Source: an uncultured Candidatus Rokubacteria bacterium (GTDB lineage: Bacteria > Methylomirabilota > Methylomirabilia > Rokubacteriales > CSP1-6). Taken from it: a DNA stretch of 64,000 nucleotides. This document shows positions 1 to 64,000 of the stretch, piece by piece. The DNA is taken from positions 832,001 through 896,000 of the forward strand of contig CAVWWD010000003.1 of the NCBI GenBank assembly GCA_963758635.1. The letters run 5' to 3'. A program made the translations under genes and the position numbers. The notes under the pieces were generated by a model. The model had not been told where the DNA came from. It did no database searches and worked only from the letters and a program-made list of their open reading frames with translations. Position 1 is the first letter of the stretch. Every line of letters starts with the position of its first letter.

Positions 1-919
1 CTCACCATCCGGGACGCGAGCATCATCGACGCCGCGCCGATGTGCCTGCACGCGGGCGACCGCATGCCCGCGGACTGCGGCGTGCGCAAGCTCTGGCGCG
101 AGTGCTCCGAGGAGTACTTCGCGCGTCTACGTGCGGGGCCGCCGGGGGAAGCTGCGGTCGAAGCTCGCATTCCTCTACTTCTGGTGGGACAGCCGGCGGA
201 AGCAGCGATGGCTCTCGCGGATCGACGCGGTGATCGGCGTGTCCAACGGCATCCTCGACATCTACCGGCGCTCCGGGCTCCTCGACGGCGTGCGCGTGGA
301 GACGCTGTACAACCTGCCGCCCGCCGCCCCGCCGCCCGCGCCGGCGGCGGTGGAAGCTCTCCGCGACCGGCTGGGCGTCCGCGGGCGGCGCGTCGTCCTC
401 TACGTCGGCAAGCACTCGCCGGGCAAGGGCACGCCCGACCTGGCGCGGGCCGCGGCCGAGGTGGTCCGCGCCGTGCCCGACGCCACGTTCCTCTCCGTGG
501 GCGACGGCGAGCTCGCCGATGGCGCGCCGATCCGGCGGCTGGGCCCGCTCCCCAACGCGGACGTCCTCGCCCTCTACCCCATCGCCGACGTGGTGGTGGT
601 GCCCTCGGTGATCCCCGAGGCGCTCAACCGCGTCCTCATCGAGGCCATGACGGCGGGCCGCGCGGTGATCGGCACCCGCGTCGGCGGCACGCCGGAGCTG
701 GTCATCGATGGGCGCACGGGCCTCCTGGTCGAGCGCCACGATCCCGCGGGCCTCGCCCGCGCGATCGAGACGGTGCTGACCGACGACGGTCTCCGCGCCG
801 CGATCGGCGCAGGCGCCCGCCGCCACGTCGAGGCGCACCTGGACGCCGGCGTCGTCCTCGACCGCCTCGTGGCGCTCTACGAGGCCGCCATCCGCGCGCG
901 GAAGGGCGGGCGCCGGTGA
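1..919 (+). CDS. Glycosyltransferase family 4 (5'-partial, apparent indel near 125)
   Basis: GT-B motifs VLYVGK..GKG and [25 protein letters not shown] in ORF 131-919; the upstream part is in another frame from the window edge. Confidence 0.85.
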
Positions 920-2036
920 GGGTGGGGCTCCTGCCCGCGCTCGGCGGCTCCATCGCCGCGCTGCGCGCGTCCGGCCAGGACTCGCGGCTCGTGGACGGCT
1001 ACCTGGCGCCGTACGCGCGCGCGTTCGACGGCGTGACGTACTTCTCGTACGTGCCCGGAAGCGCTGGCCGACTACACCTCCGACCCCGCGCTGCTCGCCG
1101 CCGTCGTCGTGCGCGCGCCCGCCCGGCCGGCGCCGCGGCTGCGTCCGCGCCGTGAGCCTCGCCGTCACCGAGCGCCGGCTGCTCCGCGCCGCGTCGGTGC
1201 TCCGCGTCTTCCAGGTGACCGGCGTGATCCCGGCCCTGATCGCGCGGCGCGTCTGGGGCGTTCCCTTCGTGACCACCTACGGGTTCTGGTACGCGAAGCT
1301 CTCGCGCCCGGGGCTGCCGCGCCTCGCCAAGCTCGCGCTGGAGCGCGTCGGGCTGCGAGCGGCGGCGGGCGTGATCGTGACCACCACCGAGCTGGGCGAC
1401 CACGTCGCGCGCATCGTCGGGTCGGCCGAGCGCGTCCACCTCGTGCCGAACGGCGTCGACACCGTCCGCTTCGCTCCCGGCCCGCCGCGGGCGTCCGCGG
1501 GGCCGCGGCGCGTCCTCTACGTGGGCCGCCTCGAGCCGGAGAAGAACCCCGGGGCGCTCGTCGAGGCCGCGGCGCGGCTCTCGGCCCGGGACGTGCGCGT
1601 GTGCCTGGTCGGGGCGGGCTCGCTCGAGCCCGATCTTCGCGCGCGCGCCGCCGCGCTCGGGGTGAACGTCGAGTTCGCCGGCGTCGTCGATCATCGCCGG
1701 CTGCCCGAGCGCCTCCGGGAGGCCGACGCGTTCGTCCTGCCCTCGTTCACCGAGGGCCATCCCAAGGCGCTGATCGAGGCGATGGCCGCGGGCGTGCCCT
1801 GCGTGGCCTCGGACTGCGCGGGCAACCGCTCCCTCGTGGACGACGGCGAGACGGGCGCGCTCTTCGACCCGCGCCGCCCGGACGCGCTGGCCGCGTGCCT
1901 CGACCGGGTGCTGGGCGACCGCGACGCGGCCCTCGCCATGGGCCGGCGCGCCCGCGACCGGGCGGTGAAGGAGCTGGACCTCGCGACGCTCGTCGATCGC
2001 GAGATCGCGCTGCTCCGCTCGGTCGCCCGCTCATGA
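916..2036 (+). CDS. Glycosyltransferase family 4 (indels around 1060-1150)
   Basis: GTG at 916 overlaps the previous stop; ORF 1152-2036 has [10 protein letters not shown] and [14 protein letters not shown]. Confidence 0.85.
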
Positions 2037-2071
2037 GCGCCGCTCCACAGCCGGCGCGCGGGCGGCCCTAA

Positions 2072-2149
2072 TGACCCTCGCAGAATGCGGTAACCGCCAC
2101 GGGCCTCTACAATCCCACCGCTCGGCATTCGTCTGATGCGCGGGGCTCA
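2072..2149 (+). repeat. 78-bp dispersed element, family A, copy 1
   Basis: 74/78 identical to the reverse complement of 55601-55678 and 71/78 to that of 54516-54593 (manual alignment). Confidence 0.9.
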
Positions 2150-2154
2150 ATAGC

Positions 2155-2952
2155 GTGCCCCTCGCGTACTACTCCCGGGCCGCCACCGAGGAGTTCTGGT
2201 CCGAGCACTGGGGAGGGCAGGACGTGGACGCGCTCCTCGACGTGGCCCGCCGGTCGCCCCTCACCGCGCTCGTGGAGTCCGGGCTCCCGCGCGCGGGCGT
2301 GGTGGTGGAGGCGGGATGCGGGCTGGGCCAGTACGTGATCCTGCTGCGCGAGCGCGGGCACCGCGCGGTCGGCGCGGACTGGAGCGTCGACGCGCTCCGC
2401 CGCGGGCGGGCGCGCGCGGCCGGCGCGCCGCTCGCCGCCATGGACCTCGGCGCCCTCGGGATGCGCGACGGCGCGGCCGCGGCCTACCTCTCGCTGGGCG
2501 TGGTCGAGCACGACGTGGCGGGTCCGGAGCGGCTCCTCGCCGAGGCCCGCCGCGTGCTGGCCCCGCGCGGCCGGCTCGTGCTTTCGGTGCCGTACCTGAA
2601 CGGCGTCCGGCGGCTCTTCCGCGCCGCCCTCCTCCGGCGACAGCGCGCGGTGCGCGCGGCCGGCGGCGAGTTCTACCAGTACGCGTTCACGCGCCCCGAG
2701 GTGCGGCGGTTCCTGGATCGCGCGGGGTTCGACGTGCTCTCGCTGTCGCCCTACGACCCCGCGCGCATTTTGAGGCAGGCGCTCCGCGCCGCGGCCCGGC
2801 GCGACGGCGCCCGCGCGCCACGGCCGGCCACCGTGCCGCGCGCGGCGGGCGGCGGACGGCCGGCGGCCGGCGTCGCGCGCCGCCTGCTCTACACCGGGCC
2901 CGCGCTGCGCCTGCTCGGGCACATGATCCTCGCCGTGGCCGAGAAGCGGTGA
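2155..2952 (+). CDS. Class I SAM-dependent methyltransferase
   Basis: VVEAGCGLG motif I; SLGVVEH; EARRVLAPRGRLVLSVP. Confidence 0.85.
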   Translation: MPLAYYSRAATEEFWSEHWGGQDVDALLDVARRSPLTALVESGLPRAGVVVEAGCGLGQYVILLRERGHRAVGADWSVDALRRGRARAAGAPLAAMDLGALGMRDGAAAAYLSLGVVEHDVAGPERLLAEARRVLAPRGRLVLSVPYLNGVRRLFRAALLRRQRAVRAAGGEFYQYAFTRPEVRRFLDRAGFDVLSLSPYDPARILRQALRAAARRDGARAPRPATVPRAAGGGRPAAGVARRLLYTGPALRLLGHMILAVAEKR

Positions 2953-3749
2953 CGGCGGCGCCGCGCGTCAGCGTGGTGATGGGCGTGCGCGACGGCGCGC
3001 GGTGGCTCGCCGAGGCGGTGGACAGCGTCCTGGGCCAGACCCTCGCCGACCTCGAGCTGATCGTGGTCGACGACGGCTCCACCGACGCCACGCCCGACCT
3101 CCTCACCCGCTACCGCGACCCGCGGCTGACCGTGCTGCGCCAGCCCGCCGGCGGCCTCGCGCGCGCGCTCAACCGGGGGCTCCGGCTCGCCTCGGCGCCA
3201 CTCGTGGCCCGGCTCGACGCCGACGACGTCGCGCTGCCCGAGCGGCTCGCCCGCCAGGTGGCCTTTCTCGACGCGCGGCCGGAGGTCGGCCTCCTGGGCA
3301 GCGCCTGCCGGGCCATCGGTCCGTCGGGGGATCCGCTCGACGACGAGCGCCCTCCCCAGGACGACGCGGCGATCCGCCGCGCCCTGATCCGGCGGAACCC
3401 GTTCGTGCACTCCACGATCGTCGTGAGGCGGAGCGTGATCGACCGGGCCGGGGGCTACGACGAGTCGCTCCCGGTGGCGCAGGACTACGAGCTGTGGATG
3501 CGGGCGAGCGGCGTCACGCGGATGGCCAACCTCCCCGACGTGCTCGTGCTGCGGCGGCTCGGCCCCGATCGCGTGTCGGTGGCGCGCGACACGGAGCGGC
3601 TGCGCGCCGAGGTACGCGTGAAGCTGACCGCGCTGCGCGCCGGCGTCTACCCCGCGTGGTGCGGGGTGTTCCTCGTGAAGCCCCTGGCCGCCCTCGCGCT
3701 GCCCGCGCCCGCTCGCCACGCGCTCCGCCGGTGGCGCCGGAGGGGTTGA
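2949..3749 (+). CDS. Glycosyltransferase family 2
   Basis: PRVSVVM..SVLGQT..ELIVVDDGSTD; RLDADD; GTGA overlap with the upstream stop. Confidence 0.9.
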   Translation: MTAAPRVSVVMGVRDGARWLAEAVDSVLGQTLADLELIVVDDGSTDATPDLLTRYRDPRLTVLRQPAGGLARALNRGLRLASAPLVARLDADDVALPERLARQVAFLDARPEVGLLGSACRAIGPSGDPLDDERPPQDDAAIRRALIRRNPFVHSTIVVRRSVIDRAGGYDESLPVAQDYELWMRASGVTRMANLPDVLVLRRLGPDRVSVARDTERLRAEVRVKLTALRAGVYPAWCGVFLVKPLAALALPAPARHALRRWRRRG

Positions 3750-3774
3750 CTGCGCCCTGACCCGTCCCTATTGT
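3746..3774 (+). promoter_or_regulatory. Putative sigma70 promoter TTGACT-N17-TATTGT
   Basis: Near-consensus boxes with optimal spacing in a very GC-rich background; no gene follows directly. Confidence 0.5.
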
Positions 3775-3805
3775 TCCGCCATTGTCCAGCCGGCGGTTCC
3801 CCGTT

Positions 3806-3879
3806 CGGGTTGTGACGGAATGGGGATCTCGCCTTCAGCGAGGGGGTGAACACCGCGGTTCTGCGGACCCGCGGCGTGC
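3806..3879 (-). repeat. Dispersed ~80-bp motif, family C, copy 1 (reverse orientation)
   Basis: Reverse complement GCACGCCGCGGGTCCGCAGAACCGCGGTGTT..CTCGCTGAA..ATCCCCATTCCGTCACA aligns without gaps to the copy starting at 10245. Confidence 0.8.
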
Positions 3880-3973
3880 GGCAGCGGGCAGTCGCGTCCA
3901 GCGGGGGCTCGCGTGTCGTGACGTAGTCGGCCGCCAAGCTCCCGGAAAAGCGACGGTCCGGCGCCGCGGCGCA

Positions 3974-4002
3974 TTGACAAGCCGCGACGGTTCCCGGATC
4001 AT
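3974..4002 (+). promoter_or_regulatory. Putative sigma70 promoter TTGACA-N17-GATCAT
   Basis: Perfect -35, 17-nt spacer, weak -10; lies upstream of the FecR-like remnant. Confidence 0.35.
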
Positions 4003-4158
4003 CCGACGGACAGCGCATGGCCACCGCCTCCGCGACCGCTCCAGCGTGTTCGACGTTGCCGGGCCGGTCTCGATGCCCGGCCCGCTCATGAGCCCGCCCG
4101 ACCACCAGACCAGCGTCCGTGACGACGCGATGAAGACTCGAGCAGGAGAGCCAACCCG

Positions 4159-4429
4159 ATGCGCACGTTCCGGCTGATCGCCGTCGTGCTTGCCGTCGCC
4201 GCATTCCCGCGCCGCTCGCCGGCCCAGCCCGCGCCCGCCGGCGTGGTCACGAGCATCGTCGGCCAGGTCACCGTGGCCCGCACAGCCACCCCCGCGCCCG
4301 TCGCGCTCAAGTTCGACGATTCGCGTGTTCCGCCGCGACCGCATCGAGAGCGTCCGGTCTCCGTCGCCCGCGTGCTGGTGTCGAGGCGCACGTGACGGTG
4401 CGCGCGCTGTCGGCCTTCACGGGTCGTAG
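4159..4429 (+). pseudogene. Truncated and frameshifted FecR-domain secreted protein remnant
   Basis: AGGAG RBS, signal peptide, then AGVVTSIVGQVTVAR..ALKFDD / RVFRRDRIES / VARVL across frames; ends after ~90 codons. Confidence 0.55.
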
Positions 4430-4435
4430 CGGCGC

Positions 4436-6769
4436 GTGCGCATCGCTCTCCTGACCGAGCGGATGCGGGCGGGGTTCGGAGCCGACCTCGCCCACCACCA
4501 CATCGCGGACCACCTGGCGCGGCGCGGGCACCGGGTGACGGTGTTCGCGAGCGTGGCCGACGGCTCGTACGGCGAGGCGGCCTACGAGCTGGTGCGCGTG
4601 CCCGTGCCGGCCACCACCTGGTTCCCGCGCTACGAGGCGAACGCCCGGCGGGCCCTCGTCCCCGTGCTCGCCTCCTCGCCGGACCTGGTCCTCGTCGGCA
4701 CGTTCCCGTTCTTCTCGCTGCTGCCCGAGCTGGCCGCGCGCGTGCCCTGCGTGGCCATCGACTTCGGCATCTGCTCGACGGAAGGCTTCCGGCTCTGGAC
4801 CCGGCTGAACTTCGCCTACATGCGCTTCACCCAGCACCGGCGCTACTTCCCCCACGCGCGCCGGATCGTGGCGATCTCGGAGTTCGTGCGGCGCGAGCTG
4901 CCCGCCTCGCTCCAGGACCGGACGAGCGTCATCTACCTGGGCGTCGATCACTACCCGGACGAGGACGCGCGAGAGGCGCGCGCGCGGGAGCTCAGGCGCG
5001 CGCGGGGCATCGGCGACGACGAGACGCTCGCGCTCTACGTCGGCCGGCTGAACCCCGCGGGCCAGCCGTACAAGGGGACGGCCGAGCTGGTGCGCGTGTA
5101 CCAGGAGGCGCGGAAGGCGGCCCCCGGCCTGCGCCTCATGATGGCCGGCGTGGGCGGGCCCGAGGACGAGCGCTGGCTGTCCGGGGCAGGGCGTGATTCC
5201 GTACGTGAACGTCCCCGCCGCGGAGATGCCGGCGCTCTACACCGCCGCCGACCTCTACGTGACGTGCTCGCGCTGGGAGGGCTTCGACCTCCCGCTCGCC
5301 GAGGCGCAGTTCTTCGGCCGGCCCGTGCTCGCCTACCGCATCGGGGCCCACGACGAGGTGGTCCGCGACGGCGAGACGGGCGCGCTCGTCGCACGGCCCC
5401 GCGGCGCTCGGCGCGCGTCTCGTGGAGCTGGCGCGCGACCCCGCCCTGCGTGAGCGCTGGGGCCGGGAGGGCCGGCGCTGGATCGCCGCCACCTATCCGT
5501 GGACGAAGACGGTGGAGCGGTACGGCGCCTTCGTGGAGGAGACGGCGCCGGACCGGGCCGCGCCGGCCGGAGCGCCCGCGCCCCGCGTCTCGGTGATCGT
5601 CGTCAACTACAACGCCCCACCCGACATGATGGGCCGCTGCCTGGCCTCGCTGGCGCGCCAGACCTTCGCGGGGATCGAGGTCCTGGTGGTGGACAACGGC
5701 TCGACGAACGGGTCGCCGGCGTGGATCGCCGCCCATCATCCCGAGGCGCGGCTGATCGAGCTGGGCCGGAACACCGGCTTCGCGGGCGGCGTGAACCGCG
5801 GCGTCGACGCGGCGCGCGGCGAGTACCTGCTGGTGTCCAACTGCGACGTGGAGTACGCGCCCACCGCGGTGGCCGAGATGATGGCCGTCCTCGACGCCCA
5901 CCCCGACGCGGCCGGCGTGGCGCCCAAGACGCTCCTGTCCGGCGACCCGGACATCATCGACAACATCGGCACCCTGGTGACGCGCCACATGTCCGCCTTC
6001 AACATGGGCATCGGCCACCTCGACATGGGCCAGTACGACCGGAGCGAGCGCGTGTTCGGGCTCTGCTTCGCCGCCGCGCTCATCCGCGCCGGCGTGTACC
6101 GCACCCTCGGCGGCCTCGACGAGAGCCTGTTCATGTACTACGAGGACGTGGACTGGTGCTTCCGCGCCAACATCGCCGGGTTCCACTTCCGCACCGCGCC
6201 CGCCGCCGTGGTCCACCACGTGCACTCCGGCATCACGCGGCGGCTCGACTACGGCTTCAAGTACGAGCTGATCCACCTGAACCTGCTGCGCACCGCGGTG
6301 CAGGACATCGGCCGCTGGCGGCACGTGGCGAAGACGCTCGCGCATCGTGCTCACCGCGCACGCCAAGGGCGTGCTGCTGCACCGGCGGTGGGTGCGGCCC
6401 ACCGTGCGGATCCTCGCCCGCTTCGTCGCCGACCTTCCCCGCCGGCTCGTGCGGCGGGCGCGCGTGCAGCGGACGCGCGTGGTGGGAGACCCCGAGCTGT
6501 GGGTGATGTCGGGCGGCGAGGCGCCGTTCTTCGACCCGGTCGGCTACCAGCCGCTCCGCTGCTACGAGATGCTCATCCGCGGCTACCGGCGGCGCTACCT
6601 CGTGGGCGGCGATCAGCGCGACCTCGAGCGCGCCGAGCTGATGGCCCGGGCCGCCGAGGCGTTTTCCTCGAGCAAGCAGCGGACGGACCCGACGCTCCTG
6701 AAGGAGCGCATGCTCGAGATCCTCCGCGACGAGCCCGAGCGCATCCGGAGGTACACGGAGCGGATCTGA
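4436..6769 (+). CDS. Fused GT4 + GT2 glycosyltransferase (indels near 5190, 5395, 6345)
   Basis: GT4 LYVGRLN and EGFDLPLAEA, then GT2 RVSVIVVNYN..VVDNGSTNGS..GFAGGVNRG..FMYYEDVDWC; pieces are collinear. Confidence 0.8.
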
Positions 6770-6774
6770 GTGTG

Positions 6775-6813
6775 CACCATGGTGCGGGCGCCCGGGCTGC
6801 GCCCGCCCGCACC
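6775..6813 (+). repeat. REP-like GC hairpin, family B, copy 1
   Basis: CACCATGGTGCGGGCGCCCGGGCTGCGCCCGCCCGCACC closely matches 27660-27699; both follow a stop codon. Confidence 0.7.
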
Positions 6814-7069
6814 GTGCGTCGTCAGCGGGTGCGGGCGGGTGGCGCGCACGTGCGTGTCTCACGGGTGCGGGCACTCAAGGCAGGGCGGGTGGGTACGATA
6901 TGCGGGGCGGGAGGGTGAGCAGGCTCAGCTGCGAAGCAGTGCAAGGACAGGGAGTAAGGTGAGGTGTGGTGTAAGGATGCAACTGGGAGCAGGATGCATT
7001 GACACCTCGCGGCGCGACCCCGCCCGGCGGGCGTTGCGCGCGGCGTGGACGCTGGGGTACAGTGCGGCC

Positions 7070-7657
7070 ATGCCCGGTGTCCTCGGTCGCATCAAGCGCG
7101 GGCTTCGTCGCGCGCTCGGCCACGAGGATCTGTGGCATCCGCGCACGATGAAGCTCCCCGGACGGGGAGCGCTCAACGCGTACCGCATGCAGGAGCAGCA
7201 CGTCTTCTGCAAGGAGCGTCCGCTCTCGCACCGGTGCCTGCAGGTCGGCGTGCCCAACTGGGCCGACGAGAAGTTCGGCCCCCAGTGGATCTCCGTCGAC
7301 CTGTTCGACCACCGTCGGTGCATCGACCATCAGATGGACATCTGCCACATGGACGGCTTCGAGGACGAGTCGTTCGACGCCGTCTGGTGCTGCGCCGTCC
7401 TCGAGCACGTGCGCGATCCTTTCGCGGCCGCGCGCGAGATCTCGCGCGTGACGCGCCCGGGCGGCGAGATCTGGATCGAGGTGCCGTTCGTCCAGCCCTA
7501 TCATCCAACCGGTATCCTCCACACTCACGGCGGGGACTTCTGGAGGTTCACGCCCGAGGGCGTCCGCGAACTGTTCCCGCACTTCGAGTCGGTCGCGTGC
7601 GGGGCCATCGACGAGGGCGGCATCCTCCTGCACGCGCGCAAGAAGCCGGGGAAGTGA
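7070..7657 (+). CDS. Methyltransferase type 11-like protein
   Basis: DESFDAVWCCAVLEHVRDP..EISRVTRPGG..VPF..DFWRFTPEG. Confidence 0.8.
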   Translation: MPGVLGRIKRGLRRALGHEDLWHPRTMKLPGRGALNAYRMQEQHVFCKERPLSHRCLQVGVPNWADEKFGPQWISVDLFDHRRCIDHQMDICHMDGFEDESFDAVWCCAVLEHVRDPFAAAREISRVTRPGGEIWIEVPFVQPYHPTGILHTHGGDFWRFTPEGVRELFPHFESVACGAIDEGGILLHARKKPGK

Positions 7658-9677
7658 TCCGGGCGCTCTCCCCCGCGCCCGCGCGGCTCTCCGACCGGCT
7701 GTCGCTCCGACCCTCGCTCTACTCGCTCGATCCCTCCGGAGAGGATACCGGATCGTCGCGCTGGGAGATTGCCGCCGGCGACGACGGCGGCCCACGGCCC
7801 ATGCTCTGGATCCGCCGCGGCCGGCGCGCGGCGTTCCGCGCGTCGCTCCGCGGCCACGTGACCCTCGAGGCGCGCGCCGACGGCCCGCTGGCCGTCGGTG
7901 TGGTCTCCGCGCCGGGGCGGGCGTCGAAGCATGCCGCGCCCGGCCCGGACCCGGCCGCGTTCGACCTGGGCGACCTGACGGGCGAACCGGTCGAGATCGT
8001 CCTCGAGGCCGTGGCGGGCGGCGCCGACGGCGAGGGCTGGCTCCGCTGCGAGAGCCCGTCGCTGATCGTGCGTCCCTCGGCGCTCGACGTGGCGGGCGTC
8101 GCCCTCGGGAAGACGGCCGGCCTGCTGCTCACGCGCGGCCCCTGGGCGGCGGCGCGACGGGTGGCGGAGACGCTCGCGAGCGCCGACCCGGATGTCACGT
8201 ACGCCCGATGGATCGCCCGGCACGAGCGGCCGGCGCGCGCGGCGGACGTGCCGGCCGTCCGCCCGCTCGTCACGTTCGTGGTCGAGGGCGGTCCGGACGT
8301 TCGTCCGGAGTGGGTCGAGCGCTGCCTGGCGTCGATCCGGTCCCAGACGGTCACGGGCTGGGAGATCTCCGGCGACCTCGCCGGGGCGCGCGGCGAGTAC
8401 GTGGCGCTGCTCGCGGGTGACGGGGAGGTGGCCGCCGACGCGGTCGACCACGTGGGCCGGCGGCTCGCCGCGGATCCCGGGATCGGCATCCTCTACTCGG
8501 ACGAGGACCGCCGCGATCCCGCCACGAGACGCCGGCACGCGCCGTTCTTCAAGCCGGACTGGTCGCCCGAGCACTTCCTGACGCGCATGTACACGGGACA
8601 GCTCGCGGTGTGCCGGCGCGACCTCGTGGTGGCGGCGGGCGGCCTGCCGTCTGGGCACGGCGCCGCCCGGCTGTACGACCTGATGCTCCGCCTCGTGGAT
8701 GCGGGCGCGCGCGTCGCGCACGAGCCGCGCGTGATGTGGCACGGCTACGCGGCGCCGGCCGCCGACGGGGGCGGAGAGCCGGCGCGGGCCGCGCTCTCCG
8801 CTCACGTGCGGCGGACCGGGCTTCCGGGCGGGGTGGGCCCCGGGCTCGATGCCGCTCTCACCGCGTCGCGTTCGCCGTCCGCGGCGCGCCGCTCGTGAGC
8901 ATCGTGATCCCGATCCGCGACCGGGTGACGCTCCTGCGCCGGTGCCTGGACGCCATCCGAACGTTCACCGACCCGTCGCGTTACGAGGTGATCGTCGTCG
9001 ACCACGGCAGCGTGGAGCCCGAGACCCGGCGCTTCCTCGCCTCGTGCGGCCATGGCGTCGTGCCCGCGGCCGGGGACTTCAACTTCGCGCGGCTGAACAA
9101 CCTGGGCGTGCGCCACGCGTCGGGAAGCCACCTGCTCTTCCTCAACAACGACACCGAGCCCCTCCACCGCGACTGGCTCACCGCGCTCCTCGAGTGGTCG
9201 CAGCAGCCGGAGATCGGCGCGGTCGGCGCCAAGCTCTACTACCCGGACGGGCGCCTGCAGCACGTCGGGATCGCACTCGGCGTCGGCGCGGGCGCCGCGC
9301 AGCTCTTCCGCGGCAGTCCCGGCGCGCACCGGGGATACTTCGACAGCGCCCTCGTGGTGCGGAACTGCTCGGCCGTGACCGCCGCGTGCCTGATGACCCG
9401 GCGCGCGGTCTTCGAGGAGGCCGGAGGGCTCGACGAGCGGTTCGCCGTGGACTTCAACGACGTGGACTACTGCCTGCGCGTGGGCCGCCTCGGCTACCGG
9501 GTGCTCTTCACCCCGCATGCGCGGCTCTTGCATCACGAGTTCTCGACGAGGCCGCGCGCCGTGCGCCGGTCCGAGCACGAGCTGTTCCGCCGCCTCTGGC
9601 GCGACCTGATCCCTCGGGATCCGTTCTACAGCCCCCACCTCTCGCGGCGCTTCACGGACTGCCGGATCATCTCCTGA
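7654..9677 (+). CDS. Two-domain glycosyltransferase family 2 (indel near 8855)
   Basis: ILYSDED..PFFKPDWSPE, then PLVSIVIP..FNFARLNN..LLFLNNDTE..AVTAACL..FNDVDYCLR. Confidence 0.85.
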
Positions 9678-9775
9678 CGCCGGGGCCGGGGTCGCCACCA
9701 CCCCGATTCACGTGTCCCCGCGGGACCCGGCCCGTCGCCCCGACCTCGCCGGAAACCGCTGCGGGTTGGGCTTGG

Positions 9776-9805
9776 TTGACACTAGGGCGCGGCGGGCGGT
9801 ATATA
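9776..9805 (+). promoter_or_regulatory. Putative sigma70 promoter TTGACA-N18-TATATA
   Basis: Perfect -35 and an AT-rich -10 upstream of a GGAGGAGG RBS and the ATG at 9910. Confidence 0.55.
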
Positions 9806-9909
9806 GTCCGGTGTCACGTTTGCTCGCCAACCCGAAGGGCGAACGCCTGCTTCGCCGATTCTCCCGGAAGCCCGGCTCCCGGGGAGTGGTGTAACTGGAG
9901 GAGGCAGCG

Positions 9910-10326
9910 ATGATGAGGAACGTTCTGCGGATGTCCTGCACGGCGCTGGCCGCCATCGTCCTCTCCGTGTCGCCCGGGTGGGCCCAGGGCACGGGCACCG
10001 TGCCGCTTCCCGGAGGCCCGGCCGGCGCGGGAACGCCCGTGTTCGTGCACACGCCGCCCGCGCAGCCCGTGGCCGCGCCCGAGGCGACCGCGCCCACGCC
10101 TCCGAGCGGCGCCCCGCAGCCGGCGGGCGCGGCCGCGCCGGTCTCCGCGCCGAAGAGCGGTGCGTCGGCGACGCCCTCCATTCCCCACCTCACGTCGTTC
10201 CCGGAGCTGACACGCGGGGTCGGCACGAGACGAATGGCGAGACGGCACGCCGCGTATCCGCAGAAGCACGGTGTTGGCCCGCTTGCTGAAACCGAAATCC
10301 GCATTCCGTCACATCCCGTGAGGTGA
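9910..10326 (+). CDS. Small secreted Pro/Ala-rich protein (3' end uncertain)
   Basis: Strong RBS and signal peptide ending GWA-Q; the last ~26 codons run through the family C motif, so the true stop may be earlier. Confidence 0.55.
   Translation: MMRNVLRMSCTALAAIVLSVSPGWAQGTGTVPLPGGPAGAGTPVFVHTPPAQPVAAPEATAPTPPSGAPQPAGAAAPVSAPKSGASATPSIPHLTSFPELTRGVGTRRMARRHAAYPQKHGVGPLAETEIRIPSHPVR
10245..10323 (+). repeat. Dispersed motif family C, copy 2, ending in the RBS of the 10330 gene
   Basis: GCACGCCGCGTATCCGCAGAAGCACGGTGTTGGCCCGCTTGCTGAA..ATCCGCATTCCGTCACA..GAGG. Confidence 0.8.
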
Positions 10327-10329
10327 TGC

Positions 10330-11505
10330 ATGGACGGGCGTGCGAGCCCGGAGTCGCTCCTCCGCCGCGTCGCCGTCAACGCCTCCGTTCTCGGTGACCG
10401 CCCGACCGGCCTCGGCATCTACGCCGTCAACCTGATCCAGGAGCTGGCCGCGCTGCATCCCGGCTTGCTCGTATACACCTCGACCGACCGGGACCTGCCG
10501 CGGGACCTGATCGAGGTGCGGCGGATCCCGACCGCGGTGCGACCGGAGCGCGGAATGCTCGGGCACGCCGCGCGCCTGCTGTGGCTGCAGCAGGCGGCCC
10601 TCACCGGCCGGATCCGCCGCGACGGGGTGACGCTGCTCATCAACCTGGTGCCGGAGGGCTTCCTGCTCGGCGGATTCCCCCAGGCCACCGTGGTCCACGA
10701 CCTCCTGCCGTTGCGCTATCCGGAGGAGTACCCCCGGCACCAGTACTACTTCCGCCTGCTCGTGCCGTGGGTGCTGCGCGCCTCGCGCGTCGTCATCGCC
10801 GACTCCGAGAACACGCGGCGGGACATCGAGCGCGCGTACCGCATCCCCGCGCACCGCGTCCGCGTGGTGCCCGCGGGGTACAACGAGCACGTGTTCCACC
10901 CGGGGCGCCCCGGCGTCGGGCCCGGCGTCGCCGAGGACCCGCCGTTCGTGCTCTTCGTGGGGAACATCCTGCCCCACAAGAACCTCCTGCGGCTGCTCGA
11001 CGCGTTCACGCTCGTGACGCGGCGGGTCGCGTGCCGCCTCGTGATCCGGGGCGACGGGCATCCCGTCCACGTCCGCGAGATCCGCGACCGCGTCGAGACG
11101 CTCGAGTGCCGGGACCGGATCGAGTTCCGGCCCTACGTCTCGATGGAGGACCTCGGCGCGCTGTACCGCGCCGCCCGTCTCGTGGTGCTGCCCTCGCTCT
11201 ACGAGGGCTTCGGCCTCACCGCGCTCGAGGCGATGGCGTGCGGGACGCCGGTGGTCGCGTCCAATACCTCGTCGATCCCCGAGGTGGCGGGAGACGCCGC
11301 GCTGCTCGTCGATCCCACCGACGCGGTCGAGATGGCCGACGCGATCCACCGCGGCTTGACCGACGATCGCCTCCGGCCCGAGCTGACCCGCCGCGGCCTC
11401 GCCCGCGCGCGCCTGTTCTCGTGGCAGCGCACGGCCAAGGAACTGCTGGCCGCCGTCGCCGAGTCCGTCGACGCGCCCGACGAACGTGACATCCGGTCGG
11501 CGTGA
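10330..11505 (+). CDS. Glycosyltransferase family 4
   Basis: TGLGIYAVNL; VHDL; LFVGNILPHKN; SLYEGFGLTALEAMACGTPVVASN. Confidence 0.9.
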   Translation: MDGRASPESLLRRVAVNASVLGDRPTGLGIYAVNLIQELAALHPGLLVYTSTDRDLPRDLIEVRRIPTAVRPERGMLGHAARLLWLQQAALTGRIRRDGVTLLINLVPEGFLLGGFPQATVVHDLLPLRYPEEYPRHQYYFRLLVPWVLRASRVVIADSENTRRDIERAYRIPAHRVRVVPAGYNEHVFHPGRPGVGPGVAEDPPFVLFVGNILPHKNLLRLLDAFTLVTRRVACRLVIRGDGHPVHVREIRDRVETLECRDRIEFRPYVSMEDLGALYRAARLVVLPSLYEGFGLTALEAMACGTPVVASNTSSIPEVAGDAALLVDPTDAVEMADAIHRGLTDDRLRPELTRRGLARARLFSWQRTAKELLAAVAESVDAPDERDIRSA

Positions 11506-12660
11506 TCGACCGCTGCGCGTCCTCGAGCTGCTCACCTCGACGAGCGTCGGAGGCGGCCCTGCCCACGTCTACGACCTCGTGACCCGCCTGCCGCGAGCGA
11601 GTTCACGCCGATCATCGGCGCCCCGCGCGACGGGCCCTACTTCGACCGCTTCCTCGCCGCGGGCGTCGAGACCATGGAGCTGTCGCTCAACCGCGTCCGA
11701 CCGTGGACCCTCGGCCAGACCATCCGCCTGATCCACGCGAGCCGCGCCGACCTCGTCCACACGCATGGCAAGGGCGCGGGCCTCTACGGCCGCCTGGCCG
11801 CGCGCTGGGCCAGGGTGCCGGCGGTCCACACCTTCCACGGGATCCACTACCTCGGCTACGGGCTGGGCGTGGGCAGCGCGTACCTGAGCCTCGAGCGGAC
11901 CCTCTCGCGGATGACCCGCGTCGTCATCAACGTGTCCCGGAGCCAGGCCGAGGAGGGCGAGGCCCTGCGGCTCGCCCGGCCGGGGCAGGGCGTCGTGATC
12001 GTGAACGGGGTCGACGTGGCGCACATCCGGCGCCTGGGTGAGGAGCGGCCGATCTCCCGGGCGTCGCTGGGCCTCGCCGAGGACGACCTCGTCCTGGGCT
12101 GCATCACGCGCTTCGACCACGTGAAGCGGATGGACACGCTCCTCGACATGCTGCGGGCCCTGGGCCCGGAGTTCCCGCGCCTGCACCTGGTCCTGGCGGG
12201 CGGGGGTGGCGGGCGGGAGCTCGGGCTGCGCCAGCGCGCGGCGGGCGCCGACCTCCGCGGGCGCGTGACGTTCCTGAACGTGCTCGCCGACGCGCCGCGC
12301 CTGCTGCGCGCTGTCGACGTGTACGTGTCCGCCTCGAGCCGCGAGGGCCTGCCCCTGGCCCTGGTCGAGGCCATGGGCGCCGGGCTCCCGGTGGTGGCGA
12401 CCCGCGTGCCCGGCAACGTCGACACCGTCGACGACGGCGTGACCGGCTTCCTCGTGCGCGCGGACGACCCCGCCGACATGGCGGAGGCGGTGGCCAGGCT
12501 CCTTCGCGCCCCCGATCTCCGCGCCCGGATGGGCGCGGCCGGCCTCGAGCGCGCCCGGAGCCTCTTCTCGGTCGAGCGGATGGTGGACGAGACGGCCAGG
12601 GTGTACCGCGCGGTGATGGGCGCGGGCATGTTGTCCGCGGCGGGAACCGTCGCAGTTTGA
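11486..12660 (+). CDS. Glycosyltransferase family 4 (indel near 11595)
   Basis: LRVLELLTSTSVGGG, then DLVHTHG..EGLPLALVEAMGAGLPVVATRVPG. Confidence 0.85.
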
Positions 12661-12766
12661 CCGAGACACTCTCCCGCGGCACGATCGCTTGCGACCCTGC
12701 CCGGCGTGGGGCTCGTCAGCGCCCGGCGTCGGCTCCCCGGAACGCCGCCCGGGAAGGAGAGTGACG

Positions 12767-15619
12767 GTGTCGACCGACCCGCGTCACCTGCCGGCGTCCG
12801 GCCCCTTCTGGGCCGGCTTTGGCGTTATCTTCGTGTGCTTCTTCCTGTCCGGCGCGACGGGTCTCGTGTACCAGGTGCTCTGGCTCCGGCTCCTGGGCCT
12901 CATCTTCGGCCACACCGTCTACGCGATCACCGCCGTGCTCGCGGCGTTCATGGCCGGCCTCGCGCTCGGCAGCTTCGTCTTCGCGCGGCGCCTCTCGCGG
13001 TTCCCCAACCTGATCCGGGCGTACGGCTGGCTGGAGATCGGCATCGGCGTCTACTGCGCGCTCCTGCCCGTGCTGCTCTGGCTGGCCTCCGTCGTCTACC
13101 TGCGCGCGCACGGCGCGCTCGGGCTGTCCTACGACGCGTTCAGCCTGTTCCAGTTCCTCCTGGTGTTCCTCCTGCTCCTGGTTCCGACCACGCTCATGGG
13201 CGGCACGCTGCCGATCCTCAGCCAGGCCCTCGTCACCCAGGACCGCGGGCTCGGCGCGAAGGTCGGCGCGCTCTACGCGGTGAACACGTTCGGCGCGGTC
13301 GTCGGCGTGGTGCTCGCGGGCTACGTCCTGCTGCCCGCCATCGGCAACCGCCTGACCATCGCCGTGGCCGCCACCGCGAACGTCCTCGTCGGCCTCCTGG
13401 CCATCGCCTATGCGCGCCGGCATCCGGTGGCCGCGGCGCCGGAGCCGGAGCCCGCGCCGGCCCCGGAGGGCGCGGGCAAGCGCGCGCGGACGGCCGCGGA
13501 CCGTCGGACCGCGGCCGACGAGGCGGCGGGCGCCGGGACCGCGCCCCTCGGGGTCTGGCTCACCGTGGCCGCGCTCGGCGTGTCCGGGGCGGTGTCGCTC
13601 GCCTACGAGGTCGCGTGGACGCGGGCGCTGTCCCTGGTCATCGGCAGCTCCACCTACGCCTTCACGTCGATGCTGGTGGCCTTCCTCGTCGGGATCGCCG
13701 GCGGCAGCGCGCTCTACTCGTGGCTGTGGGGCGCGCGCGCCGCGTCGCCGGCCACGTTCGCCGTCATCCAGATCGCCATCGGCGTGACCGTCACCGTGAC
13801 CATGATGGCGTTCGAGCGCATCCCCGAGCTGTTCCTGGTCGCGCTCCGCTGGTCGGACTCGCCGTCGTTCGTCCAGCTCACCCAGTTCGTCGTCAGCGCC
13901 GTGGCCCTCCTGGGGTTCACGCTGCTGATCGGGGCCACGTTTCCGTGCGCGGTGGCGGTGGCGGCGCGCGCGGCCCGGCGCGTCGGGCGGGACGTGGGCC
14001 AGATCTACGCCGTCAACACGCTGGGCGCGATCGCGGGGACGATGCTGGCGGGCTTCGTGCTGATCCCCGTGCTCGGGGCGCAGGGCACGGTCAAGGTCGG
14101 CGTCGCCGCCAACTTCCTCACCGCCGCCGTGCTGCTCGCGGTGCCTCGCCCGCCGCTGGCCCGCCCCTGGCAGTGGGCGGGCCTGGGCGGCGCCGTTGTG
14201 GCCGCCGTCGCCGTCTTCTTCGCGCCCGGCTGGGACCCGTCGGTGATGTCGAGCGGTCCCGCGGTGTACGGCAAGGGCTACCTCCGGGACTCGCGCCGCA
14301 GCGTGCAGGAGATCCTGCGCGGGCACCAGGTGCTCTTCTACCGCGACGGGATCAGCGGCACCGTCGCGGTCACGCGGGAAGGGGACCACGTCTTCCTGCG
14401 CGTGAACGGGAAAATGGATGCGGGCACCGCCGTGGACATGCCCACCCAGCTCATGTCCGGGCACATCCCGATGCTGCTGCACCAGGACCCGCGGTCCGTG
14501 CTCGTGATCGGCATGGGCAGCGGCATCACCGCCGGCGCGGTGTCGCGGCACCCCATCCAGCGCCTGGACATCGTGGAGATCGAGCCGGCCGTCGCCGAGG
14601 CGTCGCGCTTCTTCGCCCACATCCACGGCGACGTGCTGAAGGATCCGCGGACGCGCGTGGCGTTCGCCGACGGCCGCAACTACCTGCTCACCACGCCGCA
14701 GCGCTACGACCTGATCATCTCCGAGCCCTCGAACCCGTGGATCGGCGGCCTCGCCGCGTTGTTCTCCGTGGAGCTCTTCACGATCGCCCGCGACCGGCTG
14801 CGTCCCGGCGGCATGATGCTCCAGTGGATCCAGGGATACAGCATCGTGCCCGATGACCTCCGGATGGTCATCAATACGTTCCGGAGCGTCTTCCCGTCGG
14901 TGACGGTGTGGAACACGATCAAGGGCGACTTCCTGCTCGTGGGGCGGATGGAGCCGACGCCCGTCGACCTGGACCGGCTGCGCGTCAGGTACCAGGAGAA
15001 CCCCGGCGTCTGGCGCGACCTCGATCGCATCGGGATCACGACGTGGCCGTCCGTCCTCGGCTACTTCATGCTGGGCGACGGCGACGCCGGGCGGCTCGTG
15101 GCGGGCGCCGGGCTCAACACCGACGACCGGCTGCCCCTCGAGTTCTCCACGCCGCGGGCGCTCTACCTCGACACGGCCGAGCCGAACTGGCAGATGGTGC
15201 AGGGCTTCAAGACCGCCGCCCTCCCCGACCTCACGCCCGCGAGCCGCCGGTATCTCGGCGACGCGTCCGTCGAGGCCGCGATCGGCGCGGGCTACGCGAG
15301 CCGGTACGTGTTCGCCGACGCGCTCGCGCACCTCTCGCGGGCGCTCCAGATCGATCCCGACTACCGGCCGGCGCTGATCTGGAGCGCGTCCGTCCTGCTG
15401 CGCGTGGGTCAGCCCGCGGTGGCGCTCACCATGGCGCAGCGCGTGCTGACCCGCGAGCCGCAGAACGCCGAGGCCCTCTTCCTGTCCGGGCTCGCGTACG
15501 AGGCGACCCACGCGCGCGACCAGGCCCTGGCCGCCATCCAGCAGGCGGTGGCGCTCCAGCCGCGAAACCGCGCGTACCAGGCGGCGCTGCAGCGCATCAG
15601 TGGGAACACGCTGAGATGA
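12767..15619 (+). CDS. Fused multi-TM/spermidine synthase-like protein with C-terminal TPRs
   Basis: FFLSGATGLVYQVLW TM repeats; LYAVNT.GA motifs; VLVIGMGSGITA..VEIEP..DGR..YDLIISEPSNPW; TPR-like helices. Confidence 0.9.
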   Translation: MSTDPRHLPASGPFWAGFGVIFVCFFLSGATGLVYQVLWLRLLGLIFGHTVYAITAVLAAFMAGLALGSFVFARRLSRFPNLIRAYGWLEIGIGVYCALLPVLLWLASVVYLRAHGALGLSYDAFSLFQFLLVFLLLLVPTTLMGGTLPILSQALVTQDRGLGAKVGALYAVNTFGAVVGVVLAGYVLLPAIGNRLTIAVAATANVLVGLLAIAYARRHPVAAAPEPEPAPAPEGAGKRARTAADRRTAADEAAGAGTAPLGVWLTVAALGVSGAVSLAYEVAWTRALSLVIGSSTYAFTSMLVAFLVGIAGGSALYSWLWGARAASPATFAVIQIAIGVTVTVTMMAFERIPELFLVALRWSDSPSFVQLTQFVVSAVALLGFTLLIGATFPCAVAVAARAARRVGRDVGQIYAVNTLGAIAGTMLAGFVLIPVLGAQGTVKVGVAANFLTAAVLLAVPRPPLARPWQWAGLGGAVVAAVAVFFAPGWDPSVMSSGPAVYGKGYLRDSRRSVQEILRGHQVLFYRDGISGTVAVTREGDHVFLRVNGKMDAGTAVDMPTQLMSGHIPMLLHQDPRSVLVIGMGSGITAGAVSRHPIQRLDIVEIEPAVAEASRFFAHIHGDVLKDPRTRVAFADGRNYLLTTPQRYDLIISEPSNPWIGGLAALFSVELFTIARDRLRPGGMMLQWIQGYSIVPDDLRMVINTFRSVFPSVTVWNTIKGDFLLVGRMEPTPVDLDRLRVRYQENPGVWRDLDRIGITTWPSVLGYFMLGDGDAGRLVAGAGLNTDDRLPLEFSTPRALYLDTAEPNWQMVQGFKTAALPDLTPASRRYLGDASVEAAIGAGYASRYVFADALAHLSRALQIDPDYRPALIWSASVLLRVGQPAVALTMAQRVLTREPQNAEALFLSGLAYEATHARDQALAAIQQAVALQPRNRAYQAALQRISGNTLR

Positions 15620-15650
15620 TCCGACACGGCTGGCTCTCCCGGAGGATGCG

Positions 15651-16385
15651 ATGAGAAGGTCCGGACTGCCAAGGGCAGGGCGGGTGGCGTTGCTGGCGCT
15701 GGGCGTCGTTGGGCTCTCGGCCTGCGGGCGGGGCGACACGCCCGCGCCGGCCAGCTCGACGCCGGGCTCCGCTCCCGCGCCGTTGGCCGGCGCGCGAGCC
15801 CAGGGGGCGGCTGATCCCGCCCCGGCGCTCGAGGGGCTGTGGCAAGCGGGCGACACGGTGATGCGGCTCACCGTCGAAAAGGCGATGGTGCGCGGCACGA
15901 TGGCCGAGGTGGGCGCCGCCGCCCGCACGCTCGGGTTCAAGCCCGGCGACGCGTCCTTCGTGGCCTCGGCCGACGGGCATTACCTCTGGGGCGAGCAGGT
16001 CATCCGCTACGCCGGGCCCTGCCATCCGAGCGGCCGCAAGGTCTCGATGATGGCGAGGATGACGCCGGACGGTCGCGTGCTCGCCGTGCACCACGCGGCC
16101 CCACGAGGCGCCCGCGATCATCCGCGTGGCCTACTAACAGTACCGCATGACGGACCGCGCGACCCTGGCGCGGAGCGGGCAGTACTGGACGCGGGAGCTG
16201 GTCGCGTACCATCCCGCCGCGCACTTCTGCGACGCGCCGTCGCCGCCGCGGTTTTGACGCCTGCGGGCCTTTTCGCGCCGGTGACCCGGAACTCCGTGTC
16301 GTATAATGACGTTTGCGCTACGGCAACACGCGTCGCCGCGGCAGGGCCCATCGAGGGAGGAGAGCGAACGCCATGCGGGTGTTGA
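15651..16385 (+). CDS. Hypothetical lipoprotein (3' end uncertain)
   Basis: GGAGG RBS and lipobox LSAC; plausible coding to ~16090, after which the sequence looks error-prone. Confidence 0.6.
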   Translation: MRRSGLPRAGRVALLALGVVGLSACGRGDTPAPASSTPGSAPAPLAGARAQGAADPAPALEGLWQAGDTVMRLTVEKAMVRGTMAEVGAAARTLGFKPGDASFVASADGHYLWGEQVIRYAGPCHPSGRKVSMMARMTPDGRVLAVHHAAPRGARDHPRGLLTVPHDGPRDPGAERAVLDAGAGRVPSRRALLRRAVAAAVLTPAGLFAPVTRNSVSYNDVCATATRVAAAGPIEGGERTPCGC

Positions 16386-17341
16386 TCACCGGTATCACCG
16401 GCTTCGTGGGCAGCCACATGGCCGAGTATGCGCTGGCCCGCGGGGCCGAGGTCTTCGGCTCGTATCGCTGGCGGAGCAAGACCGAGAACATCGATCACCT
16501 GCGATCGCGGATCACGCTGATCGAGTCCGACCTGCGCGACCTGTCCTCGGTGCGCGGACTGGTCGAGGCGAGCCAGCCCGACTGGGTCGCCCACCTGGCC
16601 GCGCAGAGCTTCGTCGGCACGTCCTGGCAGACGCCCGCGGAGACGCTCACCACGAACATCATCTCGCAGGTGAACCTGCTCGAGGCGATCCGCGGGCTGA
16701 AGCTCCTCCCGCGCTTCCTCGCCGTCGGCACCAGCGAGGAGTACGGCCTCGTGTACCCGGAGGAGCTGCCGATCAAGGAGACCAACCCCCTGCGCCCGCT
16801 GTCGCCGTACGCGGTGAGCAAGGTGGGGCAGGACATGATGGGGTACCAGTACTTCAAGAGCTACGGGCTGCCCATCGTCCGCACGCGCGCGTTCAACCAC
16901 GAGGGCCCACGCCGCGGCGACGTCTTCGTCACGTCGGCCTTCGCCAAGCAGGTGGCGGAAATCGAGGCGGGCCGCCGCGAGCCGGTGATCTCGGTGGGCG
17001 ACCTCAAGCCCCGGCGCGACTACTCGGACGTGCGGGACATCGTGCGCGGGTACTGGACGCTCCTCGAGCGCGGCGAGCCCGGCGAGGTCTACAACCTCTG
17101 CTCCGGGCGGTCGTGGGCCATCCAGCAGGTGCTGGACTTCCTGCTCGGCGAGTCCCGGGTGAAGGGCATCACCGTCCACACCGATCCGGCGCGGCTGCGT
17201 CCCTCCGACGTGATGCTCCTGGAAGGCGATCCCTCGAAGATCGAGCGGGCGACGGGGTGGAAGGTGGAGATCCCGTTCGAGCAGACGCTGCGCGAGCTCC
17301 TCGACTACTGGCGGCAGCGCATTCCTCCGCTGTCGAGCTGA
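16373..17341 (+). CDS. GDP-mannose 4,6-dehydratase / Rmd-type nucleotide-sugar SDR
   Basis: VLITGITGFVG; HLAAQSFV; SPYAVSK; RAFNHEGPRRG; RDYSDVRD. Confidence 0.9.
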   Translation: MRVLITGITGFVGSHMAEYALARGAEVFGSYRWRSKTENIDHLRSRITLIESDLRDLSSVRGLVEASQPDWVAHLAAQSFVGTSWQTPAETLTTNIISQVNLLEAIRGLKLLPRFLAVGTSEEYGLVYPEELPIKETNPLRPLSPYAVSKVGQDMMGYQYFKSYGLPIVRTRAFNHEGPRRGDVFVTSAFAKQVAEIEAGRREPVISVGDLKPRRDYSDVRDIVRGYWTLLERGEPGEVYNLCSGRSWAIQQVLDFLLGESRVKGITVHTDPARLRPSDVMLLEGDPSKIERATGWKVEIPFEQTLRELLDYWRQRIPPLSS

Positions 17342-17417
17342 GGCCGTTGAGCCCATCGCCCCGCGGGGAGCCGCTCCCCTCCACGTCGACCTGACGCGCC
17401 ATTCCGGGGCGGCTCAC

Positions 17418-18539
17418 GTGCGGGTGGCCCTGGTCCACGACTGGCTGACGGGCATGCGGGGCGGCGAACGCTGCCTCGAGGTGTTCTGCGAGCTCTTCCC
17501 CCAGGCCGACCTCTTCACGCTGCTCCACGTGCCAGGCTCGGTCGGCCCGCTCATCGAGCGGCGGCGCATCGTGACGTCGTTCGTGCAGTCGCTGCCCGAC
17601 GCGGCCCGACGGTACCGCGCGTACCTGCCGCTCTTCCCGGCCGCCGTCCGCCGCTTCGACCTCCGGGGCTACGACCTGATCCTGTCGTCGAGCCACGCCG
17701 TGGCCAAGGGCGTCCGCGTGCCGCCGGGGGCGCTGCACGTGTGCTACTGCTTCACGCCGATGCGCTACGTGTGGGACCTCTACAACGAGTACTTCGGCGC
17801 GCGGGCCGGCGCCCTCACGCGCGCGGTCATGCCGCCCGTGGCGGCATCGCTCCGGCGCTGGGACCGGAAGACCGCGGCCTCCGTGCGCCACTTCGTGGCC
17901 ATCTCCCGCTTCATCGCCGAGCGCATCCGGCGCTGCTACGGGCGCGACGCGGACGTGATCCATCCCCCCGTGGACGTGGCGCGCTTCCGCGTCGAGGAGC
18001 CGGCCGGCGACTACTATCTGGTCGTCTCCGCGCTCACGCCGTACAAGCGCGTGGACCTCGCCGTCGAGGCCGCGAATCGCCGGCGCTGCCGCCTCGTCGT
18101 CGTCGGCTCGGGGCCGGAGGAGGCACGGCTGCGCGCGCTCGCCGGGCCGTCCGTCGAGTTCCTGGGGTGGCGCCCCGATCCCGAGGTGGCCGACCTCTAC
18201 GCGCGCTGCCGGGCGCTCGTCTTCCCCTCGGTGGAGGACTTCGGCATCACCCCGCTGGAGGCCATGGCGTCGGGCCGGCCCGTCATCGCGCTGGGCGAGG
18301 GGGGCGCGCTCGAGACCGTGGTCGAGCCGGGCGGGGCGGAGCCGCCCACCGGGCTCCTCTTCCGGCCGCAGACGGTGGACGCGCTCGCCGCGGCCCTGGA
18401 CCGCTTCGAGGCGGGGAGCGTGGCCTTCGAGCCGAAGGCCCTCCGCCGGAGGGCCGAGGCGTTCGACCGGCCGCTCTTCAAGGAGCGCATCGCGCGCTAC
18501 CTCGACGAGCGCCTGCGCGAGGCCGGCGCGTCGTGCTGA
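17418..18539 (+). CDS. Glycosyltransferase family 4
   Basis: VALVHDWLTGMRGGE; CYCFTPMRY; EDFGITPLEAMASG. Confidence 0.9.
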   Translation: MRVALVHDWLTGMRGGERCLEVFCELFPQADLFTLLHVPGSVGPLIERRRIVTSFVQSLPDAARRYRAYLPLFPAAVRRFDLRGYDLILSSSHAVAKGVRVPPGALHVCYCFTPMRYVWDLYNEYFGARAGALTRAVMPPVAASLRRWDRKTAASVRHFVAISRFIAERIRRCYGRDADVIHPPVDVARFRVEEPAGDYYLVVSALTPYKRVDLAVEAANRRRCRLVVVGSGPEEARLRALAGPSVEFLGWRPDPEVADLYARCRALVFPSVEDFGITPLEAMASGRPVIALGEGGALETVVEPGGAEPPTGLLFRPQTVDALAAALDRFEAGSVAFEPKALRRRAEAFDRPLFKERIARYLDERLREAGASC

Positions 18540-19924
18540 AGGCGCACTCGCGGCTCCTCGAGCAGGTGATGCTGGGCGGCGACCTGCTGATCGTGGCCGC
18601 GGCCTGGCTCGCCGCCTACGGGGTGCGCTTCTACGTGGCCGGCCCCGCGCTCCGCAGCGCGATCCCGCCGCTCGAGCCGTATCTCCTCATGCTCCTGCCC
18701 ATCCTCGTCGTGTGGGGGCTGTCCTTCCGCGCCTTCGACCTCTACCGGCCGCGGCGCATCGGCTCGCGCCTGTCCGAGGTGGCCGGCGTCGCCAAGGCGT
18801 CCTCGCTGGGCGGGCTCGTGCTGGTGGCGGTCATGACGTTCTTCTTCCGCGAGTTCGAGTACTCGCGCGTGGTGATCGTCTACTTCTGGGTGCTGTCGAT
18901 CGTGGGGGTCTCGTTCTCCCGGTACGTCTTCCGCGAGGCCCTCCGCGTGGCACGGCGGCGCGGCTACAACGTGCGCTATGCGGTGGTGGTGGGCAGCGGC
19001 GAGCTCGCGGACAGCGTGATCGAGCGTCTCCGCGCCCGGCCCGACATCGGGATCCAGGTGCTCGGCGTGGTCGGGGACAAGGACGGCGCGGGCAGCGTGC
19101 CCCTGCTCGGGGGCTACGCCGACCTCGCCGCGGTCCTGGGCACGCGCGAGGTGGACCACGTGATCCTCGCCCTCGCCCACGAGGACTACGAGCGGCTGCG
19201 CGGGCTCCTCGACGCCATCGGCGACGAGCCCGTCACCATCCACGTGGTGCCGGACCTCTTCCGCTTCGCGTCGCTGCGCGGCGGCGTGGAGGAGTTCGAC
19301 GGCGTGCCCTTCATCCACCTCCGCGAGTCGCCGCTCCACGGCTGGAACCGGCTGCTCAAGCGCGTGTTCGACGTCGTGATGTCGGTGGGCGTGCTCGGCG
19401 CGCTCGCGCCCGTGCTCGCCCTGCTGGCCTTGCTGGTCCGGCTCTCCTCCCGGGGGCCCGTGCTCTACCGGCAGGAGCGGATGGGCCTCGACGGCCGCCG
19501 CTTCGGCATGCTGAAGTTCCGGACGATGCGCGTGGACGCGGAGGCCCAGACGGGGCCGGTGTGGGCGGCGTCCACCGATCCGCGGCGGACGCCGATCGGC
19601 GGGCTGCTCCGCCGGTTCAGCCTCGACGAACTGCCCCAGTTCGTCAACGTGTTGCGCGGCGAGATGAGCGTGGTGGGGCCGCGCCCGGAGCGGCCCGTCT
19701 TCGTCGAGCGCTTCCGCCAGACCGTCCCCGGCTACATGCTGCGCCACAAGGTGAAGTCGGGCATCACGGGGTGGGCGCAGGTCAACGGGCTGCGCGGCAA
19801 CACCTCGCTCGAGGAGCGGATCCGCTACGACATCGAGTACATCGAGCGCTGGTCGCTCTGGCTCGACCTCAAGATCATCGCCCTCACCGTCACGCGCGTG
19901 CTGTTCGACCGGAACGCGTACTAG
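18533..19924 (+). CDS. Undecaprenyl-phosphate sugar (glucose) phosphotransferase, WcaJ-like
   Basis: N-terminal TMs; KRVFD..KFRTM..SLDELPQF.NVLRGEMSVVGPRPE..GITGWAQVNG. Confidence 0.9.
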   Translation: MLKAHSRLLEQVMLGGDLLIVAAAWLAAYGVRFYVAGPALRSAIPPLEPYLLMLLPILVVWGLSFRAFDLYRPRRIGSRLSEVAGVAKASSLGGLVLVAVMTFFFREFEYSRVVIVYFWVLSIVGVSFSRYVFREALRVARRRGYNVRYAVVVGSGELADSVIERLRARPDIGIQVLGVVGDKDGAGSVPLLGGYADLAAVLGTREVDHVILALAHEDYERLRGLLDAIGDEPVTIHVVPDLFRFASLRGGVEEFDGVPFIHLRESPLHGWNRLLKRVFDVVMSVGVLGALAPVLALLALLVRLSSRGPVLYRQERMGLDGRRFGMLKFRTMRVDAEAQTGPVWAASTDPRRTPIGGLLRRFSLDELPQFVNVLRGEMSVVGPRPERPVFVERFRQTVPGYMLRHKVKSGITGWAQVNGLRGNTSLEERIRYDIEYIERWSLWLDLKIIALTVTRVLFDRNAY

Positions 19925-19992
19925 GCGGGGCCACGCATGAACGTGCTCAGCGGACCGCCGCGCCGGGCGGGGTCCGCCTCCATTCGCGGACG

Positions 19993-21198
19993 ATGCGGGC
20001 GGGCGTGACGCTCGGGCACGTCCTCCTCGGCGCCTACGTGATCGGCCTCGGGGCCTCGATCACGCTCTCGCAGCTCGCCCTGGCCGCCCTGACCCTGCGC
20101 TGGCTCGTCCGGATCGCGCGGGAGCGCCGGCGTCCCGACCTGCCCCTCCTGGCGCCCGTCCTCGCCTTCGTGGCGGTGAGCGTCGTATCCGCCCTCGGCG
20201 CCCCCGATCCCGTGGCGAGCCTCGTCGCCAGCAAGGGCCTGCTGCTGGCGCTGGGCCTCTACGTGACCGTCGATGCGCTCGCCGACCGGGCCGAGGCGGA
20301 TCGCCTGCTCACCGCGCTGGCCATCGTGGGCGCGGCGGCCGCGCTCGTGGGCCTCTACCAGGTCGTGACGTGCCCGGGTCCGCCCACCGCGGCCGGGCTC
20401 GCCACGCGAGCGTATCGCTGCGATCGCGCGCGCGGCTTCTTCAGCATCTACATGACCCTGGCCGGCGTCCTGAGCCTCCTGCTGCTCGCCATCGCCCCCC
20501 GGCTCCTGCCGGGCGCGCGCGGGCGCGCGGTGGCGGCCGTCCCGTGGCTCGTCATGGTGCTGGGGCTTGCCGCGACGTACGTGCGGGGAGCGTGGCTCGG
20601 GCTCGGGGCGGGAATGCTGGCGCTGGCCGCGCTCGCGCGCCGGGGGCGCTGGCTCTTCGTCGCCGGGCTCGCCGTCCTCGTGATCCTCGCCCTCAGCGGG
20701 CCCGCGCAGCTCCGTCACCGGATCCTCAGCATGACCGATCCGCAGGAGCCCACGATCAGGGAGCGGGTCTACATGTGGCGGAGCGGCGCCGAGATGCTGA
20801 TGGAGCGGCCGCTCCTCGGCACCGGCCCGGGCGGCGTCAAGCGACAGTACGAGCGCTTCGCGCTGCCCGAGGCGATCAAGAAACGCACGGGCCACCTGCA
20901 CAACGCGCCTCTGCAGATCCTGGTCGAGCGCGGCCTCCTGGGGCTCGCCGCCTGGCTGTGGATCTGGGTCGCGTTCTACCTGCGCGCCGGCGCGCTGCTC
21001 GCGCGTCTCGACCCCGAGGATCGGCAGGCCCGCGCGCTCGTCGTGGGCGGCCTCGCCGCGATCACGGGCTTCCTCGTGGGCGGACTCTCCGAGTACAACT
21101 TCGGCGACTCGGAGGTGGTCCTGCTCGCGTGGACGCTGATGGCGCTGCCCTTCGTGGCCGCGCGGCCGGCGGGGGACGCCGCGCGCCGCGACGGGTGA
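19993..21198 (+). CDS. O-antigen ligase family protein
   Basis: Multi-TM; TYVRGAW; R.YMW..ERPLLGTGPG..HLHN..LVERGLLG. Confidence 0.85.
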   Translation: MRAGVTLGHVLLGAYVIGLGASITLSQLALAALTLRWLVRIARERRRPDLPLLAPVLAFVAVSVVSALGAPDPVASLVASKGLLLALGLYVTVDALADRAEADRLLTALAIVGAAAALVGLYQVVTCPGPPTAAGLATRAYRCDRARGFFSIYMTLAGVLSLLLLAIAPRLLPGARGRAVAAVPWLVMVLGLAATYVRGAWLGLGAGMLALAALARRGRWLFVAGLAVLVILALSGPAQLRHRILSMTDPQEPTIRERVYMWRSGAEMLMERPLLGTGPGGVKRQYERFALPEAIKKRTGHLHNAPLQILVERGLLGLAAWLWIWVAFYLRAGALLARLDPEDRQARALVVGGLAAITGFLVGGLSEYNFGDSEVVLLAWTLMALPFVAARPAGDAARRDG

Positions 21199-21228
21199 GG
21201 GGCCGTCGCCCGGCTCAGGTCGCCCGGC

Positions 21229-21930
21229 TCAGAAGGTGGGCGCGAACTCGGTCGAGGCGCGGAGCTTGACGAAGTACTGCTTCAGACGGGCGAGGTCGTC
21301 GTCGGACACGAGGTCCGAGATCAGCGCGCAGAGCAGCCCCTGCTGCTTCCACAGGATGAGGCTGAACCCCTCCTCGCGCCGCACCACCGGCCGCCAGCGG
21401 TCGATCTGCACGCGCCCGCGATCGGGCAGCGTCACCGCCCCGCCGGGGATCATCACGTACGTCACGGAGTGACCGTCGTGCGCCTCGTAGCCGAACGAGA
21501 TGCCCCGATGCCCCTCGAGGTACGTCGGGTGCGCGCCCATGAGCCGGAGCTGCTCGTCGCCGAGGAACACGAGCTTCAGCACCACGCCGCTCTCGTCCAT
21601 GATCCGCGGCAGGTCCGCCGACACCACCTCGGGCTGGGCGTGCCCCCACGACAGCGTGCGCGCGTGCTCCGTGATCACCGCGCGGGCCAGCGGCTGGAGG
21701 GGATCCGCGGTGGGCCAGCTCGGCAGCGACTGCGCCATCAGGAGCAGCATGACCATGGCGGTGGCGAGCGCGGACAGCGCGGGCGCGAACCAGGGCGTCC
21801 ACCACCGGCGGGGCGGGGCGGGCTCGAGCGCCCGCAGCAGGGCGGCGCGGAAGCCGGGCGGCGCCGGGTGGCGCGTCAGCCGCTCGCGCAGCAGGCGCGT
21901 CACGTCGCCGTGCTCGGGCTCGTCGGCCAC
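21229..21930 (-). CDS. Transmembrane anti-sigma factor
   Basis: Coupled (TAGTG overlap) to an ECF sigma; HPAPPGFRAAL, one TM, RsiW-like periplasmic domain. Confidence 0.7.
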   Translation of the reverse strand: MADEPEHGDVTRLLRERLTRHPAPPGFRAALLRALEPAPPRRWWTPWFAPALSALATAMVMLLLMAQSLPSWPTADPLQPLARAVITEHARTLSWGHAQPEVVSADLPRIMDESGVVLKLVFLGDEQLRLMGAHPTYLEGHRGISFGYEAHDGHSVTYVMIPGGAVTLPDRGRVQIDRWRPVVRREEGFSLILWKQQGLLCALISDLVSDDDLARLKQYFVKLRASTEFAPTF

Positions 21931-22460
21931 TATCGGTTCCCCTCGTAGTCCTTCAGGTGCACCCGCAGCCGCTCCTTGGCCCGGAAGATCCTCGACTTCA
22001 CCGTGCCGACCGGGCACGCCATGATCCGCGCCACCTCCTCGAGCGGCAGGCCCTCGATCTCGGCCAGGAGCAGCGGGGTCTTGAACTCCTCCGGCAACCG
22101 CGACAACGCCCGATCGAGATCGGTGTGGGCCTCGGTGCTCTCACCGTCCTCGTCGGGGGCGTCGTGGAACATCGGCGCGCCCCCCTCCGGCACGCCGTCC
22201 TCCGAGAGGGCAGGCTCGCGCTCGCGCAGCCGGTAGAAGGTGAGAAAGGTGTTCCTCAGGATCTGAAACAACCAGGCCCGGAGATGGGTTCCCGGCTGGA
22301 ACCGGTGGGAGAACCTGAAGGCCCGGAGGTACGTCTCCTGGACGAGGTCCTGGGCCTCCGAGCCGTTCCGGGTCAGGTAGACGGCGAGGTTGTGGAGCGC
22401 GTCGAGATGCTCCAGGGCTTGCCGTCGGAACTCCTCGTCGTCGCTCAGCGCTCGAACCAC
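21930..22460 (-). CDS. ECF RNA polymerase sigma factor
   Basis: AQDLVQETYLRA; AWLFQILRN; EEVARIMACPVGTVKSRIFRA. Confidence 0.9.
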   Translation of the reverse strand: MVRALSDDEEFRRQALEHLDALHNLAVYLTRNGSEAQDLVQETYLRAFRFSHRFQPGTHLRAWLFQILRNTFLTFYRLREREPALSEDGVPEGGAPMFHDAPDEDGESTEAHTDLDRALSRLPEEFKTPLLLAEIEGLPLEEVARIMACPVGTVKSRIFRAKERLRVHLKDYEGNR

Positions 22461-22994
22461 CGGCGAGGGAATTCCGAGCTCTGCACGGCGTGCTCGTCGT
22501 CCAGCGCGGCCAGGAGCTCCTGGATCGTCTGGTAGAGCACGGGATGCTCAACGTCGGGCGCGAGGTCGGCGAGGGGGCGGAGCACGAAGCCGCGCTCGTG
22601 CATCAGGAGGTGCGGGATGTGCAGGTGCTCGGAGGCGCTGATGACCTCGTCCCCGTAGAGCAGGATGTCGATGTCCAGCGGGCGGGGCTGGTAGCGCCGG
22701 TCTTCCGGCGTGCCCGGGCCGCGCACGCGCCCGAGCCGGCTCTCGATCGACTGGAGCTCGGTGAGGAGGATCGGGCGGGGGCAGCGCGGTCTCGATGGCC
22801 ACCACGCAGTTGAAGAACCACGAGTCCTCGTCGACCGCCCTGCCCGGGCCCTGCTCCCACGGCTCGGTGCGGTAGAGCGGGGAGGCGTCGAGGAACTCGA
22901 CCTCGGGCAGCGCGCGCAGGAGCGCCACCGCCTCGCGCAGGAACGCGAGCCGATCGCCCAGGTTCGAGCCGATCGACAGGAACACGCGCGCCAT
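22445..22994 (-). CDS. folK: 2-amino-4-hydroxy-6-hydroxymethyldihydropteridine diphosphokinase (indel near 22775)
   Basis: FLSIGSNLGDR; SPLYRTEP; FFNCV; PRPLDIDILLYG; IPH..HERGFVL.PL. Confidence 0.9.
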
Positions 22995-22996
22995 TG

Positions 22997-23380
22997 TCAG
23001 CTCCGGCCGCCCGGCACGCCGCGCGCGCGGGTGATCTCCACGCCGGGGGTCACGTGCAGACCGCCCATCGGCGGCGTGAGCTTGCGCACGCGCACCCGCA
23101 CCTCGTGACACGGGAACTCGCCGAGCAGCATCTGCGCCACCATGCCGGCCAGGCGCTCGAGCAGGTTGACCCGCTGCTTGGTGCACACCTCGACGATGCG
23201 TGTCGCCACCAGCCCGTAGTCCAGGGTTGCCCGGAGGTCGTCCGACGCCGCGGCGGGCGCCAGATCCATGGCCAGCTCCGCATCCACCGAGAACCACGCG
23301 CCCACCGCCTGCTGATCGCGGGTGACGCCGTGGTGGCCGTAAAATCTGAGATCCTCGACGAGTATCTTATCAGAGGGCAC
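22997..23380 (-). CDS. folB: Dihydroneopterin aldolase
   Basis: FYGHHGV; DDLRATLDY; NLLERLA; adjacent to folK. Confidence 0.9.
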   Translation of the reverse strand: MPSDKILVEDLRFYGHHGVTRDQQAVGAWFSVDAELAMDLAPAAASDDLRATLDYGLVATRIVEVCTKQRVNLLERLAGMVAQMLLGEFPCHEVRVRVRKLTPPMGGLHVTPGVEITRARGVPGGRS

Positions 23381-23428
23381 GGTTGGGACCCTTGTTCCCG
23401 GCCGGATCGGCGTCGAGGGGCGCCGGAC

Positions 23429-24184
23429 CTACAGCTTGATCACGGGGTTGGTGAGGCTGCCGATCCCGTCGATCCGGATCTCGACGCGGTCGCCCGGACG
23501 CATCGGCCCCGCGCCGCCCGGGGTGCCGGTGGCGAGCACGTCCCCGGGCAGGAGGGTCATCACCGCGGACACCCGGGCCACGATGTCCTCCACGGGGAGG
23601 ACGAGCTCCTTGGTGTTGCACGCTTGCCGGCGCTCGCCGTTCAGGTAGGTCTCGAGCTCGGCGGCCGCGGGGTCGATGTCGGTGGCGATGCACGGGCCGA
23701 TGGGACAGAACGTGTCGAACGCCTTGGCCCGCGTCGTCTGCCCGCGCGCCTGCAGGTCGCGCGCCGTCACGTCGTTCAGGCACGTGTAGCCGAGGATGTA
23801 CTCGCGCGCCCGCTCCGGCGGGACGTGCCGGGCGCGCTTTCTGATCACCACCGCCAGCTCGCCCTCGAAGTCCACGCGCTCGGACTGCGGCGGCAGGATG
23901 ATCGGGTCGTCCGGGCCGCACAGCGCCGAGAAGGGCTTCAAGGCGATCGACAGGTCGGCGTGGGGCGCGCGCCCGAGCTCCTCCTGGCGCTCGCGATAGT
24001 TCCCGCCGACGGCGACGATCTTCGACGGGCTCACGGGGGTGAGGAGGACGACCTGCTTGAGGCCGTAGCGCTTGCGGCCCCGGCGGAACGCGTCGTACGG
24101 CGTGCCGGCGTACTCGACGATCTGGGCTCCCGCGATCGCGCCGTAGCGTATCTTGCCTGCCGCCTTGAACCTGACGATCTTCAT
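23429..24184 (-). CDS. Fumarylacetoacetate hydrolase family protein
   Basis: PSKIVAVGGNY; DFEGELAVVI; NDVTARDLQ; KAFDTFCPIGP; TLLPGDVLATGTP. Confidence 0.9.
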   Translation of the reverse strand: MKIVRFKAAGKIRYGAIAGAQIVEYAGTPYDAFRRGRKRYGLKQVVLLTPVSPSKIVAVGGNYRERQEELGRAPHADLSIALKPFSALCGPDDPIILPPQSERVDFEGELAVVIRKRARHVPPERAREYILGYTCLNDVTARDLQARGQTTRAKAFDTFCPIGPCIATDIDPAAAELETYLNGERRQACNTKELVLPVEDIVARVSAVMTLLPGDVLATGTPGGAGPMRPGDRVEIRIDGIGSLTNPVIKL

Positions 24185-24260
24185 GGCGCTCCTGCCATCG
24201 GCGCTCGACCCGGATGCGGCGACCCGCGCGCCCGGCCGCTGGGCCGGGGCGCTCGGCCGC

Positions 24261-25063
24261 TCACGCCAGCCCGAGGACGTCTTGCATCGAGTAGAGTCCG
24301 GGCCGCGCTCCGGCGATGAACCGGGCCGCGCGCAGCGCCCCGCGCGCGAACGTGTCGCGGCTGTGCGCGCGGTGCGTGAGCTCGAGGCGCTCGCCGAGAG
24401 CGCCGAAGGACACGGTGTGCTCGCCCACCACGTCGCCGGAGCGGAGCGAGAGCATGCCGATCTCCTGGCGGGTCCGCTCTCCCGGCATGCCCTGGCGGCC
24501 ATACACGCCCACGGCCTGGAGGTCGCGACCGAGCGCGGCGGCCACCGCCTCGGCCATGCCGAGCGCGGTGCCGCTCGGCGCGTCCTTCTTGAACCGATGG
24601 TGGATCTCGGTGATCTCAACGTCGTAGTCGTCGCCGAGCATCCTCGCCATGTCGCGCAGTACCCGGAACGCCACGTTGACGCCCACGCTCATGTTCGGGG
24701 AGAGGAGGATGGCCGCGCCGCGCGCCAGGGTGGCGACCTCCTCGCGCTGGGCGGGGAGAATCCCGTCGTTCCGATCACCGCGCGGCCGCCGATCCGTCCG
24801 ACCAGGCGGAGGTGCCCGAGGCTCGCCTCCGGCACCGAGAACTCGATCAGGATGCGGTCTCTGGTGAGGGCGCGCTCCGGATCCGCCTCGATGACGACTC
24901 CGGCGCGCCCGGCCCCGGCCACCTCGCCGGCGTCGCGCCCCAGGGCGGGGTGGCCGGGAGCCTCCAGGGCGCCGACGAGGCGGAGGTCCGGGTCGTCCGC
25001 GAGCAGCGCGACGAGACGACTCCCCATCCGGCCGGCCGCGCCGGCCACCACCACGTCCGCCAT
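24261..25063 (-). CDS. dapB: 4-hydroxy-tetrahydrodipicolinate reductase (indels near 24760)
   Basis: GAAGRMG; VIGTTG; EIHHRFKKDAPSGTA; VGEHTV; TFARGA. Confidence 0.92.
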
Positions 25064-25076
25064 GATCCGTCCGGGG

Positions 25077-25970
25077 TCAGGCCTTGACGAGACCGTGCTG
25101 CACGAGGATGCCGCGCAGGCGCGCCCGGTTGGCGTCGCTCATGCGGCACATGGGGAGGCGGAACTCCGGCTCGATCATGCCCATCATGGCCATCGCCTCC
25201 TTGACCGGGATGGGGTTCGTCTCGATGAACATGGCGCGGGAGAGCGGGAAGAGCCGGAGGAACAGGTCGCGCGCGAGCTTCCAGTCGCCGCTGAGCGCGG
25301 CGTGGGTCATGTCCGCGGTCTCGCGCGGCACGATGTTGGCGACGACCGAGATCACGCCCCGCCCGCCGACCGCCATGAGGGGCAGGGTGAGGTTGTCGTC
25401 GCCGGATACCACGCTGAAGTCCGCGCCGCAGGCGAGGATCACCTGCGTCATCTGGTCGAGCGAGCCCGACGCTTCCTTGACGCCCACGACGTTCGGGCAG
25501 TCCTTGACCAGGCGCGCGAGGGTGTCGGTCTCCACGTTCACCGCGGTGCGGCCCGCGATGTTGTAGACGAGGATCGGGATGTCCACGGCGTCGGCCACGG
25601 CGCGGAAGTGGCGGTAGAGGCCCTCCTGGGTGGGCCGATTGTAGTAGGGGTTCACCACGAGGGCGCCGGTGGCTCCCGCCTTCTTCGCGTGCGCGGTGAG
25701 GTCGATCGCCTCGGACGTCGCGTTCGAGCCGGTGCCCGCGATGACCTGCACGCGCCCGCGCGCGGCCTCGATGACCAGCTCGACCATGCGCTTGTGCTCG
25801 TCGTGGCTCAGGGTGGGGGACTCGCCGGTGGTGCCGCAGGGGACGATGCCGTCGGTCCCGTGCGCAACGTGGAACTCGACCAGCTCCCGCACCTTGGCCT
25901 CGTCCACCTTGCCGGCCTTGAACGGGGTGACCAACGCGACGATCGAGCCTTGGAATGTGGGTCGCATCAT
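25077..25970 (-). CDS. dapA: 4-hydroxy-tetrahydrodipicolinate synthase
   Basis: GTTGESPTL; PYYNRP; YNIAGRT; GVKEASG; NPIPVK. Confidence 0.95.
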   Translation of the reverse strand: MMRPTFQGSIVALVTPFKAGKVDEAKVRELVEFHVAHGTDGIVPCGTTGESPTLSHDEHKRMVELVIEAARGRVQVIAGTGSNATSEAIDLTAHAKKAGATGALVVNPYYNRPTQEGLYRHFRAVADAVDIPILVYNIAGRTAVNVETDTLARLVKDCPNVVGVKEASGSLDQMTQVILACGADFSVVSGDDNLTLPLMAVGGRGVISVVANIVPRETADMTHAALSGDWKLARDLFLRLFPLSRAMFIETNPIPVKEAMAMMGMIEPEFRLPMCRMSDANRARLRGILVQHGLVKA

Positions 25971-26022
25971 CGAGCCCTCCGTGTCTGCCGCGCCGGACGT
26001 TTCGAGGTGACGTGTGGATTCG

Positions 26023-26052
26023 ACTCTAGCACCGGTACCGCGACCACTTCAA
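26023..26052 (-). promoter_or_regulatory. Putative dapA promoter TTGAAG-N18-TAGAGT with extended TGn
   Basis: Read on the minus strand ~50 nt upstream of dapA. Confidence 0.5.
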
Positions 26053-26187
26053 GCCACGGGCGCGCGCGTCGCGCCGTGCGCGCGCCGCCGCGGCCGCTGG
26101 AGGCCCGGCGTCTGGCTGGCGCTCGGCGCTTGCGGTAGTATGACCCGGGTTTTCATCCCGCCAGCGGCGGGAATGGATGGCGAGACC

Positions 26188-26374
26188 CCATCCGCGTGGA
26201 CGCAGAGCCGCGGTGTTGGCCCGCTCGCCGATGTCACGATGCGCATCTTCACAGCAGGTGCAGGGGGACGTGAATGATCGGCGTGACGGCACTCCGCGTG
26301 TACGCAGAATCGCGGTGTTGGCCCGCTCGGCGATGTCACGATCCGCATTCCTTCACACAACCTGCAGGAGGACG
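26188..26374 (+). repeat. Dispersed motif family C, copies 3 and 4 in tandem (period 102 nt) in the lysA leader
   Basis: CCGCGTG..CGCAGA..CGCGGTGTTGGCCCGCTCG.CGATGTCACGAT.CGCAT..TGCAGG.GGACGTGA at 26192 and 26294. Confidence 0.9.
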
Positions 26375-26380
26375 TGAGCG

Positions 26381-27652
26381 ATGAGCGCGACCGCTTCCCC
26401 GACGGCCCGGCCCGAGTCCGGTCCGTTTCTCCGTGCCGAGGAGGCGGCCGAGGTCCGCGAGCGCTTCGGTACGCCGTGCTACGTCTACGATCGGCGTCTC
26501 CTCGAGGCGGCGGCGAAGGAGACGCTCGCGTTCCCGGCGCCGTTCGGGCTCACCGTCCGCTACGCGATGAAGGCCAACCCCTCCCGCGGCATCCTGGACG
26601 TGTTCCGCGGCCTCGGCCTCCACATCGACGCGTCGAGCGACTGGGAGGTGGAGCGCGCGCTGCGGGCCGGGTTCGCCCCCGGCGCGATCCAGCTCACGTC
26701 GCAGATGCCCTCGCGGTCCTTCGTCGACCACGCGCGTCGCGGCGTCCTGCTCAACGCGTGCTCGCTCCACCAGCTCGAGGAGATCGGCCGGCTCGCCCCC
26801 GGCGCCGAGGTCAGCGTCCGGATGAACCCCGGGCTCGGCACCGGGTCGACCAAGCGCACGAACACCGGCGGGCCCGCGTCGAGCTTCGGCATCTGGCACG
26901 AGTACGCCAGCGAGGTCGAGGCGGTAGCCCGGCGCCACGGGCTGCGGCTGACGCGCCTGCACAGCCACGTGGGCTCGGGCACCGACTCCGAGGTGTGGAA
27001 GCGCTGCGCCCGCATGACCCTGGACCTGGTGGCCCGGTTCGCCAACGTCCAGCAGGTGAACCTGGGCGGCGGCTTCAAGGTGGGACGGATGCCCGAGGAG
27101 CCCACCGTGGACCTCCAGGAGGTCGGCGGCCACGTCCAGCGCGAGTTCGAGGGCTTCCGTGACCGGGAAGGCCGCCGGCTCTCGCTCGAGATCGAGCCGG
27201 GCACGTTCCTCGTGGCGCGCGCAGGCGCGGTGGTGGCCACGTGCGTGGACGTGGTGGACACCGGCCGCGAGGGCTATCTCTTCGGCAAGCTCGACGCGGG
27301 CATGCCGGAGGTGACGCGCCCGTCGCTCTACGGCGCCCAGCACCCGATCGACGTGCTCGCCACCGGGCGCGACCAGGCCGCCGTCGTCTTCGTGGGGCCG
27401 TGCTGCGAGTCTGGCGACATCCTCACCCCGGCGCCGGGGGACCCCGAGGCGCTCGCGCCCCGCTGGGTGCCGCGTCCCCGCGTCGGCGATCTCGTCGTGG
27501 TGGGCGGAGCCGGCGCGTACTGCGCGGCGATGGCGACGATCAACTACAACTCGTATCCGCAGGCCCCCGAGGTGATGCGCGAGCTGGACGGCACGCTGCG
27601 GCTCTTGCGGCGCCGCCAGACGCTCGACCAGATCCTCGCCAACGAGGTCTAG
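26381..27652 (+). CDS. lysA: Diaminopimelate decarboxylase
   Basis: FGTPCYVYD; YAMKAN (PLP lysine); HSHVGSG; NLGGG; EPG; GPCCESGD; GAY. Confidence 0.9.
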   Translation: MSATASPTARPESGPFLRAEEAAEVRERFGTPCYVYDRRLLEAAAKETLAFPAPFGLTVRYAMKANPSRGILDVFRGLGLHIDASSDWEVERALRAGFAPGAIQLTSQMPSRSFVDHARRGVLLNACSLHQLEEIGRLAPGAEVSVRMNPGLGTGSTKRTNTGGPASSFGIWHEYASEVEAVARRHGLRLTRLHSHVGSGTDSEVWKRCARMTLDLVARFANVQQVNLGGGFKVGRMPEEPTVDLQEVGGHVQREFEGFRDREGRRLSLEIEPGTFLVARAGAVVATCVDVVDTGREGYLFGKLDAGMPEVTRPSLYGAQHPIDVLATGRDQAAVVFVGPCCESGDILTPAPGDPEALAPRWVPRPRVGDLVVVGGAGAYCAAMATINYNSYPQAPEVMRELDGTLRLLRRRQTLDQILANEV

Positions 27653-27659
27653 CGCGGAT

Positions 27660-27699
27660 CACCAAGGTGCGGGCGCCCGGGCTATCGCCCGCCTGCACC
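27660..27699 (+). repeat. REP-like GC hairpin, family B, copy 2
   Basis: Matches 6775-6813; a partial third copy lies at 28194-28221. Confidence 0.7.
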
Positions 27700-27731
27700 C
27701 GCGCCTGACTCACCAAGGTGCGCGCGAGGGC

Positions 27732-27876
27732 GGGCGGCGGGGAGGCACCTGGGGTCGCGGGACCACGCCGCACGCGTGCGCTGCCCCGTTGCGGCTGGGC
27801 TCCATCCGGGCGGGCGGGGTCCGATGACCGATGGAGGGGAAGGGCCGCCTCGACCCCAGGTGCCTCCCCGCCGCCC
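27732..27876. repeat. Perfect 26-bp inverted repeat enclosing 93 bp (MITE-like)
   Basis: GGGCGGCGGGGAGGCACCTGGGGTCG at 27732-27757; exact reverse complement at 27851-27876. Confidence 0.85.
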
Positions 27877-27912
27877 ACCCGCAACGCGCTGTTGACGTCG
27901 CCCAGCTGCGAG

Positions 27913-28191
27913 CGCAATAGCGGGGTCAGGCACTCGCGCAACACGCAACAGCGGGGTCAGGCACTCGCGCAACGCGCAACAGCGGGGTCAGGCACTCGCG
28001 CAACGCGCAACAGCGGGGTCAGGCACTCGCGCAACGCGCAACAGCGGGGTCAGGCACTCGCGCAACACGCAACAGCGGGGTCAGGCACTCGCGCAACACG
28101 CAACAGCGGGGTCAGGCACTCGCGCAACACGCAACAGCGGGGTCAGGCACTCGCGCAACACGCAACAGCGGGGTCAGGCACTCGCGCAACA
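27913..28191 (+). repeat. Tandem repeat, 9 x 31 bp
   Basis: Unit CGCAACAGCGGGGTCAGGCACTCGCGCAAC(A/G); contiguous with no spacers. Confidence 0.95.
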
Positions 28192-28230
28192 CGGCGGGCA
28201 CCCGGGCTATCGCCGGTCCGCGCTCTCGCG

Positions 28231-29325
28231 TCACTCGGCGCGGATGCGCGCCTCGTTGGAGCGCGCGCTCTCGTTGGGCCGCCGCGCCGCGTCCAGCGCG
28301 GTGACCACGTAGCGGTACACGCGGCCCGCCACGATGTCGCGGTCCACGAAGACGGTGGCCGGCGGCGCCGTGCTCCCGACGCGGACGAAGGCGTCGGTCT
28401 CCTCCGCGCGATACACCACGTAGCGGGTCACGTCGGCGTCGGGGCTCGCGTTCCACGCCAGCCGGACGGTGGCGGGCCCGGTGATGGCGAGGAGCGCGGT
28501 GGGGGCCGCGGGCGGCGTCGTGTCCACGGGGGTGACGCGCACCTCGGCGGACGGCGCGCCCAGCGCCCGCGTCGCGCCCGGGGCCAGCCGAACGGCGCGG
28601 ATCGCGTAGCGGTACGGGGCGTCGTTGTCCAGGCCACGGTCCACGTATTCCGTGCCCGTCACCGGCTCCGGCGTGATCGGCGCCAGGGCGCCGGCCTCGC
28701 CCTCTCCCGCGCCGCGGAGCACCAGGTAGCCGAGGTCGCCGGCCGCGGGTGAGCCGTCGATCAGCTCGGGCGGCGCCTTCCACGTGAGGGTCACGCTCGC
28801 GTCCCCCGGCTCGCCGGCGACGTCCCGCGGCGGGCCGGGCGCGGCCACGAAGTCCACGACGAGCCGCGCCGACGGCGCGCTGGACCGGCCCGTGGAGTCG
28901 ACGGCGGTCACCACGTAGACGTAGCGGCGGCCCGGGACGAGCTGGCCACGATCGATCCAGTGGGCGCCGCCGCGCGACACCTGGGCGTCGCCCGGGGCGT
29001 CCAGGCGGATCACCGCCACGTCGTCGTAGCCGACCACGCGGCCGCGGTGGAGCATCGCGGCCTTGGGCTCGGCGGCGGCGATCTCCTCGCGGCGGTGCAC
29101 CTTGAGGGTGGTCAGGTCGCGCAGACGCGAGTTGTCGACGCGCTTGTCGGGGTTGGCCCAGCCGAGCGAGACCGCCGAGCCGTCGATCGTCGCGGAGAGC
29201 GCGCTGGGTGCGATAGGCAGCCGGAGCTCCGGCGCCACCGGCGGCCCACTCTTGCCGCAGGCGACGGCGGCGAGGCCGGCGAGGCCGAGCGCGACCAGGG
29301 ACCGCGTCAGTCCCCGGCCGCTCAC
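28231..29325 (-). CDS. Fibronectin type III domain lipoprotein
   Basis: Lipobox AVAC-GKSGPP; repeated FN3 motifs (LTW..YRYAIRAV, DTTPPAAP, YRYVVTALD). Confidence 0.85.
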   Translation of the reverse strand: MSGRGLTRSLVALGLAGLAAVACGKSGPPVAPELRLPIAPSALSATIDGSAVSLGWANPDKRVDNSRLRDLTTLKVHRREEIAAAEPKAAMLHRGRVVGYDDVAVIRLDAPGDAQVSRGGAHWIDRGQLVPGRRYVYVVTAVDSTGRSSAPSARLVVDFVAAPGPPRDVAGEPGDASVTLTWKAPPELIDGSPAAGDLGYLVLRGAGEGEAGALAPITPEPVTGTEYVDRGLDNDAPYRYAIRAVRLAPGATRALGAPSAEVRVTPVDTTPPAAPTALLAITGPATVRLAWNASPDADVTRYVVYRAEETDAFVRVGSTAPPATVFVDRDIVAGRVYRYVVTALDAARRPNESARSNEARIRAE

Positions 29326-30722
29326 GCGCGCGGCGTCCGGGCGATGGCCTGCCGGGCCGCGGCGAGGGCCTGCTTCACGGCCTCGGGCGCGGTGCCGCCG
29401 ACGACGGCGCGCGCGGCGAGCGACGCCTCGACGGTGAGGGCCGCGTGCACGTCGGGCCCGATCAAGGGCGAGAAGCTCCGGAGGTCGTCGAGCGACAGCT
29501 CGGAGAGCTCCTTGCCGGTGGCGAGGCCGTGCCGCACCGCGCGGCCCACCACCTCGTGAGCCTCGCGAAAGGGCAGGCCCTTGCGGACCAGATAGTCGGC
29601 GAGGTCGGTGGCCGTCGAGTAGTGCGCGCCCGCGGCGTCGCGCATGCGCTCGACCTTGAAGGTCAGCGTCTTCAGCATCGGGGGCACGACGCGGAGGATC
29701 GCCTCCAGCGTGTCGACGCTGTCGAACAGCGGCTCCTTGTCCTCTTGCATGTCGGAGTTGTAGGTGAGGGGCAGGCCCTTCATGGTCGTGAGCAGCGCGA
29801 CGAGGTTCCCGTAGAGACGGCCCGACTTTCCGCGGATCAGCTCGGCCACGTCAGGGTTCTTCTTCTGCGGCATGATCGACGAGCCGGTGGCGAAGGCGTC
29901 GGCGAACTCCACGAACGCGAACTCGCTGGTGGCCCAGAGGGTCAGGTCGCCGGCGAGCCGCGAGAAGTGCATGCCCAGGATGGCCGCGGCGGCGAGGAAC
30001 TCGAGGAGGTGGTCGCGGTCGCTCACCGCGTCGAGGCTGTTGGCGGTGGGCGCGGCGAAGTCGAGGTCGCGCGCGAGGGCGGCGCGGTCGATGGGAAAGG
30101 CGGCGCCGGCGAGCGCGGCCGCGCCGAGCGGGAGCAGGTTGGCGCGCGCGCGCGCGTCGGCGAAGCGGGCGCGGTCGCGCTGGAGCATGCTCACGTAGGC
30201 GAGCAGGTGGTGCGACAGCAGCACGGGCTGGGCGCGCTGCAGATGCGTGTAGCCCGGCATGGGCGCGCCCAGGTGCTCCTCGGCGCGGTCGGCCAGCGCC
30301 TCCTGGACGTCGCGCACGCCCGCGTCCACGTGGTCGATGGTCTCGCGGAGGTAGAGGCGCTCGTCGAGCGCGATCTGGTCGTTGCGCGATCGGCCCGTGT
30401 GGAGCTTGCCGCCCACCGGCCCCACCAGCTCGATGAGCCGGCGCTCCACGTTGGTGTGGATGTCCTCCAGCTCCTGCCGGAACGGAAAGCGCCCGCCCTC
30501 GATCTCCTCGCGCACGGCGTCGAGGCCGCCGAGGAGCGTGTCGCGCTCGGCCGCGGTGAGAAGCCCGGCGCCGAAGAGCGCGCGGGCCCACGCCGCGCTC
30601 CCCGCGAGGTCGTGCCGCCACAGGCGCCGGTCGAAGCGGAGGGACGCGGTGAAGGCCTCCGCGGTGGGATCGGCCGCCGCGTCGAAGCGGCCGCCCCACG
30701 TCTTGCCCGACGGAGCGGTCAT
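29322..30722 (-). CDS. argH: Argininosuccinate lyase
   Basis: WGGRF; HTGRSRNDQ; MPGYTHLQRAQP; GSSIMPQKKNPD. Confidence 0.95.
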   Translation of the reverse strand: MTAPSGKTWGGRFDAAADPTAEAFTASLRFDRRLWRHDLAGSAAWARALFGAGLLTAAERDTLLGGLDAVREEIEGGRFPFRQELEDIHTNVERRLIELVGPVGGKLHTGRSRNDQIALDERLYLRETIDHVDAGVRDVQEALADRAEEHLGAPMPGYTHLQRAQPVLLSHHLLAYVSMLQRDRARFADARARANLLPLGAAALAGAAFPIDRAALARDLDFAAPTANSLDAVSDRDHLLEFLAAAAILGMHFSRLAGDLTLWATSEFAFVEFADAFATGSSIMPQKKNPDVAELIRGKSGRLYGNLVALLTTMKGLPLTYNSDMQEDKEPLFDSVDTLEAILRVVPPMLKTLTFKVERMRDAAGAHYSTATDLADYLVRKGLPFREAHEVVGRAVRHGLATGKELSELSLDDLRSFSPLIGPDVHAALTVEASLAARAVVGGTAPEAVKQALAAARQAIARTPRA

Positions 30723-31519
30723 GGCGCGTGCGGGCGTCGGGCGGCGGGCGCCGCGCCGGCGGGGACGGGCTCGAGCAGGGCGGCGATCTCGTCCATGATG
30801 CGTCCGGTGACGGCGTGCCGGACGCTCCGGGCGCGACCGGTCGCGGTCGTCGCGCGCTCGGCCGACGCCTCCGGGCGCACGTCGAGAGGAGGCCCGAAGC
30901 GCACGGACAGCGGATGCCGCCGCGGGATGTAGAGCCGCCGCCTGGTCAGCGCTTCGAACGTGCCGCGGATCGCCGCGGGAACCACCGGCACCCGGGCCCG
31001 CATGGCGAGCGCGGCGACACCGGGCTGCCCGGGGACGAGGCGGCCCTCGCGGCTCCACGGCCCCTCGGGGAAGATGCCGACCACGCCGCCCCGGCGGAGC
31101 ACGCGCAGCGCGCGCCGCATCGCGCCCGGATCCGGCCGGTCCACGTCGATGCAGATGGAGCCGATGCGGTCGTGGAACGACGGATGGAGCGGGCTCGCGC
31201 GATAGACGCGCGGCATGACGAGAAACGCGATCGGCCGCGGGACGGCGATGCCGAGCACGATGCCGTCGAGGTAGTTGTGGTGATTGGCGGCCACGATGAA
31301 GGGACCGGCGGGGAGGTGCTCGAGACCGGAGACCTCAAGACGGAACTGCGACCGGAGGATCGGCGCCAGGAGGCTTCGCAGGGCCCCGTACAGTGGAGGG
31401 AACGGCTCGCTCGTCCGAGTCCGACCGACAACCCGCTCCGCGGACTGGGATGCGGCGACCCCTGGCAGCGCCGGCGGCGCCAGCGCGCCAGCTCCACCTC
31501 GCTCATCGCCCGCGCTCAT
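30719..31519 (-). CDS. Lysophospholipid acyltransferase (PlsC family)
   Basis: ANHHNYLD (HX4D); IFPEG; PVVPAAIRG. Confidence 0.85.
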   Translation of the reverse strand: MSAGDERGGAGALAPPALPGVAASQSAERVVGRTRTSEPFPPLYGALRSLLAPILRSQFRLEVSGLEHLPAGPFIVAANHHNYLDGIVLGIAVPRPIAFLVMPRVYRASPLHPSFHDRIGSICIDVDRPDPGAMRRALRVLRRGGVVGIFPEGPWSREGRLVPGQPGVAALAMRARVPVVPAAIRGTFEALTRRRLYIPRRHPLSVRFGPPLDVRPEASAERATTATGRARSVRHAVTGRIMDEIAALLEPVPAGAAPAARRPHAP

Positions 31520-31568
31520 GACCCGGTCGGTTATAGCACCCGGTCGGGGAGAGGACAAGGCGAGGAGG

Positions 31569-31604
31569 CCCACCGCTCGGCATTGGTCTGACGCTCGGGG
31601 CTCA
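31569..31604 (+). repeat. Family A element, 3'-half copy
   Basis: CCCACCGCTCGGCATTGGTCTGACGCTCGGGGCTCA; the terminal TCA is the mltG stop codon. Confidence 0.8.
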
Positions 31605-32660
31605 CTGGCGCGGCTTGCTCGACCGGTATCGCGCCACCGCGGCATTGTGCTCGGCCAGGCTCGTGGAGAACTTGTGCTGCCGCTCGTTCATCGCCACGAA
31701 GTACAGGTAGTCGGTGACGGCGGGGCGCACGGCGGCGTCGATGGCCGCGCGACCGGGGCTGCCGATGGGACCGGGCGGGAGCCCGACGTAGCGGTAGGTG
31801 TTGAAGGGCGAGTCCACCTGGAGGTCGGCACGCGTCAGGGCGTGGCCCTGCTTGTCCAGGGCGTACTGCACGGTGGGGTCGGCCTGGAGCGGGATGTCCC
31901 GCTTGAGCCGGTTCCAGAACACGCCCGAGATCAGCGGCATCTCCTTCCGGTCGACCGCCTCGCGCTCGATGATGGAGGCGAGCGTCAGGAGCCGGTGCAG
32001 CGACAGGTCGCGCGCCTTCGCCAGCTCGAGCGTCTCCCGGGAGATCTGATCCCGCATGCGCGTCAGCATCCGCCCGAGGATCTCCTCGGGCGTCATCCCC
32101 TTCACGAGCTGGTACGTGTCCGGGAACAGGTAGCCCTCCAGGCTCTCGGCCTCGACCCCCACGCTCCGGAGGAACGCGCGGTCGTGGGCCACGCGCAGGA
32201 GGTCTTCGGCTGCGGCCACCCGCTCCGACTCGACGGCGCGGGCGAGCTCGACCAGCGTCCCGCCCTCGCGCAGCAGCACGGGATGGTGGAGCACCTTGCC
32301 GCTCTCGAGCAGGCGCAGCACGGTCATGGTGGTCGCGCCCTGGGGAATCTCGTACTCGCCGGCCTTGAGGCTGCGGGCGCTGCCCCTCGCCCAGGCCAGG
32401 ACCACGAAGCCGAGCCGGCTCCTGATCACACCTGCCTCGTCAAGGCGCTGGACCATCGTCAGGAGGCTGAGCCGGAGCGGGATGTCGACCACCCGGGGGC
32501 TCGACTGCACGGTGGGAGAGGGGGTGAACGTCCACCATGCATGGAGAGCCACGAAGACGGCCGCGAGTGCGAGGAGGAGACGAACCGCCCTCCTCCACGT
32601 CAGGCCAGGCCGAGCGCCGGGCTCGACGCGGGCCTTGAGGGTCCAGGGCCGATCCGTCAT
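31602..32660 (-). CDS. mltG: Endolytic transglycosylase
   Basis: LKAGEY; LEGYLFPDTY; LASIIERE; LQADPTVQY; SPFNTY..GLPPGPI.SPG; YLYFVA. Confidence 0.92.
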   Translation of the reverse strand: MTDRPWTLKARVEPGARPGLTWRRAVRLLLALAAVFVALHAWWTFTPSPTVQSSPRVVDIPLRLSLLTMVQRLDEAGVIRSRLGFVVLAWARGSARSLKAGEYEIPQGATTMTVLRLLESGKVLHHPVLLREGGTLVELARAVESERVAAAEDLLRVAHDRAFLRSVGVEAESLEGYLFPDTYQLVKGMTPEEILGRMLTRMRDQISRETLELAKARDLSLHRLLTLASIIEREAVDRKEMPLISGVFWNRLKRDIPLQADPTVQYALDKQGHALTRADLQVDSPFNTYRYVGLPPGPIGSPGRAAIDAAVRPAVTDYLYFVAMNERQHKFSTSLAEHNAAVARYRSSKPRQ

Positions 32661-32725
32661 CGTTCGCGCTTACTTTGCCCGGACTTGGACGGTGAGTCAA
32701 CTTCCCAAGCGCTCATCGGCCCCTC

Positions 32726-32734
32726 TGTTATACT
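32726..32734 (+). promoter_or_regulatory. Extended -10 promoter TGnTATACT for the rpoA gene
   Basis: TGTTATACT lies 45 nt upstream of the ATG, with a GGAGG RBS. Confidence 0.55.
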
Positions 32735-32779
32735 GTGTGGCCGGGGTCGTCGCCCCGCAATCTTCCTGGAGGAAATCAC

Positions 32780-33787
32780 ATGCCGCAGCTGCTGATGCCC
32801 AACCGTCACGAGTGGCTGAGCGAGGATCGGGGATACGGCAAGCTCGCCGTCGAGCCGTTCGAGCCCGGTCTGGCCCTCACGGTGGGGAACGCGTATCGCC
32901 GCGCCCTGCTGTCGTCCATCCACGGGGCGGCGCCGACCTGGGCGAAGATCGAGGGCGTCCTGCACGAGTTCTCGCACCTGCAGGGCATCACCGAGGACAC
33001 CCTGAACATCATCATGAACCTGCGGACGGTCGTGTTCGCGCTCCACGTGAACCGGCCGAAGATCTTGAGGCTCCGCGCCACGGGGCCTCGCACGGTGAAG
33101 GCGGGAGACTTCGAGCCCGACGCTGACGTGGACATCCTGACGCCGGACGTGATCGTGGCGGTGCTGGACAAGGACGGGTCGCTCGAGCTCGAGCTGTGCG
33201 TGGAGCGCGGGCGCGGCTACCAGGCCGCGGAGCGCCGCGAGCCGGAGGCCCTGCCCATCAACGCGATGCTCATCGACTCGGACTTCTCTCCCGTCAAGCG
33301 GGTCAACTTCCACGTGGAGTCGCCCCCGGGGGAGGCGCCCGCGCAGGAGCGGCTCGTCCTCGAGGTGTGGACCAACGGCAGCGTGACCCCCCAGGCCGCG
33401 GTGGCCGAGGCGTCCCGCATCCTCGAGGACCACTTCAGCCTGCTGAGCGACTTCCCGCAGCGGCCCGCGGAGGAGACGGAGCGCCGCGAGCCCGGCGCGG
33501 AGCCGCTGCCCAGGGTGGAGCTGAACGAGCACCTGTTCAGGAACGTCGACGAGCTGGAGCTGTCGGTGCGGGCGTCCAACTGCCTCAAGACCGCGAACAT
33601 CCGCACGATCGCCGACCTCGTCCAGAAGACGGAGTCGGAGCTCCTGAAGACGAAGAACTTCGGCAAGAAGTCCCTCAACGAGATCAAGACGATCCTGGGA
33701 GAGATGGGGCTCTCCCTGGGACTCCGTCTTGAGCCGGAAGAGCTGGAGCGGCTCCGCGCCCTGTACGAGCGCACGTTCGAGAGCTAG
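32780..33787 (+). CDS. rpoA: DNA-directed RNA polymerase subunit alpha, stand-alone and probably a paralog
   Basis: [26 protein letters not shown]; alpha[26 protein letters not shown]; no rpsD or rplQ neighbours. Confidence 0.92.
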
Positions 33788-33817
33788 GTCGGCCGCCCTC
33801 CCGCTTCCCGCGCGTCC

Positions 33818-33852
33818 CATCACGGCCCCCGGCGACCCCGGGGGCCGTGGTG
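33818..33852. terminator. 15-bp hairpin between convergent genes
   Basis: CATCACGGCCCCCGG-cgacc-CCGGGGGCCGTGGTG; no clear U-tract. Confidence 0.55.
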
Positions 33853-33923
33853 TGTCCGGGACCGGGTCAGGACGCGCCCCCGTCGTAGGGCGGCCCGCCG
33901 GGGCACGCCTGCCAAGCGGCGCG

Positions 33924-34973
33924 TCACCTCGCCGCCGGCCTCGCCTCGAGGGCCCCGAACGCCACCGCGAGCCGGCGCGGGTCGGAGGGCTGTCCGCGGC
34001 TCGCGCGGGCGAACCGGAACCGCAGCAGGTTCTCGTCGGGCCGAAGCGCCGGCGCGGGGAGCCTCACGTGATACTCGCTCCAGCCCCGATCCAGGAGCAG
34101 GCGTCCCGCGCGCGAGCCGTTGACCGACACTTCCACGTGCTGGCACGGCAGCTCGTCCTTGACCACGAAGGGTGCCAGCCGCAGCCGGAGGTCGTGATCG
34201 GACCGGCCGAGCGGCCCGATCCGGAGGACGGACTCGTCGCCCTCCGCCCACACGAACGGCGCCGCGCCGGCCCAGCGCTCGTCTCCCGACCAGCCGGAGA
34301 GCATCGCCGCCCGTCCCTCATGGCGGCCGAACGCGACGGTGGCCGCCGGCGGTCCGACGGCGGCGGCCGCATCGGCGCCGGTCCGTTGCGCCCCGAGGGT
34401 GCGCTCGTAGCTCACGAAGAAGGGCAACAGCAGCGCGGCGGCGCCGGCGGGGAGGACCCACAGCCAGCGCCACGCGGGACCGGGACTCTGCGGCGCGCCG
34501 GGCAGGGCCACGCGGGCGAGGAGGGCGCCGCTCACGGTTCCGAGCAGGGCGCCCCCGACGATGTCGATGGCGAAGTGGGCCTGCAGGTAGAGCCGGGCCG
34601 CCGCGGTGAGGACAGCGAGCAGGAACACCACGGGGCCCAGCCGCGGATAGGCCCGCGCGGCCACGGCGGCGAAGGCGAACGCGATGGTGGCATGGCCGGA
34701 CGGGAACCCGTAGCTCGACGCCGTGCTCGAGGGCCGCGGCGACTCCACCACCAGCTTCAGGACGTTGGCGAGGATCCCCGCGGCCACGACGCCCGCCAGC
34801 GCCACGACGCCGAGCCGGGCGAGACGACTCCGCCCCGTGGCGCGACCCGCCACGACGAGCCCGACGCTCAGCGCGCCCGCGACCGCGCCGTGTCCGAGCG
34901 CGCTCGCCGCCCGCATGACGTGGTACGCGCCCGGAACGGATGCGACCGCGCATCCGGCGTCGATCGGATCCAC
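33924..34973 (-). CDS. PAP2 family phosphatase with a C-terminal beta-sandwich-like extracellular domain
   Basis: K.VVESPRP; FPSGH; RLYLQAHFAIDIVGG. Confidence 0.85.
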   Translation of the reverse strand: MDPIDAGCAVASVPGAYHVMRAASALGHGAVAGALSVGLVVAGRATGRSRLARLGVVALAGVVAAGILANVLKLVVESPRPSSTASSYGFPSGHATIAFAFAAVAARAYPRLGPVVFLLAVLTAAARLYLQAHFAIDIVGGALLGTVSGALLARVALPGAPQSPGPAWRWLWVLPAGAAALLLPFFVSYERTLGAQRTGADAAAAVGPPAATVAFGRHEGRAAMLSGWSGDERWAGAAPFVWAEGDESVLRIGPLGRSDHDLRLRLAPFVVKDELPCQHVEVSVNGSRAGRLLLDRGWSEYHVRLPAPALRPDENLLRFRFARASRGQPSDPRRLAVAFGALEARPAAR

Positions 34974-34982
34974 GCGCGGATT

Positions 34983-37451
34983 CTACTCCCTCACATCGGC
35001 GGCGCCTCCCCGTCCAGCGCGATCCGCTCCGTCGTGCGCGATCCCCAGCGCGTGACCCAGACGCTGACGCCGTCCGACTCCACGATCACCGCGCCATCGC
35101 GATCCGTCCGGTAGCACGCGCGCGCCCGCCGCTTGAAGCCGCGCGAGGGTCTCCGGGCGAGGGTGCTGGAAGGGGTTCCGGGCTCCCGCCGAGATCACCG
35201 CGAGCGTGGGTCGTGTGGCGGCCAGGAACGGCTCCGAGCTTCCGAAGCGGCTCCCGTGGTGCGCCACCTTCAGGACGAGGGCGGGGGCGGGGGGCCCGCG
35301 CGCGACGATCTCCTGCTCGGCCCGCCAGCCGATGTCCCCGGTGAAGAGGAGCGACACGCCGCGCCAGTCCAGCCGCATCACGAGCGAGGCGTCGTTCTCG
35401 CTGCGCGCGTCCACGTCGGTCCCAGCACGGCAACGGGCTTCGGCGTCGGGCCTTGCGCGGCCTCGTCGGCCGCGCGGGGCGCCGTGGGGTGGAGCATGGT
35501 GACGAGCGCGGATCCCATCTGGAGCCGCTGACCGGAGGCGAGCACCCGCCGGGGGGCGCCCGACGCGGCGATGGCCCGGAGCGTGTCCTCGGTTCCCTTG
35601 CCCCAGAGGCCGTTCTCCCAGAACTCCCCGACCCGGAAGTTGCGCGCGACGGCGGCGAGTCCTCCGGAGTGGTCGGGATCGGAGTGCGACACGACCACGG
35701 CGTGGAGGTGGGTGACCGGGCGGTTCCAGAGGAACGGGGCGAGGATGCGCTCTCCGACGTTGAAGCGCCCAGGGCCTCCGGGGCCGCCGTCCACCAGGAG
35801 CCGCTTCCCGTCGGGAAGCTCGACCAGGGCGGCGTCGCCCTGTCCCACGTCGAGGAAGGTCACCCGTAGCCGGCCGTCCGATGGTCGCACCCACGGCCAG
35901 AGCGTGAGCGCCAGCACCAGGAGCGCGAGGCTTCCCACCGCTGCGCGCACCGCGGCGCCGGCGCCGAGCCAGGGGAGGAGCGCGGCCGCGGCGTACCACG
36001 CGACCATGCCGAGCCAGTCGGGAGCGGGCAGGTGCACCATGGCCCACGGGACGCACGCGACCACCCAGACAGACGCCTTCAGCAGGACGACCACCAGCCA
36101 GACGAAGTTGAAGAGCGCGGAGGCGGCGAGGTCGCTGAGCAGCGAGAGCGTCAGGGCCAGGAGCCCGAGCGTGGTGACGGCGGCGGACAGCGGCACCACC
36201 ACGAGGTTGGCGACGACGCCGGCCAGCGAGAGCTGGTTGAAGTGCAGCAGCATCACCGGGGTGACCCCGGCCTGCGCGGCGAAGCTGACGGCGAGGCTGG
36301 CGGCGAGGATCCTCGGGCACCGCGCATGCGAAAGCGCGGCCGTGAGAGCGGGCGCCAGGTGGACGATGCCCGCCGTGGCGGCGAAGGAGAGGAGGAAGCC
36401 GGGGTCCCACAGGTCGCCCGGCCGCCAGGCGAGCACGGCGAGCGCGGCCAGGGAAAGCGCGTTCAGGAGCTGTGACTCGCGATCGAGCAGCACGCCGAGC
36501 AGCAGGGCGAGCCCCATGAGAGTGGCCCGCACCACGGACGGCTGGCCGCCCACGATCGACGCGAAGGCGATCAGGACGATGCCCGCCGCGACGGCGGTCG
36601 CGCGGCGAGGCAGCCGGGCCAGCGTGAGGACGAGGAAGACCGAGGACGCGAGGAGCGCCACGTTGAAGCCCGAGACGGCGAGCACGTGGTAGACGCCGGC
36701 GCGACGGAACGCCTCGTCGGTCTCGCGCGGGAGCCCACGGCGCTCGCCGAGGACGAGGCCGGCGAGCAGTGCCGCCGACCCCTCGGGCACGTGGCTGCCG
36801 ATGGTGGCGACGGCCCAGCGCTTCACCCGCACCGGCCACGGGGGCGCCTCCGGCGACAGCGGGGTCAGGCGATCGCCCCGGCCGCTCCCCACCAGGAGGA
36901 TGCCCTCGCGCCTCAGGTGGGCCGGGTAGTCGAAGGCCCCCGGGTTGCGGAAGCCGATCGGTCGATGGAGCGTGAGCTGCGCCGCGATCCGCTGGCCCGC
37001 GGCGAGCGGCGCCGTCTCGCCGAAGATCGTGACCTGCACCCGGCCCTCCGCCGGCCGCCGGCCTTCCGGCTCGATCAGCGCGTCGACGTCCAGGAGGAGT
37101 CGCGAGCGGTCCGGCGTCCACCGGATGGGCTCCTCGACGAGGACGCCTTCCACGCTCATGCGCGGGGACAGCGGCTGCATCACGAGGTGCTCGGGGAGAG
37201 GGCGGGGCGGGCGCGCCGCGCAGGGCGCCGAGTGTCGCGACGGCCCCCAGCAGGAGGGCGCTGGCCGTGCGTGACGCGCGCAGGCCGAGCGCGAGCGCGC
37301 CGGCGCCGAGCAGCGCGAGGGCGGCGCCAGAAACCCACGCGGAGGACAGCGGCAGCCAGGGCGTGGCGGCCAGGCCGGCCACGAAGGCGGCGGCCACCGG
37401 CAGCAGCGGAGCCGCGGCGAGGCGGCCTCGAATGCGTGGAGGAGGGCTCAC
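34983..37451 (-). CDS. comEC: Competence protein ComEC/Rec2 (several indels)
   Basis: RNPGAFDY; HVLAVSGFNV; FLDVGQGDA; SHSDPDHSGG; LKVAHHGS; ISAGARNPFQHP. Confidence 0.9.
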   Translation of the reverse strand: MSPPPRIRGRLAAAPLLPVAAAFVAGLAATPWLPLSSAWVSGAALALLGAGALALGLRASRTASALLLGAVATLGALRGAPAPPSPRAPRDAAAVPAHERGRRPRRGAHPVDAGPLATPPGRRRADRAGRPAAGGGPGAGHDLRRDGAARRGPADRGAAHAPSTDRLPQPGGLRLPGPPEARGHPPGGERPGRSPDPAVAGGAPVAGAGEALGRRHHRQPRARGVGGTARRPRPRRAPWAPARDRRGVPSRRRLPRARRLGLQRGAPRVLGLPRPHAGPAASPRDRRRGGHRPDRLRVDRGRPAVRGAGHSHGARPAARRAARSRVTAPERAFPGRARRARLAAGRPVGPRLPPLLRRHGGHRPPGARSHGRAFACAVPEDPRRQPRRQLRRAGRGHPGDAAALQPALAGRRRRQPRGGAAVRRRHHARAPGPDALAAQRPRRLRALQLRLAGGRPAEGVCLGGRVRPVGHGAPARSRLARHGRVVRRGRAPPLARRRRRGARSGGKPRAPGAGAHALAVGATIGRPATGDLPRRGTGRRRPGRASRREAAPGGRRPRRPWALQRRRAHPRPVPLEPPGHPPPRRGRVALRSRPLRRTRRRRAQLPGRGVLGERPLGQGNRGHAPGHRRVGRPPAGARLRSAAPDGIRARHHAPPHGAPRGRRGRARPDAEARCRAGTDVDARSENDASLVMRLDWRGVSLLFTGDIGWRAEQEIVARGPPAPALVLKVAHHGSRFGSSEPFLAATRPTLAVISAGARNPFQHPRPETLARLQAAGARVLPDGSRWRGDRGVGRRQRLGHALGIAHDGADRAGRGGAADVRE

Positions 37452-37496
37452 TGGGTCCGCCCGCGGCGAGGCGGCTCGTGATCCGCGCGCGCGGGC

Positions 37497-38000
37497 TCAC
37501 TCGGTGGCGACCACGAGGAGGTCCTTCACGGCGGCCAGCTTCTTCGGGCCGAGGCCGAGGACGCTCCGGAGCGCGTCGGTGGACTCGAAGCGTCCGCGCC
37601 GCTCGCGCTCCTCGACGATGCGGCGGGCCAGCGCGGGCCCGATGCCGGGCAGCCGTGCGATCTGCTCGCTCGACGCGGCATTGAGATCGAGGGGCCGCGG
37701 GTCCGCCGGCGCGGGAGGAGAGCGTTCCCCCGGCAGTCCGGGCTTCCCGATCAACGACTCCGACGACCGCGTGCCCTCGCTCGGGGGCGCGGCAGAGGGT
37801 TGCGGCGGCCGTGGCGCGGGGAGAGGCATCGGTGGAACGGGAAGGGCTGGCGACGGTTCGATCGGCGCCTCGCGGTCGAGCCGCTCGAGACGCTCGGCCA
37901 GCTCCGGGAAGCCGGCGCGCCACTCCCGGACGCCGAGGCCGGCGAGGAACACGAGGGCGAGGGCGAGCAGGAGCCAGAGCTGCGGGCGCGTGTACGGCAT
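37497..38000 (-). CDS. comEA: ComEA-like helix-hairpin-helix DNA-binding protein
   Basis: N-terminal TM; LDLNAAS..LPGIGPALARRIV..VLGLGPK; upstream of comEC. Confidence 0.85.
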   Translation of the reverse strand: MPYTRPQLWLLLALALVFLAGLGVREWRAGFPELAERLERLDREAPIEPSPALPVPPMPLPAPRPPQPSAAPPSEGTRSSESLIGKPGLPGERSPPAPADPRPLDLNAASSEQIARLPGIGPALARRIVEERERRGRFESTDALRSVLGLGPKKLAAVKDLLVVATE

Positions 38001-38127
38001 CGGGGCCACGCTCTCACGCGCTCCCGGCGACGACTAGAGTGTCGGATTGGATACGGCCCGGCCCAGGGTGACCGCGGGGAACGGCGCCCGAGCCGCCGCT
38101 GGACGTAGATCGAAGGCTCTCTCGGCC

Positions 38128-39903
38128 CTAGTGGACGGCTCTCGCATCCCGATGCGCTGGCGCCTTGGCGCACGCCGCCCCCGGCGTGGTCCACCTCGAT
38201 CCCGCCACCGACGCAGCCGCGTGGTCCGCGCTGGCGGGCGGAGATGGGCGCTGGCGTTCGTATCGAGCGGCGTACGATCTCAGGTATCCGGCAGGTCGAT
38301 CGACGCCGTCCATCGGGACCACCATTCGAGGCCATGCGCGTGACGAACAGGCTTCGATCCGCGGCGCCGGGAACGACCCACCCGTTCGTGGACAGCGCCT
38401 GGAGAAGCGCGCGGGGCCGGTCGAACAGGTCCACCGAGAGCGGCACCCCGTGGCCATCGGGGCCGGTCAGGTGGATCCCGACGTGAGCCATCCGTGCCTG
38501 GGGCGCGTACTGTGGCGACCACTTGCGCCATTCGAGCCGGCAGGTCCTCCGATGTGTCCTCCTCGATCGGATCGGCTCCTTCGCCCGGGCTCGGACGCAG
38601 CGACTCCATCCAGTCCATGATGATCTCGCGCTCGGCCGGCGTGAAGACCTTGTACATCGGGCCGTTCTCGAAGGCCAGCAGCTCGAGGAACCGGCTCCGT
38701 CGCGGGTGCTCCACGTCGACGTACCCGCCCTCCACGAGCGCCTCCATGAGCCGGGGCGGATCGCCGAAGAGCTCCGACAGCGGCGCGCCTGCGACGGCTC
38801 GTCCGCCGTGCACCTGCTTCGCGACGGGCGCCTTGCGCTGTATGAGCGCGGCCATCCGTTGTCCGTGGTACCGCTGCAGGTCAGGCCACAGGGTCCGCTG
38901 GCCGGGTGTCGCGCTGACGTTGATCGTCTTGTGATCGATGGCGAAGAGGCGTTCCGCCAGCTCCCCGCCGAGGCCGCCGATCGTGGCCCACGTGACGTAC
39001 CCTCGCCAGATCCGCCGCCACGATGCCTGAACGAGGCGCTCGCCGCCTTCCTCCCGCTTCTGCTTGAGATAGAGCTTGACCGCCTCCTTGGCGAGGGCGC
39101 CGTGGCCGCCGACGGTGTTGTCGACGGCCACGTGGATCCGATAGAAGTGCGGGTTGATGTGGCGGGCGGCCAGCATGCGCACCATGGGGGCCAGGGTCGG
39201 CGTCGATTCCCATTCGAGAAAGAGCGTCATGCCGAGCAGCTCGGGGAAGAACTCGCCGGGGAACAGGCCGGTGCTGAGCTGGAACACCGCGCCCCGGAAG
39301 GCGCCGGGGAGAAACGGATACTCGGCGAACTCGGGGGAACGTCATCGGGGGCAGGTGGACGTTGACGCTCTTCAGCAGCGCGTCGTAGAGGCTCGCGTGG
39401 TTCTGGGCGGCCTCGCCGTTACCCGCCTCGTCGTTCCAGATCGTGAACAGGTTCGCTTGCACCTGGTCGGCTGGCCCGACGGTGACGATGTGCTGCAGCC
39501 ATGCCCCGTCGACGAGGTTCAACGGGGCGAGCTGGCGAAGGCGCTCGACGACGGCGCGATCGGAGAAGCGACCCACGGAGTACGTGCGCTCTTCGCCCGA
39601 TTCGTCAGGCCACACGAAGATGCCCGTATCCAGCCAGTGCGGCGTGTACATGATGGAGGCGACGTACCCGTCGTAGATCTGCTCGAGCCGCTCGTCGAAG
39701 CGCGCCTCCGTGTACTCGAACTCGTGGTAGAGGGGGCCCGCCTGGAAGTTCGCCCCCTCCAGGTAGTCCTTCGCGAGGTTGCGGGCCACGGGCAAGAACT
39801 CGGGATGGCGTTCGATGTTCACGAGCTTGTGGAAGTACTCCGGCTCCTTGGATGGCTCGAGCGTGACGGGCCGGACCGCGGCGGAAGCGACATGGTCGGT
39901 CAT
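38128..39903 (-). CDS. Iron-containing redox enzyme (heme-oxygenase-like fold), with multiple indels
   Basis: [46 protein letters not shown]...GH; two similar C-terminal modules. Confidence 0.7.
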
Positions 39904-40072
39904 GAAGGCCTCACCAAAGAGCAAGGGCCGCGCCAGGGCTTTGGACCCACCGAGCCAACGAATCCAGTCACTGGTACGGTCCAGAAGACCACGGATGGGT
40001 GTGTTCGTAACTTCCTACCGGGTAAGGTTCGCCATCTCTGTCCGATCGGGGTCGGAATCGCTAGTATTTTCG

Positions 40073-40088
40073 CGGCACGGGTCGTGCT
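40073..40088 (+). promoter_or_regulatory. Possible sigma54 promoter CGGCACG-N4-GTGCT
   Basis: GG and GC at the exact -24/-12 spacing upstream of the catalase gene. Confidence 0.4.
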
Positions 40089-40166
40089 TGAAGCGGGGGC
40101 CGAGCATATGGGACGGACGCCATGTGCAATCCACCAACGTGCGGACGGGTACGGAGGTAGAGAGTT

Positions 40167-42614
40167 ATGCCGCGCCGAAAGAGCACACCGCCCCGAAGGA
40201 GCACACCGAAGAAGACGCCCGGGACGAGTCCTGCCACGACGGTTGCCAGGACCACCGCACGGCCCACGGTGAGCGGGCCGAAGAGCGGCGTCGATGCGAT
40301 CACCGACGCGGCCACCGCGAAGATGGCGGGAACGGAGGCCGTCGCCGCCGCCTTTCCGTTCAACGCGGCAAAGCCGTCGGAATTCGGGGCGGGGGCCCAC
40401 CGGCCAGGGGCCAGACCGTCGAGCCGCCGCATCCCAGTGTGGCGGGGAGCACGCTCACCGAGATCAACGCCTCGGACAAGGTCGGCAGCGGCAATCCGCC
40501 CGCGAGCTTCAACCCGGGCAATGCGTCGCTCGATCGCGTCCGCGTCGATTCGGGCGGACGCGCGCTGACGACCAACCAGGGCGTGCCGGTCGCCGACAAC
40601 CAGAACTCGCTCAAGGCCGGTCTGCGCGGGCCCGCCCTGCTGGAGGATTTCATTCTCCGCGAGAAGATCACGCACTTCGACCATGAGCGCATCCCCGAAC
40701 GCATCGTCCACGCGCGCGGCTCGGGCGCGCACGGCTACTTCGAATGCTACGAGCCGCTGACGCGACCTCACGCGCGCGTCCATCTTCGCCGAAGCCGGCA
40801 AGCGCACGCCGGTGTTCGTGCGCTTCTCGACGGTCGCCGGCGAGCGCGGCTCGACCGACACCGCGCGCGACGTGCGCGGCTTCGCCGTCAAGTTCTACAC
40901 CGACGAAGGCAACTGGGATCTCGTCGGCAACAACATCCCGGTGTTCTTCATCCAGGACGCGATGAAGTTCCCGGACGTCATCCACGCGGTCAAGCCCGAG
41001 CCGCACCACGGCATGCCGCAGGCGGCCTCCGCGCACGACACGTTCTGGGATTTCGTCTCGCTCATGCCGGAGACCACCCACATGCTGATGTGGGTGATGT
41101 CGGACCGCGCGATCCCGCGCAGCTACCGGATGATGCAGGGCTTCGGCGTCCACACATTCCGCTTCGTGAACGCGGCCGGCGAGTCGCGTTCGTCAAGTTC
41201 CACTGGAACCCGATCGCGGGCACGCATTCGCTGGCGTGGGACGAGGCGGTCAAGATCTCCGGCGCCGATCCGGACTTCCACCGCCGCGACCTGTGGGAAG
41301 CGATCGAGGCCGGCGCCTATCCCGAGTGGGAGCTCGGCATCCAGGTGTTCACCGAGCGAGGAGGCCGAGCGGTTCACCTTCGACGTGCTCGACGCGACCA
41401 AGCTCATTCCGGAAGAGCTGGTGCCGCTGACGCCGATCGGCCGCATGGTGCTAAATCGCAACCCCGACAATTTCTTCGCCGAGACCGAGCAGGTCGCATT
41501 CTGCACCGCGCACATCGTGCCGGGGCTCGACTTCAGCAACGATCCGCTGCTCGCCGGCCGCATCCACTCGTACGTCGACACGCAGATCTCGCGGCTGGGC
41601 GGGCCGAATTTCCACGAGATCCCGATCAACGCGCCGGTCGCGCAGGTCCACAACAACCAGCGCGACGGCATGCATCGGCAGGCGATCCCCCGCGGCCGCG
41701 TCGCCTACGAGCCGAATTCGCTCGGCGGCGGCTGTCCGTTCCAGGCCGGCGCGCAGGGCTTCATGTCGTTCCCGCAGCCGATGGAAGAGCACAAGGTGCG
41801 CGGCAAGCCGGAGAAATTCGCCGAGCACTACAACCAGGCGACGCTCTTCTGGAACAGCCAGACGCGACGATCGAGAAGCAGCACATCATCCGCGCGTTCC
41901 GCTTCGAGCTCACCAAGGTGCAGACGCCGCGGTCCGCGAGCGCGTCGTGGCGCAGCTGCGCAACGTCGCCGAAGAACTGGCGACAAGCGGTGGCCGACGG
42001 CCTCGGCATGACCGAGCTGCCGGATCCGCTGCCGAAGGTGCTCGCAGCGCGCCCCGAAGCCGGAAGTCGCAGACGTCGCGCGGCGCTGTCGCTGTTTGCC
42101 CGGCCCGGGCACGGACGGCATCAAGACCCGGCGCGATCGCGATCCTGGTCGCCGACGGGTCGATGGCGCGGCGGCCGCTGCGCATGCACGAGGCGCTGGC
42201 GCGCAGGGCGCGGTGCCGCGCTTCGTCGGCGTCAAGCTCGGCCGCGTGCAGCCAGCGCGAGCGGCGAGCTCGATCGAAGTCGAGGTGTCGATGGAAGCCG
42301 CACCGCGCGGTGGTGTGGGACGCGATGATCGTGCCGCGACGGCGAGCGCGCGAGCAGACGCTGGGCGCGAGCGGCCACGCGCTCGAATTCCTGAAGGACC
42401 AGTATCGGCATTGCAAGCCGATCCTGCTCATGGGCTCGGCATCGGCGCTGCTCGATGCGGCCGGACATTCCGCCGGCGCTCCCCTCGGGACGAAGCGGAT
42501 CCCGGACTGCTCCAGTTCGGTGCGCGATAGAGCCGCGGCCGCCTGCCGGCCTTCATCGAGGCGCTCGCCAAGCATCGACATTTCGAGCGCGAAACGGATC
42601 CGCCACGGGTGTGA
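40167..42614 (+). CDS. katE: Large-subunit catalase (HPII type), with many indels
   Basis: [40 protein letters not shown]-terminal DJ-1-like domain; HRHFERE. Confidence 0.9.
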
Positions 42615-42661
42615 TCGGGGGGAGTCAGGCGGACGCGCGAGATGCCGTGTTGGAGCCCGGA

Positions 42662-43099
42662 TCAGGGCCGCTTCGGCCCATCGGGCGCGATCGCCTCGCC
42701 GGCGTCGGCGGGCGTGCCCGGCCGACCGAACTCGAAGGCGAAACCGAAGCCGAACCAGCCGGCGCTATCGGGCTGGGTGGCGCCGCGCGAGCCCACGTCA
42801 GTGTTCGGTGACGTCCAGCCCGCGATGCCGGCGCGGCCGGCGGCCGTCTCGCCGGACAAGGGCGCGATGAACGCGGGCGCGTGTCGCACCCGGGGCGTCT
42901 CGCGATAGCGATCGGCGTCGCTCGGCCGCGACACGTCCTTCGGCTCCACTTCCGGTGCGATCACGAATGGCCGGGGTGGACGCTCGGAGGGCGGAGCTTT
43001 GAGCTCATCTCGGGCCCACGCGCCGGCCGCGAGCCCGAGCACCGCTGCGAGCGCGACAGCGCTTACGACAAGACTCTTGATACCGCGTCTGGTATTCAT
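42662..43099 (-). CDS. Hypothetical secreted protein
   Basis: Signal peptide ending AWA; GAGG RBS; WFGFGFAFEFG near the C-terminus. Confidence 0.6.
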   Translation of the reverse strand: MNTRRGIKSLVVSAVALAAVLGLAAGAWARDELKAPPSERPPRPFVIAPEVEPKDVSRPSDADRYRETPRVRHAPAFIAPLSGETAAGRAGIAGWTSPNTDVGSRGATQPDSAGWFGFGFAFEFGRPGTPADAGEAIAPDGPKRP

Positions 43100-43429
43100 G
43101 GCATCTGAGACCTCGCCCTCCATTTGGAAGCAAGGAAGGCATAGCTTCTGGCCTCATTGCGCTGCATCGCGCGTGCCGAGGCTCCGCATCGGGGAAGCCC
43201 TATACAACGCAGGGATTTCGCGGATCGCCTCGCGCCGGCATCGGGGCCGGCGGGAAGTTCTTTACCGCCGGACCTACTCCCTCTTCCCCCCCTCCGGGAG
43301 TGTTTCAGCCTGTCAGGGCTTTTCCGCTCCTGAGGCGCTGATACGATGCGGGGACGAGCGCGATGGTGATCCAGGCGAGAAACCGGGGAGTCCTTGTGGC
43401 CAGGTCAGCGCGAGCCGGTCGGCGCTAGC

Positions 43430-44308
43430 GTGTCGCGCTTCGAGGATCTCGTCGAGCAGCTCTCGGCCGTTTCGCCCCGTGACTTTGCGAAGGAGCGGGC
43501 CGCGCTCGCGGCGCGTCTCGTCAAGGCTCGGCCAGCCCGCCGAGGCGGCGAGGGTCAAGTTGCTGCGCGCGCCGGCCGTTCCCGTGTGGGCGGCCAACCG
43601 ACTCGTCCGTGAGCATCCGGAGCTTGCCCAGCGGCTGGTCTCGGCGGCCGAGCGTGTCCGCGCCGCGCAGCTCGGGCGCGACACGACGATCCAGCTCGCC
43701 TCGGCGATGGGCGGCTATCGCGCCGCCGTCGACGCCCTCCTCCAGCGGCTGGACGCGCTGCTCGGCGCCACGGGCGCGAAGGTGTCGCCTCCCGTGCGCC
43801 TCAGGGTCAGGAACACGCTGATGGCGGCGGCCGCCGACCCGAAGTTCCGGTCGGCTCTCCTGCACGGCGACCTGAAGGAGGAGCTCACCGCTCCCGGGTT
43901 CGACCTTTTTCAGGGCGCGGCCGGGCGGAGCGACCCGAAAGTGGGGCACGGCGCGCGGCCGCGGCGGAGCGCCCCGGACGCAGGGCACGGAGCGCCGAGG
44001 CGACGGAGCGTCGCGAAGAGCGCCCGGAAGCGCCGCCCCGGCCGCCGGCGCGCGAGCGGCAGGCGGCGGCGCGCGAGGAGCGGGCGCGCCGGCGGATCGA
44101 GGCGCGCGCCGCCGCCGAGCGCGAGCGCGAAGCGCGCGCAGAGCGCCTCCGGCCGCTGCGGGAGGCGGCGGCGACGGCCGCGGAGGAGCTCGCCCGGGCC
44201 AGGGACGAGGCGCGCCGCGCCGTGGCCGCCGTCGCCGCCGCCGCGCGCCGGAAGCGGGAGGCGGACGAGGCTCTCCGCAATGCCCGCGGCCGTCGATCGA
44301 AGGGGTGA
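43430..44308 (+). CDS. Hypothetical helical/coiled-coil protein (indels)
   Basis: PRDFAKERAALAARL..AARVKLLRAP..VWAANRL; GDLKEELTAPGF; Ala/Arg/Glu-rich tail. Confidence 0.6.
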
Positions 44309-44363
44309 CGGCGGCCACCGAGCGTCCTCCCGGCGGCCGCGAGTCTGCTAGAGTCCGACGACG

Positions 44364-45480
44364 ATGTTCCCTTCGGGCCCGCTCCGGTCCGTCATGAAGA
44401 AGGTGGCGTCCCGCCTGCCGTACGTCGGCCGGCTCATGGCCGAGCGCACGATCATCGCCGGCGAGCGCGATCGGATCGACGAGGAGCGCGTGGCGGTGGC
44501 GCGGGATCGCGACCGCATCGCGGCGGAGCGCGACGGGCTCGCGAGCGAGCGCGACCGCCTCCTCGCCGGGCGCGATGAGCTCCTCGCCGACAACGCCGCG
44601 CTCAGGATCCAGGTGGGCGCGGTCGAATCGGAGCGGGACCGCTACAAGGCGTGGATGCCTCCCGGGCACTACTACTCGCCCGTGCCGTCGCTCGACGAGG
44701 TCCGCGCCCGCGAGGCCCAGATCTTCGGCCCGCCGCCCGCGACCCTGCCGGGCGTGGACCTGAACGAGGAGGAACAGTGGGCGCTCCTCGACACGCTCGC
44801 CCCGTACATCCGGGAACAGCCGTTCGGAACGCGGCGTCGCGCCGGGCAGCGCTACTGCTTCGACAACCTCTACTACTCCCACTACGACGCCGTCTTCCTC
44901 TACGCCATGATCCGCCACCTGCGGCCGCGGCGGATCGTCGAGATCGGGTCCGGCCATTCCTCGTGCGTCATCCTCGACACCAACGACCTGCACTTCGCGG
45001 GCGCCATCGCCTGCACCTTCGTCGAGCCCCATCCCGAGGCGCTCCTCGCGCTCATCCGCGAGACGGATCGCGAGCGGGTGGAGATCGTCGCCCGCCCGCT
45101 CCAGGACGTGGACGCCGCGCGCTTCGAGGCGCTCGAGGCGAACAACGTCCTGATCGTCGATTCCACCCACGTGTCGAAGACGGGGAGCGACGTGAACCGG
45201 CTCCTCTTCAACGTCCTCCCGCGACTCCACGCCGGGGTCCGCGTGCACGTCCACGAACGTCTTCTTTCCCTTCGAGTACCCGCGCGCGTGGGTGCTCGAG
45301 GGGCGCGCCTGGAACGAGGCGTACCTGATGCGGGCGTTCCTGCAATACAACGCGGCGTTCCGCATCGAGCTCTTCAACACCTTCCTCGACGCCACGGACC
45401 GGGAGCGGTTCCTCGCCGCGGCGCCGCTCTGCGTCGAGACGAGCTATCCGGGAGGAAGCATCTGGCTTCGTAAGGCGTAG
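44364..45480 (+). CDS. Class I SAM-dependent methyltransferase with an N-terminal coiled coil (indel near 45260)
   Basis: PGHYYSPVP; RRIVEIGSGHSS; IVDSTHVSKTGSDVN; WNEAYLMRAFL. Confidence 0.85.
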
Positions 45481-45624
45481 GAGCGGGCGTCTCCGGCGGG
45501 CGAGCGCGCGCGGTACAGGCGCATCCGGCTCGCGTGGCAGCGGGGCGCTGGCGTGTGACGGCGGCCGCGCGCCGGTGGTACCATCCGGACGGCGGCCAGC
45601 CCACTGACGAGAGGAGCGATCCCC

Positions 45625-46803
45625 ATGGACCTCAACTACTCCGCCCAGGAGACCGCGTTCCGCGACAACGTCCGCTCGTGGCTGTCCGCGAACCTGCCCA
45701 CCGACCTCCGCGACAAGGTGACCAACTACCAGGAGCTGACCAAGGACGACCTCCTGCGCTGGCACAAGATCCTCGCGAAGAAGGGCTGGATCGCTCCGGA
45801 GTGGCCGGAGGAGTGGGGCGGCACGGGCTGGAACGTGGTGCAGCGCTACATCTTCGAGGAGGAGTGCGGCTACGCGGGCTGCCCGCCGCTGGTCGCCTTC
45901 GGCCTCCGGATGTGCGCGCCGGTGCTGTTCCGGTTCGGCAGCGACGCCCAGAAGAAGCAGTACCTGCCGCGGATCTACCAGGGCGAGGACTTCTGGTGCC
46001 AGGGCTACTCGGAGCCGGGCTCGGGCTCGGACCTGGCCTCGCTCAAGACGCGCGCGGTGCGCCAGGGCGATCACTACGTGGTCACCGGCCAGAAGATCTG
46101 GACGACCATGGCGCATCACGCCGACTGGATCTTCTGCCTGGTGCGGACGGACGCGAGCCAGGCCAAGCGCCAGGAGGGCATCTCGTTCCTCCTGATCGAC
46201 ATGCGGACGCCCGGCATCACGGTGCGGCCGATCATCCTGATGGACGGCGGCCACGACGTGAACGAGGTGTTCTTCGACGAGGTGAGAGTGCCCGTCGAGA
46301 ACCTGGTCCACGAGGAGGGGAAGGGCTGGACGGTGGCCAAGCACCTCCTCGGCTACGAGCGCATGGGCAGCGGCCGGATCGGCGCGTCCAAGCGCGAGCT
46401 GGCCACGCTCAAGACGCTGGCGGCGAGCCAGACGAAGGACGGCAAGCCCCTGATCGAGGATCCGCGATTCCGCGACCGCCTCACGCGCGTGGAGGTGGAG
46501 CTGATGGCGCTGGAGATCACCAACCTCCGGTTCCTGGACCAGCTCCGCGGCGGCCGGCCGCCGGGCGCCGAGGTGTCCTTGCTCAAGATCAAGGGCACGG
46601 AGATCCAGCAGTCCCTCACCGAGCTGATGATGCAGACCGCGGGGCCCTTCGCCCAGGCCTTCCGGCCGGTGGACAGCATGGACTTCGACTACTTCACCTC
46701 GCGGCTCGCCGCGCGCTACTGCAACATGCGCAAGACCACGATCTACGCGGGCTCGAACGAGATCCAGCGCAACATCATCTCCAAGATGACGCTCGGCCTG
46801 TGA
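45625..46803 (+). CDS. Acyl-CoA dehydrogenase (PimC-like large subunit)
   Basis: WCQGYSEPGSGSDLASL; GQKIWTT; NEVFFDEV; TIYAGSNEIQRNII. Confidence 0.9.
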   Translation: MDLNYSAQETAFRDNVRSWLSANLPTDLRDKVTNYQELTKDDLLRWHKILAKKGWIAPEWPEEWGGTGWNVVQRYIFEEECGYAGCPPLVAFGLRMCAPVLFRFGSDAQKKQYLPRIYQGEDFWCQGYSEPGSGSDLASLKTRAVRQGDHYVVTGQKIWTTMAHHADWIFCLVRTDASQAKRQEGISFLLIDMRTPGITVRPIILMDGGHDVNEVFFDEVRVPVENLVHEEGKGWTVAKHLLGYERMGSGRIGASKRELATLKTLAASQTKDGKPLIEDPRFRDRLTRVEVELMALEITNLRFLDQLRGGRPPGAEVSLLKIKGTEIQQSLTELMMQTAGPFAQAFRPVDSMDFDYFTSRLAARYCNMRKTTIYAGSNEIQRNIISKMTLGL

Positions 46804-46813
46804 CGGGCGCGCC

Positions 46814-47950
46814 ATGAACTTCGAGCTCTCCGACGAGCAGCAGCTCCTCGCCGACAGCCTCAAGCGCTTTCTCGCCAACGACTACACGTTCGACGCGCGG
46901 GCGAAGATCGTCGCCTCTCCCAAGGGCTGGAGCCCGGAGATGTGGGGGAAGCTCGCCGAGCTGGGCCTGGCCGGCCTGCCGTTCTCTCGCGACCACGGTG
47001 GCTTCGGCGGCGGCGCGGGCGACGTGATGGTCGTGATGGAGGCGATCGGCGAGGGGCTCCTCGTCGAGCCGTACCTGGCCACCGTGGGCCTGGGCGGGCA
47101 GTTCGTGGCGCGAGGCGGCTCCGCGGCCCAGCAGAAGAAGCTCTTGCCGCTGGTGGCGGAGGGCCGCTGCCGCATGGCCTTCGCCCACCTCGAGCGCGGG
47201 GCGCGCTACGACCTCGCCCACGTGGGCCTGCGGGCCCGGCGCGAGGGCGACGGCTTCGTCCTGGACGGCACCAAGCACGCCGTCCTCCACGGCGGCGCCG
47301 CGGACGTGCTGGTGGTCTCGGCGCGCACCGCGGGAGCGGACACCGACGCCCAGGGGCTCAGCCTGCTGCTGGTCGAGCGCGAGTCGCCGGGCGTCACGGT
47401 CAAGGAGTTCCGCACCATCGACGAGCTGCGCGCCGCCGACATCACCTTTGCCGGCGTGCGGGTGTCGCGCGACGCGCTGGTCGGTCTCGAGGGCGCGGGG
47501 CTGCCCCTGGTGGAGGAGGTGGTCGACTACGCCACCGCGCTCCTGTGCGCGGAGGCGGTGGGCTGCATCCGCTACGCGAATGACACCACGCTCGAGTACC
47601 TGAAGACGCGGCGGCAGTTCGGCGTGCCGATCGGCAGCTTCCAGGCCCTGCAGCACCGCATGGTGGACATGGTGATCACCTACGAGCAGGCGCGCTCGAT
47701 GGCCTACCTCGCCTGCGTCAAGGTCGACACCGCGGGCGCGGCGGAGCGCCGGCGCGTGGTCTCCGCGGCGAAGGTGAAGCTCGCCGACGCCTGCCGCCAC
47801 ATCAGCCAGGAGTCCGTCCAGCTCCACGGCGGCATGGGGATGACCGACGAGCTCAAGGTGAGCCACACGTTCCGCCGGCTGACCATGATCGGCCAGACCT
47901 TCGGCGACGCCGACCACCACCTCGAGCGCTTCGCCGGCGCCGGCGTGTGA
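46814..47950 (+). CDS. Acyl-CoA dehydrogenase (PimD-like small subunit)
   Basis: RRQFGVPIGSFQALQHRMVDM; VQLHGGMGMTDE; FGDADHHL. Confidence 0.9.
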   Translation: MNFELSDEQQLLADSLKRFLANDYTFDARAKIVASPKGWSPEMWGKLAELGLAGLPFSRDHGGFGGGAGDVMVVMEAIGEGLLVEPYLATVGLGGQFVARGGSAAQQKKLLPLVAEGRCRMAFAHLERGARYDLAHVGLRARREGDGFVLDGTKHAVLHGGAADVLVVSARTAGADTDAQGLSLLLVERESPGVTVKEFRTIDELRAADITFAGVRVSRDALVGLEGAGLPLVEEVVDYATALLCAEAVGCIRYANDTTLEYLKTRRQFGVPIGSFQALQHRMVDMVITYEQARSMAYLACVKVDTAGAAERRRVVSAAKVKLADACRHISQESVQLHGGMGMTDELKVSHTFRRLTMIGQTFGDADHHLERFAGAGV

Positions 47951-47952
47951 CG

Positions 47953-48402
47953 ATGCTCGGCCGCCGCGCCTTCCTCGCCGGCGCCATCGCCGCCGCGCTC
48001 GCCGCGGCTCTGCCGGCGCGCGCGACGGACAAGCCCACGGTGACCGTCTACAAGTCGCCCACCTGAGGCTGCTGCACGGCGTGGGTGGGCCACCTGCGCA
48101 CGAACGGCTATCCGGTGAAGGCGATCGACACCGACGACCTCCCGCCCGTCAAGCGCAAGCACGGCGTGCCCGCGACGATCGAGGGGTGCCACACCGCGCT
48201 GGTCGAGGGCTACGTGATCGAGGGCCACGTGCCCGCCGACCTGATCGACCGGCTGCTGCGCGAGCGGCCGAAGGTGGCCGGCCTCGCGGTCGCGGGGATG
48301 CCCGCGGGCTCGCCGGGCATGGAGACGTCGGGCAAGCCGGAGCCGTACAAGGTCTGGAGCTTCGACCGGGCCGGCAAGACCGCCGTCTACGCGACGCGGT
48401 AG
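47953..48402 (+). CDS. DUF411/CopG-type metal-binding protein with in-frame UGA (probable selenocysteine) at codon 38
   Basis: MLGRRAFL Tat signal..VYKSPT-TGA-GCCTAWVGHL..CHTA..IEGHVPA..GMPAGSPGME in one frame; TGA at 48064-48066. Confidence 0.85.
48079..48099 (+). promoter_or_regulatory. SECIS-like hairpin
   Basis: GCGUGGGUG-GGC-CACCUGCGC, a 9-bp stem starting 12 nt after the UGA, with a G-first apical loop. Confidence 0.6.
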
Positions 48403-49052
48403 GGGGGGCCGGCACGCCGCATCTGCGTGCCCGCCGAGTCTGCTGCCGGGGTGATCGAAGATGCCTCGGTGCCGTAGGTGAGACGCTCGATCCCTCAGCC
48501 ACCCCTGCCGCGCGAGCCGCTAGGCCCAGCTCACAGGACTCAATGCAGCCTCGGAAGGCTCGAAGTCCACATTGCGCATACGAGGTCTTCGGGTGTCCGA
48601 CCAGCGACACGGATACTTTCCTGACGAGCCGTCCCGGTGTCAGGGATCGGCGTTTCGACCGGTCTCGTAGACAACCTCGCCCTTCTGCTCGAGATCCCAG
48701 AGGTGGTGTGCCAACAGCTCTGCGACCTCTCTCGTATCAGCGTCGAGTGCCAGGAGGGCTGGGGTATGGAGCTGCGTATGAACACCCCAACTCCGTCGCC
48801 GTGTCGAGGATGATCGCGTCCATGTACGTGAGGTCAGTGTATCCAGCGACTCACCCACCGCCCCTGAAAGCAGCAGAAGTGGTCCCGGGTGCCACCGGCA
48901 TCCCTGATGATCATCCTTCCTCGCGCCACCGATCTCTGAGGGGGCTTCCGATGGGGCTCGCCCACGTACCGGAACGCATCCAGGGATTCGTCTTGCACAT
49001 CAACGATCGACAGCGCGGCCGCTGGCCAACAGGATCGATTCCTTCCATACGA

Positions 49053-50255
49053 CTATGCGTTCGGCCCGTTCGCCGGACGCGGTTCGAGCACGATTCCAGC
49101 CAGCGCAACAATGCAGAAGGCCGCACTCGCGTAAAAGGTGAAGGACGCCCCGAGTTGATCCCACAACAGGCCGGCCAATACGCTCGCGAACAGCATGGTC
49201 AGACCGGCAAGTAAATTGAAGAAGCCGAACGCCGTGCCGCGAAGGTCTGCCGGCGCGGTCTCGGCAACCAGGGTTGCCAGCAAACCCTGAGTCATTCCCA
49301 TGTGCAAGCCCCAAAGAAGGATGCCGACAAACACCGTGCCCAGGGAGCTGCTGTATGCGAGCGCAAGATCAGCAGCGATTAACACCGCCAAGCCGATCGC
49401 CAGGAGCTTCGCGCGGCTCACGCGATCGGAGAGCTTACCGAATGGATAGGCGGACACGGCATAGACGATATTCATCGCAACCAGGACCAACGGTATCCAT
49501 GCAATCGGCAGCCCGCCTTGCTGGGCGCGCAGCACCAAGAACGCCTCGCTGAACCGCGCCAGGGTGAAGACGGCTCCGACACAGACCACCCACCAGTACG
49601 CCTTGCTCAGTCGCTTGATCTCGCACCAGTGGATGGGATTGACGCGCTTGGCGGGCGTCACTCGCTCAGGCTCCTGAACGCCGACCAGGAGCAAGCCAGC
49701 GGCGAGAAAGCCTGGAATGACTGCCACCCAGAAGACGACGCGGAAATCGTTCGACCAAAGCAGCATCAGCCCGATTGCCAGCAGCGGGCCGGTGAAGGCA
49801 CCCACGGTGTCCAAGGACTGGCGCAGCCCGAATGCCGCTCCACGCAGGGCAGGGGGCGCAAGGTCCGCCACCAGCGCATCGCGCGGCGCGCCTCGAATTC
49901 CTTTACCGATGCGATCCAGGAAGCGGGCAGTGAGAACCATTCCCGTGCTGGCGGCGATGGCGAACAGCGGTTTGCTGAGCGCGCCGAGCCCATAGCCGAT
50001 GACCGCCAGCATCTTGCGGCGTCCAAGGTAGTCGCTCAAGGTGCCGGAGAACACCTTCACGATCAGTGCGGTCGCTTCGGCCACGCCCTCGACTAGGCCC
50101 ACGGTAAAGGCGCTCGCCCCAAGTGCGGTGAGCATGAATACTGGGAGCAGGCTGTGAATCATCTCGGACGAGATATCCGCCAGCATGCTCACGAAGCCGA
50201 GAACCCAAATGCCCGTCGGGATCCGCAGCGAGGCGCTCTTCGTGGAATGGTTCAT
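49053..50255 (-). CDS. MFS transporter
   Basis: VSMLADISSEMIH; GTLSDYLGRRK; DRIGKGIRGAPRDAL; ~12 TMs; lower-GC codon usage. Confidence 0.9.
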   Translation of the reverse strand: MNHSTKSASLRIPTGIWVLGFVSMLADISSEMIHSLLPVFMLTALGASAFTVGLVEGVAEATALIVKVFSGTLSDYLGRRKMLAVIGYGLGALSKPLFAIAASTGMVLTARFLDRIGKGIRGAPRDALVADLAPPALRGAAFGLRQSLDTVGAFTGPLLAIGLMLLWSNDFRVVFWVAVIPGFLAAGLLLVGVQEPERVTPAKRVNPIHWCEIKRLSKAYWWVVCVGAVFTLARFSEAFLVLRAQQGGLPIAWIPLVLVAMNIVYAVSAYPFGKLSDRVSRAKLLAIGLAVLIAADLALAYSSSLGTVFVGILLWGLHMGMTQGLLATLVAETAPADLRGTAFGFFNLLAGLTMLFASVLAGLLWDQLGASFTFYASAAFCIVALAGIVLEPRPANGPNA

Positions 50256-50594
50256 GCGGCGCGTCCTCATGAGCATCGCCCGTACGAATAGCCGCCAATC
50301 CGGCCGACTCGGCCGCGCGTCGAGCGGTCTGATCGACGGCCATGCGTGCGTCGCTTCTTCGAGGTGGAATCGGGTTAGAGTCGTGGAATCGGATTCATCT
50401 CAATCCTGCGTCTGACGACACCTGCGCATCCGTTCCTTCAACCGAGAGGAAGGATCCTTCCGCTGCTGCCGGTAGCGGCCGCGCCCCAGATCCAGCGGCG
50501 CAGCCCGGAGCACCGAGGAAGTGGCCCCCACTCGCTGTTTCCGTCGCGTCACTCTGGGGGGTCGCTCCAGGGGCGAAGGGCGCTTCCCGTGCGG

Positions 50595-52071
50595 TCAGCT
50601 CTCGTCGTAGCCGGCGGGCTTCCGGAAGCCGCCTACCTCGCGCGCGACGAGCGCGGCGAAGCGGATCGGCGTCAGGTCCTCCAGGTAGGGACCGATGGCC
50701 TGGAGCCCTACCGGCAAGCCGCCGCGTGAGATCCCGATCGGGAACGCGGTGGCCGGCTGACCCGCGACCGTCGAGACGGACGGATACGCGAGGCCGTGAA
50801 GATACGGCACGGTCCGGCCGTTCACGTCGAAGGTGAGCCGGAGGTCGCTGTCGTCCATCGGCCACGTGCGCTCGATGTGCGGGTAGGCGAGCACGTTCAT
50901 GGCCGGAGCCAGCAGCACGTCCCAGTCGCGGAAGAACGCCCGCCAGGCCTGCCGGTACATCTCGCGCTGGCCGCCCCAGAGGACGAAGTCGCCCGGCGCG
51001 CCCGCGAGACCACGGAGATGCGCGTGGGAGAACTCGTCGTCGGGTTTCCGCCACATCTCGATGCGCCGGCGGCGCGCCTCCTCGTCCACGCGCGCGCTCG
51101 TCATCGCCGACAGCAGCGACCGGTACAGCTGGTGATGCGACGCGGTGATCGCCGAGGAGGTCGGGCTGGGCCTCCTTGACGGTGGCGCCGAGACGGCCGA
51201 GGCGCGAGGCCAGCTCCTGCTGCGCCACCACGATCTCGTCGTCGACGGGCAGCCAGGGGATGGCCGGCAGCACCGCCACGCGGAAGTCGGCGAGGCGCTC
51301 GTGGCGCGGCCGCGGCAGCGTCACGCGCCAGGCCACGTCCTCGCCGACCTCGGGGCCGGCCAGCACGGAGAGCGCCAGCTCGAGGTCCTCGGCGCTCCGG
51401 GCCAGCGGCCCCTGCACGCCCATCAGGCCCACGGAGTTCGGCATGGGCGGGATCGGGAACTGGCCGCTCCGGGGCAGGAGCGTCTCGCTCGGCCGGTGCC
51501 CGTAGACGCCGCAGAACGCCGCCGGCACCCTGATCGAGCCGCCGATGTCGCTGCCGACCTCGAGCGCGGAGAGCCCGGCAGCGATGGCGGCCGCGCTGCC
51601 GCCGCTGGATCCCCCCGGCGTGCGGCCGAGGTCCCACGGATTGTTCGAGCGCCCGTAGATGGGGTTGGCCGATTGCCAGTCCGCGAGCATGGGCGGGACG
51701 TTGGTCTTGCCGAGCAGCACCGCCCCCGCCGCGCGCGTGCGGGCGACGGCGGGGGCGTCGTGCTGGGACACGAACCCGCGCCAGTCCGGGACGCCGGCCG
51801 TCGTGGGTAGGCCGGCCACGTTGAACGACTCCTTGATCGTCATGGGCAGGCCGGCCAGCGCCCCGCCCCCGCCGCGGGCCGCGCCCTGGTCGGCGGCGCG
51901 CGCCTGCTCGCGGGCGCGCGTGAAGTCGCGGACGGGCACGGCGTTGAGGCGGCCGTCGTGGCGCTCGATGCGCCGGATGTAGAGCTCGGTGAGGTCGCTC
52001 GACGTGACGTGCCCGGCGCGCAGGGCGGCCAGGAGCTCGGTGGCGCTCGCGAACGGATCCACTGTGCTCAT
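50595..52071 (-). CDS. Amidase (indel near 51135)
   Basis: GLPMTIKES; LLGKTNVP; GGSSGGSAAA; GSDIGGSIRVPA; GLPVGLQ. Confidence 0.9.
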
Positions 52072-52095
52072 CGCGATCCTCCGGTCTCCGCGCCG

Positions 52096-53208
52096 CTACG
52101 GCGTGAGGGCGGCGCGGGTGATCGTCAGGGTTTCCCGGTTGAGCCACTCCGAGTCGGCGAACGCCTCGTTGATGCGCTCGAGCGGGTAGGTGTGGGACAG
52201 GATGCGATGCCACGGCCACCGCTCCCGCGTCCGCACCATGAAGTCCAGCGCGCGCGGGATCACCCACGGGTCGTACTGGATGACGCCCACGATGCGCTTC
52301 GACCCCCACACGAGGAGCGAGGGCTCGATCTCGATCTTCGCGCCCCGGCTGATCGTCCCGATCTCGAGGTAGGTGCCGCCCGAGCGCAGCATCTCGATGC
52401 CCTCGGGGATCACCGCGGGGAAGCCCACGAAGTCGCACGCCACGTCCGCGCCCACCCCGTTCGTCAGCTCGCGGACCCGGCGCACCCGATCCTTCCGGTC
52501 GGGCACTTCGCGCAGGTCGATCGTGTGGTCGGCGCCGAAGGCGCGGGCCAGCTCGAGCCGGCCCGGGACCTGGTCGATCACGATGACCGCGGCCGCGCCC
52601 ATGTCCTTGGCCACGGCGGCGGCCTGCACGCCGAGGCCGCCCGCGCCCTGGATGACGACCCGGTCGCCGAAGCGCACGCCGGCCTGGTGGAGGCCGAACA
52701 TGACCTGGGCGAGGGCGCAGTTGAGCGGGGCCACCACCTCGTCGGAGAGCTCGTCCGGCACCTTGAAGAGATGCCCGCCCGGGCGCAGGTAGTAGTGGTC
52801 GGCGAACGCCCCGTGCAGATGCGGGAACTCCTTCGGCCCGCGCGGGCGCTCGAGCTTGTTCGGGCACGCCGCGGGCTCCATGAGCAGGCACGCGTGGCAG
52901 CGGCCGCACGGGTAGAAGTACGTGTAGGCGACGCGGTCGCCCTCGGCGAGCGGGCGGCCCAGCGAGTCGGTCTTCACGCGGCTCCCCGCCCGGGCGACCC
53001 GCCCCGTCATCTCGTGGCCGAAGATCCAGCCGTCCTCGGGCAGCCGGAGCGGCGCGTCGCCGCGCCAGAAGTGGAGGTCGGAGCCGCAGATGTTGGCGAC
53101 GGTGACGCGGACGAGGACGCCGTCCGGCTCGACCTCGGGGATCGGCACCTCACGGATCTCGAACGGCTTGCCGGGACCGAAGAAGACCGCTGCGCGCGCG
53201 CTCGCCAT
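52096..53208 (-). CDS. Zinc-binding alcohol dehydrogenase family protein
   Basis: ICGSDLH; GHE; CGRCHAC..C; GAGGLG. Confidence 0.9.
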   Translation of the reverse strand: MASARAAVFFGPGKPFEIREVPIPEVEPDGVLVRVTVANICGSDLHFWRGDAPLRLPEDGWIFGHEMTGRVARAGSRVKTDSLGRPLAEGDRVAYTYFYPCGRCHACLLMEPAACPNKLERPRGPKEFPHLHGAFADHYYLRPGGHLFKVPDELSDEVVAPLNCALAQVMFGLHQAGVRFGDRVVIQGAGGLGVQAAAVAKDMGAAAVIVIDQVPGRLELARAFGADHTIDLREVPDRKDRVRRVRELTNGVGADVACDFVGFPAVIPEGIEMLRSGGTYLEIGTISRGAKIEIEPSLLVWGSKRIVGVIQYDPWVIPRALDFMVRTRERWPWHRILSHTYPLERINEAFADSEWLNRETLTITRAALTP

Positions 53209-53212
53209 GGCG

Positions 53213-54442
53213 TCAGGCTCCTTGTTCTCGCCCCAGCTCGAAGGCGTCGTGCAGCGAGCGCACGGCGAGCTCGGTGTACTTGTCCTCGATCACGCACGAC
53301 ACCGCGATCTCCGAGGTCGAGATCATCTGGATGTTGATGTTCTCCTTGGACAGCGTCTCGAATACCCGACTCGCCACCCCGGCGTGGCTCCGCATGCCCA
53401 CCCCGACCACCGAGACCTTGGCCACGCGGTCGTCGGCGGCGATGCCGGCGGCGCCGATCTCCCCGGCGATGCGGCCGAGCGTCTCCTCGGCACGCGCGCG
53501 GTCGGGGCGGGCCAGGGTGAACGAGATGTCGGTGAAGCCGTCGCGGCTGATGTTCTGCACGATCATGTCCACGATGATGCTGCGCTCGCCGAGGGCGCCG
53601 AAGATGCGCGCGGCGATGCCGGGCCGGTCGGGCACGCGCAGGATCGAGAGCTTCGCCTGGCCCGTGTCGTGCGAGATGCCAGTGACGACCACGTCCTCCA
53701 TGCTGTGATCCTCCCGCGTGACGAGGGTGCCCGGGTCGGGCTTGAAGGTGGAGCGCACGTGCACGGGCACGCTGTACTTCTTCGCGAACTCCACCGAGCG
53801 CGCCTGGAGCACCTTGGAGCCGAGGCTCGCCATCTCGAGCATCTCGTCGTAGGACACGCGGGCGAGCTTCCGCGCGTCGGGCACCACGTTGGGGTCGGCG
53901 GTGTAGACGCCGTCCACGTCGGTGAAGATCTCGCACACGTCGGCCTTGAGCGCGGCGGCCAGCGCGACGCCGGTGAGGTCCGAGCCGCCGCGGCCGAGCG
54001 TGGTGATGTCGCCGGCCTCGGTCGCGCCCTGGAAGCCCGCTACCACCGCGATGCGGCCCGCGTCGAGCGCGGCCATGATGCGCTCGCCGGTGATGCGCCG
54101 GATCCGCGCCCGGGTGTGCACCATGTCCGTGACGAGGCCGACCTGCGGGCCGGTGAACGAGGACGCGGGATGGCCGAGGGAGGTGAGGGCCATCGCGAGG
54201 AGCCCGATCGTGACCTGCTCGCCCGTGGCCAGGACCATGTCCATCTCGCGGGGATCGGGCGTGGGGGTGATGGCCGCGGCGAGGCCCAGCAGCCCGTCGG
54301 TGGTCTTCCCCATGGCGGAGACGACGACGACCAGGCGATGCCCGTCCGCCGCGTACGAGGCGACCCGGCGGGCGACGTTCTTGATCTTCTCCACGTCGGC
54401 GACCGACGAGCCGCCGTATTTCTGCACGATGAGCTGCCCCAT
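53213..54442 (-). CDS. lysC: Aspartate kinase
   Basis: VQKYGGSSV; VVVVSAMG; TTLGRGGSD; TDVDGVYTADP; ACT domains. Confidence 0.93.
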   Translation of the reverse strand: MGQLIVQKYGGSSVADVEKIKNVARRVASYAADGHRLVVVVSAMGKTTDGLLGLAAAITPTPDPREMDMVLATGEQVTIGLLAMALTSLGHPASSFTGPQVGLVTDMVHTRARIRRITGERIMAALDAGRIAVVAGFQGATEAGDITTLGRGGSDLTGVALAAALKADVCEIFTDVDGVYTADPNVVPDARKLARVSYDEMLEMASLGSKVLQARSVEFAKKYSVPVHVRSTFKPDPGTLVTREDHSMEDVVVTGISHDTGQAKLSILRVPDRPGIAARIFGALGERSIIVDMIVQNISRDGFTDISFTLARPDRARAEETLGRIAGEIGAAGIAADDRVAKVSVVGVGMRSHAGVASRVFETLSKENINIQMISTSEIAVSCVIEDKYTELAVRSLHDAFELGREQGA

Positions 54443-54515
54443 GAGACCGCCATCGTACACCGGGGGGCGACGGGCGCAAGGACCGGGGATCGCGGGCGAG
54501 GCGCGCTTGCGCTCA

Positions 54516-54593
54516 TGAGCCCCGCGCATCAGACCAATGCCGAGCGGTGGGACTGTAGAGGCCCGTGGCGGTTCCCGTACCCTGCGAGGGTGA
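54516..54593 (-). repeat. Family A element, copy 2
   Basis: 71/78 identity to 2072-2149; directly after the stop of the DUF3106-like gene. Confidence 0.9.
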
Positions 54594-54594
54594 G

Positions 54595-55233
54595 CTACGG
54601 AGCGGGACGCGCGGGTGGCGGCGGTGGTGGAGCGGGACGGCCGCGGCGCAGCTCCTCCCGCGCGCGCTGGCGCTCGGCCGGCGTCATCTGCTGCCAGCGC
54701 TCCCAGTTGCGCTCGAGGCGCTCACGCTGAGCGTCGGGCATCGACTGGTAGTGCTGGAATCGCTGCTGGATCTCCTGCTGGCGCGACGGGGGCAGGCGCT
54801 GGAAGCGCTCGTACGCGCCCTCCAGCTCGCGCTTGCGGCCCTCGGGCAGCTCGTTCCAGCGCTGGAAGTCCTGCATGATGCGCGAGCGCTCCGAGGGCGG
54901 CATCTGCTGGAACCGCTGGAGGCCCTGCCGCGCGGCGCGCCGCTCCTCGGGCGAGAGGCTCCGCCAGTGCCGGTAGTTCTCCAGCGCGCGCTCGCGCTGG
55001 GCCGGCGTCATCTGCCGCCAGCGCTCCAGGTTGCGCCGGACTTGCGCCTGCTCGTCCGGAGGGAGGCGCTCCAGCCCCTTCACGCCGGGCTCGGCCGGTG
55101 TGCTCTCGAGCGGGGGAGGCGGGGGCGGAGGCGGTGGAGGCGCCTGACCCCTGGCCGGCGCGGGGCAGACCAGGGCGATCGCCGCGAGCGCGGCCATCGA
55201 CCAGCGCCTCACGCGCGTGGTGCCCTGGGTCAT
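54595..55233 (-). CDS. DUF3106-like secreted helical repeat protein
   Basis: Signal peptide, Pro tract, repeated (W/F)..(L/M)(S/T/P)P..R units. Confidence 0.75.
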   Translation of the reverse strand: MTQGTTRVRRWSMAALAAIALVCPAPARGQAPPPPPPPPPPLESTPAEPGVKGLERLPPDEQAQVRRNLERWRQMTPAQRERALENYRHWRSLSPEERRAARQGLQRFQQMPPSERSRIMQDFQRWNELPEGRKRELEGAYERFQRLPPSRQQEIQQRFQHYQSMPDAQRERLERNWERWQQMTPAERQRAREELRRGRPAPPPPPPARPAP

Positions 55234-55237
55234 CCCG

Positions 55238-55588
55238 TCACTTCGCCTCCTTCGGGGCCGGCCGCGTCGCGGGTGTCCCGGCCTGCGCGGCCGGCGGCGC
55301 TCCGCTTCCGCGCAGCGTCTCGAGCATCCGGAGCTGCTCGAGAAGCGGCATCCGCCGGGTCATCTCCCGATCCCGCCGATAGTCGGGGCTGGTGAGCAGA
55401 TCGAGGTCTCGAAGGAGCTCCGCGTCCACCGCGCCAGCGGGATCCGTCGCCGCGCCTCCGGACCCTCCCGGGGCGCCCGTGGGAGCGGGCCGGGTCGAGC
55501 CCGTGTCGCCGGCCAGGGAAGGCGCCGCCGTCAGCAACACGAGCGCGAGCGCGCCCGGGCCGAGGCTCCACGGCGGGCGGCCGGGCAC
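55238..55588 (-). CDS. Hypothetical exported protein
   Basis: Signal-like N-terminus; DAELLRDLDLL motif; sits in the ECF cluster. Confidence 0.6.
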   Translation of the reverse strand: MPGRPPWSLGPGALALVLLTAAPSLAGDTGSTRPAPTGAPGGSGGAATDPAGAVDAELLRDLDLLTSPDYRRDREMTRRMPLLEQLRMLETLRGSGAPPAAQAGTPATRPAPKEAK

Positions 55589-55600
55589 GCCGCGGTCTAC

Positions 55601-55678
55601 CGAGCCCCGCGCATCAGACCAATGCCGAGCGGTGGGATTGTAGAGGCCCGTGGCGGTTACCGTATTCTGCGAGGATCA
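55601..55678 (-). repeat. Family A element, copy 3
   Basis: 74/78 identity to 2072-2149; overlaps the anti-sigma 3' end. Confidence 0.9.
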
Positions 55679-56166
55679 TAGCCCTCGTTCCGCGGAACGC
55701 CGCTGTCCAGCCGGCCGATCACGTCGAGGTCCTCGAGCAGGTCCAGGCGCTGGACGAGGTCGAGGTGCGCGATCAGCCCGAGCCGGCTCGCGAGCACCGC
55801 GTCGTCCATGACCAGCGCGTCGCCGTTGCGACCGGGGCTGCCCGGCGTGCCGATGTAGACCATGAGCGCGACGAGCCCGGCGGCGAGCCCGGCCGCCACC
55901 GGCCGCAGGCCCCACACGCCCGTGCCCGCCCGGCCGGAGCGCCGGCGGTCGAGCTTGTCGCGGAGCTCGGCGCGGTAGGCCCCCCAGTGCACGGCGGGCG
56001 CCTCGCCCTGTGCGAGCTGCCCGGCCAGCCGATCGTAGTCGGCGCGCGTCTGCCGGCACGGCGCGCAGCCGGCCAGGTGGGCCTCGACCTCGCGGCGCTC
56101 CTCGTCGCCGAGCTCGCCCAGCGCGAGCGGCCGCAGCCGGTCCTCGACGTGGCCTCTCGATGTCAT
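55657..56166 (-). CDS. Anti-sigma factor with zf-HC2 (ZAS) motif
   Basis: EAHLAGCAPC (HxxxCxxC); single TM; ATGA overlap with the ECF sigma. Confidence 0.85.
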   Translation of the reverse strand: MTSRGHVEDRLRPLALGELGDEERREVEAHLAGCAPCRQTRADYDRLAGQLAQGEAPAVHWGAYRAELRDKLDRRRSGRAGTGVWGLRPVAAGLAAGLVALMVYIGTPGSPGRNGDALVMDDAVLASRLGLIAHLDLVQRLDLLEDLDVIGRLDSGVPRNEGYDPRRIR

Positions 56167-56741
56167 GACGACCCTCCCACTCGCCGGCGCAGCGTCGCAA
56201 AGGCCCGGTGCAGGTGCACTCGCACGGTGGCTTCCGAGAGGTCGAGCACCTCGGCGATCTCCTTGGTCGCCATCCCCTCGCGGCACGAGAGCTGGACGGC
56301 GGCCCGCTGCTTGGGCGAGAGCCCCTCGACGGCCTCCCACAGCCGGGTCAAGCGGCGGCTCTCGTCCACGGCGTCGCCGGGGTCGACGAAGGGCGCCGGC
56401 TGGCGCTCCACCGGGTCACCCCCGTCGTCGTACGGGCGCTCCGTCTCACGCCAGGCAAGGAGACGGCGCCAGCCGCGGCCGCGGCGCTGGTGGTCCAGGC
56501 AGCAGTTGACGACGATGCGGTAGAACCACGTCGAGAACTTCGCCTGGCCGGTGAAGGACCCCGCGGCCTCGTGCACGCGGAGAAACGCCTCCTGGGAGCA
56601 GTCCTTGGCCGCCTCGCGGTCGCGCAGGATCGACCACGCGATCCGGTAGGCGCGCCCCTGGAAGCGCTCCACCAGGAGGTCGAAGGCTCCCGGCTCCCGT
56701 TCCGCCACGCGCCGGCACAGCGTTTCATCGGACGGCTCCAC
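56163..56741 (-). CDS. ECF RNA polymerase sigma factor
   Basis: AKDCSQEAFLR; FSTWFYRIVVN; EIAEVLDLSEATVRVHLHRA; GAGGAG RBS before GTG 56741. Confidence 0.9.
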   Translation of the reverse strand: MEPSDETLCRRVAEREPGAFDLLVERFQGRAYRIAWSILRDREAAKDCSQEAFLRVHEAAGSFTGQAKFSTWFYRIVVNCCLDHQRRGRGWRRLLAWRETERPYDDGGDPVERQPAPFVDPGDAVDESRRLTRLWEAVEGLSPKQRAAVQLSCREGMATKEIAEVLDLSEATVRVHLHRAFATLRRRVGGSS

Positions 56742-56832
56742 GCGCTCCTCGCGAGTCGATCTTCCCACATTGGTCCGGGCCGGACCACGCACAGAGCACG
56801 AGCCCGGGCACCGGAGGGGCCTCGATGGCTTG

Positions 56833-56860
56833 GACGGGGGCTACCGGGCCGGTGTTTACA
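56833..56860 (-). promoter_or_regulatory. ECF-type promoter TGTAAAC-N17-CGTC (probable autoregulation)
   Basis: AAC/CGT signature upstream of the ECF sigma gene. Confidence 0.6.
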
Positions 56861-56892
56861 CCTCCTGGGGGGGGCCCGGAGACGCGGCGGGC

Positions 56893-57924
56893 TCAGGCGA
56901 CGGGCGGAGCGCTCGCCGGCCGGCTGGCCTCGGAGAGGTTCACCTCCTCCACCAGCAGCAGGACGAGCCCCCAGAGGGTCACCGGGAAGAACTGGGAGGC
57001 GTGGAAGAGGATCGAGAAGGCGAGCGCCTCGGGGCGCGGCACGTCGAACAGGGAGAGCGCCAGGACGGTGGCGGCCTGGATGATGCCGGCGAAGCCCGGG
57101 CTCGATGGCAGGCTGACGCCCAGCCCGACGAAGCCCAGGACCGCCCACGAGGCGGCCAGCGGCAGGTAGAGGTGCGCGGCGTGGAGCGCGCACCACGCGG
57201 CGAGGGCCCAGGAGAGCCAGTTGACCGTCGACCAGACGACGATCGGCGCCAGGTGTCCTGGCGTCCGGACACCCCGGAGCCCCTCGTTGAACGTGTCCAG
57301 GGTGTCGGAGACCCGTCGCGCCAGCCGGGCGACCGTGCGCCGGACCACGGCGAGGAGCAGGCGCCGGCACCACTCGGGCGCCGCCGCCATGACCGCCAGC
57401 ACCGCGATCAGGGCAACGTCGATCGAGACGAAGACCATGGCCGCCCACCAGAGCTCCCTCGGCAGCCTCACGGCGAGGAGGAGGTAGGCCAGGATGAGGC
57501 CCACAGCCAGGCCGTCGAGCGCGCGCTCGACCACGATCGTGCCCACGGTGGTCCAGAGGCGCTGCCCCCGCCGCGTCATGACGTAGGCCCGCAGCACCTC
57601 CCCGGCGCGCAGCGGCAGGAGGTTGTTGCCGGTGTAGCCGATGACCACGGCGTTCAGGAGGTGGCGGGGGTGCGCGCCGGGCGGGTACAGATAGTACCAG
57701 CGGCGGCTGCGGGCCCACAGCCCGGCCAGGTTCAGGGCGATGCTCGCGGCGAGGAGGCTCCACCGCGTCTCGGCGAGGCGGAGGGCCATGACGTGGAAGT
57801 CGACGTCGCGGAAGAGGTACACGAGGAGCGCGGCGCTCACGCCGAGGCCGAGCAGGATCCGCCCGACGCGCCGCGCCCGGCCGGAGGAGGCGGTGGGCGG
57901 GCTGGAATCGCCGGGAGCGCTCAC
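56893..57924 (-). CDS. Lysylphosphatidylglycerol synthase TM domain (flippase-like) protein
   Basis: RS.RW; NNLLPLRAGEVLR; TIVVERALD; LPSSPGFAG. Confidence 0.85.
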   Translation of the reverse strand: MSAPGDSSPPTASSGRARRVGRILLGLGVSAALLVYLFRDVDFHVMALRLAETRWSLLAASIALNLAGLWARSRRWYYLYPPGAHPRHLLNAVVIGYTGNNLLPLRAGEVLRAYVMTRRGQRLWTTVGTIVVERALDGLAVGLILAYLLLAVRLPRELWWAAMVFVSIDVALIAVLAVMAAAPEWCRRLLLAVVRRTVARLARRVSDTLDTFNEGLRGVRTPGHLAPIVVWSTVNWLSWALAAWCALHAAHLYLPLAASWAVLGFVGLGVSLPSSPGFAGIIQAATVLALSLFDVPRPEALAFSILFHASQFFPVTLWGLVLLLVEEVNLSEASRPASAPPVA

Positions 57925-58009
57925 GCGCGGCCGACGGGACGGAGCGCGGGGCCGCTCACCGCGGTCCCGCGGCCGCGCGGACCGCCGGCCCCGGGGCCGC
58001 GGACCGCGG

Positions 58010-59314
58010 TCAGGGCGTGTCCTCCACGCGGATCATGGTGGTGCGTCCGGCGACCACCGGGAGCGTGTCGATCGCGGCGAGGGCCGCGCGCATGTCCCGT
58101 TCCCGCGCCTCGTGCGTCATCATCACCACGGGCACGGCCTCGCGCTCCGCGCGCTCCTTCTGCAGGACGGAGACGAGCGAGATGTCGTGCTTGCCCAGGA
58201 TGCCCGCCACCTGGGCGAGGACGCCGGGCCGGTCCAGGGCCATGACGCGCAGGTAATAGGCGGAGCGGATGTCGTCCATGCGCTTGCGCGCGAGCGGGAC
58301 CGCCGCGGTCACCGGCAGGTCCTCGGGCAAGGCGGGGATGCCGTGGGCGACGCGCCGCGCGATCTCGAGCGTGTCGGACCACACCGCCGACGCCGTCGGG
58401 AGCTGCCCCGCGCCCCGGCCGTAGAACATCAGGTCGCCCACGTTGTCGCCGGTGATGAACACGGCGTTGAACACGCCGGAGACCGCGGCCATCGGCGAGG
58501 CGGCGGGGATCATGGTCGGGTGCACGCGCACCTCGAGCGCGCCGTCGCTCACCTTCGCGATCGCCAGCAGCTTGATCCGATAGCCCAGCTCCCGGGCGTT
58601 GATCACGTCGGCCTGCGTGACGCCGGTGATCCCCTCCGTGTAGATCTCGCCCAGGTCGACCGACGTGCGGAACGCGAGCATCGCCAGGATCTGCAGCTTG
58701 TGGGCGGAGTCGAGGCCTTCGATGTCGAGGGTGGGGTCGGCCTCGGCGTAGCCCCGCGCCTGCGCCTCCTTGAGCACCTCGGCGAAGTCCCGCCCCTCGT
58801 CGGTCATCTTGGTCAGGATGTAGTTGCACGTGCCGTTGACGATGCCCGAGGCGGAGCGGATGCGGTTGGCGGGGAGCCCGTCCCGCACGGCGCGGATCAG
58901 CGGGATGCCTCCGGCCACCGCCGCCTCGAAGCCGAGCCACACGCGGCGGCGGCGGGCCTCCTCGAACAGCTCGGGGCCGTGGTGGGCGAGGAGCGCCTTG
59001 TTCGCCGTCACCACGTGCTTGCCCGCGGCGAGCGCCTTCAGGATGAACGTGCGCGCCGGCTCGAGCCCCCCGATGAGCTCGACGACGATCTGGACCTCGG
59101 GGTCGTCGAGCACCCGGCGGGCGTCGGCCACGAGGGGCAGCCGGGCGATGTCGATGCCCTCGCGCGGCCGCGTGAGGTCGGTGTCGGCGACGGCGGCGAG
59201 GACCAGCCCCGCGCCCACGCGCTCGCGCATGTCCTCGCCGTGGGTCTGGAGGATCTTGACGACGCCGGCGCCCACGGTGCCGAGGCCGAGCACGCCGATC
59301 TTGATGTCTGTCAT
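58010..59314 (-). CDS. hom: Homoserine dehydrogenase
   Basis: GLGTVG; VVTANK; EAAVAGGIP; NGTCNYIL; GYAEADP; ACT domain. Confidence 0.95.
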   Translation of the reverse strand: MTDIKIGVLGLGTVGAGVVKILQTHGEDMRERVGAGLVLAAVADTDLTRPREGIDIARLPLVADARRVLDDPEVQIVVELIGGLEPARTFILKALAAGKHVVTANKALLAHHGPELFEEARRRRVWLGFEAAVAGGIPLIRAVRDGLPANRIRSASGIVNGTCNYILTKMTDEGRDFAEVLKEAQARGYAEADPTLDIEGLDSAHKLQILAMLAFRTSVDLGEIYTEGITGVTQADVINARELGYRIKLLAIAKVSDGALEVRVHPTMIPAASPMAAVSGVFNAVFITGDNVGDLMFYGRGAGQLPTASAVWSDTLEIARRVAHGIPALPEDLPVTAAVPLARKRMDDIRSAYYLRVMALDRPGVLAQVAGILGKHDISLVSVLQKERAEREAVPVVMMTHEARERDMRAALAAIDTLPVVAGRTTMIRVEDTP

Positions 59315-59359
59315 GGATGGTCCGGGCGGCCCGTGCCGCGGCGACGGTTCAGCGCGCCG

Positions 59360-60532
<1,173 letters not shown>

Positions 60533-60632
60533 GGGCGCCCCCTCAGGTTCCAGAGATCATACGCGGTCGCTCGGAAAACTGTCAAGGAAACGGGCAGATA
60601 CATGAGCGACGCCCCGCCCGGCGCATTCGCGG

Positions 60633-60662
60633 TTGACACCTTCCGAGGCTCGGTGCTAAAAA
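60633..60662 (+). promoter_or_regulatory. Putative sigma70 promoter TTGACA-N18-TAAAAA with TGn
   Basis: Perfect -35 in the divergent intergenic region upstream of the M23 gene. Confidence 0.5.
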
Positions 60663-60839
60663 CGGCGAAGCCGACAGGGAAAGCCCTCCGCCCGAAGCAT
60701 CCGACCGACGCACGGAACCAGGATCCGAGCCGTCCCGGGCCCTCCACCGAGGGGAGCGGGGACGAGTCCAGGCGAGAAGAGAGGCTTTCATGAGCCTTGG
60801 GACCAGCGGTTCAGCGAGAGACGAGAAGGCGGCGGCCTC

Positions 60840-61742
60840 GTGACGGGTCGCCAGCGGGTCCACGTCGTCATCGAGCGGACCGACGGGTCCCGGATCGTCC
60901 GGGTGCCTGCCCCGCGCTGGCTGGTGTCGGTGGTCTTCGGCCTGGCCGGGCTGCTGCTGGTCGCGGCGGGGGCCCTCTACAGGGACTACGTGACGCTCAC
61001 GGCCCAGCGGACGGCCTTCGCGACCCTCCAGGCCCGCATGGTCGCCCAGCAGACGCTGATCGACGGATTCCAGGAGCGGGTCGCCACGATGCGCGCGGAG
61101 ATCGACGGCTGGCGTGATCTCCGGACCCGGATCTGGCAGCCGTTCGGGCCCGGTCCCGAGGGTGACCAGGCCGCCGGCCGTGGCCTTGGCATCGGGGGCA
61201 CAACGGGGGCGAAGGCCCCGGACAGCCCGGTCGCTCCGACCCCGTCATTGCTCGAGGAGCTCGAGCAGCTCGCGACGGTCGTGACGGAGGAGGGCGAGAG
61301 CCTCCGCGCCTTCGAGCGCTTCATCGGGAAGGCCGGACGCATCCTCGCCGCGCTGCCCTCCCGCTGGCCGGTCCGCGGGCAGGTCAACTCGGACTTCGGT
61401 CACCGGTCGGGGGTCTGGGCGGAGGGCGCGGAGTTCCACAGCGGCATCGACATCGGCGCGGCGCGCGGCACTCCGGTGGCCGCGCCGGCGCCCGGCACCG
61501 TCGTCTTCGCCGGCTGGCAGGCGGAGTACGGCAACACGCTGATCATCGACCACGGCAACGACATCAAGACGCTCTACGGCCACCTGGCCAGGCTGGGAGT
61601 CGCGGCGGACCAGAAGGTGCAGCGCGGGCAGGTGGTGGCGTACACCGGGAACACCGGACGCTCCTCCGGGCCCCACTTGCACTACGAGATCCAGGTGGCG
61701 GGCCGGGCGGTGAACCCCCGCCGCTACCTCTGGGACGACTGA
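60840..61742 (+). CDS. M23 family metallopeptidase
   Basis: TM plus coiled coil; HSGID (HxxxD); YGHL; GNTGRSSGPHLHYE (HxH). Confidence 0.92.
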   Translation: MTGRQRVHVVIERTDGSRIVRVPAPRWLVSVVFGLAGLLLVAAGALYRDYVTLTAQRTAFATLQARMVAQQTLIDGFQERVATMRAEIDGWRDLRTRIWQPFGPGPEGDQAAGRGLGIGGTTGAKAPDSPVAPTPSLLEELEQLATVVTEEGESLRAFERFIGKAGRILAALPSRWPVRGQVNSDFGHRSGVWAEGAEFHSGIDIGAARGTPVAAPAPGTVVFAGWQAEYGNTLIIDHGNDIKTLYGHLARLGVAADQKVQRGQVVAYTGNTGRSSGPHLHYEIQVAGRAVNPRRYLWDD

Positions 61743-61856
61743 GTCACTTCCCGGACCGCTGAGCGACCTGCAGAAACGACGCCGGCCGCGCGCCTCCGTT
61801 CGGCACGCCGGCCTCTCCCGCCTCCCTCGACGACCTGACCGCGGCCGCGCGGTTGC

Positions 61857-62831
<975 letters not shown>

Positions 62832-62890
62832 GGCGTCTCACCTCGTGTGGGGTCGACGTCTGTCGTGTGACGTGGTGCTCGCGGGGCTCA

Positions 62891-63868
62891 CTAGTACAAC
62901 CAGCACGCGACCTTGTGCCCCGGCTTGACTTCCTTGATGACCGGATCCTTCTCCGTGCAGACGCTCTTGACGAACGGGCACCGCGGCGCGAACCGGCAGC
63001 CCGGCGCGATCTCGCCCCTCAGCGTGGGCACGGTGCCGCCGATGGCCTCGAGCCGCTGCTTCGACGTGGCCGCGAGGTCGATGCGCGGGATCGAGCGCAG
63101 CAGGCCCTGCGTGTAGGGATGCAGGGGCTCCTTGAAGAGGTCGCCGACCGCGGCCTCCTCGGCCACCTTGGCCGCGTACATGACGACCACGCGCTGCGCG
63201 GTCTCGGCGATGACGCCCATGTCGTGGGTGATGAGCATGACGGCCATGTGGAGCTTGGTCTTCAGCTCGTTCAGGAGCTCCAGGATCTGGGCCTGGATGG
63301 TCACGTCCAGCGCGGTGGTGGGCTCGTCGGCGATGAGGAGGTTCGGGTTGCAGGACAGCGCCATCGCGATCATGATGCGCTGCCGCATGCCGCCGGAGAG
63401 CTGGTGCGGGTACTCCTTCACGCGGCGCTCCGCGTTCGGGATGTGCACCAGCTTGAGCATCTCCACCGTCTTGTCCATCGCGTCGCGCCGGCCGAGCCCC
63501 TCGTGCAGCCGCAGAGCCTCGGCGATCTGCTCCCCGCACGTGAACACGGGGTTGAGCGAGGTCATGGGCTCCTGGAAGATCATCGAGATCTCTTTGCCCC
63601 GGATCTTCCGCATCCGGTTCGGCGCGAGGTCGACGAGGTTCTGCCCGTTGTAGTGGATCGTCCCCTCGACGATCTTGCCGGGAGGCTGGGGGATCAGCTT
63701 CATGATGGACAGCGCGGTCACGGACTTGCCGCATCCGGACTCGCCGACCACCCCGAGCGTCTCGCCCTTGTCGATGTGCAGGTCGATGCCATCGACGGCG
63801 CGCACCGTGCCTTCGTCGGTGAAGAAGTACGTCTTGAGATTCTTGACGTCCAGGAGGCGATCGGCCAT
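62891..63868 (-). CDS. Oligo/dipeptide ABC transporter ATPase (OppD/DppD type)
   Basis: [36 protein letters not shown]. Confidence 0.93.
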
Positions 63869-63950
63869 GGCGTGTCCTTGTTGACCGGGGCCGGATGGCG
63901 GTTCGGCCCGGCAGCATCAGCAGAGTCCGTGTGATGTGGCGCCCGGGGCG

Positions 63951-64000
63951 CTACCAGGCGCTCGTGATCTCCCGGAAGGCCTCGAGGGCCCGTTCGATGT
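63951..64000 (-). CDS. 3' end of a gene entering from outside the window
   Basis: ..IERALEAFREITSAW-TAG with genome-typical codons; too short to identify. Confidence 0.5.
   Translation of the reverse strand, partial: IERALEAFREITSAW

Follow-up and report, generated by a model that had tools for sequence, protein, structure and literature searches.

Two unlike RNA polymerase α subunits in Rokubacteriales lack different conserved motifs and probably form a heterodimer

Bacterial RNA polymerase is taught as α2ββ′ω with two identical α subunits, and to our knowledge Francisella is the sole exception shown by experiment. Its polymerase reportedly contains an α1/α2 heterodimer, said to have been described by Charity et al. 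in 2007. The same heterodimer is the subject of Mukhamedyarov et al. (2011; PMC3294249, cited throughout from a part of its text), and PDB entry 6wmp lists chains named 'alpha 1' and 'alpha 2'. Other rpoA duplications named there are those of Chloroflexus spp., Streptomyces avermitilis, Psychromonas ingrahamii and Leptospira borgpetersenii; these duplicates are identical or recent or, in Chloroflexus, free of drastic substitutions in the dimerisation or β/β′ regions, and hence are probably equivalent (PMC3294249). A further comparison made in that text is with archaeal and eukaryotic Rpo3/Rpo11 (RPB3/RPB11), in which the larger subunit lies on the β-like subunit and the reduced one on the β′-like subunit. 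Our literature searches on rpoA paralogues or duplication returned only the Francisella and plastid cases, and searches combining rpoA with Rokubacteria or Methylomirabilota, or Rokubacteria with the RNA polymerase α subunit, returned no paper.

Here we describe two α genes in an uncultured soil bacterium, a Candidatus Rokubacteria, one of which lies in the window, a 64,000-nucleotide stretch of contig CAVWWD010000003.1. The open reading frame that includes this orphan rpoA is listed from a GTG (32735–33787, + strand); translation likely starts from the ATG at 32780, for a gene of 335 amino acids plus stop (32780–33787, + strand) and a protein that is the predicted β-associated α (αI) of a heterodimer. 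Pfam assigns RNA_pol_L (66.2 bits), RNA_pol_A_bac (93.5 bits) and RNA_pol_A_CTD (90.8 bits), all above their cut-offs. As members of RpoA we count proteins with all three domains within one chain of about 310–340 residues, and the set (PF01193, PF01000 and PF03118: dimerisation domain, insert domain and αCTD) is complete in the single orphan chain. TIGR02027 gives the orphan 319.8 bits and its paralogue 283.1, both above the equivalog cut-off of 227.8, and α chains in the PDB are matched by the orphan at 6e-83 to 1e-32. The domains and the TIGR02027 score confirm what a sequence-only reading of the window had taken for an intact 335-residue rpoA. Compared with canonical single RpoA (E. coli, L152; Nitrospirota and Methylomirabilales loci), the orphan shares the three domains, R45, L48 and the 265 determinant of the αCTD (residue numbers are those of E. 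coli α throughout), but differs in being outside the ribosomal operon, in having no TDYxKL hairpin and in being accompanied by a paralogue. Placement in that operon is typical of RpoA, not defining.

The genome holds two rpoA matches, about 490 kb apart on the same 1.08-Mb contig, and so the second is not a binning artefact. The other copy is found within rpsM-rpsK-rpsD-rpoA-rplQ and is 42% identical to the orphan α; rpoB, rpoC and rpoZ have one locus each. The sequence-only reading had been right that the orphan is a second rpoA outside the ribosomal operon, and the presence of the operon copy means that simple relocation of an only rpoA does not apply. The count of copies that it had proposed for this genome and its relatives found both types in 36/40 relatives of the order, including G015 with its operon copy in pieces and G027 with a 43-residue orphan fragment at a contig end. 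In a sample of the phylum there are at least two rpoA matches in 88/105 genomes of the order and one match in 40 of the 45 sister-order genomes. Thus two different α genes are present in this bacterium and in most sampled genomes of its order. They share a contig in three further genomes as well (G036, G038 and G040), and operon-type rpoA stands between rpsD and rplQ at 20/20 loci. The single genome of family f2 has one rpoA only, which bears both of the motifs discussed below; a one-α state is therefore viable close to the two-α clade.

A careful maximum-likelihood tree of both copies, also proposed earlier, comprises 61 rows, with E. coli, 5 Nitrospirota and 10 sister-order rows as outgroups. 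The orphan and operon clades are each recovered at 100/100 and are sisters at 99/99. AU tests, for groups named after the tree had been seen, reject, at p 0.008 each, a grouping of the sister orders with one paralogue or the other, and the union of the paralogues holds on 196 NTD columns from which the motif columns were removed. Among the 120 matches listed for the operon copy, its homologues are 72–98% identical and none is an outside neighbour; the few named entries among them are mostly Rokubacteria or Methylomirabilota. On the best reading of these trees and matches, the paralogues would go back to a duplication at the root of the order rather than to transfer. Because the duplication appears to be internal to an order of Methylomirabilota, this would be a convergent case and not one of descent from the Francisella α1/α2 duplication.

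Both copies are under purifying selection, with dN/dS of 0.038–0.186 for the orphan (11 pairs) and 0.126–0.249 for the operon copy (12 pairs). The orphan is thus neither absent from sister genomes nor decaying in them, the outcome that the sequence-only reading had named as fatal to its proposal (both types in 36/40 relatives; dN/dS 0.04–0.19). The operon copy has the larger NTD p-distance in 63/66 matched pairs, and in the same four genomes its dN is 3–4 times that of the orphan. We rejected the description of the orphan as the 'conservative' paralogue overall: the two NTDs are at similar distances from the outgroups (identity 0.46 for the orphan and 0.43 for the operon copy), and it is the CTD that differs (0.69 and 0.43).

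The two copies differ in segments that in E. coli touch different large subunits. E. coli α is protected by β at 30–55 and 65–75 and by β′ at 175–185 and 195–210; K200 is required for β′ binding, and two-residue insertions at position 200 abolish it (all from PMC3294249). In addition, residues 186–201 of αII reorder upon β′ binding (PMC13202282, likewise cited from a part of its text). VLHEFS (E. coli 64–69) falls inside the β-protected 65–75 segment and RVGxxTDYxK (about 191–200) inside the β′ footprint at 195–210, as these are given in PMC3294249. E. coli α has both a VLHEFS-type motif and TDYxKL. The first, as the pattern HE[FY]S, occurs in 92/92 orphan-type, 0/140 operon-type and 21/21 outgroup proteins; VLHEFS is invariant in the orphan alignment and is encoded in the window by codons V60–S65 (32957–32974, + strand). 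TDYxKL occurs in 0/92 orphan-type, 137/140 operon-type and 20/21 outgroup proteins. The conserved β′-side hairpin (E. coli 191–202, TD[YL]xKL with K200) is not found in the orphan copies; in this window the alignment places a Pro/Gly/Ala-rich loop, SPPGEAPAQ (codons S181–Q189, 33320–33346, + strand), where RVGxxTDYxK would stand, and the replacement varies in length and sequence across all 24 aligned orphan copies. As judged from these alignments, the two αs appear to have lost complementary determinants for β and β′.

Other assembly residues are less divided between the copies. R45 is present in 24/24 orphan copies and L48 in 23/24; both are present in 20/20 operon copies, which also retain K86 besides the TDYxKL hairpin. 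We therefore ruled out a Francisella-style loss of R45 as an orientation signal, R45 being in both copies. Changes in the orphan at K86, V173, V180 and K200 are conservative (K to R). Paralogue-specific residues of the dimer helices are F35 versus Y, S50 versus I/V/A, and R219 as E versus R/Q, and the orphan retains the ancestral F35 and S50.

The αCTD of the orphan (Pfam residues 248–307; 33521–33700, + strand) contains R265, N268, C269, G296, K298, S299 and E261. The first six, which we take from the E. coli literature to be the DNA-binding (265) determinant, are all present in 24/24 orphan copies, in agreement with the earlier statement that the DNA-binding residues are kept. Mean identity of the orphan CTD is 92% within its clade and 69% to outgroups; for the operon CTD the values are 71% and 43%. 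The CTD of the operon copy is relaxed, and in families f3 and f4 the protein stops about 10 residues past the NTD at 11/11 loci, with loss of the whole αCTD. The orphan is therefore no accessory, because the conserved αCTD is its own, that of the operon copy being relaxed and, in two families, deleted.

Since the docking motifs missing from the two copies are different ones, each otherwise conserved, the polymerase probably has a fixed pairing of two unlike αs at its base. We propose, with a probability of roughly 0.65, that there is a single RNA polymerase in which the two paralogues pair as an oriented α heterodimer. The orphan, keeping VLHEFS in the β-protected segment, would sit on β as αI and supply the conserved αCTD that contacts DNA and activators; the operon α, keeping the TDYxKL hairpin in the β′-protected segment, would sit on β′ as αII, with a CTD that may be relaxed or dispensable. 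By the criterion of R45 and L48, the classical β-assembly residues present in both copies, either could bind β, unlike Francisella α2. The assignment of protomers depends on E. coli footprints quoted second-hand in PMC3294249.

For the order as a whole, a group of abundant soil bacteria, we lean, by somewhat better than even odds, towards an obligate oriented α heterodimer that is independent of that in Francisella. The stand-alone gene would encode the β-side α with the only constrained αCTD, and the operon gene the β′-side α with a dispensable CTD, deleted in two families. The polymerase of those families would then have a single CTD and could be regarded as a bacterial step towards RPB3/RPB11.

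How far does the orphan support a different enzyme altogether? The sequence-only reading had proposed a second, independently regulated α that could form alternative RNA polymerases. Its premise stands, in that a second, intact and conserved copy with a promoter-like motif of its own is present; the alternative polymerases are not borne out as worded, since each paralogue lacks one assembly motif, and a different one. In such a scheme each α would homodimerise, and the two resulting polymerase populations would respond differently to promoters and activators, one being linked to the expression of ribosomal proteins and the other having a promoter of its own. The possibility was raised for Francisella by Charity et al., as quoted in PMC3294249, and both Rokubacteria copies do retain R45 and L48 as well as most of the dimer helices. 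We nevertheless think it unlikely. Whichever copy homodimerised, one motif would be missing altogether (TDYxKL from an orphan homodimer, VLHEFS from an operon homodimer), and one enzyme that contains both αs is the better fit; moreover, a homodimer of the f3 or f4 operon α would yield a polymerase without any αCTD, β, β′ and ω are single, and the homodimer model was tested in Francisella and not borne out (PMC3294249). Similarly doubtful is a mixed state, in which the heterodimer is the main enzyme and an orphan-α homodimer a minor one, as proposed for Francisella α1. The ancestral F35/S50, R45 and conservative K86R and K200R of the orphan would suit it, as would the weak α1 homodimer precedent in Francisella (PMC3294249). 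Yet the β′ hairpin is replaced by a loop of variable length and sequence in 24/24 aligned orphan copies, and in E. coli two-residue insertions at 200 suffice to abolish β′ binding (PMC3294249).

The faster evolution of the operon copy (63/66 pairs; dN 3–4 times higher) and the loss of its CTD in f3 and f4 could also mean that the orphan alone builds the enzyme, the operon copy being a decaying or re-purposed NTD protein off the polymerase. This we hold to be quite improbable, because the operon copy has dN/dS of only 0.13–0.25, still stands between rpsD and rplQ at 20/20 loci, and has R45, L48 and K86 together with the TDYxKL hairpin absent from the orphan. Moreover, none of the 20 operon-type tree genes from relatives is interrupted (the copy of G015, outside those 20, is in pieces with one TAG). 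Finally, the genomes are MAGs, and some record titles of orphan-gene loci name other phyla, as might be expected if the second copy came from a mis-binned or chimeric contig or by horizontal transfer from another phylum. A single 1.08-Mb contig carries both copies, a shared contig recurs in the three genomes named above, synteny is conserved, and the paralogues are sisters with the alternatives rejected by AU tests; we regard an artefact as extremely improbable. The oriented heterodimer is the reading that we carry forward.

Compared with what is reported of Francisella in the cited part of PMC3294249, the likenesses are several. In both, the ribosomal operon holds one of two divergent rpoA genes and the other lies elsewhere; in both a lineage-specific duplication appears to have been followed by faster evolution; in both the loss of β and β′ determinants seems asymmetric, with the full set only in the mixed pair; and in both the predicted β-side α lacks the conserved residue 200 (K200T in Francisella α1, the whole hairpin in the Rokubacteria orphan). 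However, the origin would be independent, in another phylum, where the two paralogues are each other's sisters within the order. Unlike Francisella α2, which has Q at 45, both Rokubacteria copies have R45 (PMC3294249 for α2), the Rokubacteria losses are of whole loops (VLHEFS and TDYxKL), and one α lacks its CTD in two families. The genomic roles are also swapped: the predicted β binder is the operon copy in Francisella and the orphan in Rokubacteria (PMC3294249 for the former). The Francisella heterodimer is experimental, whereas that of Rokubacteria is predicted from sequences. With Chloroflexus, S. avermitilis, P. ingrahamii and L. borgpetersenii, as treated in PMC3294249, the case has two rpoA genes per genome in common, whereas in Rokubacteria the loss is reciprocal and fixed throughout the order. 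The platform would be asymmetric like that of Rpo3/Rpo11, and the CTD-less operon α of f3 and f4 might be seen as a step in that direction. The likeness is one of analogy, as the operon α retains domain 2 except for the VLHEFS loop, and no equivalents of RPB10 or RPB12 are implied.

If the proposed heterodimer is real, these genes provide a second, independent and order-wide case of unlike αs, and back the prediction in the cited part of PMC3294249 that the α dimer is prone to duplication and subfunctionalisation. They would also offer a natural oriented heterodimer in which to dissect the role of each αCTD, with relatives that have lost one CTD for comparison, and would be relevant to how promoters and activators are organised in a soil group that is widespread and uncultured. 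A practical consequence concerns genome curation. In marker sets for MAG quality and phylogenomics, rpoA is used as a single-copy gene; two real copies could be taken for contamination, or trees could be built with the wrong paralogue.

As to expression, a check of which had been suggested from the sequence, contigs with 0–1 differences to both rpoA genes occur in common metatranscriptome runs (X1, X3 and X4); in such RNA-library contigs DNA carry-over is possible, and presence gives no stoichiometry. The RNA contigs of X2–X4 have no cover 5′ of about 32830, and the contigs and the selection of runs cannot place the transcript start.

The extended −10, RBS and downstream hairpin that the sequence-only reading had described at the orphan are all present. 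The extended −10-like element, TGTTATACT (32726–32734, + strand), is conserved and its promoter function is predicted: of the 89 distinct upstream regions taken from relatives, 67 have TGNTATA[ACT]N at 37–84 nt 5′ of the start, where 58 matches across both strands of the whole 6.17-Mb genome predict 0.00075 per 160 nt by chance. The transcript would begin about 7 nt past 32734. A simple consensus scan at the orphan rpoA gave no −35/−10 pair and no −35, and so the promoter call rests on conservation. The RBS, GGAGGA (32768–32773, + strand), is 6 nt before the ATG, and relatives have GGAGG or GGGGG at the matching position. The orphan gene would be transcribed alone, outside S4-type control of the ribosomal operon.

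The predicted 5′ leader opens with a small GC hairpin (32740–32758, + strand), a weak candidate whose folding in this window does not exceed that of shuffled sequence (z 0.04). At the same position 53/67 leaders of relatives have a hairpin of 4 bp or more, compared with 29.4 on average and 41 at most after shuffling; RNAalifold on 29 leaders, in an alignment out of register, gave no consensus pairs. Rfam gave no match at E up to 1 within 32400–34000. Downstream, a perfect 15-bp GC hairpin without a U-tract (33818–33852, + strand) lies between the convergent rpoA and PAP2 genes and is a possible terminator; the 86-nt region with it has a folding z of −2.49, and a scan downstream of the orphan called no T-run terminator.

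The orphan is set between mltG and PAP2/comEC, and not in the usual rpsM-rpsK-rpsD-rpoA-rplQ; the neighbours mltG and PAP2 are as the sequence-only reading had named them, by Pfam. The PAP2-domain gene (33924–34973, − strand), convergent with the orphan, is not a conserved neighbour, having a single weak partial match among the relatives' loci (in L090). The conserved neighbours are mltG (YceG; 31602–32660, − strand), divergent from the orphan in 85/86 orphan loci of relatives in which the upstream flank extends for 900 nt or more, and downstream comEC (35378–37183, − strand), convergent in 47/52 orphan loci whose downstream flank reaches 3 kb or more.

The orphan rpoA occupies an open reading frame at positions 32735–33787 (+) of the window in the ORF listing; its ATG at 32780 (+) follows the ribosome-binding site GGAGGA (32768–32773, +) and opens a 335-aa product. 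An extended -10-like element, TGTTATACT (32726–32734, +), was read from the sequence, as was the ribosome-binding site, and a perfect 15-bp hairpin lies downstream (33818–33852); the limits originally set for the feature run exactly from the start of TGTTATACT to the end of this hairpin. All three alpha-subunit Pfam domains are present in the product, which scores 319.8 bits against TIGR02027 (cut-off 227.8). Flanking the gene are mltG/YceG (31602–32660, −) and a PAP2 gene (33924–34973, −), with comEC, an acyltransferase gene and argH farther away. The sequence-only reading, which had described an intact rpoA with these elements between mltG and PAP2, was correct. The PAP2 gene is not a conserved neighbour across the relatives' loci; the domain in its protein is confined to residues 57–155, and ~190 C-terminal residues have no Pfam match.

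The claim that this is a second rpoA also holds. The source genome contains two matches, both on the same contig: the other copy (374826–375758 of the contig) is 42% identical to the orphan, likewise exceeds the TIGR02027 cut-off (283.1 bits) and lies in the order rplF-rplR-rpsE-rplO-secY-map-rpsM-rpsK-rpsD-rpoA-rplQ. There is one locus each for rpoB, rpoC and rpoZ; whatever their roles, both alphas share a single beta, beta' and omega. Matches to the rpoB and rpoC models come in two adjacent pieces each (347817–351763 and 351911–355877 of the contig), with rpoB model positions 215–242 unmatched across a ~220-nt gap, which suggests lineage-specific insertions.

Both types of rpoA recur across the order. 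Orphan-type (59–83% identity) and operon-type (37–49%) matches occur together in 36 of 40 relatives, comprising 21/24 genomes of the own family, where we counted one whose operon copy is in pieces with one TAG (G015), and 15/16 of other families, where we counted one with only a 43-aa orphan-type fragment at a contig end (G027) and one with a partial orphan type (G035). Among the 40, the orphan type is alone in three genomes, one has no match, and G025 has a single copy. A sample of the phylum (150 genomes besides the source: 105 of the order, 45 of sister orders) gave at least two matches in 88/105 genomes of the order (family f1 76/93, f4 11/11, f3 1/1), and the sister orders had one match in 40 genomes, two in four and none in one; these are match counts rather than strict copy numbers, the sampled MAGs being incomplete. 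Three f1 genomes probably lack a full orphan match because their best E-value is only near 1e-70. We scored the ORFs of all fetched loci by phmmer against the source genome's proteins (103 loci, some genomes represented twice). Where an orphan-type locus had 900 nt or more of sequence upstream, a divergent mltG was found in 85 of 86 cases; where 3 kb or more was available downstream, a convergent comEC was found in 47 of 52. The operon type is flanked by rpsD and rplQ in each of the 20 relatives' loci. Sister orders and Nitrospirota have their single rpoA in the ribosomal operon.

To place the two copies, a maximum-likelihood tree was built (LG+C20+F+G4 PMSF, 61 rows, E. coli as outgroup). The orphan clade (24 rows, 100/100) and the operon clade (20 rows plus the f2 sequence, 100/100) are sisters (99/99), separate from sister orders and Nitrospirota, and their stems are alike in length (0.37 and 0.40). 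AU tests, with groups chosen once the tree was known and with long stems involved, rejected joining either paralogue to the sister orders (p 0.008 each), and the union was kept in a quick tree of 196 NTD columns with both motif regions (below) and the CTD removed. Together, these results point to both paralogues having arisen by duplication along the order's stem, rather than by transfer.

The two paralogues have lost different motifs. VLHEFS (E. coli VLHEYS, residues 64–69) is present in 92/92 distinct orphan-type sequences, in 21/21 single-copy outgroups and in E. coli; it is absent from all 20 operon-type loci and, among the matches listed, from all 120 operon-type database proteins; in these the sequence at this place varies or is missing. 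The second motif, RVGxxTDYxKL (residues 191–202 in E. coli), is found in 20/20 operon-type loci, in 117/120 database proteins among the matches listed, and in 20/21 outgroups plus E. coli, and in 0/92 orphan-type sequences, in which a Pro/Gly/Ala-rich loop of variable length replaces it (SPPGEAPAQ in the window). In E. coli alpha, hydroxyl-radical footprints quoted in PMC3294249 place beta on residues 30–55 and 65–75 and beta' on 175–185 and 195–210; the same source reports that beta' binding alone suffers from insertions at 180 or 200 and from substitutions at 86 or 173. Residues 186–201 of alphaII refold into a hairpin upon beta' binding (PMC13202282).

Because the loss is reciprocal, a homodimer of either paralogue would be short of one of the two motifs; judged by sequence, only a mixed pair brings both together. 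Most simply, the two would form an oriented heterodimer, the orphan alpha sitting on beta as alphaI and the operon alpha on beta' as alphaII. Strict orientation is countered by R45 and L48, kept in both paralogues, and by the conservative changes K86R and K200R in the orphan copy; moreover, RNAP interfaces vary among lineages (PMC13202282), and the footprints used for orientation are E. coli's. The sequence-only reading had proposed that the second alpha could form alternative RNA polymerases. The second alpha itself stands, but the missing motif in either homodimer makes such polymerases less likely than a fixed pair, of which the orphan alpha is more likely one half. The two-alpha system would then be a convergent case beside Francisella alpha1/alpha2, the one alpha heterodimer known from experiment (PMC3294249). 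The Rokubacteria duplication is of independent origin and different motifs were lost; Francisella alpha2 has Q at position 45, whereas both Rokubacteria copies have R45; the predicted beta binder is the operon copy in Francisella and the orphan copy here; and one CTD has been dropped in some Rokubacteria lineages. Other rpoA duplications named in PMC3294249 are judged there to be recent or still equivalent. We found no paper on rpoA of Rokubacteria or Methylomirabilota in the open-access articles searched, nor any mention of them in rpoA-paralogue literature of that scope.

The CTDs also differ. In families f3 and f4 (11 of 11 loci) the operon copy ends ~10 residues past the NTD (237–255 aa), with rplQ next. 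In the own family it still has a CTD in which R265, N268, G296, K298 and S299 are kept, whereas positions 269 and 261 have changed (C269A, E261P). None of these positions is altered in the orphan CTD, C269 and E261 included, and the domain is nearly invariant, bearing out the claim that its DNA-binding residues are retained. Such a pattern would be expected if the two alphas had divided their tasks, with the constrained CTD supplied by the orphan. CTD identity is 0.69 for the orphan versus 0.43 for the operon copy against outgroups, and 0.92 versus 0.71 within each clade, while NTD identity to the single-copy outgroups is nearly equal (0.46 orphan, 0.43 operon). Nei-Gojobori dN/dS is 0.038–0.186 for the orphan (11 pairs) and 0.126–0.249 for the operon copy (12 pairs). 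Four congeneric genomes compared for both genes give dN of 0.020–0.033 versus 0.075–0.143, and NTD p-distance is greater for the operon copy in 63/66 matched genome pairs.

Independent regulation had also been proposed. The motif TGNTATA[ACT]N lies 37–84 nt upstream of the start codon in 67/89 distinct orphan-rpoA upstream regions, and the whole source genome has just 58 such sites on both strands. The orphan gene is thus probably transcribed independently, a prediction well supported by the conservation of this motif. A consensus scan found no -35 element upstream. In the leader (32735–32779 in the window, and 67 relatives), a short hairpin, GC-rich but differing in stem sequence between leaders, directly follows the -10; it occurs in 53/67 leaders versus a shuffled mean of 29.4, and may stabilise the 5' end or act in regulation. 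RNAalifold gave no consensus structure for the leaders, the window's own leader hairpin is unremarkable on folding, and an Rfam search at the locus matched no family. Four metatranscriptome runs from three studies (X1–X4) contain short contigs that match the orphan gene exactly or almost so, with 0 differences over 145–248 nt in X1, X2 and X4; X1, X3 and X4 also have contigs with 0–1 differences from the operon copy. These contigs hint at expression of both genes, but may stem from DNA carry-over and are informative on neither levels nor transcript ends.

Several records may reflect binning errors. Operon-type matches at identical coordinates and with near-identical scores in G061 (C124:1638–2567; sister-order family f8) and G091 (C191:1638–2567; f1) are probably one contig binned twice, which would account for a 'second match' in a sister-order genome. 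Loci L097 and L061 are two contigs of one MAG, each with an orphan-type copy, and neither mltG nor comEC adjoins that on L097; either the MAG has a third copy or the bin is mixed. L038, L043, L064, L073 and L075 carry a Rokubacteria-type orphan locus (73–82% identity), with flanking genes seen on L038, L043 and L073 and one neighbour each on L064 and L075; they are likely mis-binned or mislabelled because their records are named Verrucomicrobiia, Acidoferrum, Gaiellaceae or Binatia.

Family f2 is represented by one genome, G025 (loci L130 and L154; 73% complete), which alone in the order has a single rpoA. This gene is in the operon, with a full CTD and both motifs, and so speaks against strict orientation; around mltG the order is serA, a hisS-like gene, purA and mltG, with no rpoA. 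In the tree the f2 sequence nevertheless belongs to the operon clade as its basal branch; excluding it is rejected by an AU test (p 0.013). Either f2 no longer has the orphan copy, or the copy escaped detection, or the loss of VLHEFS from the operon copy postdates the f2 split. In sister family f12, locus L137 (G141:C3:119105–129958) has two rpoA ~3 kb apart (ORFs 6913–8151 and 2944–4122, both −) in the order rpsM-rpsD-rpoA-rplQ ... rpsK-rpoA. The first has both motifs; the second has lost TDYxKL but not HEFC, and its branch is long (0.69). This pair is possibly an independent, younger duplication with the same trend.

Follow-up and report, generated by a model that had tools for sequence, protein, structure and literature searches.

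CopG is a periplasmic thioredoxin-like protein. It holds a Cys-bridged tetranuclear Cu cluster through a CxCC motif and two methionines, and is proposed to interconvert Cu(I) and Cu(II) (sections of PMC7558416, PMC8456105 and PMC8872213). The copG gene of V. parahaemolyticus is induced by copper, according to a part of PMC12341060. Metal-related proteins also occur among predicted selenoproteins: the relevant sections of the 2026 selenoprotein catalogue (PMC13188914) include CopZ-family 2Fe-2S proteins, the SO_0444 Cu/Zn efflux transporter, a UxxC cation ATPase and MbdU. Because the lists of predicted selenoproteins already hold copper-linked members of other families, a selenocysteine (Sec) form of CopG does not constitute a new category.

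The window, a stretch of 64,000 nucleotides from an uncultured Candidatus Rokubacteria bacterium of soil, contains a DUF411/CopG gene with an in-frame TGA at the metal-binding motif. The preferred explanation as a whole, given a probability of about 0.72, is an exported Sec protein which carries a CopG-type copper cluster and, outside the cytoplasm, converts Cu(I) and Cu(II) into each other. The features of the locus are as follows.

45625..47950, + strand: two acyl-CoA dehydrogenase genes upstream, the second ending 2 nt before the ATG
47953..48402, + strand: full Sec-form DUF411/CopG gene, 149 aa, with Pfam PF04214, PDB 6WIS and Foldseek matches
47953..48024, + strand: predicted signal peptide, residues 1-24, with an RRAFL twin-arginine-like motif, a hydrophobic core and an A-R-A end (motif and hydropathy script)
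48064..48066, + strand: in-frame TGA, codon 38, aligned with Cys13 of P. aeruginosa CopG; likely selenocysteine
48064..48075, + strand: U-G-C-C motif (UxCC), which likewise forms a UxxC of thioredoxin type where helix 1 begins
48079..48099, + strand: SECIS-like hairpin, 9-bp stem 48079-48087/48091-48099 with a G-first 3-nt loop, GGC, at 48088-48090
48187..48321, + strand: other invariant putative copper ligands C79, H80, H92, M116 and M123, aligned to CopG C54, H55, H67, M90 and M97

An earlier note had described a 149-residue frame from ATG 47953 (MLGRRAFL..) through VYKSPT-TGA-GCC, and the sequence agrees: the frame crosses the TGA in the context YKSPT-TGA-GCC and ends at TAG 48400-48402, with no other in-frame stop. 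The remark in the same note that the open reading frame track calls only the part after the UGA is likewise correct; standard calling yields a 105-aa piece that begins with GTG (48085-48402). The nearest matches in the protein databases are truncated products of 95-105 aa (P0002, P0009, P0020, P0051).

The protein belongs to DUF411 (PF04214) with 89 bits against a Pfam cut-off of 27 (E=1.6e-25). Read through the TGA, it matches P. aeruginosa CopG (PDB 6WIS) with E=2.8e-28 and 42% identity, and the UGA falls, as had been claimed, exactly on the first Cys of CGCC, the position of Cys13 in the CopG chain (PDB 6WIS/6WJE). The CxCC and M-x6-M signature of DUF411/CopG is present with U replacing the first C (UGCC). 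An AlphaFold model built from a 140-sequence alignment has a pLDDT of 96.5; it replaced a poor single-sequence model (pLDDT 54.5). Foldseek superposes the predicted model on 6WIS with a TM score of 0.93 and an rmsd of 1.3 A over 120 columns, covering the thioredoxin-like fold and a C-terminal extension. Residues U/C38, C40, C41, W44, C79, H80, H92, M116 and M123 are invariant in 140/140 aligned homologs, and the CC, CH, GH and M-x6-M motifs are kept in all 113 full-length Sec forms (113/113).

The TGA is conserved well beyond this genome. Among 61 related genomes, 25 matches span the TGA column, 15 with TGA (own copy included) and 10 with TGC; alignment confirms the column for the 15 TGA loci. 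A phylum search of 251 genomes gave 74 matches in 65 genomes. Three of these miss the site and one is a fragment with two TGA, leaving 70 full matches, 57 with one TGA and 13 with none; TAA or TAG occurs at the Sec site in 0/70. In a subset of 40 of these phylum loci, the very same column holds TGA in 37 and TGC in 3. A GTDB scan with a TGA-specific pattern returned at least 120 loci; the matches listed hold 87 full DUF411 homologs and 33 chance matches. All 87 TGA homologs among the matches listed are MAGs, and their record titles place them in at least seven phyla: Chloroflexota (21), Acidobacteriota (16), Gemmatimonadota (14), Pseudomonadota (12), Actinomycetota (12), Rokubacteria/Methylomirabilota (6), Binatota (2) and Myxococcota (2), with no phylum in the title of 2. 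A metagenome pattern allowing TGA, TGC or TGT returned at least 119 loci, 114 of them with a homolog over the column. Among the matches listed, 18 of the 114 have TGA and 96 have Cys, which suggests that about one in six DUF411 genes in that part of the metagenome sample is a TGA form. Homologs in many phyla thus show TGA at the same column within a conserved frame, as the earlier note had proposed to check.

The genome carries selA, selB, the tRNA-Sec gene (selC) and selD, all four genes that were to be looked for. Intact copies of selB and tRNA-Sec lie in a cluster with selA. In this assembly one frameshift interrupts selA (G000:C10:236142-237487) and another selD (G000:C3:51092-52010); the former falls in a G run, and both are probably long-read errors. 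In the order, selA scores above cut-off in 55/61 genomes; no selA match was obtained in three of the 14 related genomes with TGA copies (G009, G023 and G026, which are MAGs). A coding-potential scan of the own genome gave 159 candidate in-frame TGAs, that of CopG included. Twenty of the 159, chosen by eye and other than CopG, were scanned; 19 match NCBIfam families, five above the curated cut-off. These candidates (L289-L308) comprise formate dehydrogenase alpha (FdhA), GrdA, a GrdB-like and a SelW-like protein, several UGSC-family members, peroxiredoxins (Prx), redoxins, and DsbA-like, rhodanese and YciW-related proteins. L298 (SDYV-U-PWC) has no NCBIfam match.

The claimed 9-bp hairpin with a G-first loop is present at 48079-48099, starting 12 nt after the TGA with its loop 21 nt after it. 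Section 5 of PMC13188914 gives as bSECIS criteria a loop of 3-9 nt with G in its opening two positions, a stem of 4-16 bp, a spacing of 16-37 nt and an energy of at most -7.5 kcal/mol. In an own implementation of these criteria (not bSECISearch), the hairpin passes with loop GGC, 9 bp, 21 nt and -21.1 kcal/mol. The comparison set for this element consists of 116 TGA and 106 Cys forms after removal of 4 duplicates. The same filter is passed by 72/116 Sec and 29/106 Cys forms; here, as in the comparisons that follow, the sets include kin that are not independent. The folding energy of the hairpin region is not unusual against shuffles (z = 0.19), so the support for the element is comparative. 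The mean pairing probability of its six core pairs is 0.46 in the 116 TGA forms versus 0.045 in the 106 Cys forms. Synonymous shuffles of the TGA forms pair at a mean of 0.13, so the W-V-x-H-L codons predispose to the stem and do not explain it. For the present gene the probability is 0.99, reached by 0/25 shuffles, and the contrast holds among close relatives (15 TGA vs 10 Cys, p=0.0008). Pairing exceeds 0.5 in only 55/116 TGA forms, and in 30/37 further TGA copies of the phylum. In TGA forms, positions +19/+27 show covariation (odds ratio 11, p=7e-7); in Cys forms they do not (1.1, p=0.84). Of five measures taken on the pair counts, percent paired, doubly changed cells and covariation score lie above 500/500 shuffles; the two pair-type measures do not lie above all 500, and one slid control ties the covariation score. 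RNAalifold over all 116 Sec forms gives no consensus structure. By lineage, the hairpin occurs in 12/12 Pseudomonadota, 10/12 Actinomycetota, 5/16 Acidobacteriota and 1/21 Chloroflexota.

The Chloroflexota TGA copies (21 among L057-L165) lie in genomes of which 20/21 have selA, yet the hairpin is found in a single one. These bacteria possibly use a different SECIS type.

Decoding of codon 38 as selenocysteine is, on these sequence comparisons, very likely. Checks of the reads, the Sec machinery and the homologs all failed to refute it. The assembly has many indel defects, which would fit a TGA that is a sequencing error, or a recent nonsense mutation in a pseudogene; that account deserves almost no credence. 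Contigs of four public runs over 47500-48900 (contigs, not raw reads) served as the read check. Short-read contigs from two different studies (X1 record 3 and X2 record 21) have no variant at 48064-48066, the codon whose reads were to be inspected, and X2 record 21 bridges it on both sides; it is possible that one of these runs is the source sample itself. The contigs depart from the window at 47981 and 47986, near the unchanged TGA. Run X6 has no cover at the codon, and the RNA run X12 gives only short partial contigs. The earlier observation that the other defects of the window are indels fits three single-base indels against short-read contigs at 48622, 48774 and 48826. Same-column TGA in more than 150 homologous loci (116 distinct plus 37, with few overlaps), together with the lack of TAA and TAG at the site in the unbiased phylum search, led to rejection of the error or pseudogene account on conservation data. 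It is likewise very improbable that the UGA is read as Cys or Trp, or that it terminates a peptide without function while translation from GTG 48085 yields a 105-aa product. The in-frame GTG and the hairpin's scarcity in Chloroflexota speak for it. Against a reading as Cys or Trp, TGA is the main stop of the genome (1481/2027 long genes), by which genome-wide UGA reassignment was ruled out, and the TGA form tracks selA: among the GTDB matches listed, selA is found in 84/87 genomes with the TGA form versus 8/33 with chance pattern matches, these genomes including kin that are not independent. The 105-aa product would be without signal peptide and metal motif, yet the part upstream of the TGA is kept in frame in all relatives.

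Each of the indels at 48622, 48774 and 48826 is seen against contigs of two or three runs. At about 40500-42500 the window also holds what is presumably a catalase-like gene, going by motifs in the open reading frame list, which appears split over several frames.

Export of the Sec-CopG protein is well supported by its predicted signal segment. The G-R-R-A-F-L stretch fits a twin-arginine motif and tatC is present in the genome, but the Pfam and NCBIfam Tat signal models do not match the protein. The earlier description as Tat-exported stands for export; for this lineage, the Tat route is no more than plausible. Close relatives also carry twin arginines, and other signal types appear to be the majority among Sec homologs elsewhere. 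A crude script finds a hydrophobic N-terminal segment in 109 of the 116 Sec forms, an RR-type motif in 25 and a lipobox-like sequence in 34.

The neighbours of the gene are acyl-CoA dehydrogenases and an MFS transporter and do not form a copper-resistance cluster. The acyl-CoA dehydrogenase genes are possibly co-transcribed with it; they are not a conserved partner, because relatives have different neighbours. A promoter and terminator scan of 45300-49100 found nothing. In this lineage the Sec copies have no conserved neighbourhood and are mostly solitary with varied neighbours. Copper genes lie near 2/15 Sec copies of close relatives with 1.5-kb flanks and near 1-2/17 with 2.5-kb flanks; 8/10 related Cys copies, largely of one clade, adjoin a P1B ATPase. 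Over all loci of at least 3 kb, copper genes are near 18/75 Sec and 21/52 Cys loci; flanks differ between the two sets, and two of the P1B matches counted have no clear Cu motif. Burkholderiales-type Sec loci contain multicopper oxidase-cupredoxin-CopG(U)-CusF clusters, and other Sec loci with copper context contain CusA/CusB and P1B ATPases. The own genome has a P1B ATPase and CusA/CusB-like genes elsewhere; queries for multicopper oxidase, CusF and cupredoxin gave no match in it.

Two side observations concern these neighbourhoods. At L051:3494-4036 the Sec-CopG gene is directly followed by the gene of a PCYCGC-motif protein (PF13798), whose family has catalogued Sec forms. Three loci (L055, L061, L115), whose records bear the names Streptomycetaceae and Bordetella parapertussis, fall with environmental Burkholderiales copies and have the same copper cluster; their titles or bins may be wrong.

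In the proposed mechanism, SelB with tRNA-Sec would bind the G-first loop 21 nt downstream of the UGA and insert Sec. The signal peptide would then direct the protein out of the cytoplasm, in this lineage probably through Tat. Outside, the selenolate may ligate Cu directly, or a U38-C41 selenenylsulfide may exchange electrons beside the cluster. A selenolate is a softer and more acidic nucleophile than a thiolate. As U38 also occupies the thioredoxin nucleophile position, Se may serve as Cu ligand, U38-C41 as redox switch, or both. Given Sec decoding, a copper-cluster role has good odds; overall it is likely, by a slightly smaller measure. It is less sure than the decoding because no copper genes lie near the present copy. 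The earlier claim of a Se-ligated copper/redox protein accordingly stands in part: the CopG fold and the other ligands are kept, and the Se-Cu ligation is extrapolated from CopG for a gene with no copper genes beside it.

The Sec form could also be a true selenoprotein that has left copper detoxification, acting as an exported UxxC selenol-disulfide oxidoreductase or on another soft metal (Ag, Hg, Au). In the model U38 immediately precedes helix 1 and C41 is part of the helix's first turn, as is canonical for a thioredoxin active site. After CopG the next-best Foldseek folds are NrdH and glutaredoxins, and NCBIfam gives weak glutaredoxin-like matches, Uxx-star among them, with scores far below the cut-offs. 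Such a role would also suit the Sec copies without copper genes nearby, which are the majority and nearly all of those in this lineage, and the genomes that hold a Sec and a Cys copy together (G041, G046, G259). More than half of the Cys loci are likewise without copper neighbours, however, and within complete Burkholderiales-type copper clusters Sec copies stand in for Cys copies. The non-thioredoxin CopG ligands C40, C79, H80, H92, M116 and M123 are all kept. The departure from copper is consequently held to be unlikely, and a redox role at a copper cluster is preferred because every extra CopG ligand is retained.

A quick, unrooted tree of 215/222 rows (seven short rows left out) over 121 columns requires at least 17 Sec/Cys changes, of which only 3 are forced by strongly supported branches. 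The present gene falls among records with Rokubacteria in their titles (support 94, not starred), in keeping with the 71% GC. Within this Rokubacteria-type group the Cys copies are interspersed with Sec copies and mostly no longer have the hairpin; the simplest reading would be a return from Sec to Cys, the tree being unrooted. One Cys copy (L326) has neighbours in common with two Sec copies (L317, L323), and its hairpin is still there (0.62); it is a candidate for a recent Sec-to-Cys change. A broader picture is tentative, and rather doubtful in its full extent. It takes Sec-CopG as a widespread family, about one sixth of the metagenome DUF411 genes among the matches listed and at least seven phyla, in which Sec directly ligates a multinuclear copper cluster, which would amount to a natural Se-bridged Cu site. 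Repeated Sec/Cys switches would come with matching gain or loss of a SECIS built from the gene's own W-V-x-H-L codons, and Chloroflexota would use a different SECIS.

DUF411, CopG and PF04214 are absent from the 119-family Table 1 of the 2026 catalogue (PMC13188914), and the main texts of deep-Sep (PMC12013277) and BSepDB (PMC13326102; main text only) do not mention DUF411/CopG. In NCBIfam (June 2026), no selenoprotein model comes near its cut-off for 140 family members. A literature search for DUF411 as selenoprotein or Sec-CopG found no report; Deng et al. 2026 and Haft and Tolstoy 2025 lie outside its scope and may bear on the point. The former describes novel candidates from groundwater MAGs including Methylomirabilota, as cited in PMC13188914. 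Sec-CopG is very likely a widespread selenoprotein family missing from the 119 families of that table. With it the bacterial selenoproteome gains a common family, whose members gene callers now cut to a 105-aa fragment lacking signal and motif, and selenium use becomes tied to copper handling outside the cytoplasm in uncultured bacteria that abound in soil and water. Structures with a tetranuclear copper cluster have been solved for the Cys form, so the Sec/Cys pairs, some near-orthologous and of one genus, offer a direct test of the effect of selenium in a copper-sulfur cluster. They also bear on why cells choose Sec over Cys.

The present protein resembles P. aeruginosa CopG (6WIS/6WJE) and Rhodobacter capsulatus CutG in its fold, its layout of signal peptide plus domain, and its CxCC, CH, GH and M-x6-M motifs. 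It differs from both in that the first Cys of CxCC is a UGA accompanied by a SECIS-like hairpin, and in that this copy lies outside any copper-resistance gene cluster. Like the thioredoxin-fold UxxC selenoproteins (Grx, Uxx-star, DsbA-like, redoxins), it has Sec as the N-terminal nucleophile of the fold and a bacterial SECIS behind it, but CopG's C-terminal extension and its additional Cys, His and Met ligands are missing from those proteins. The CopZ-family proteins, SO_0444, the UxxC cation ATPase and MbdU are similar as metal-resistance proteins in which Sec has been suggested to bind a metal (PMC13188914, in its Table 1 and section 7). In contrast to CopG, they belong to unrelated families, and none is homologous to a solved multicopper cluster at the Sec site.
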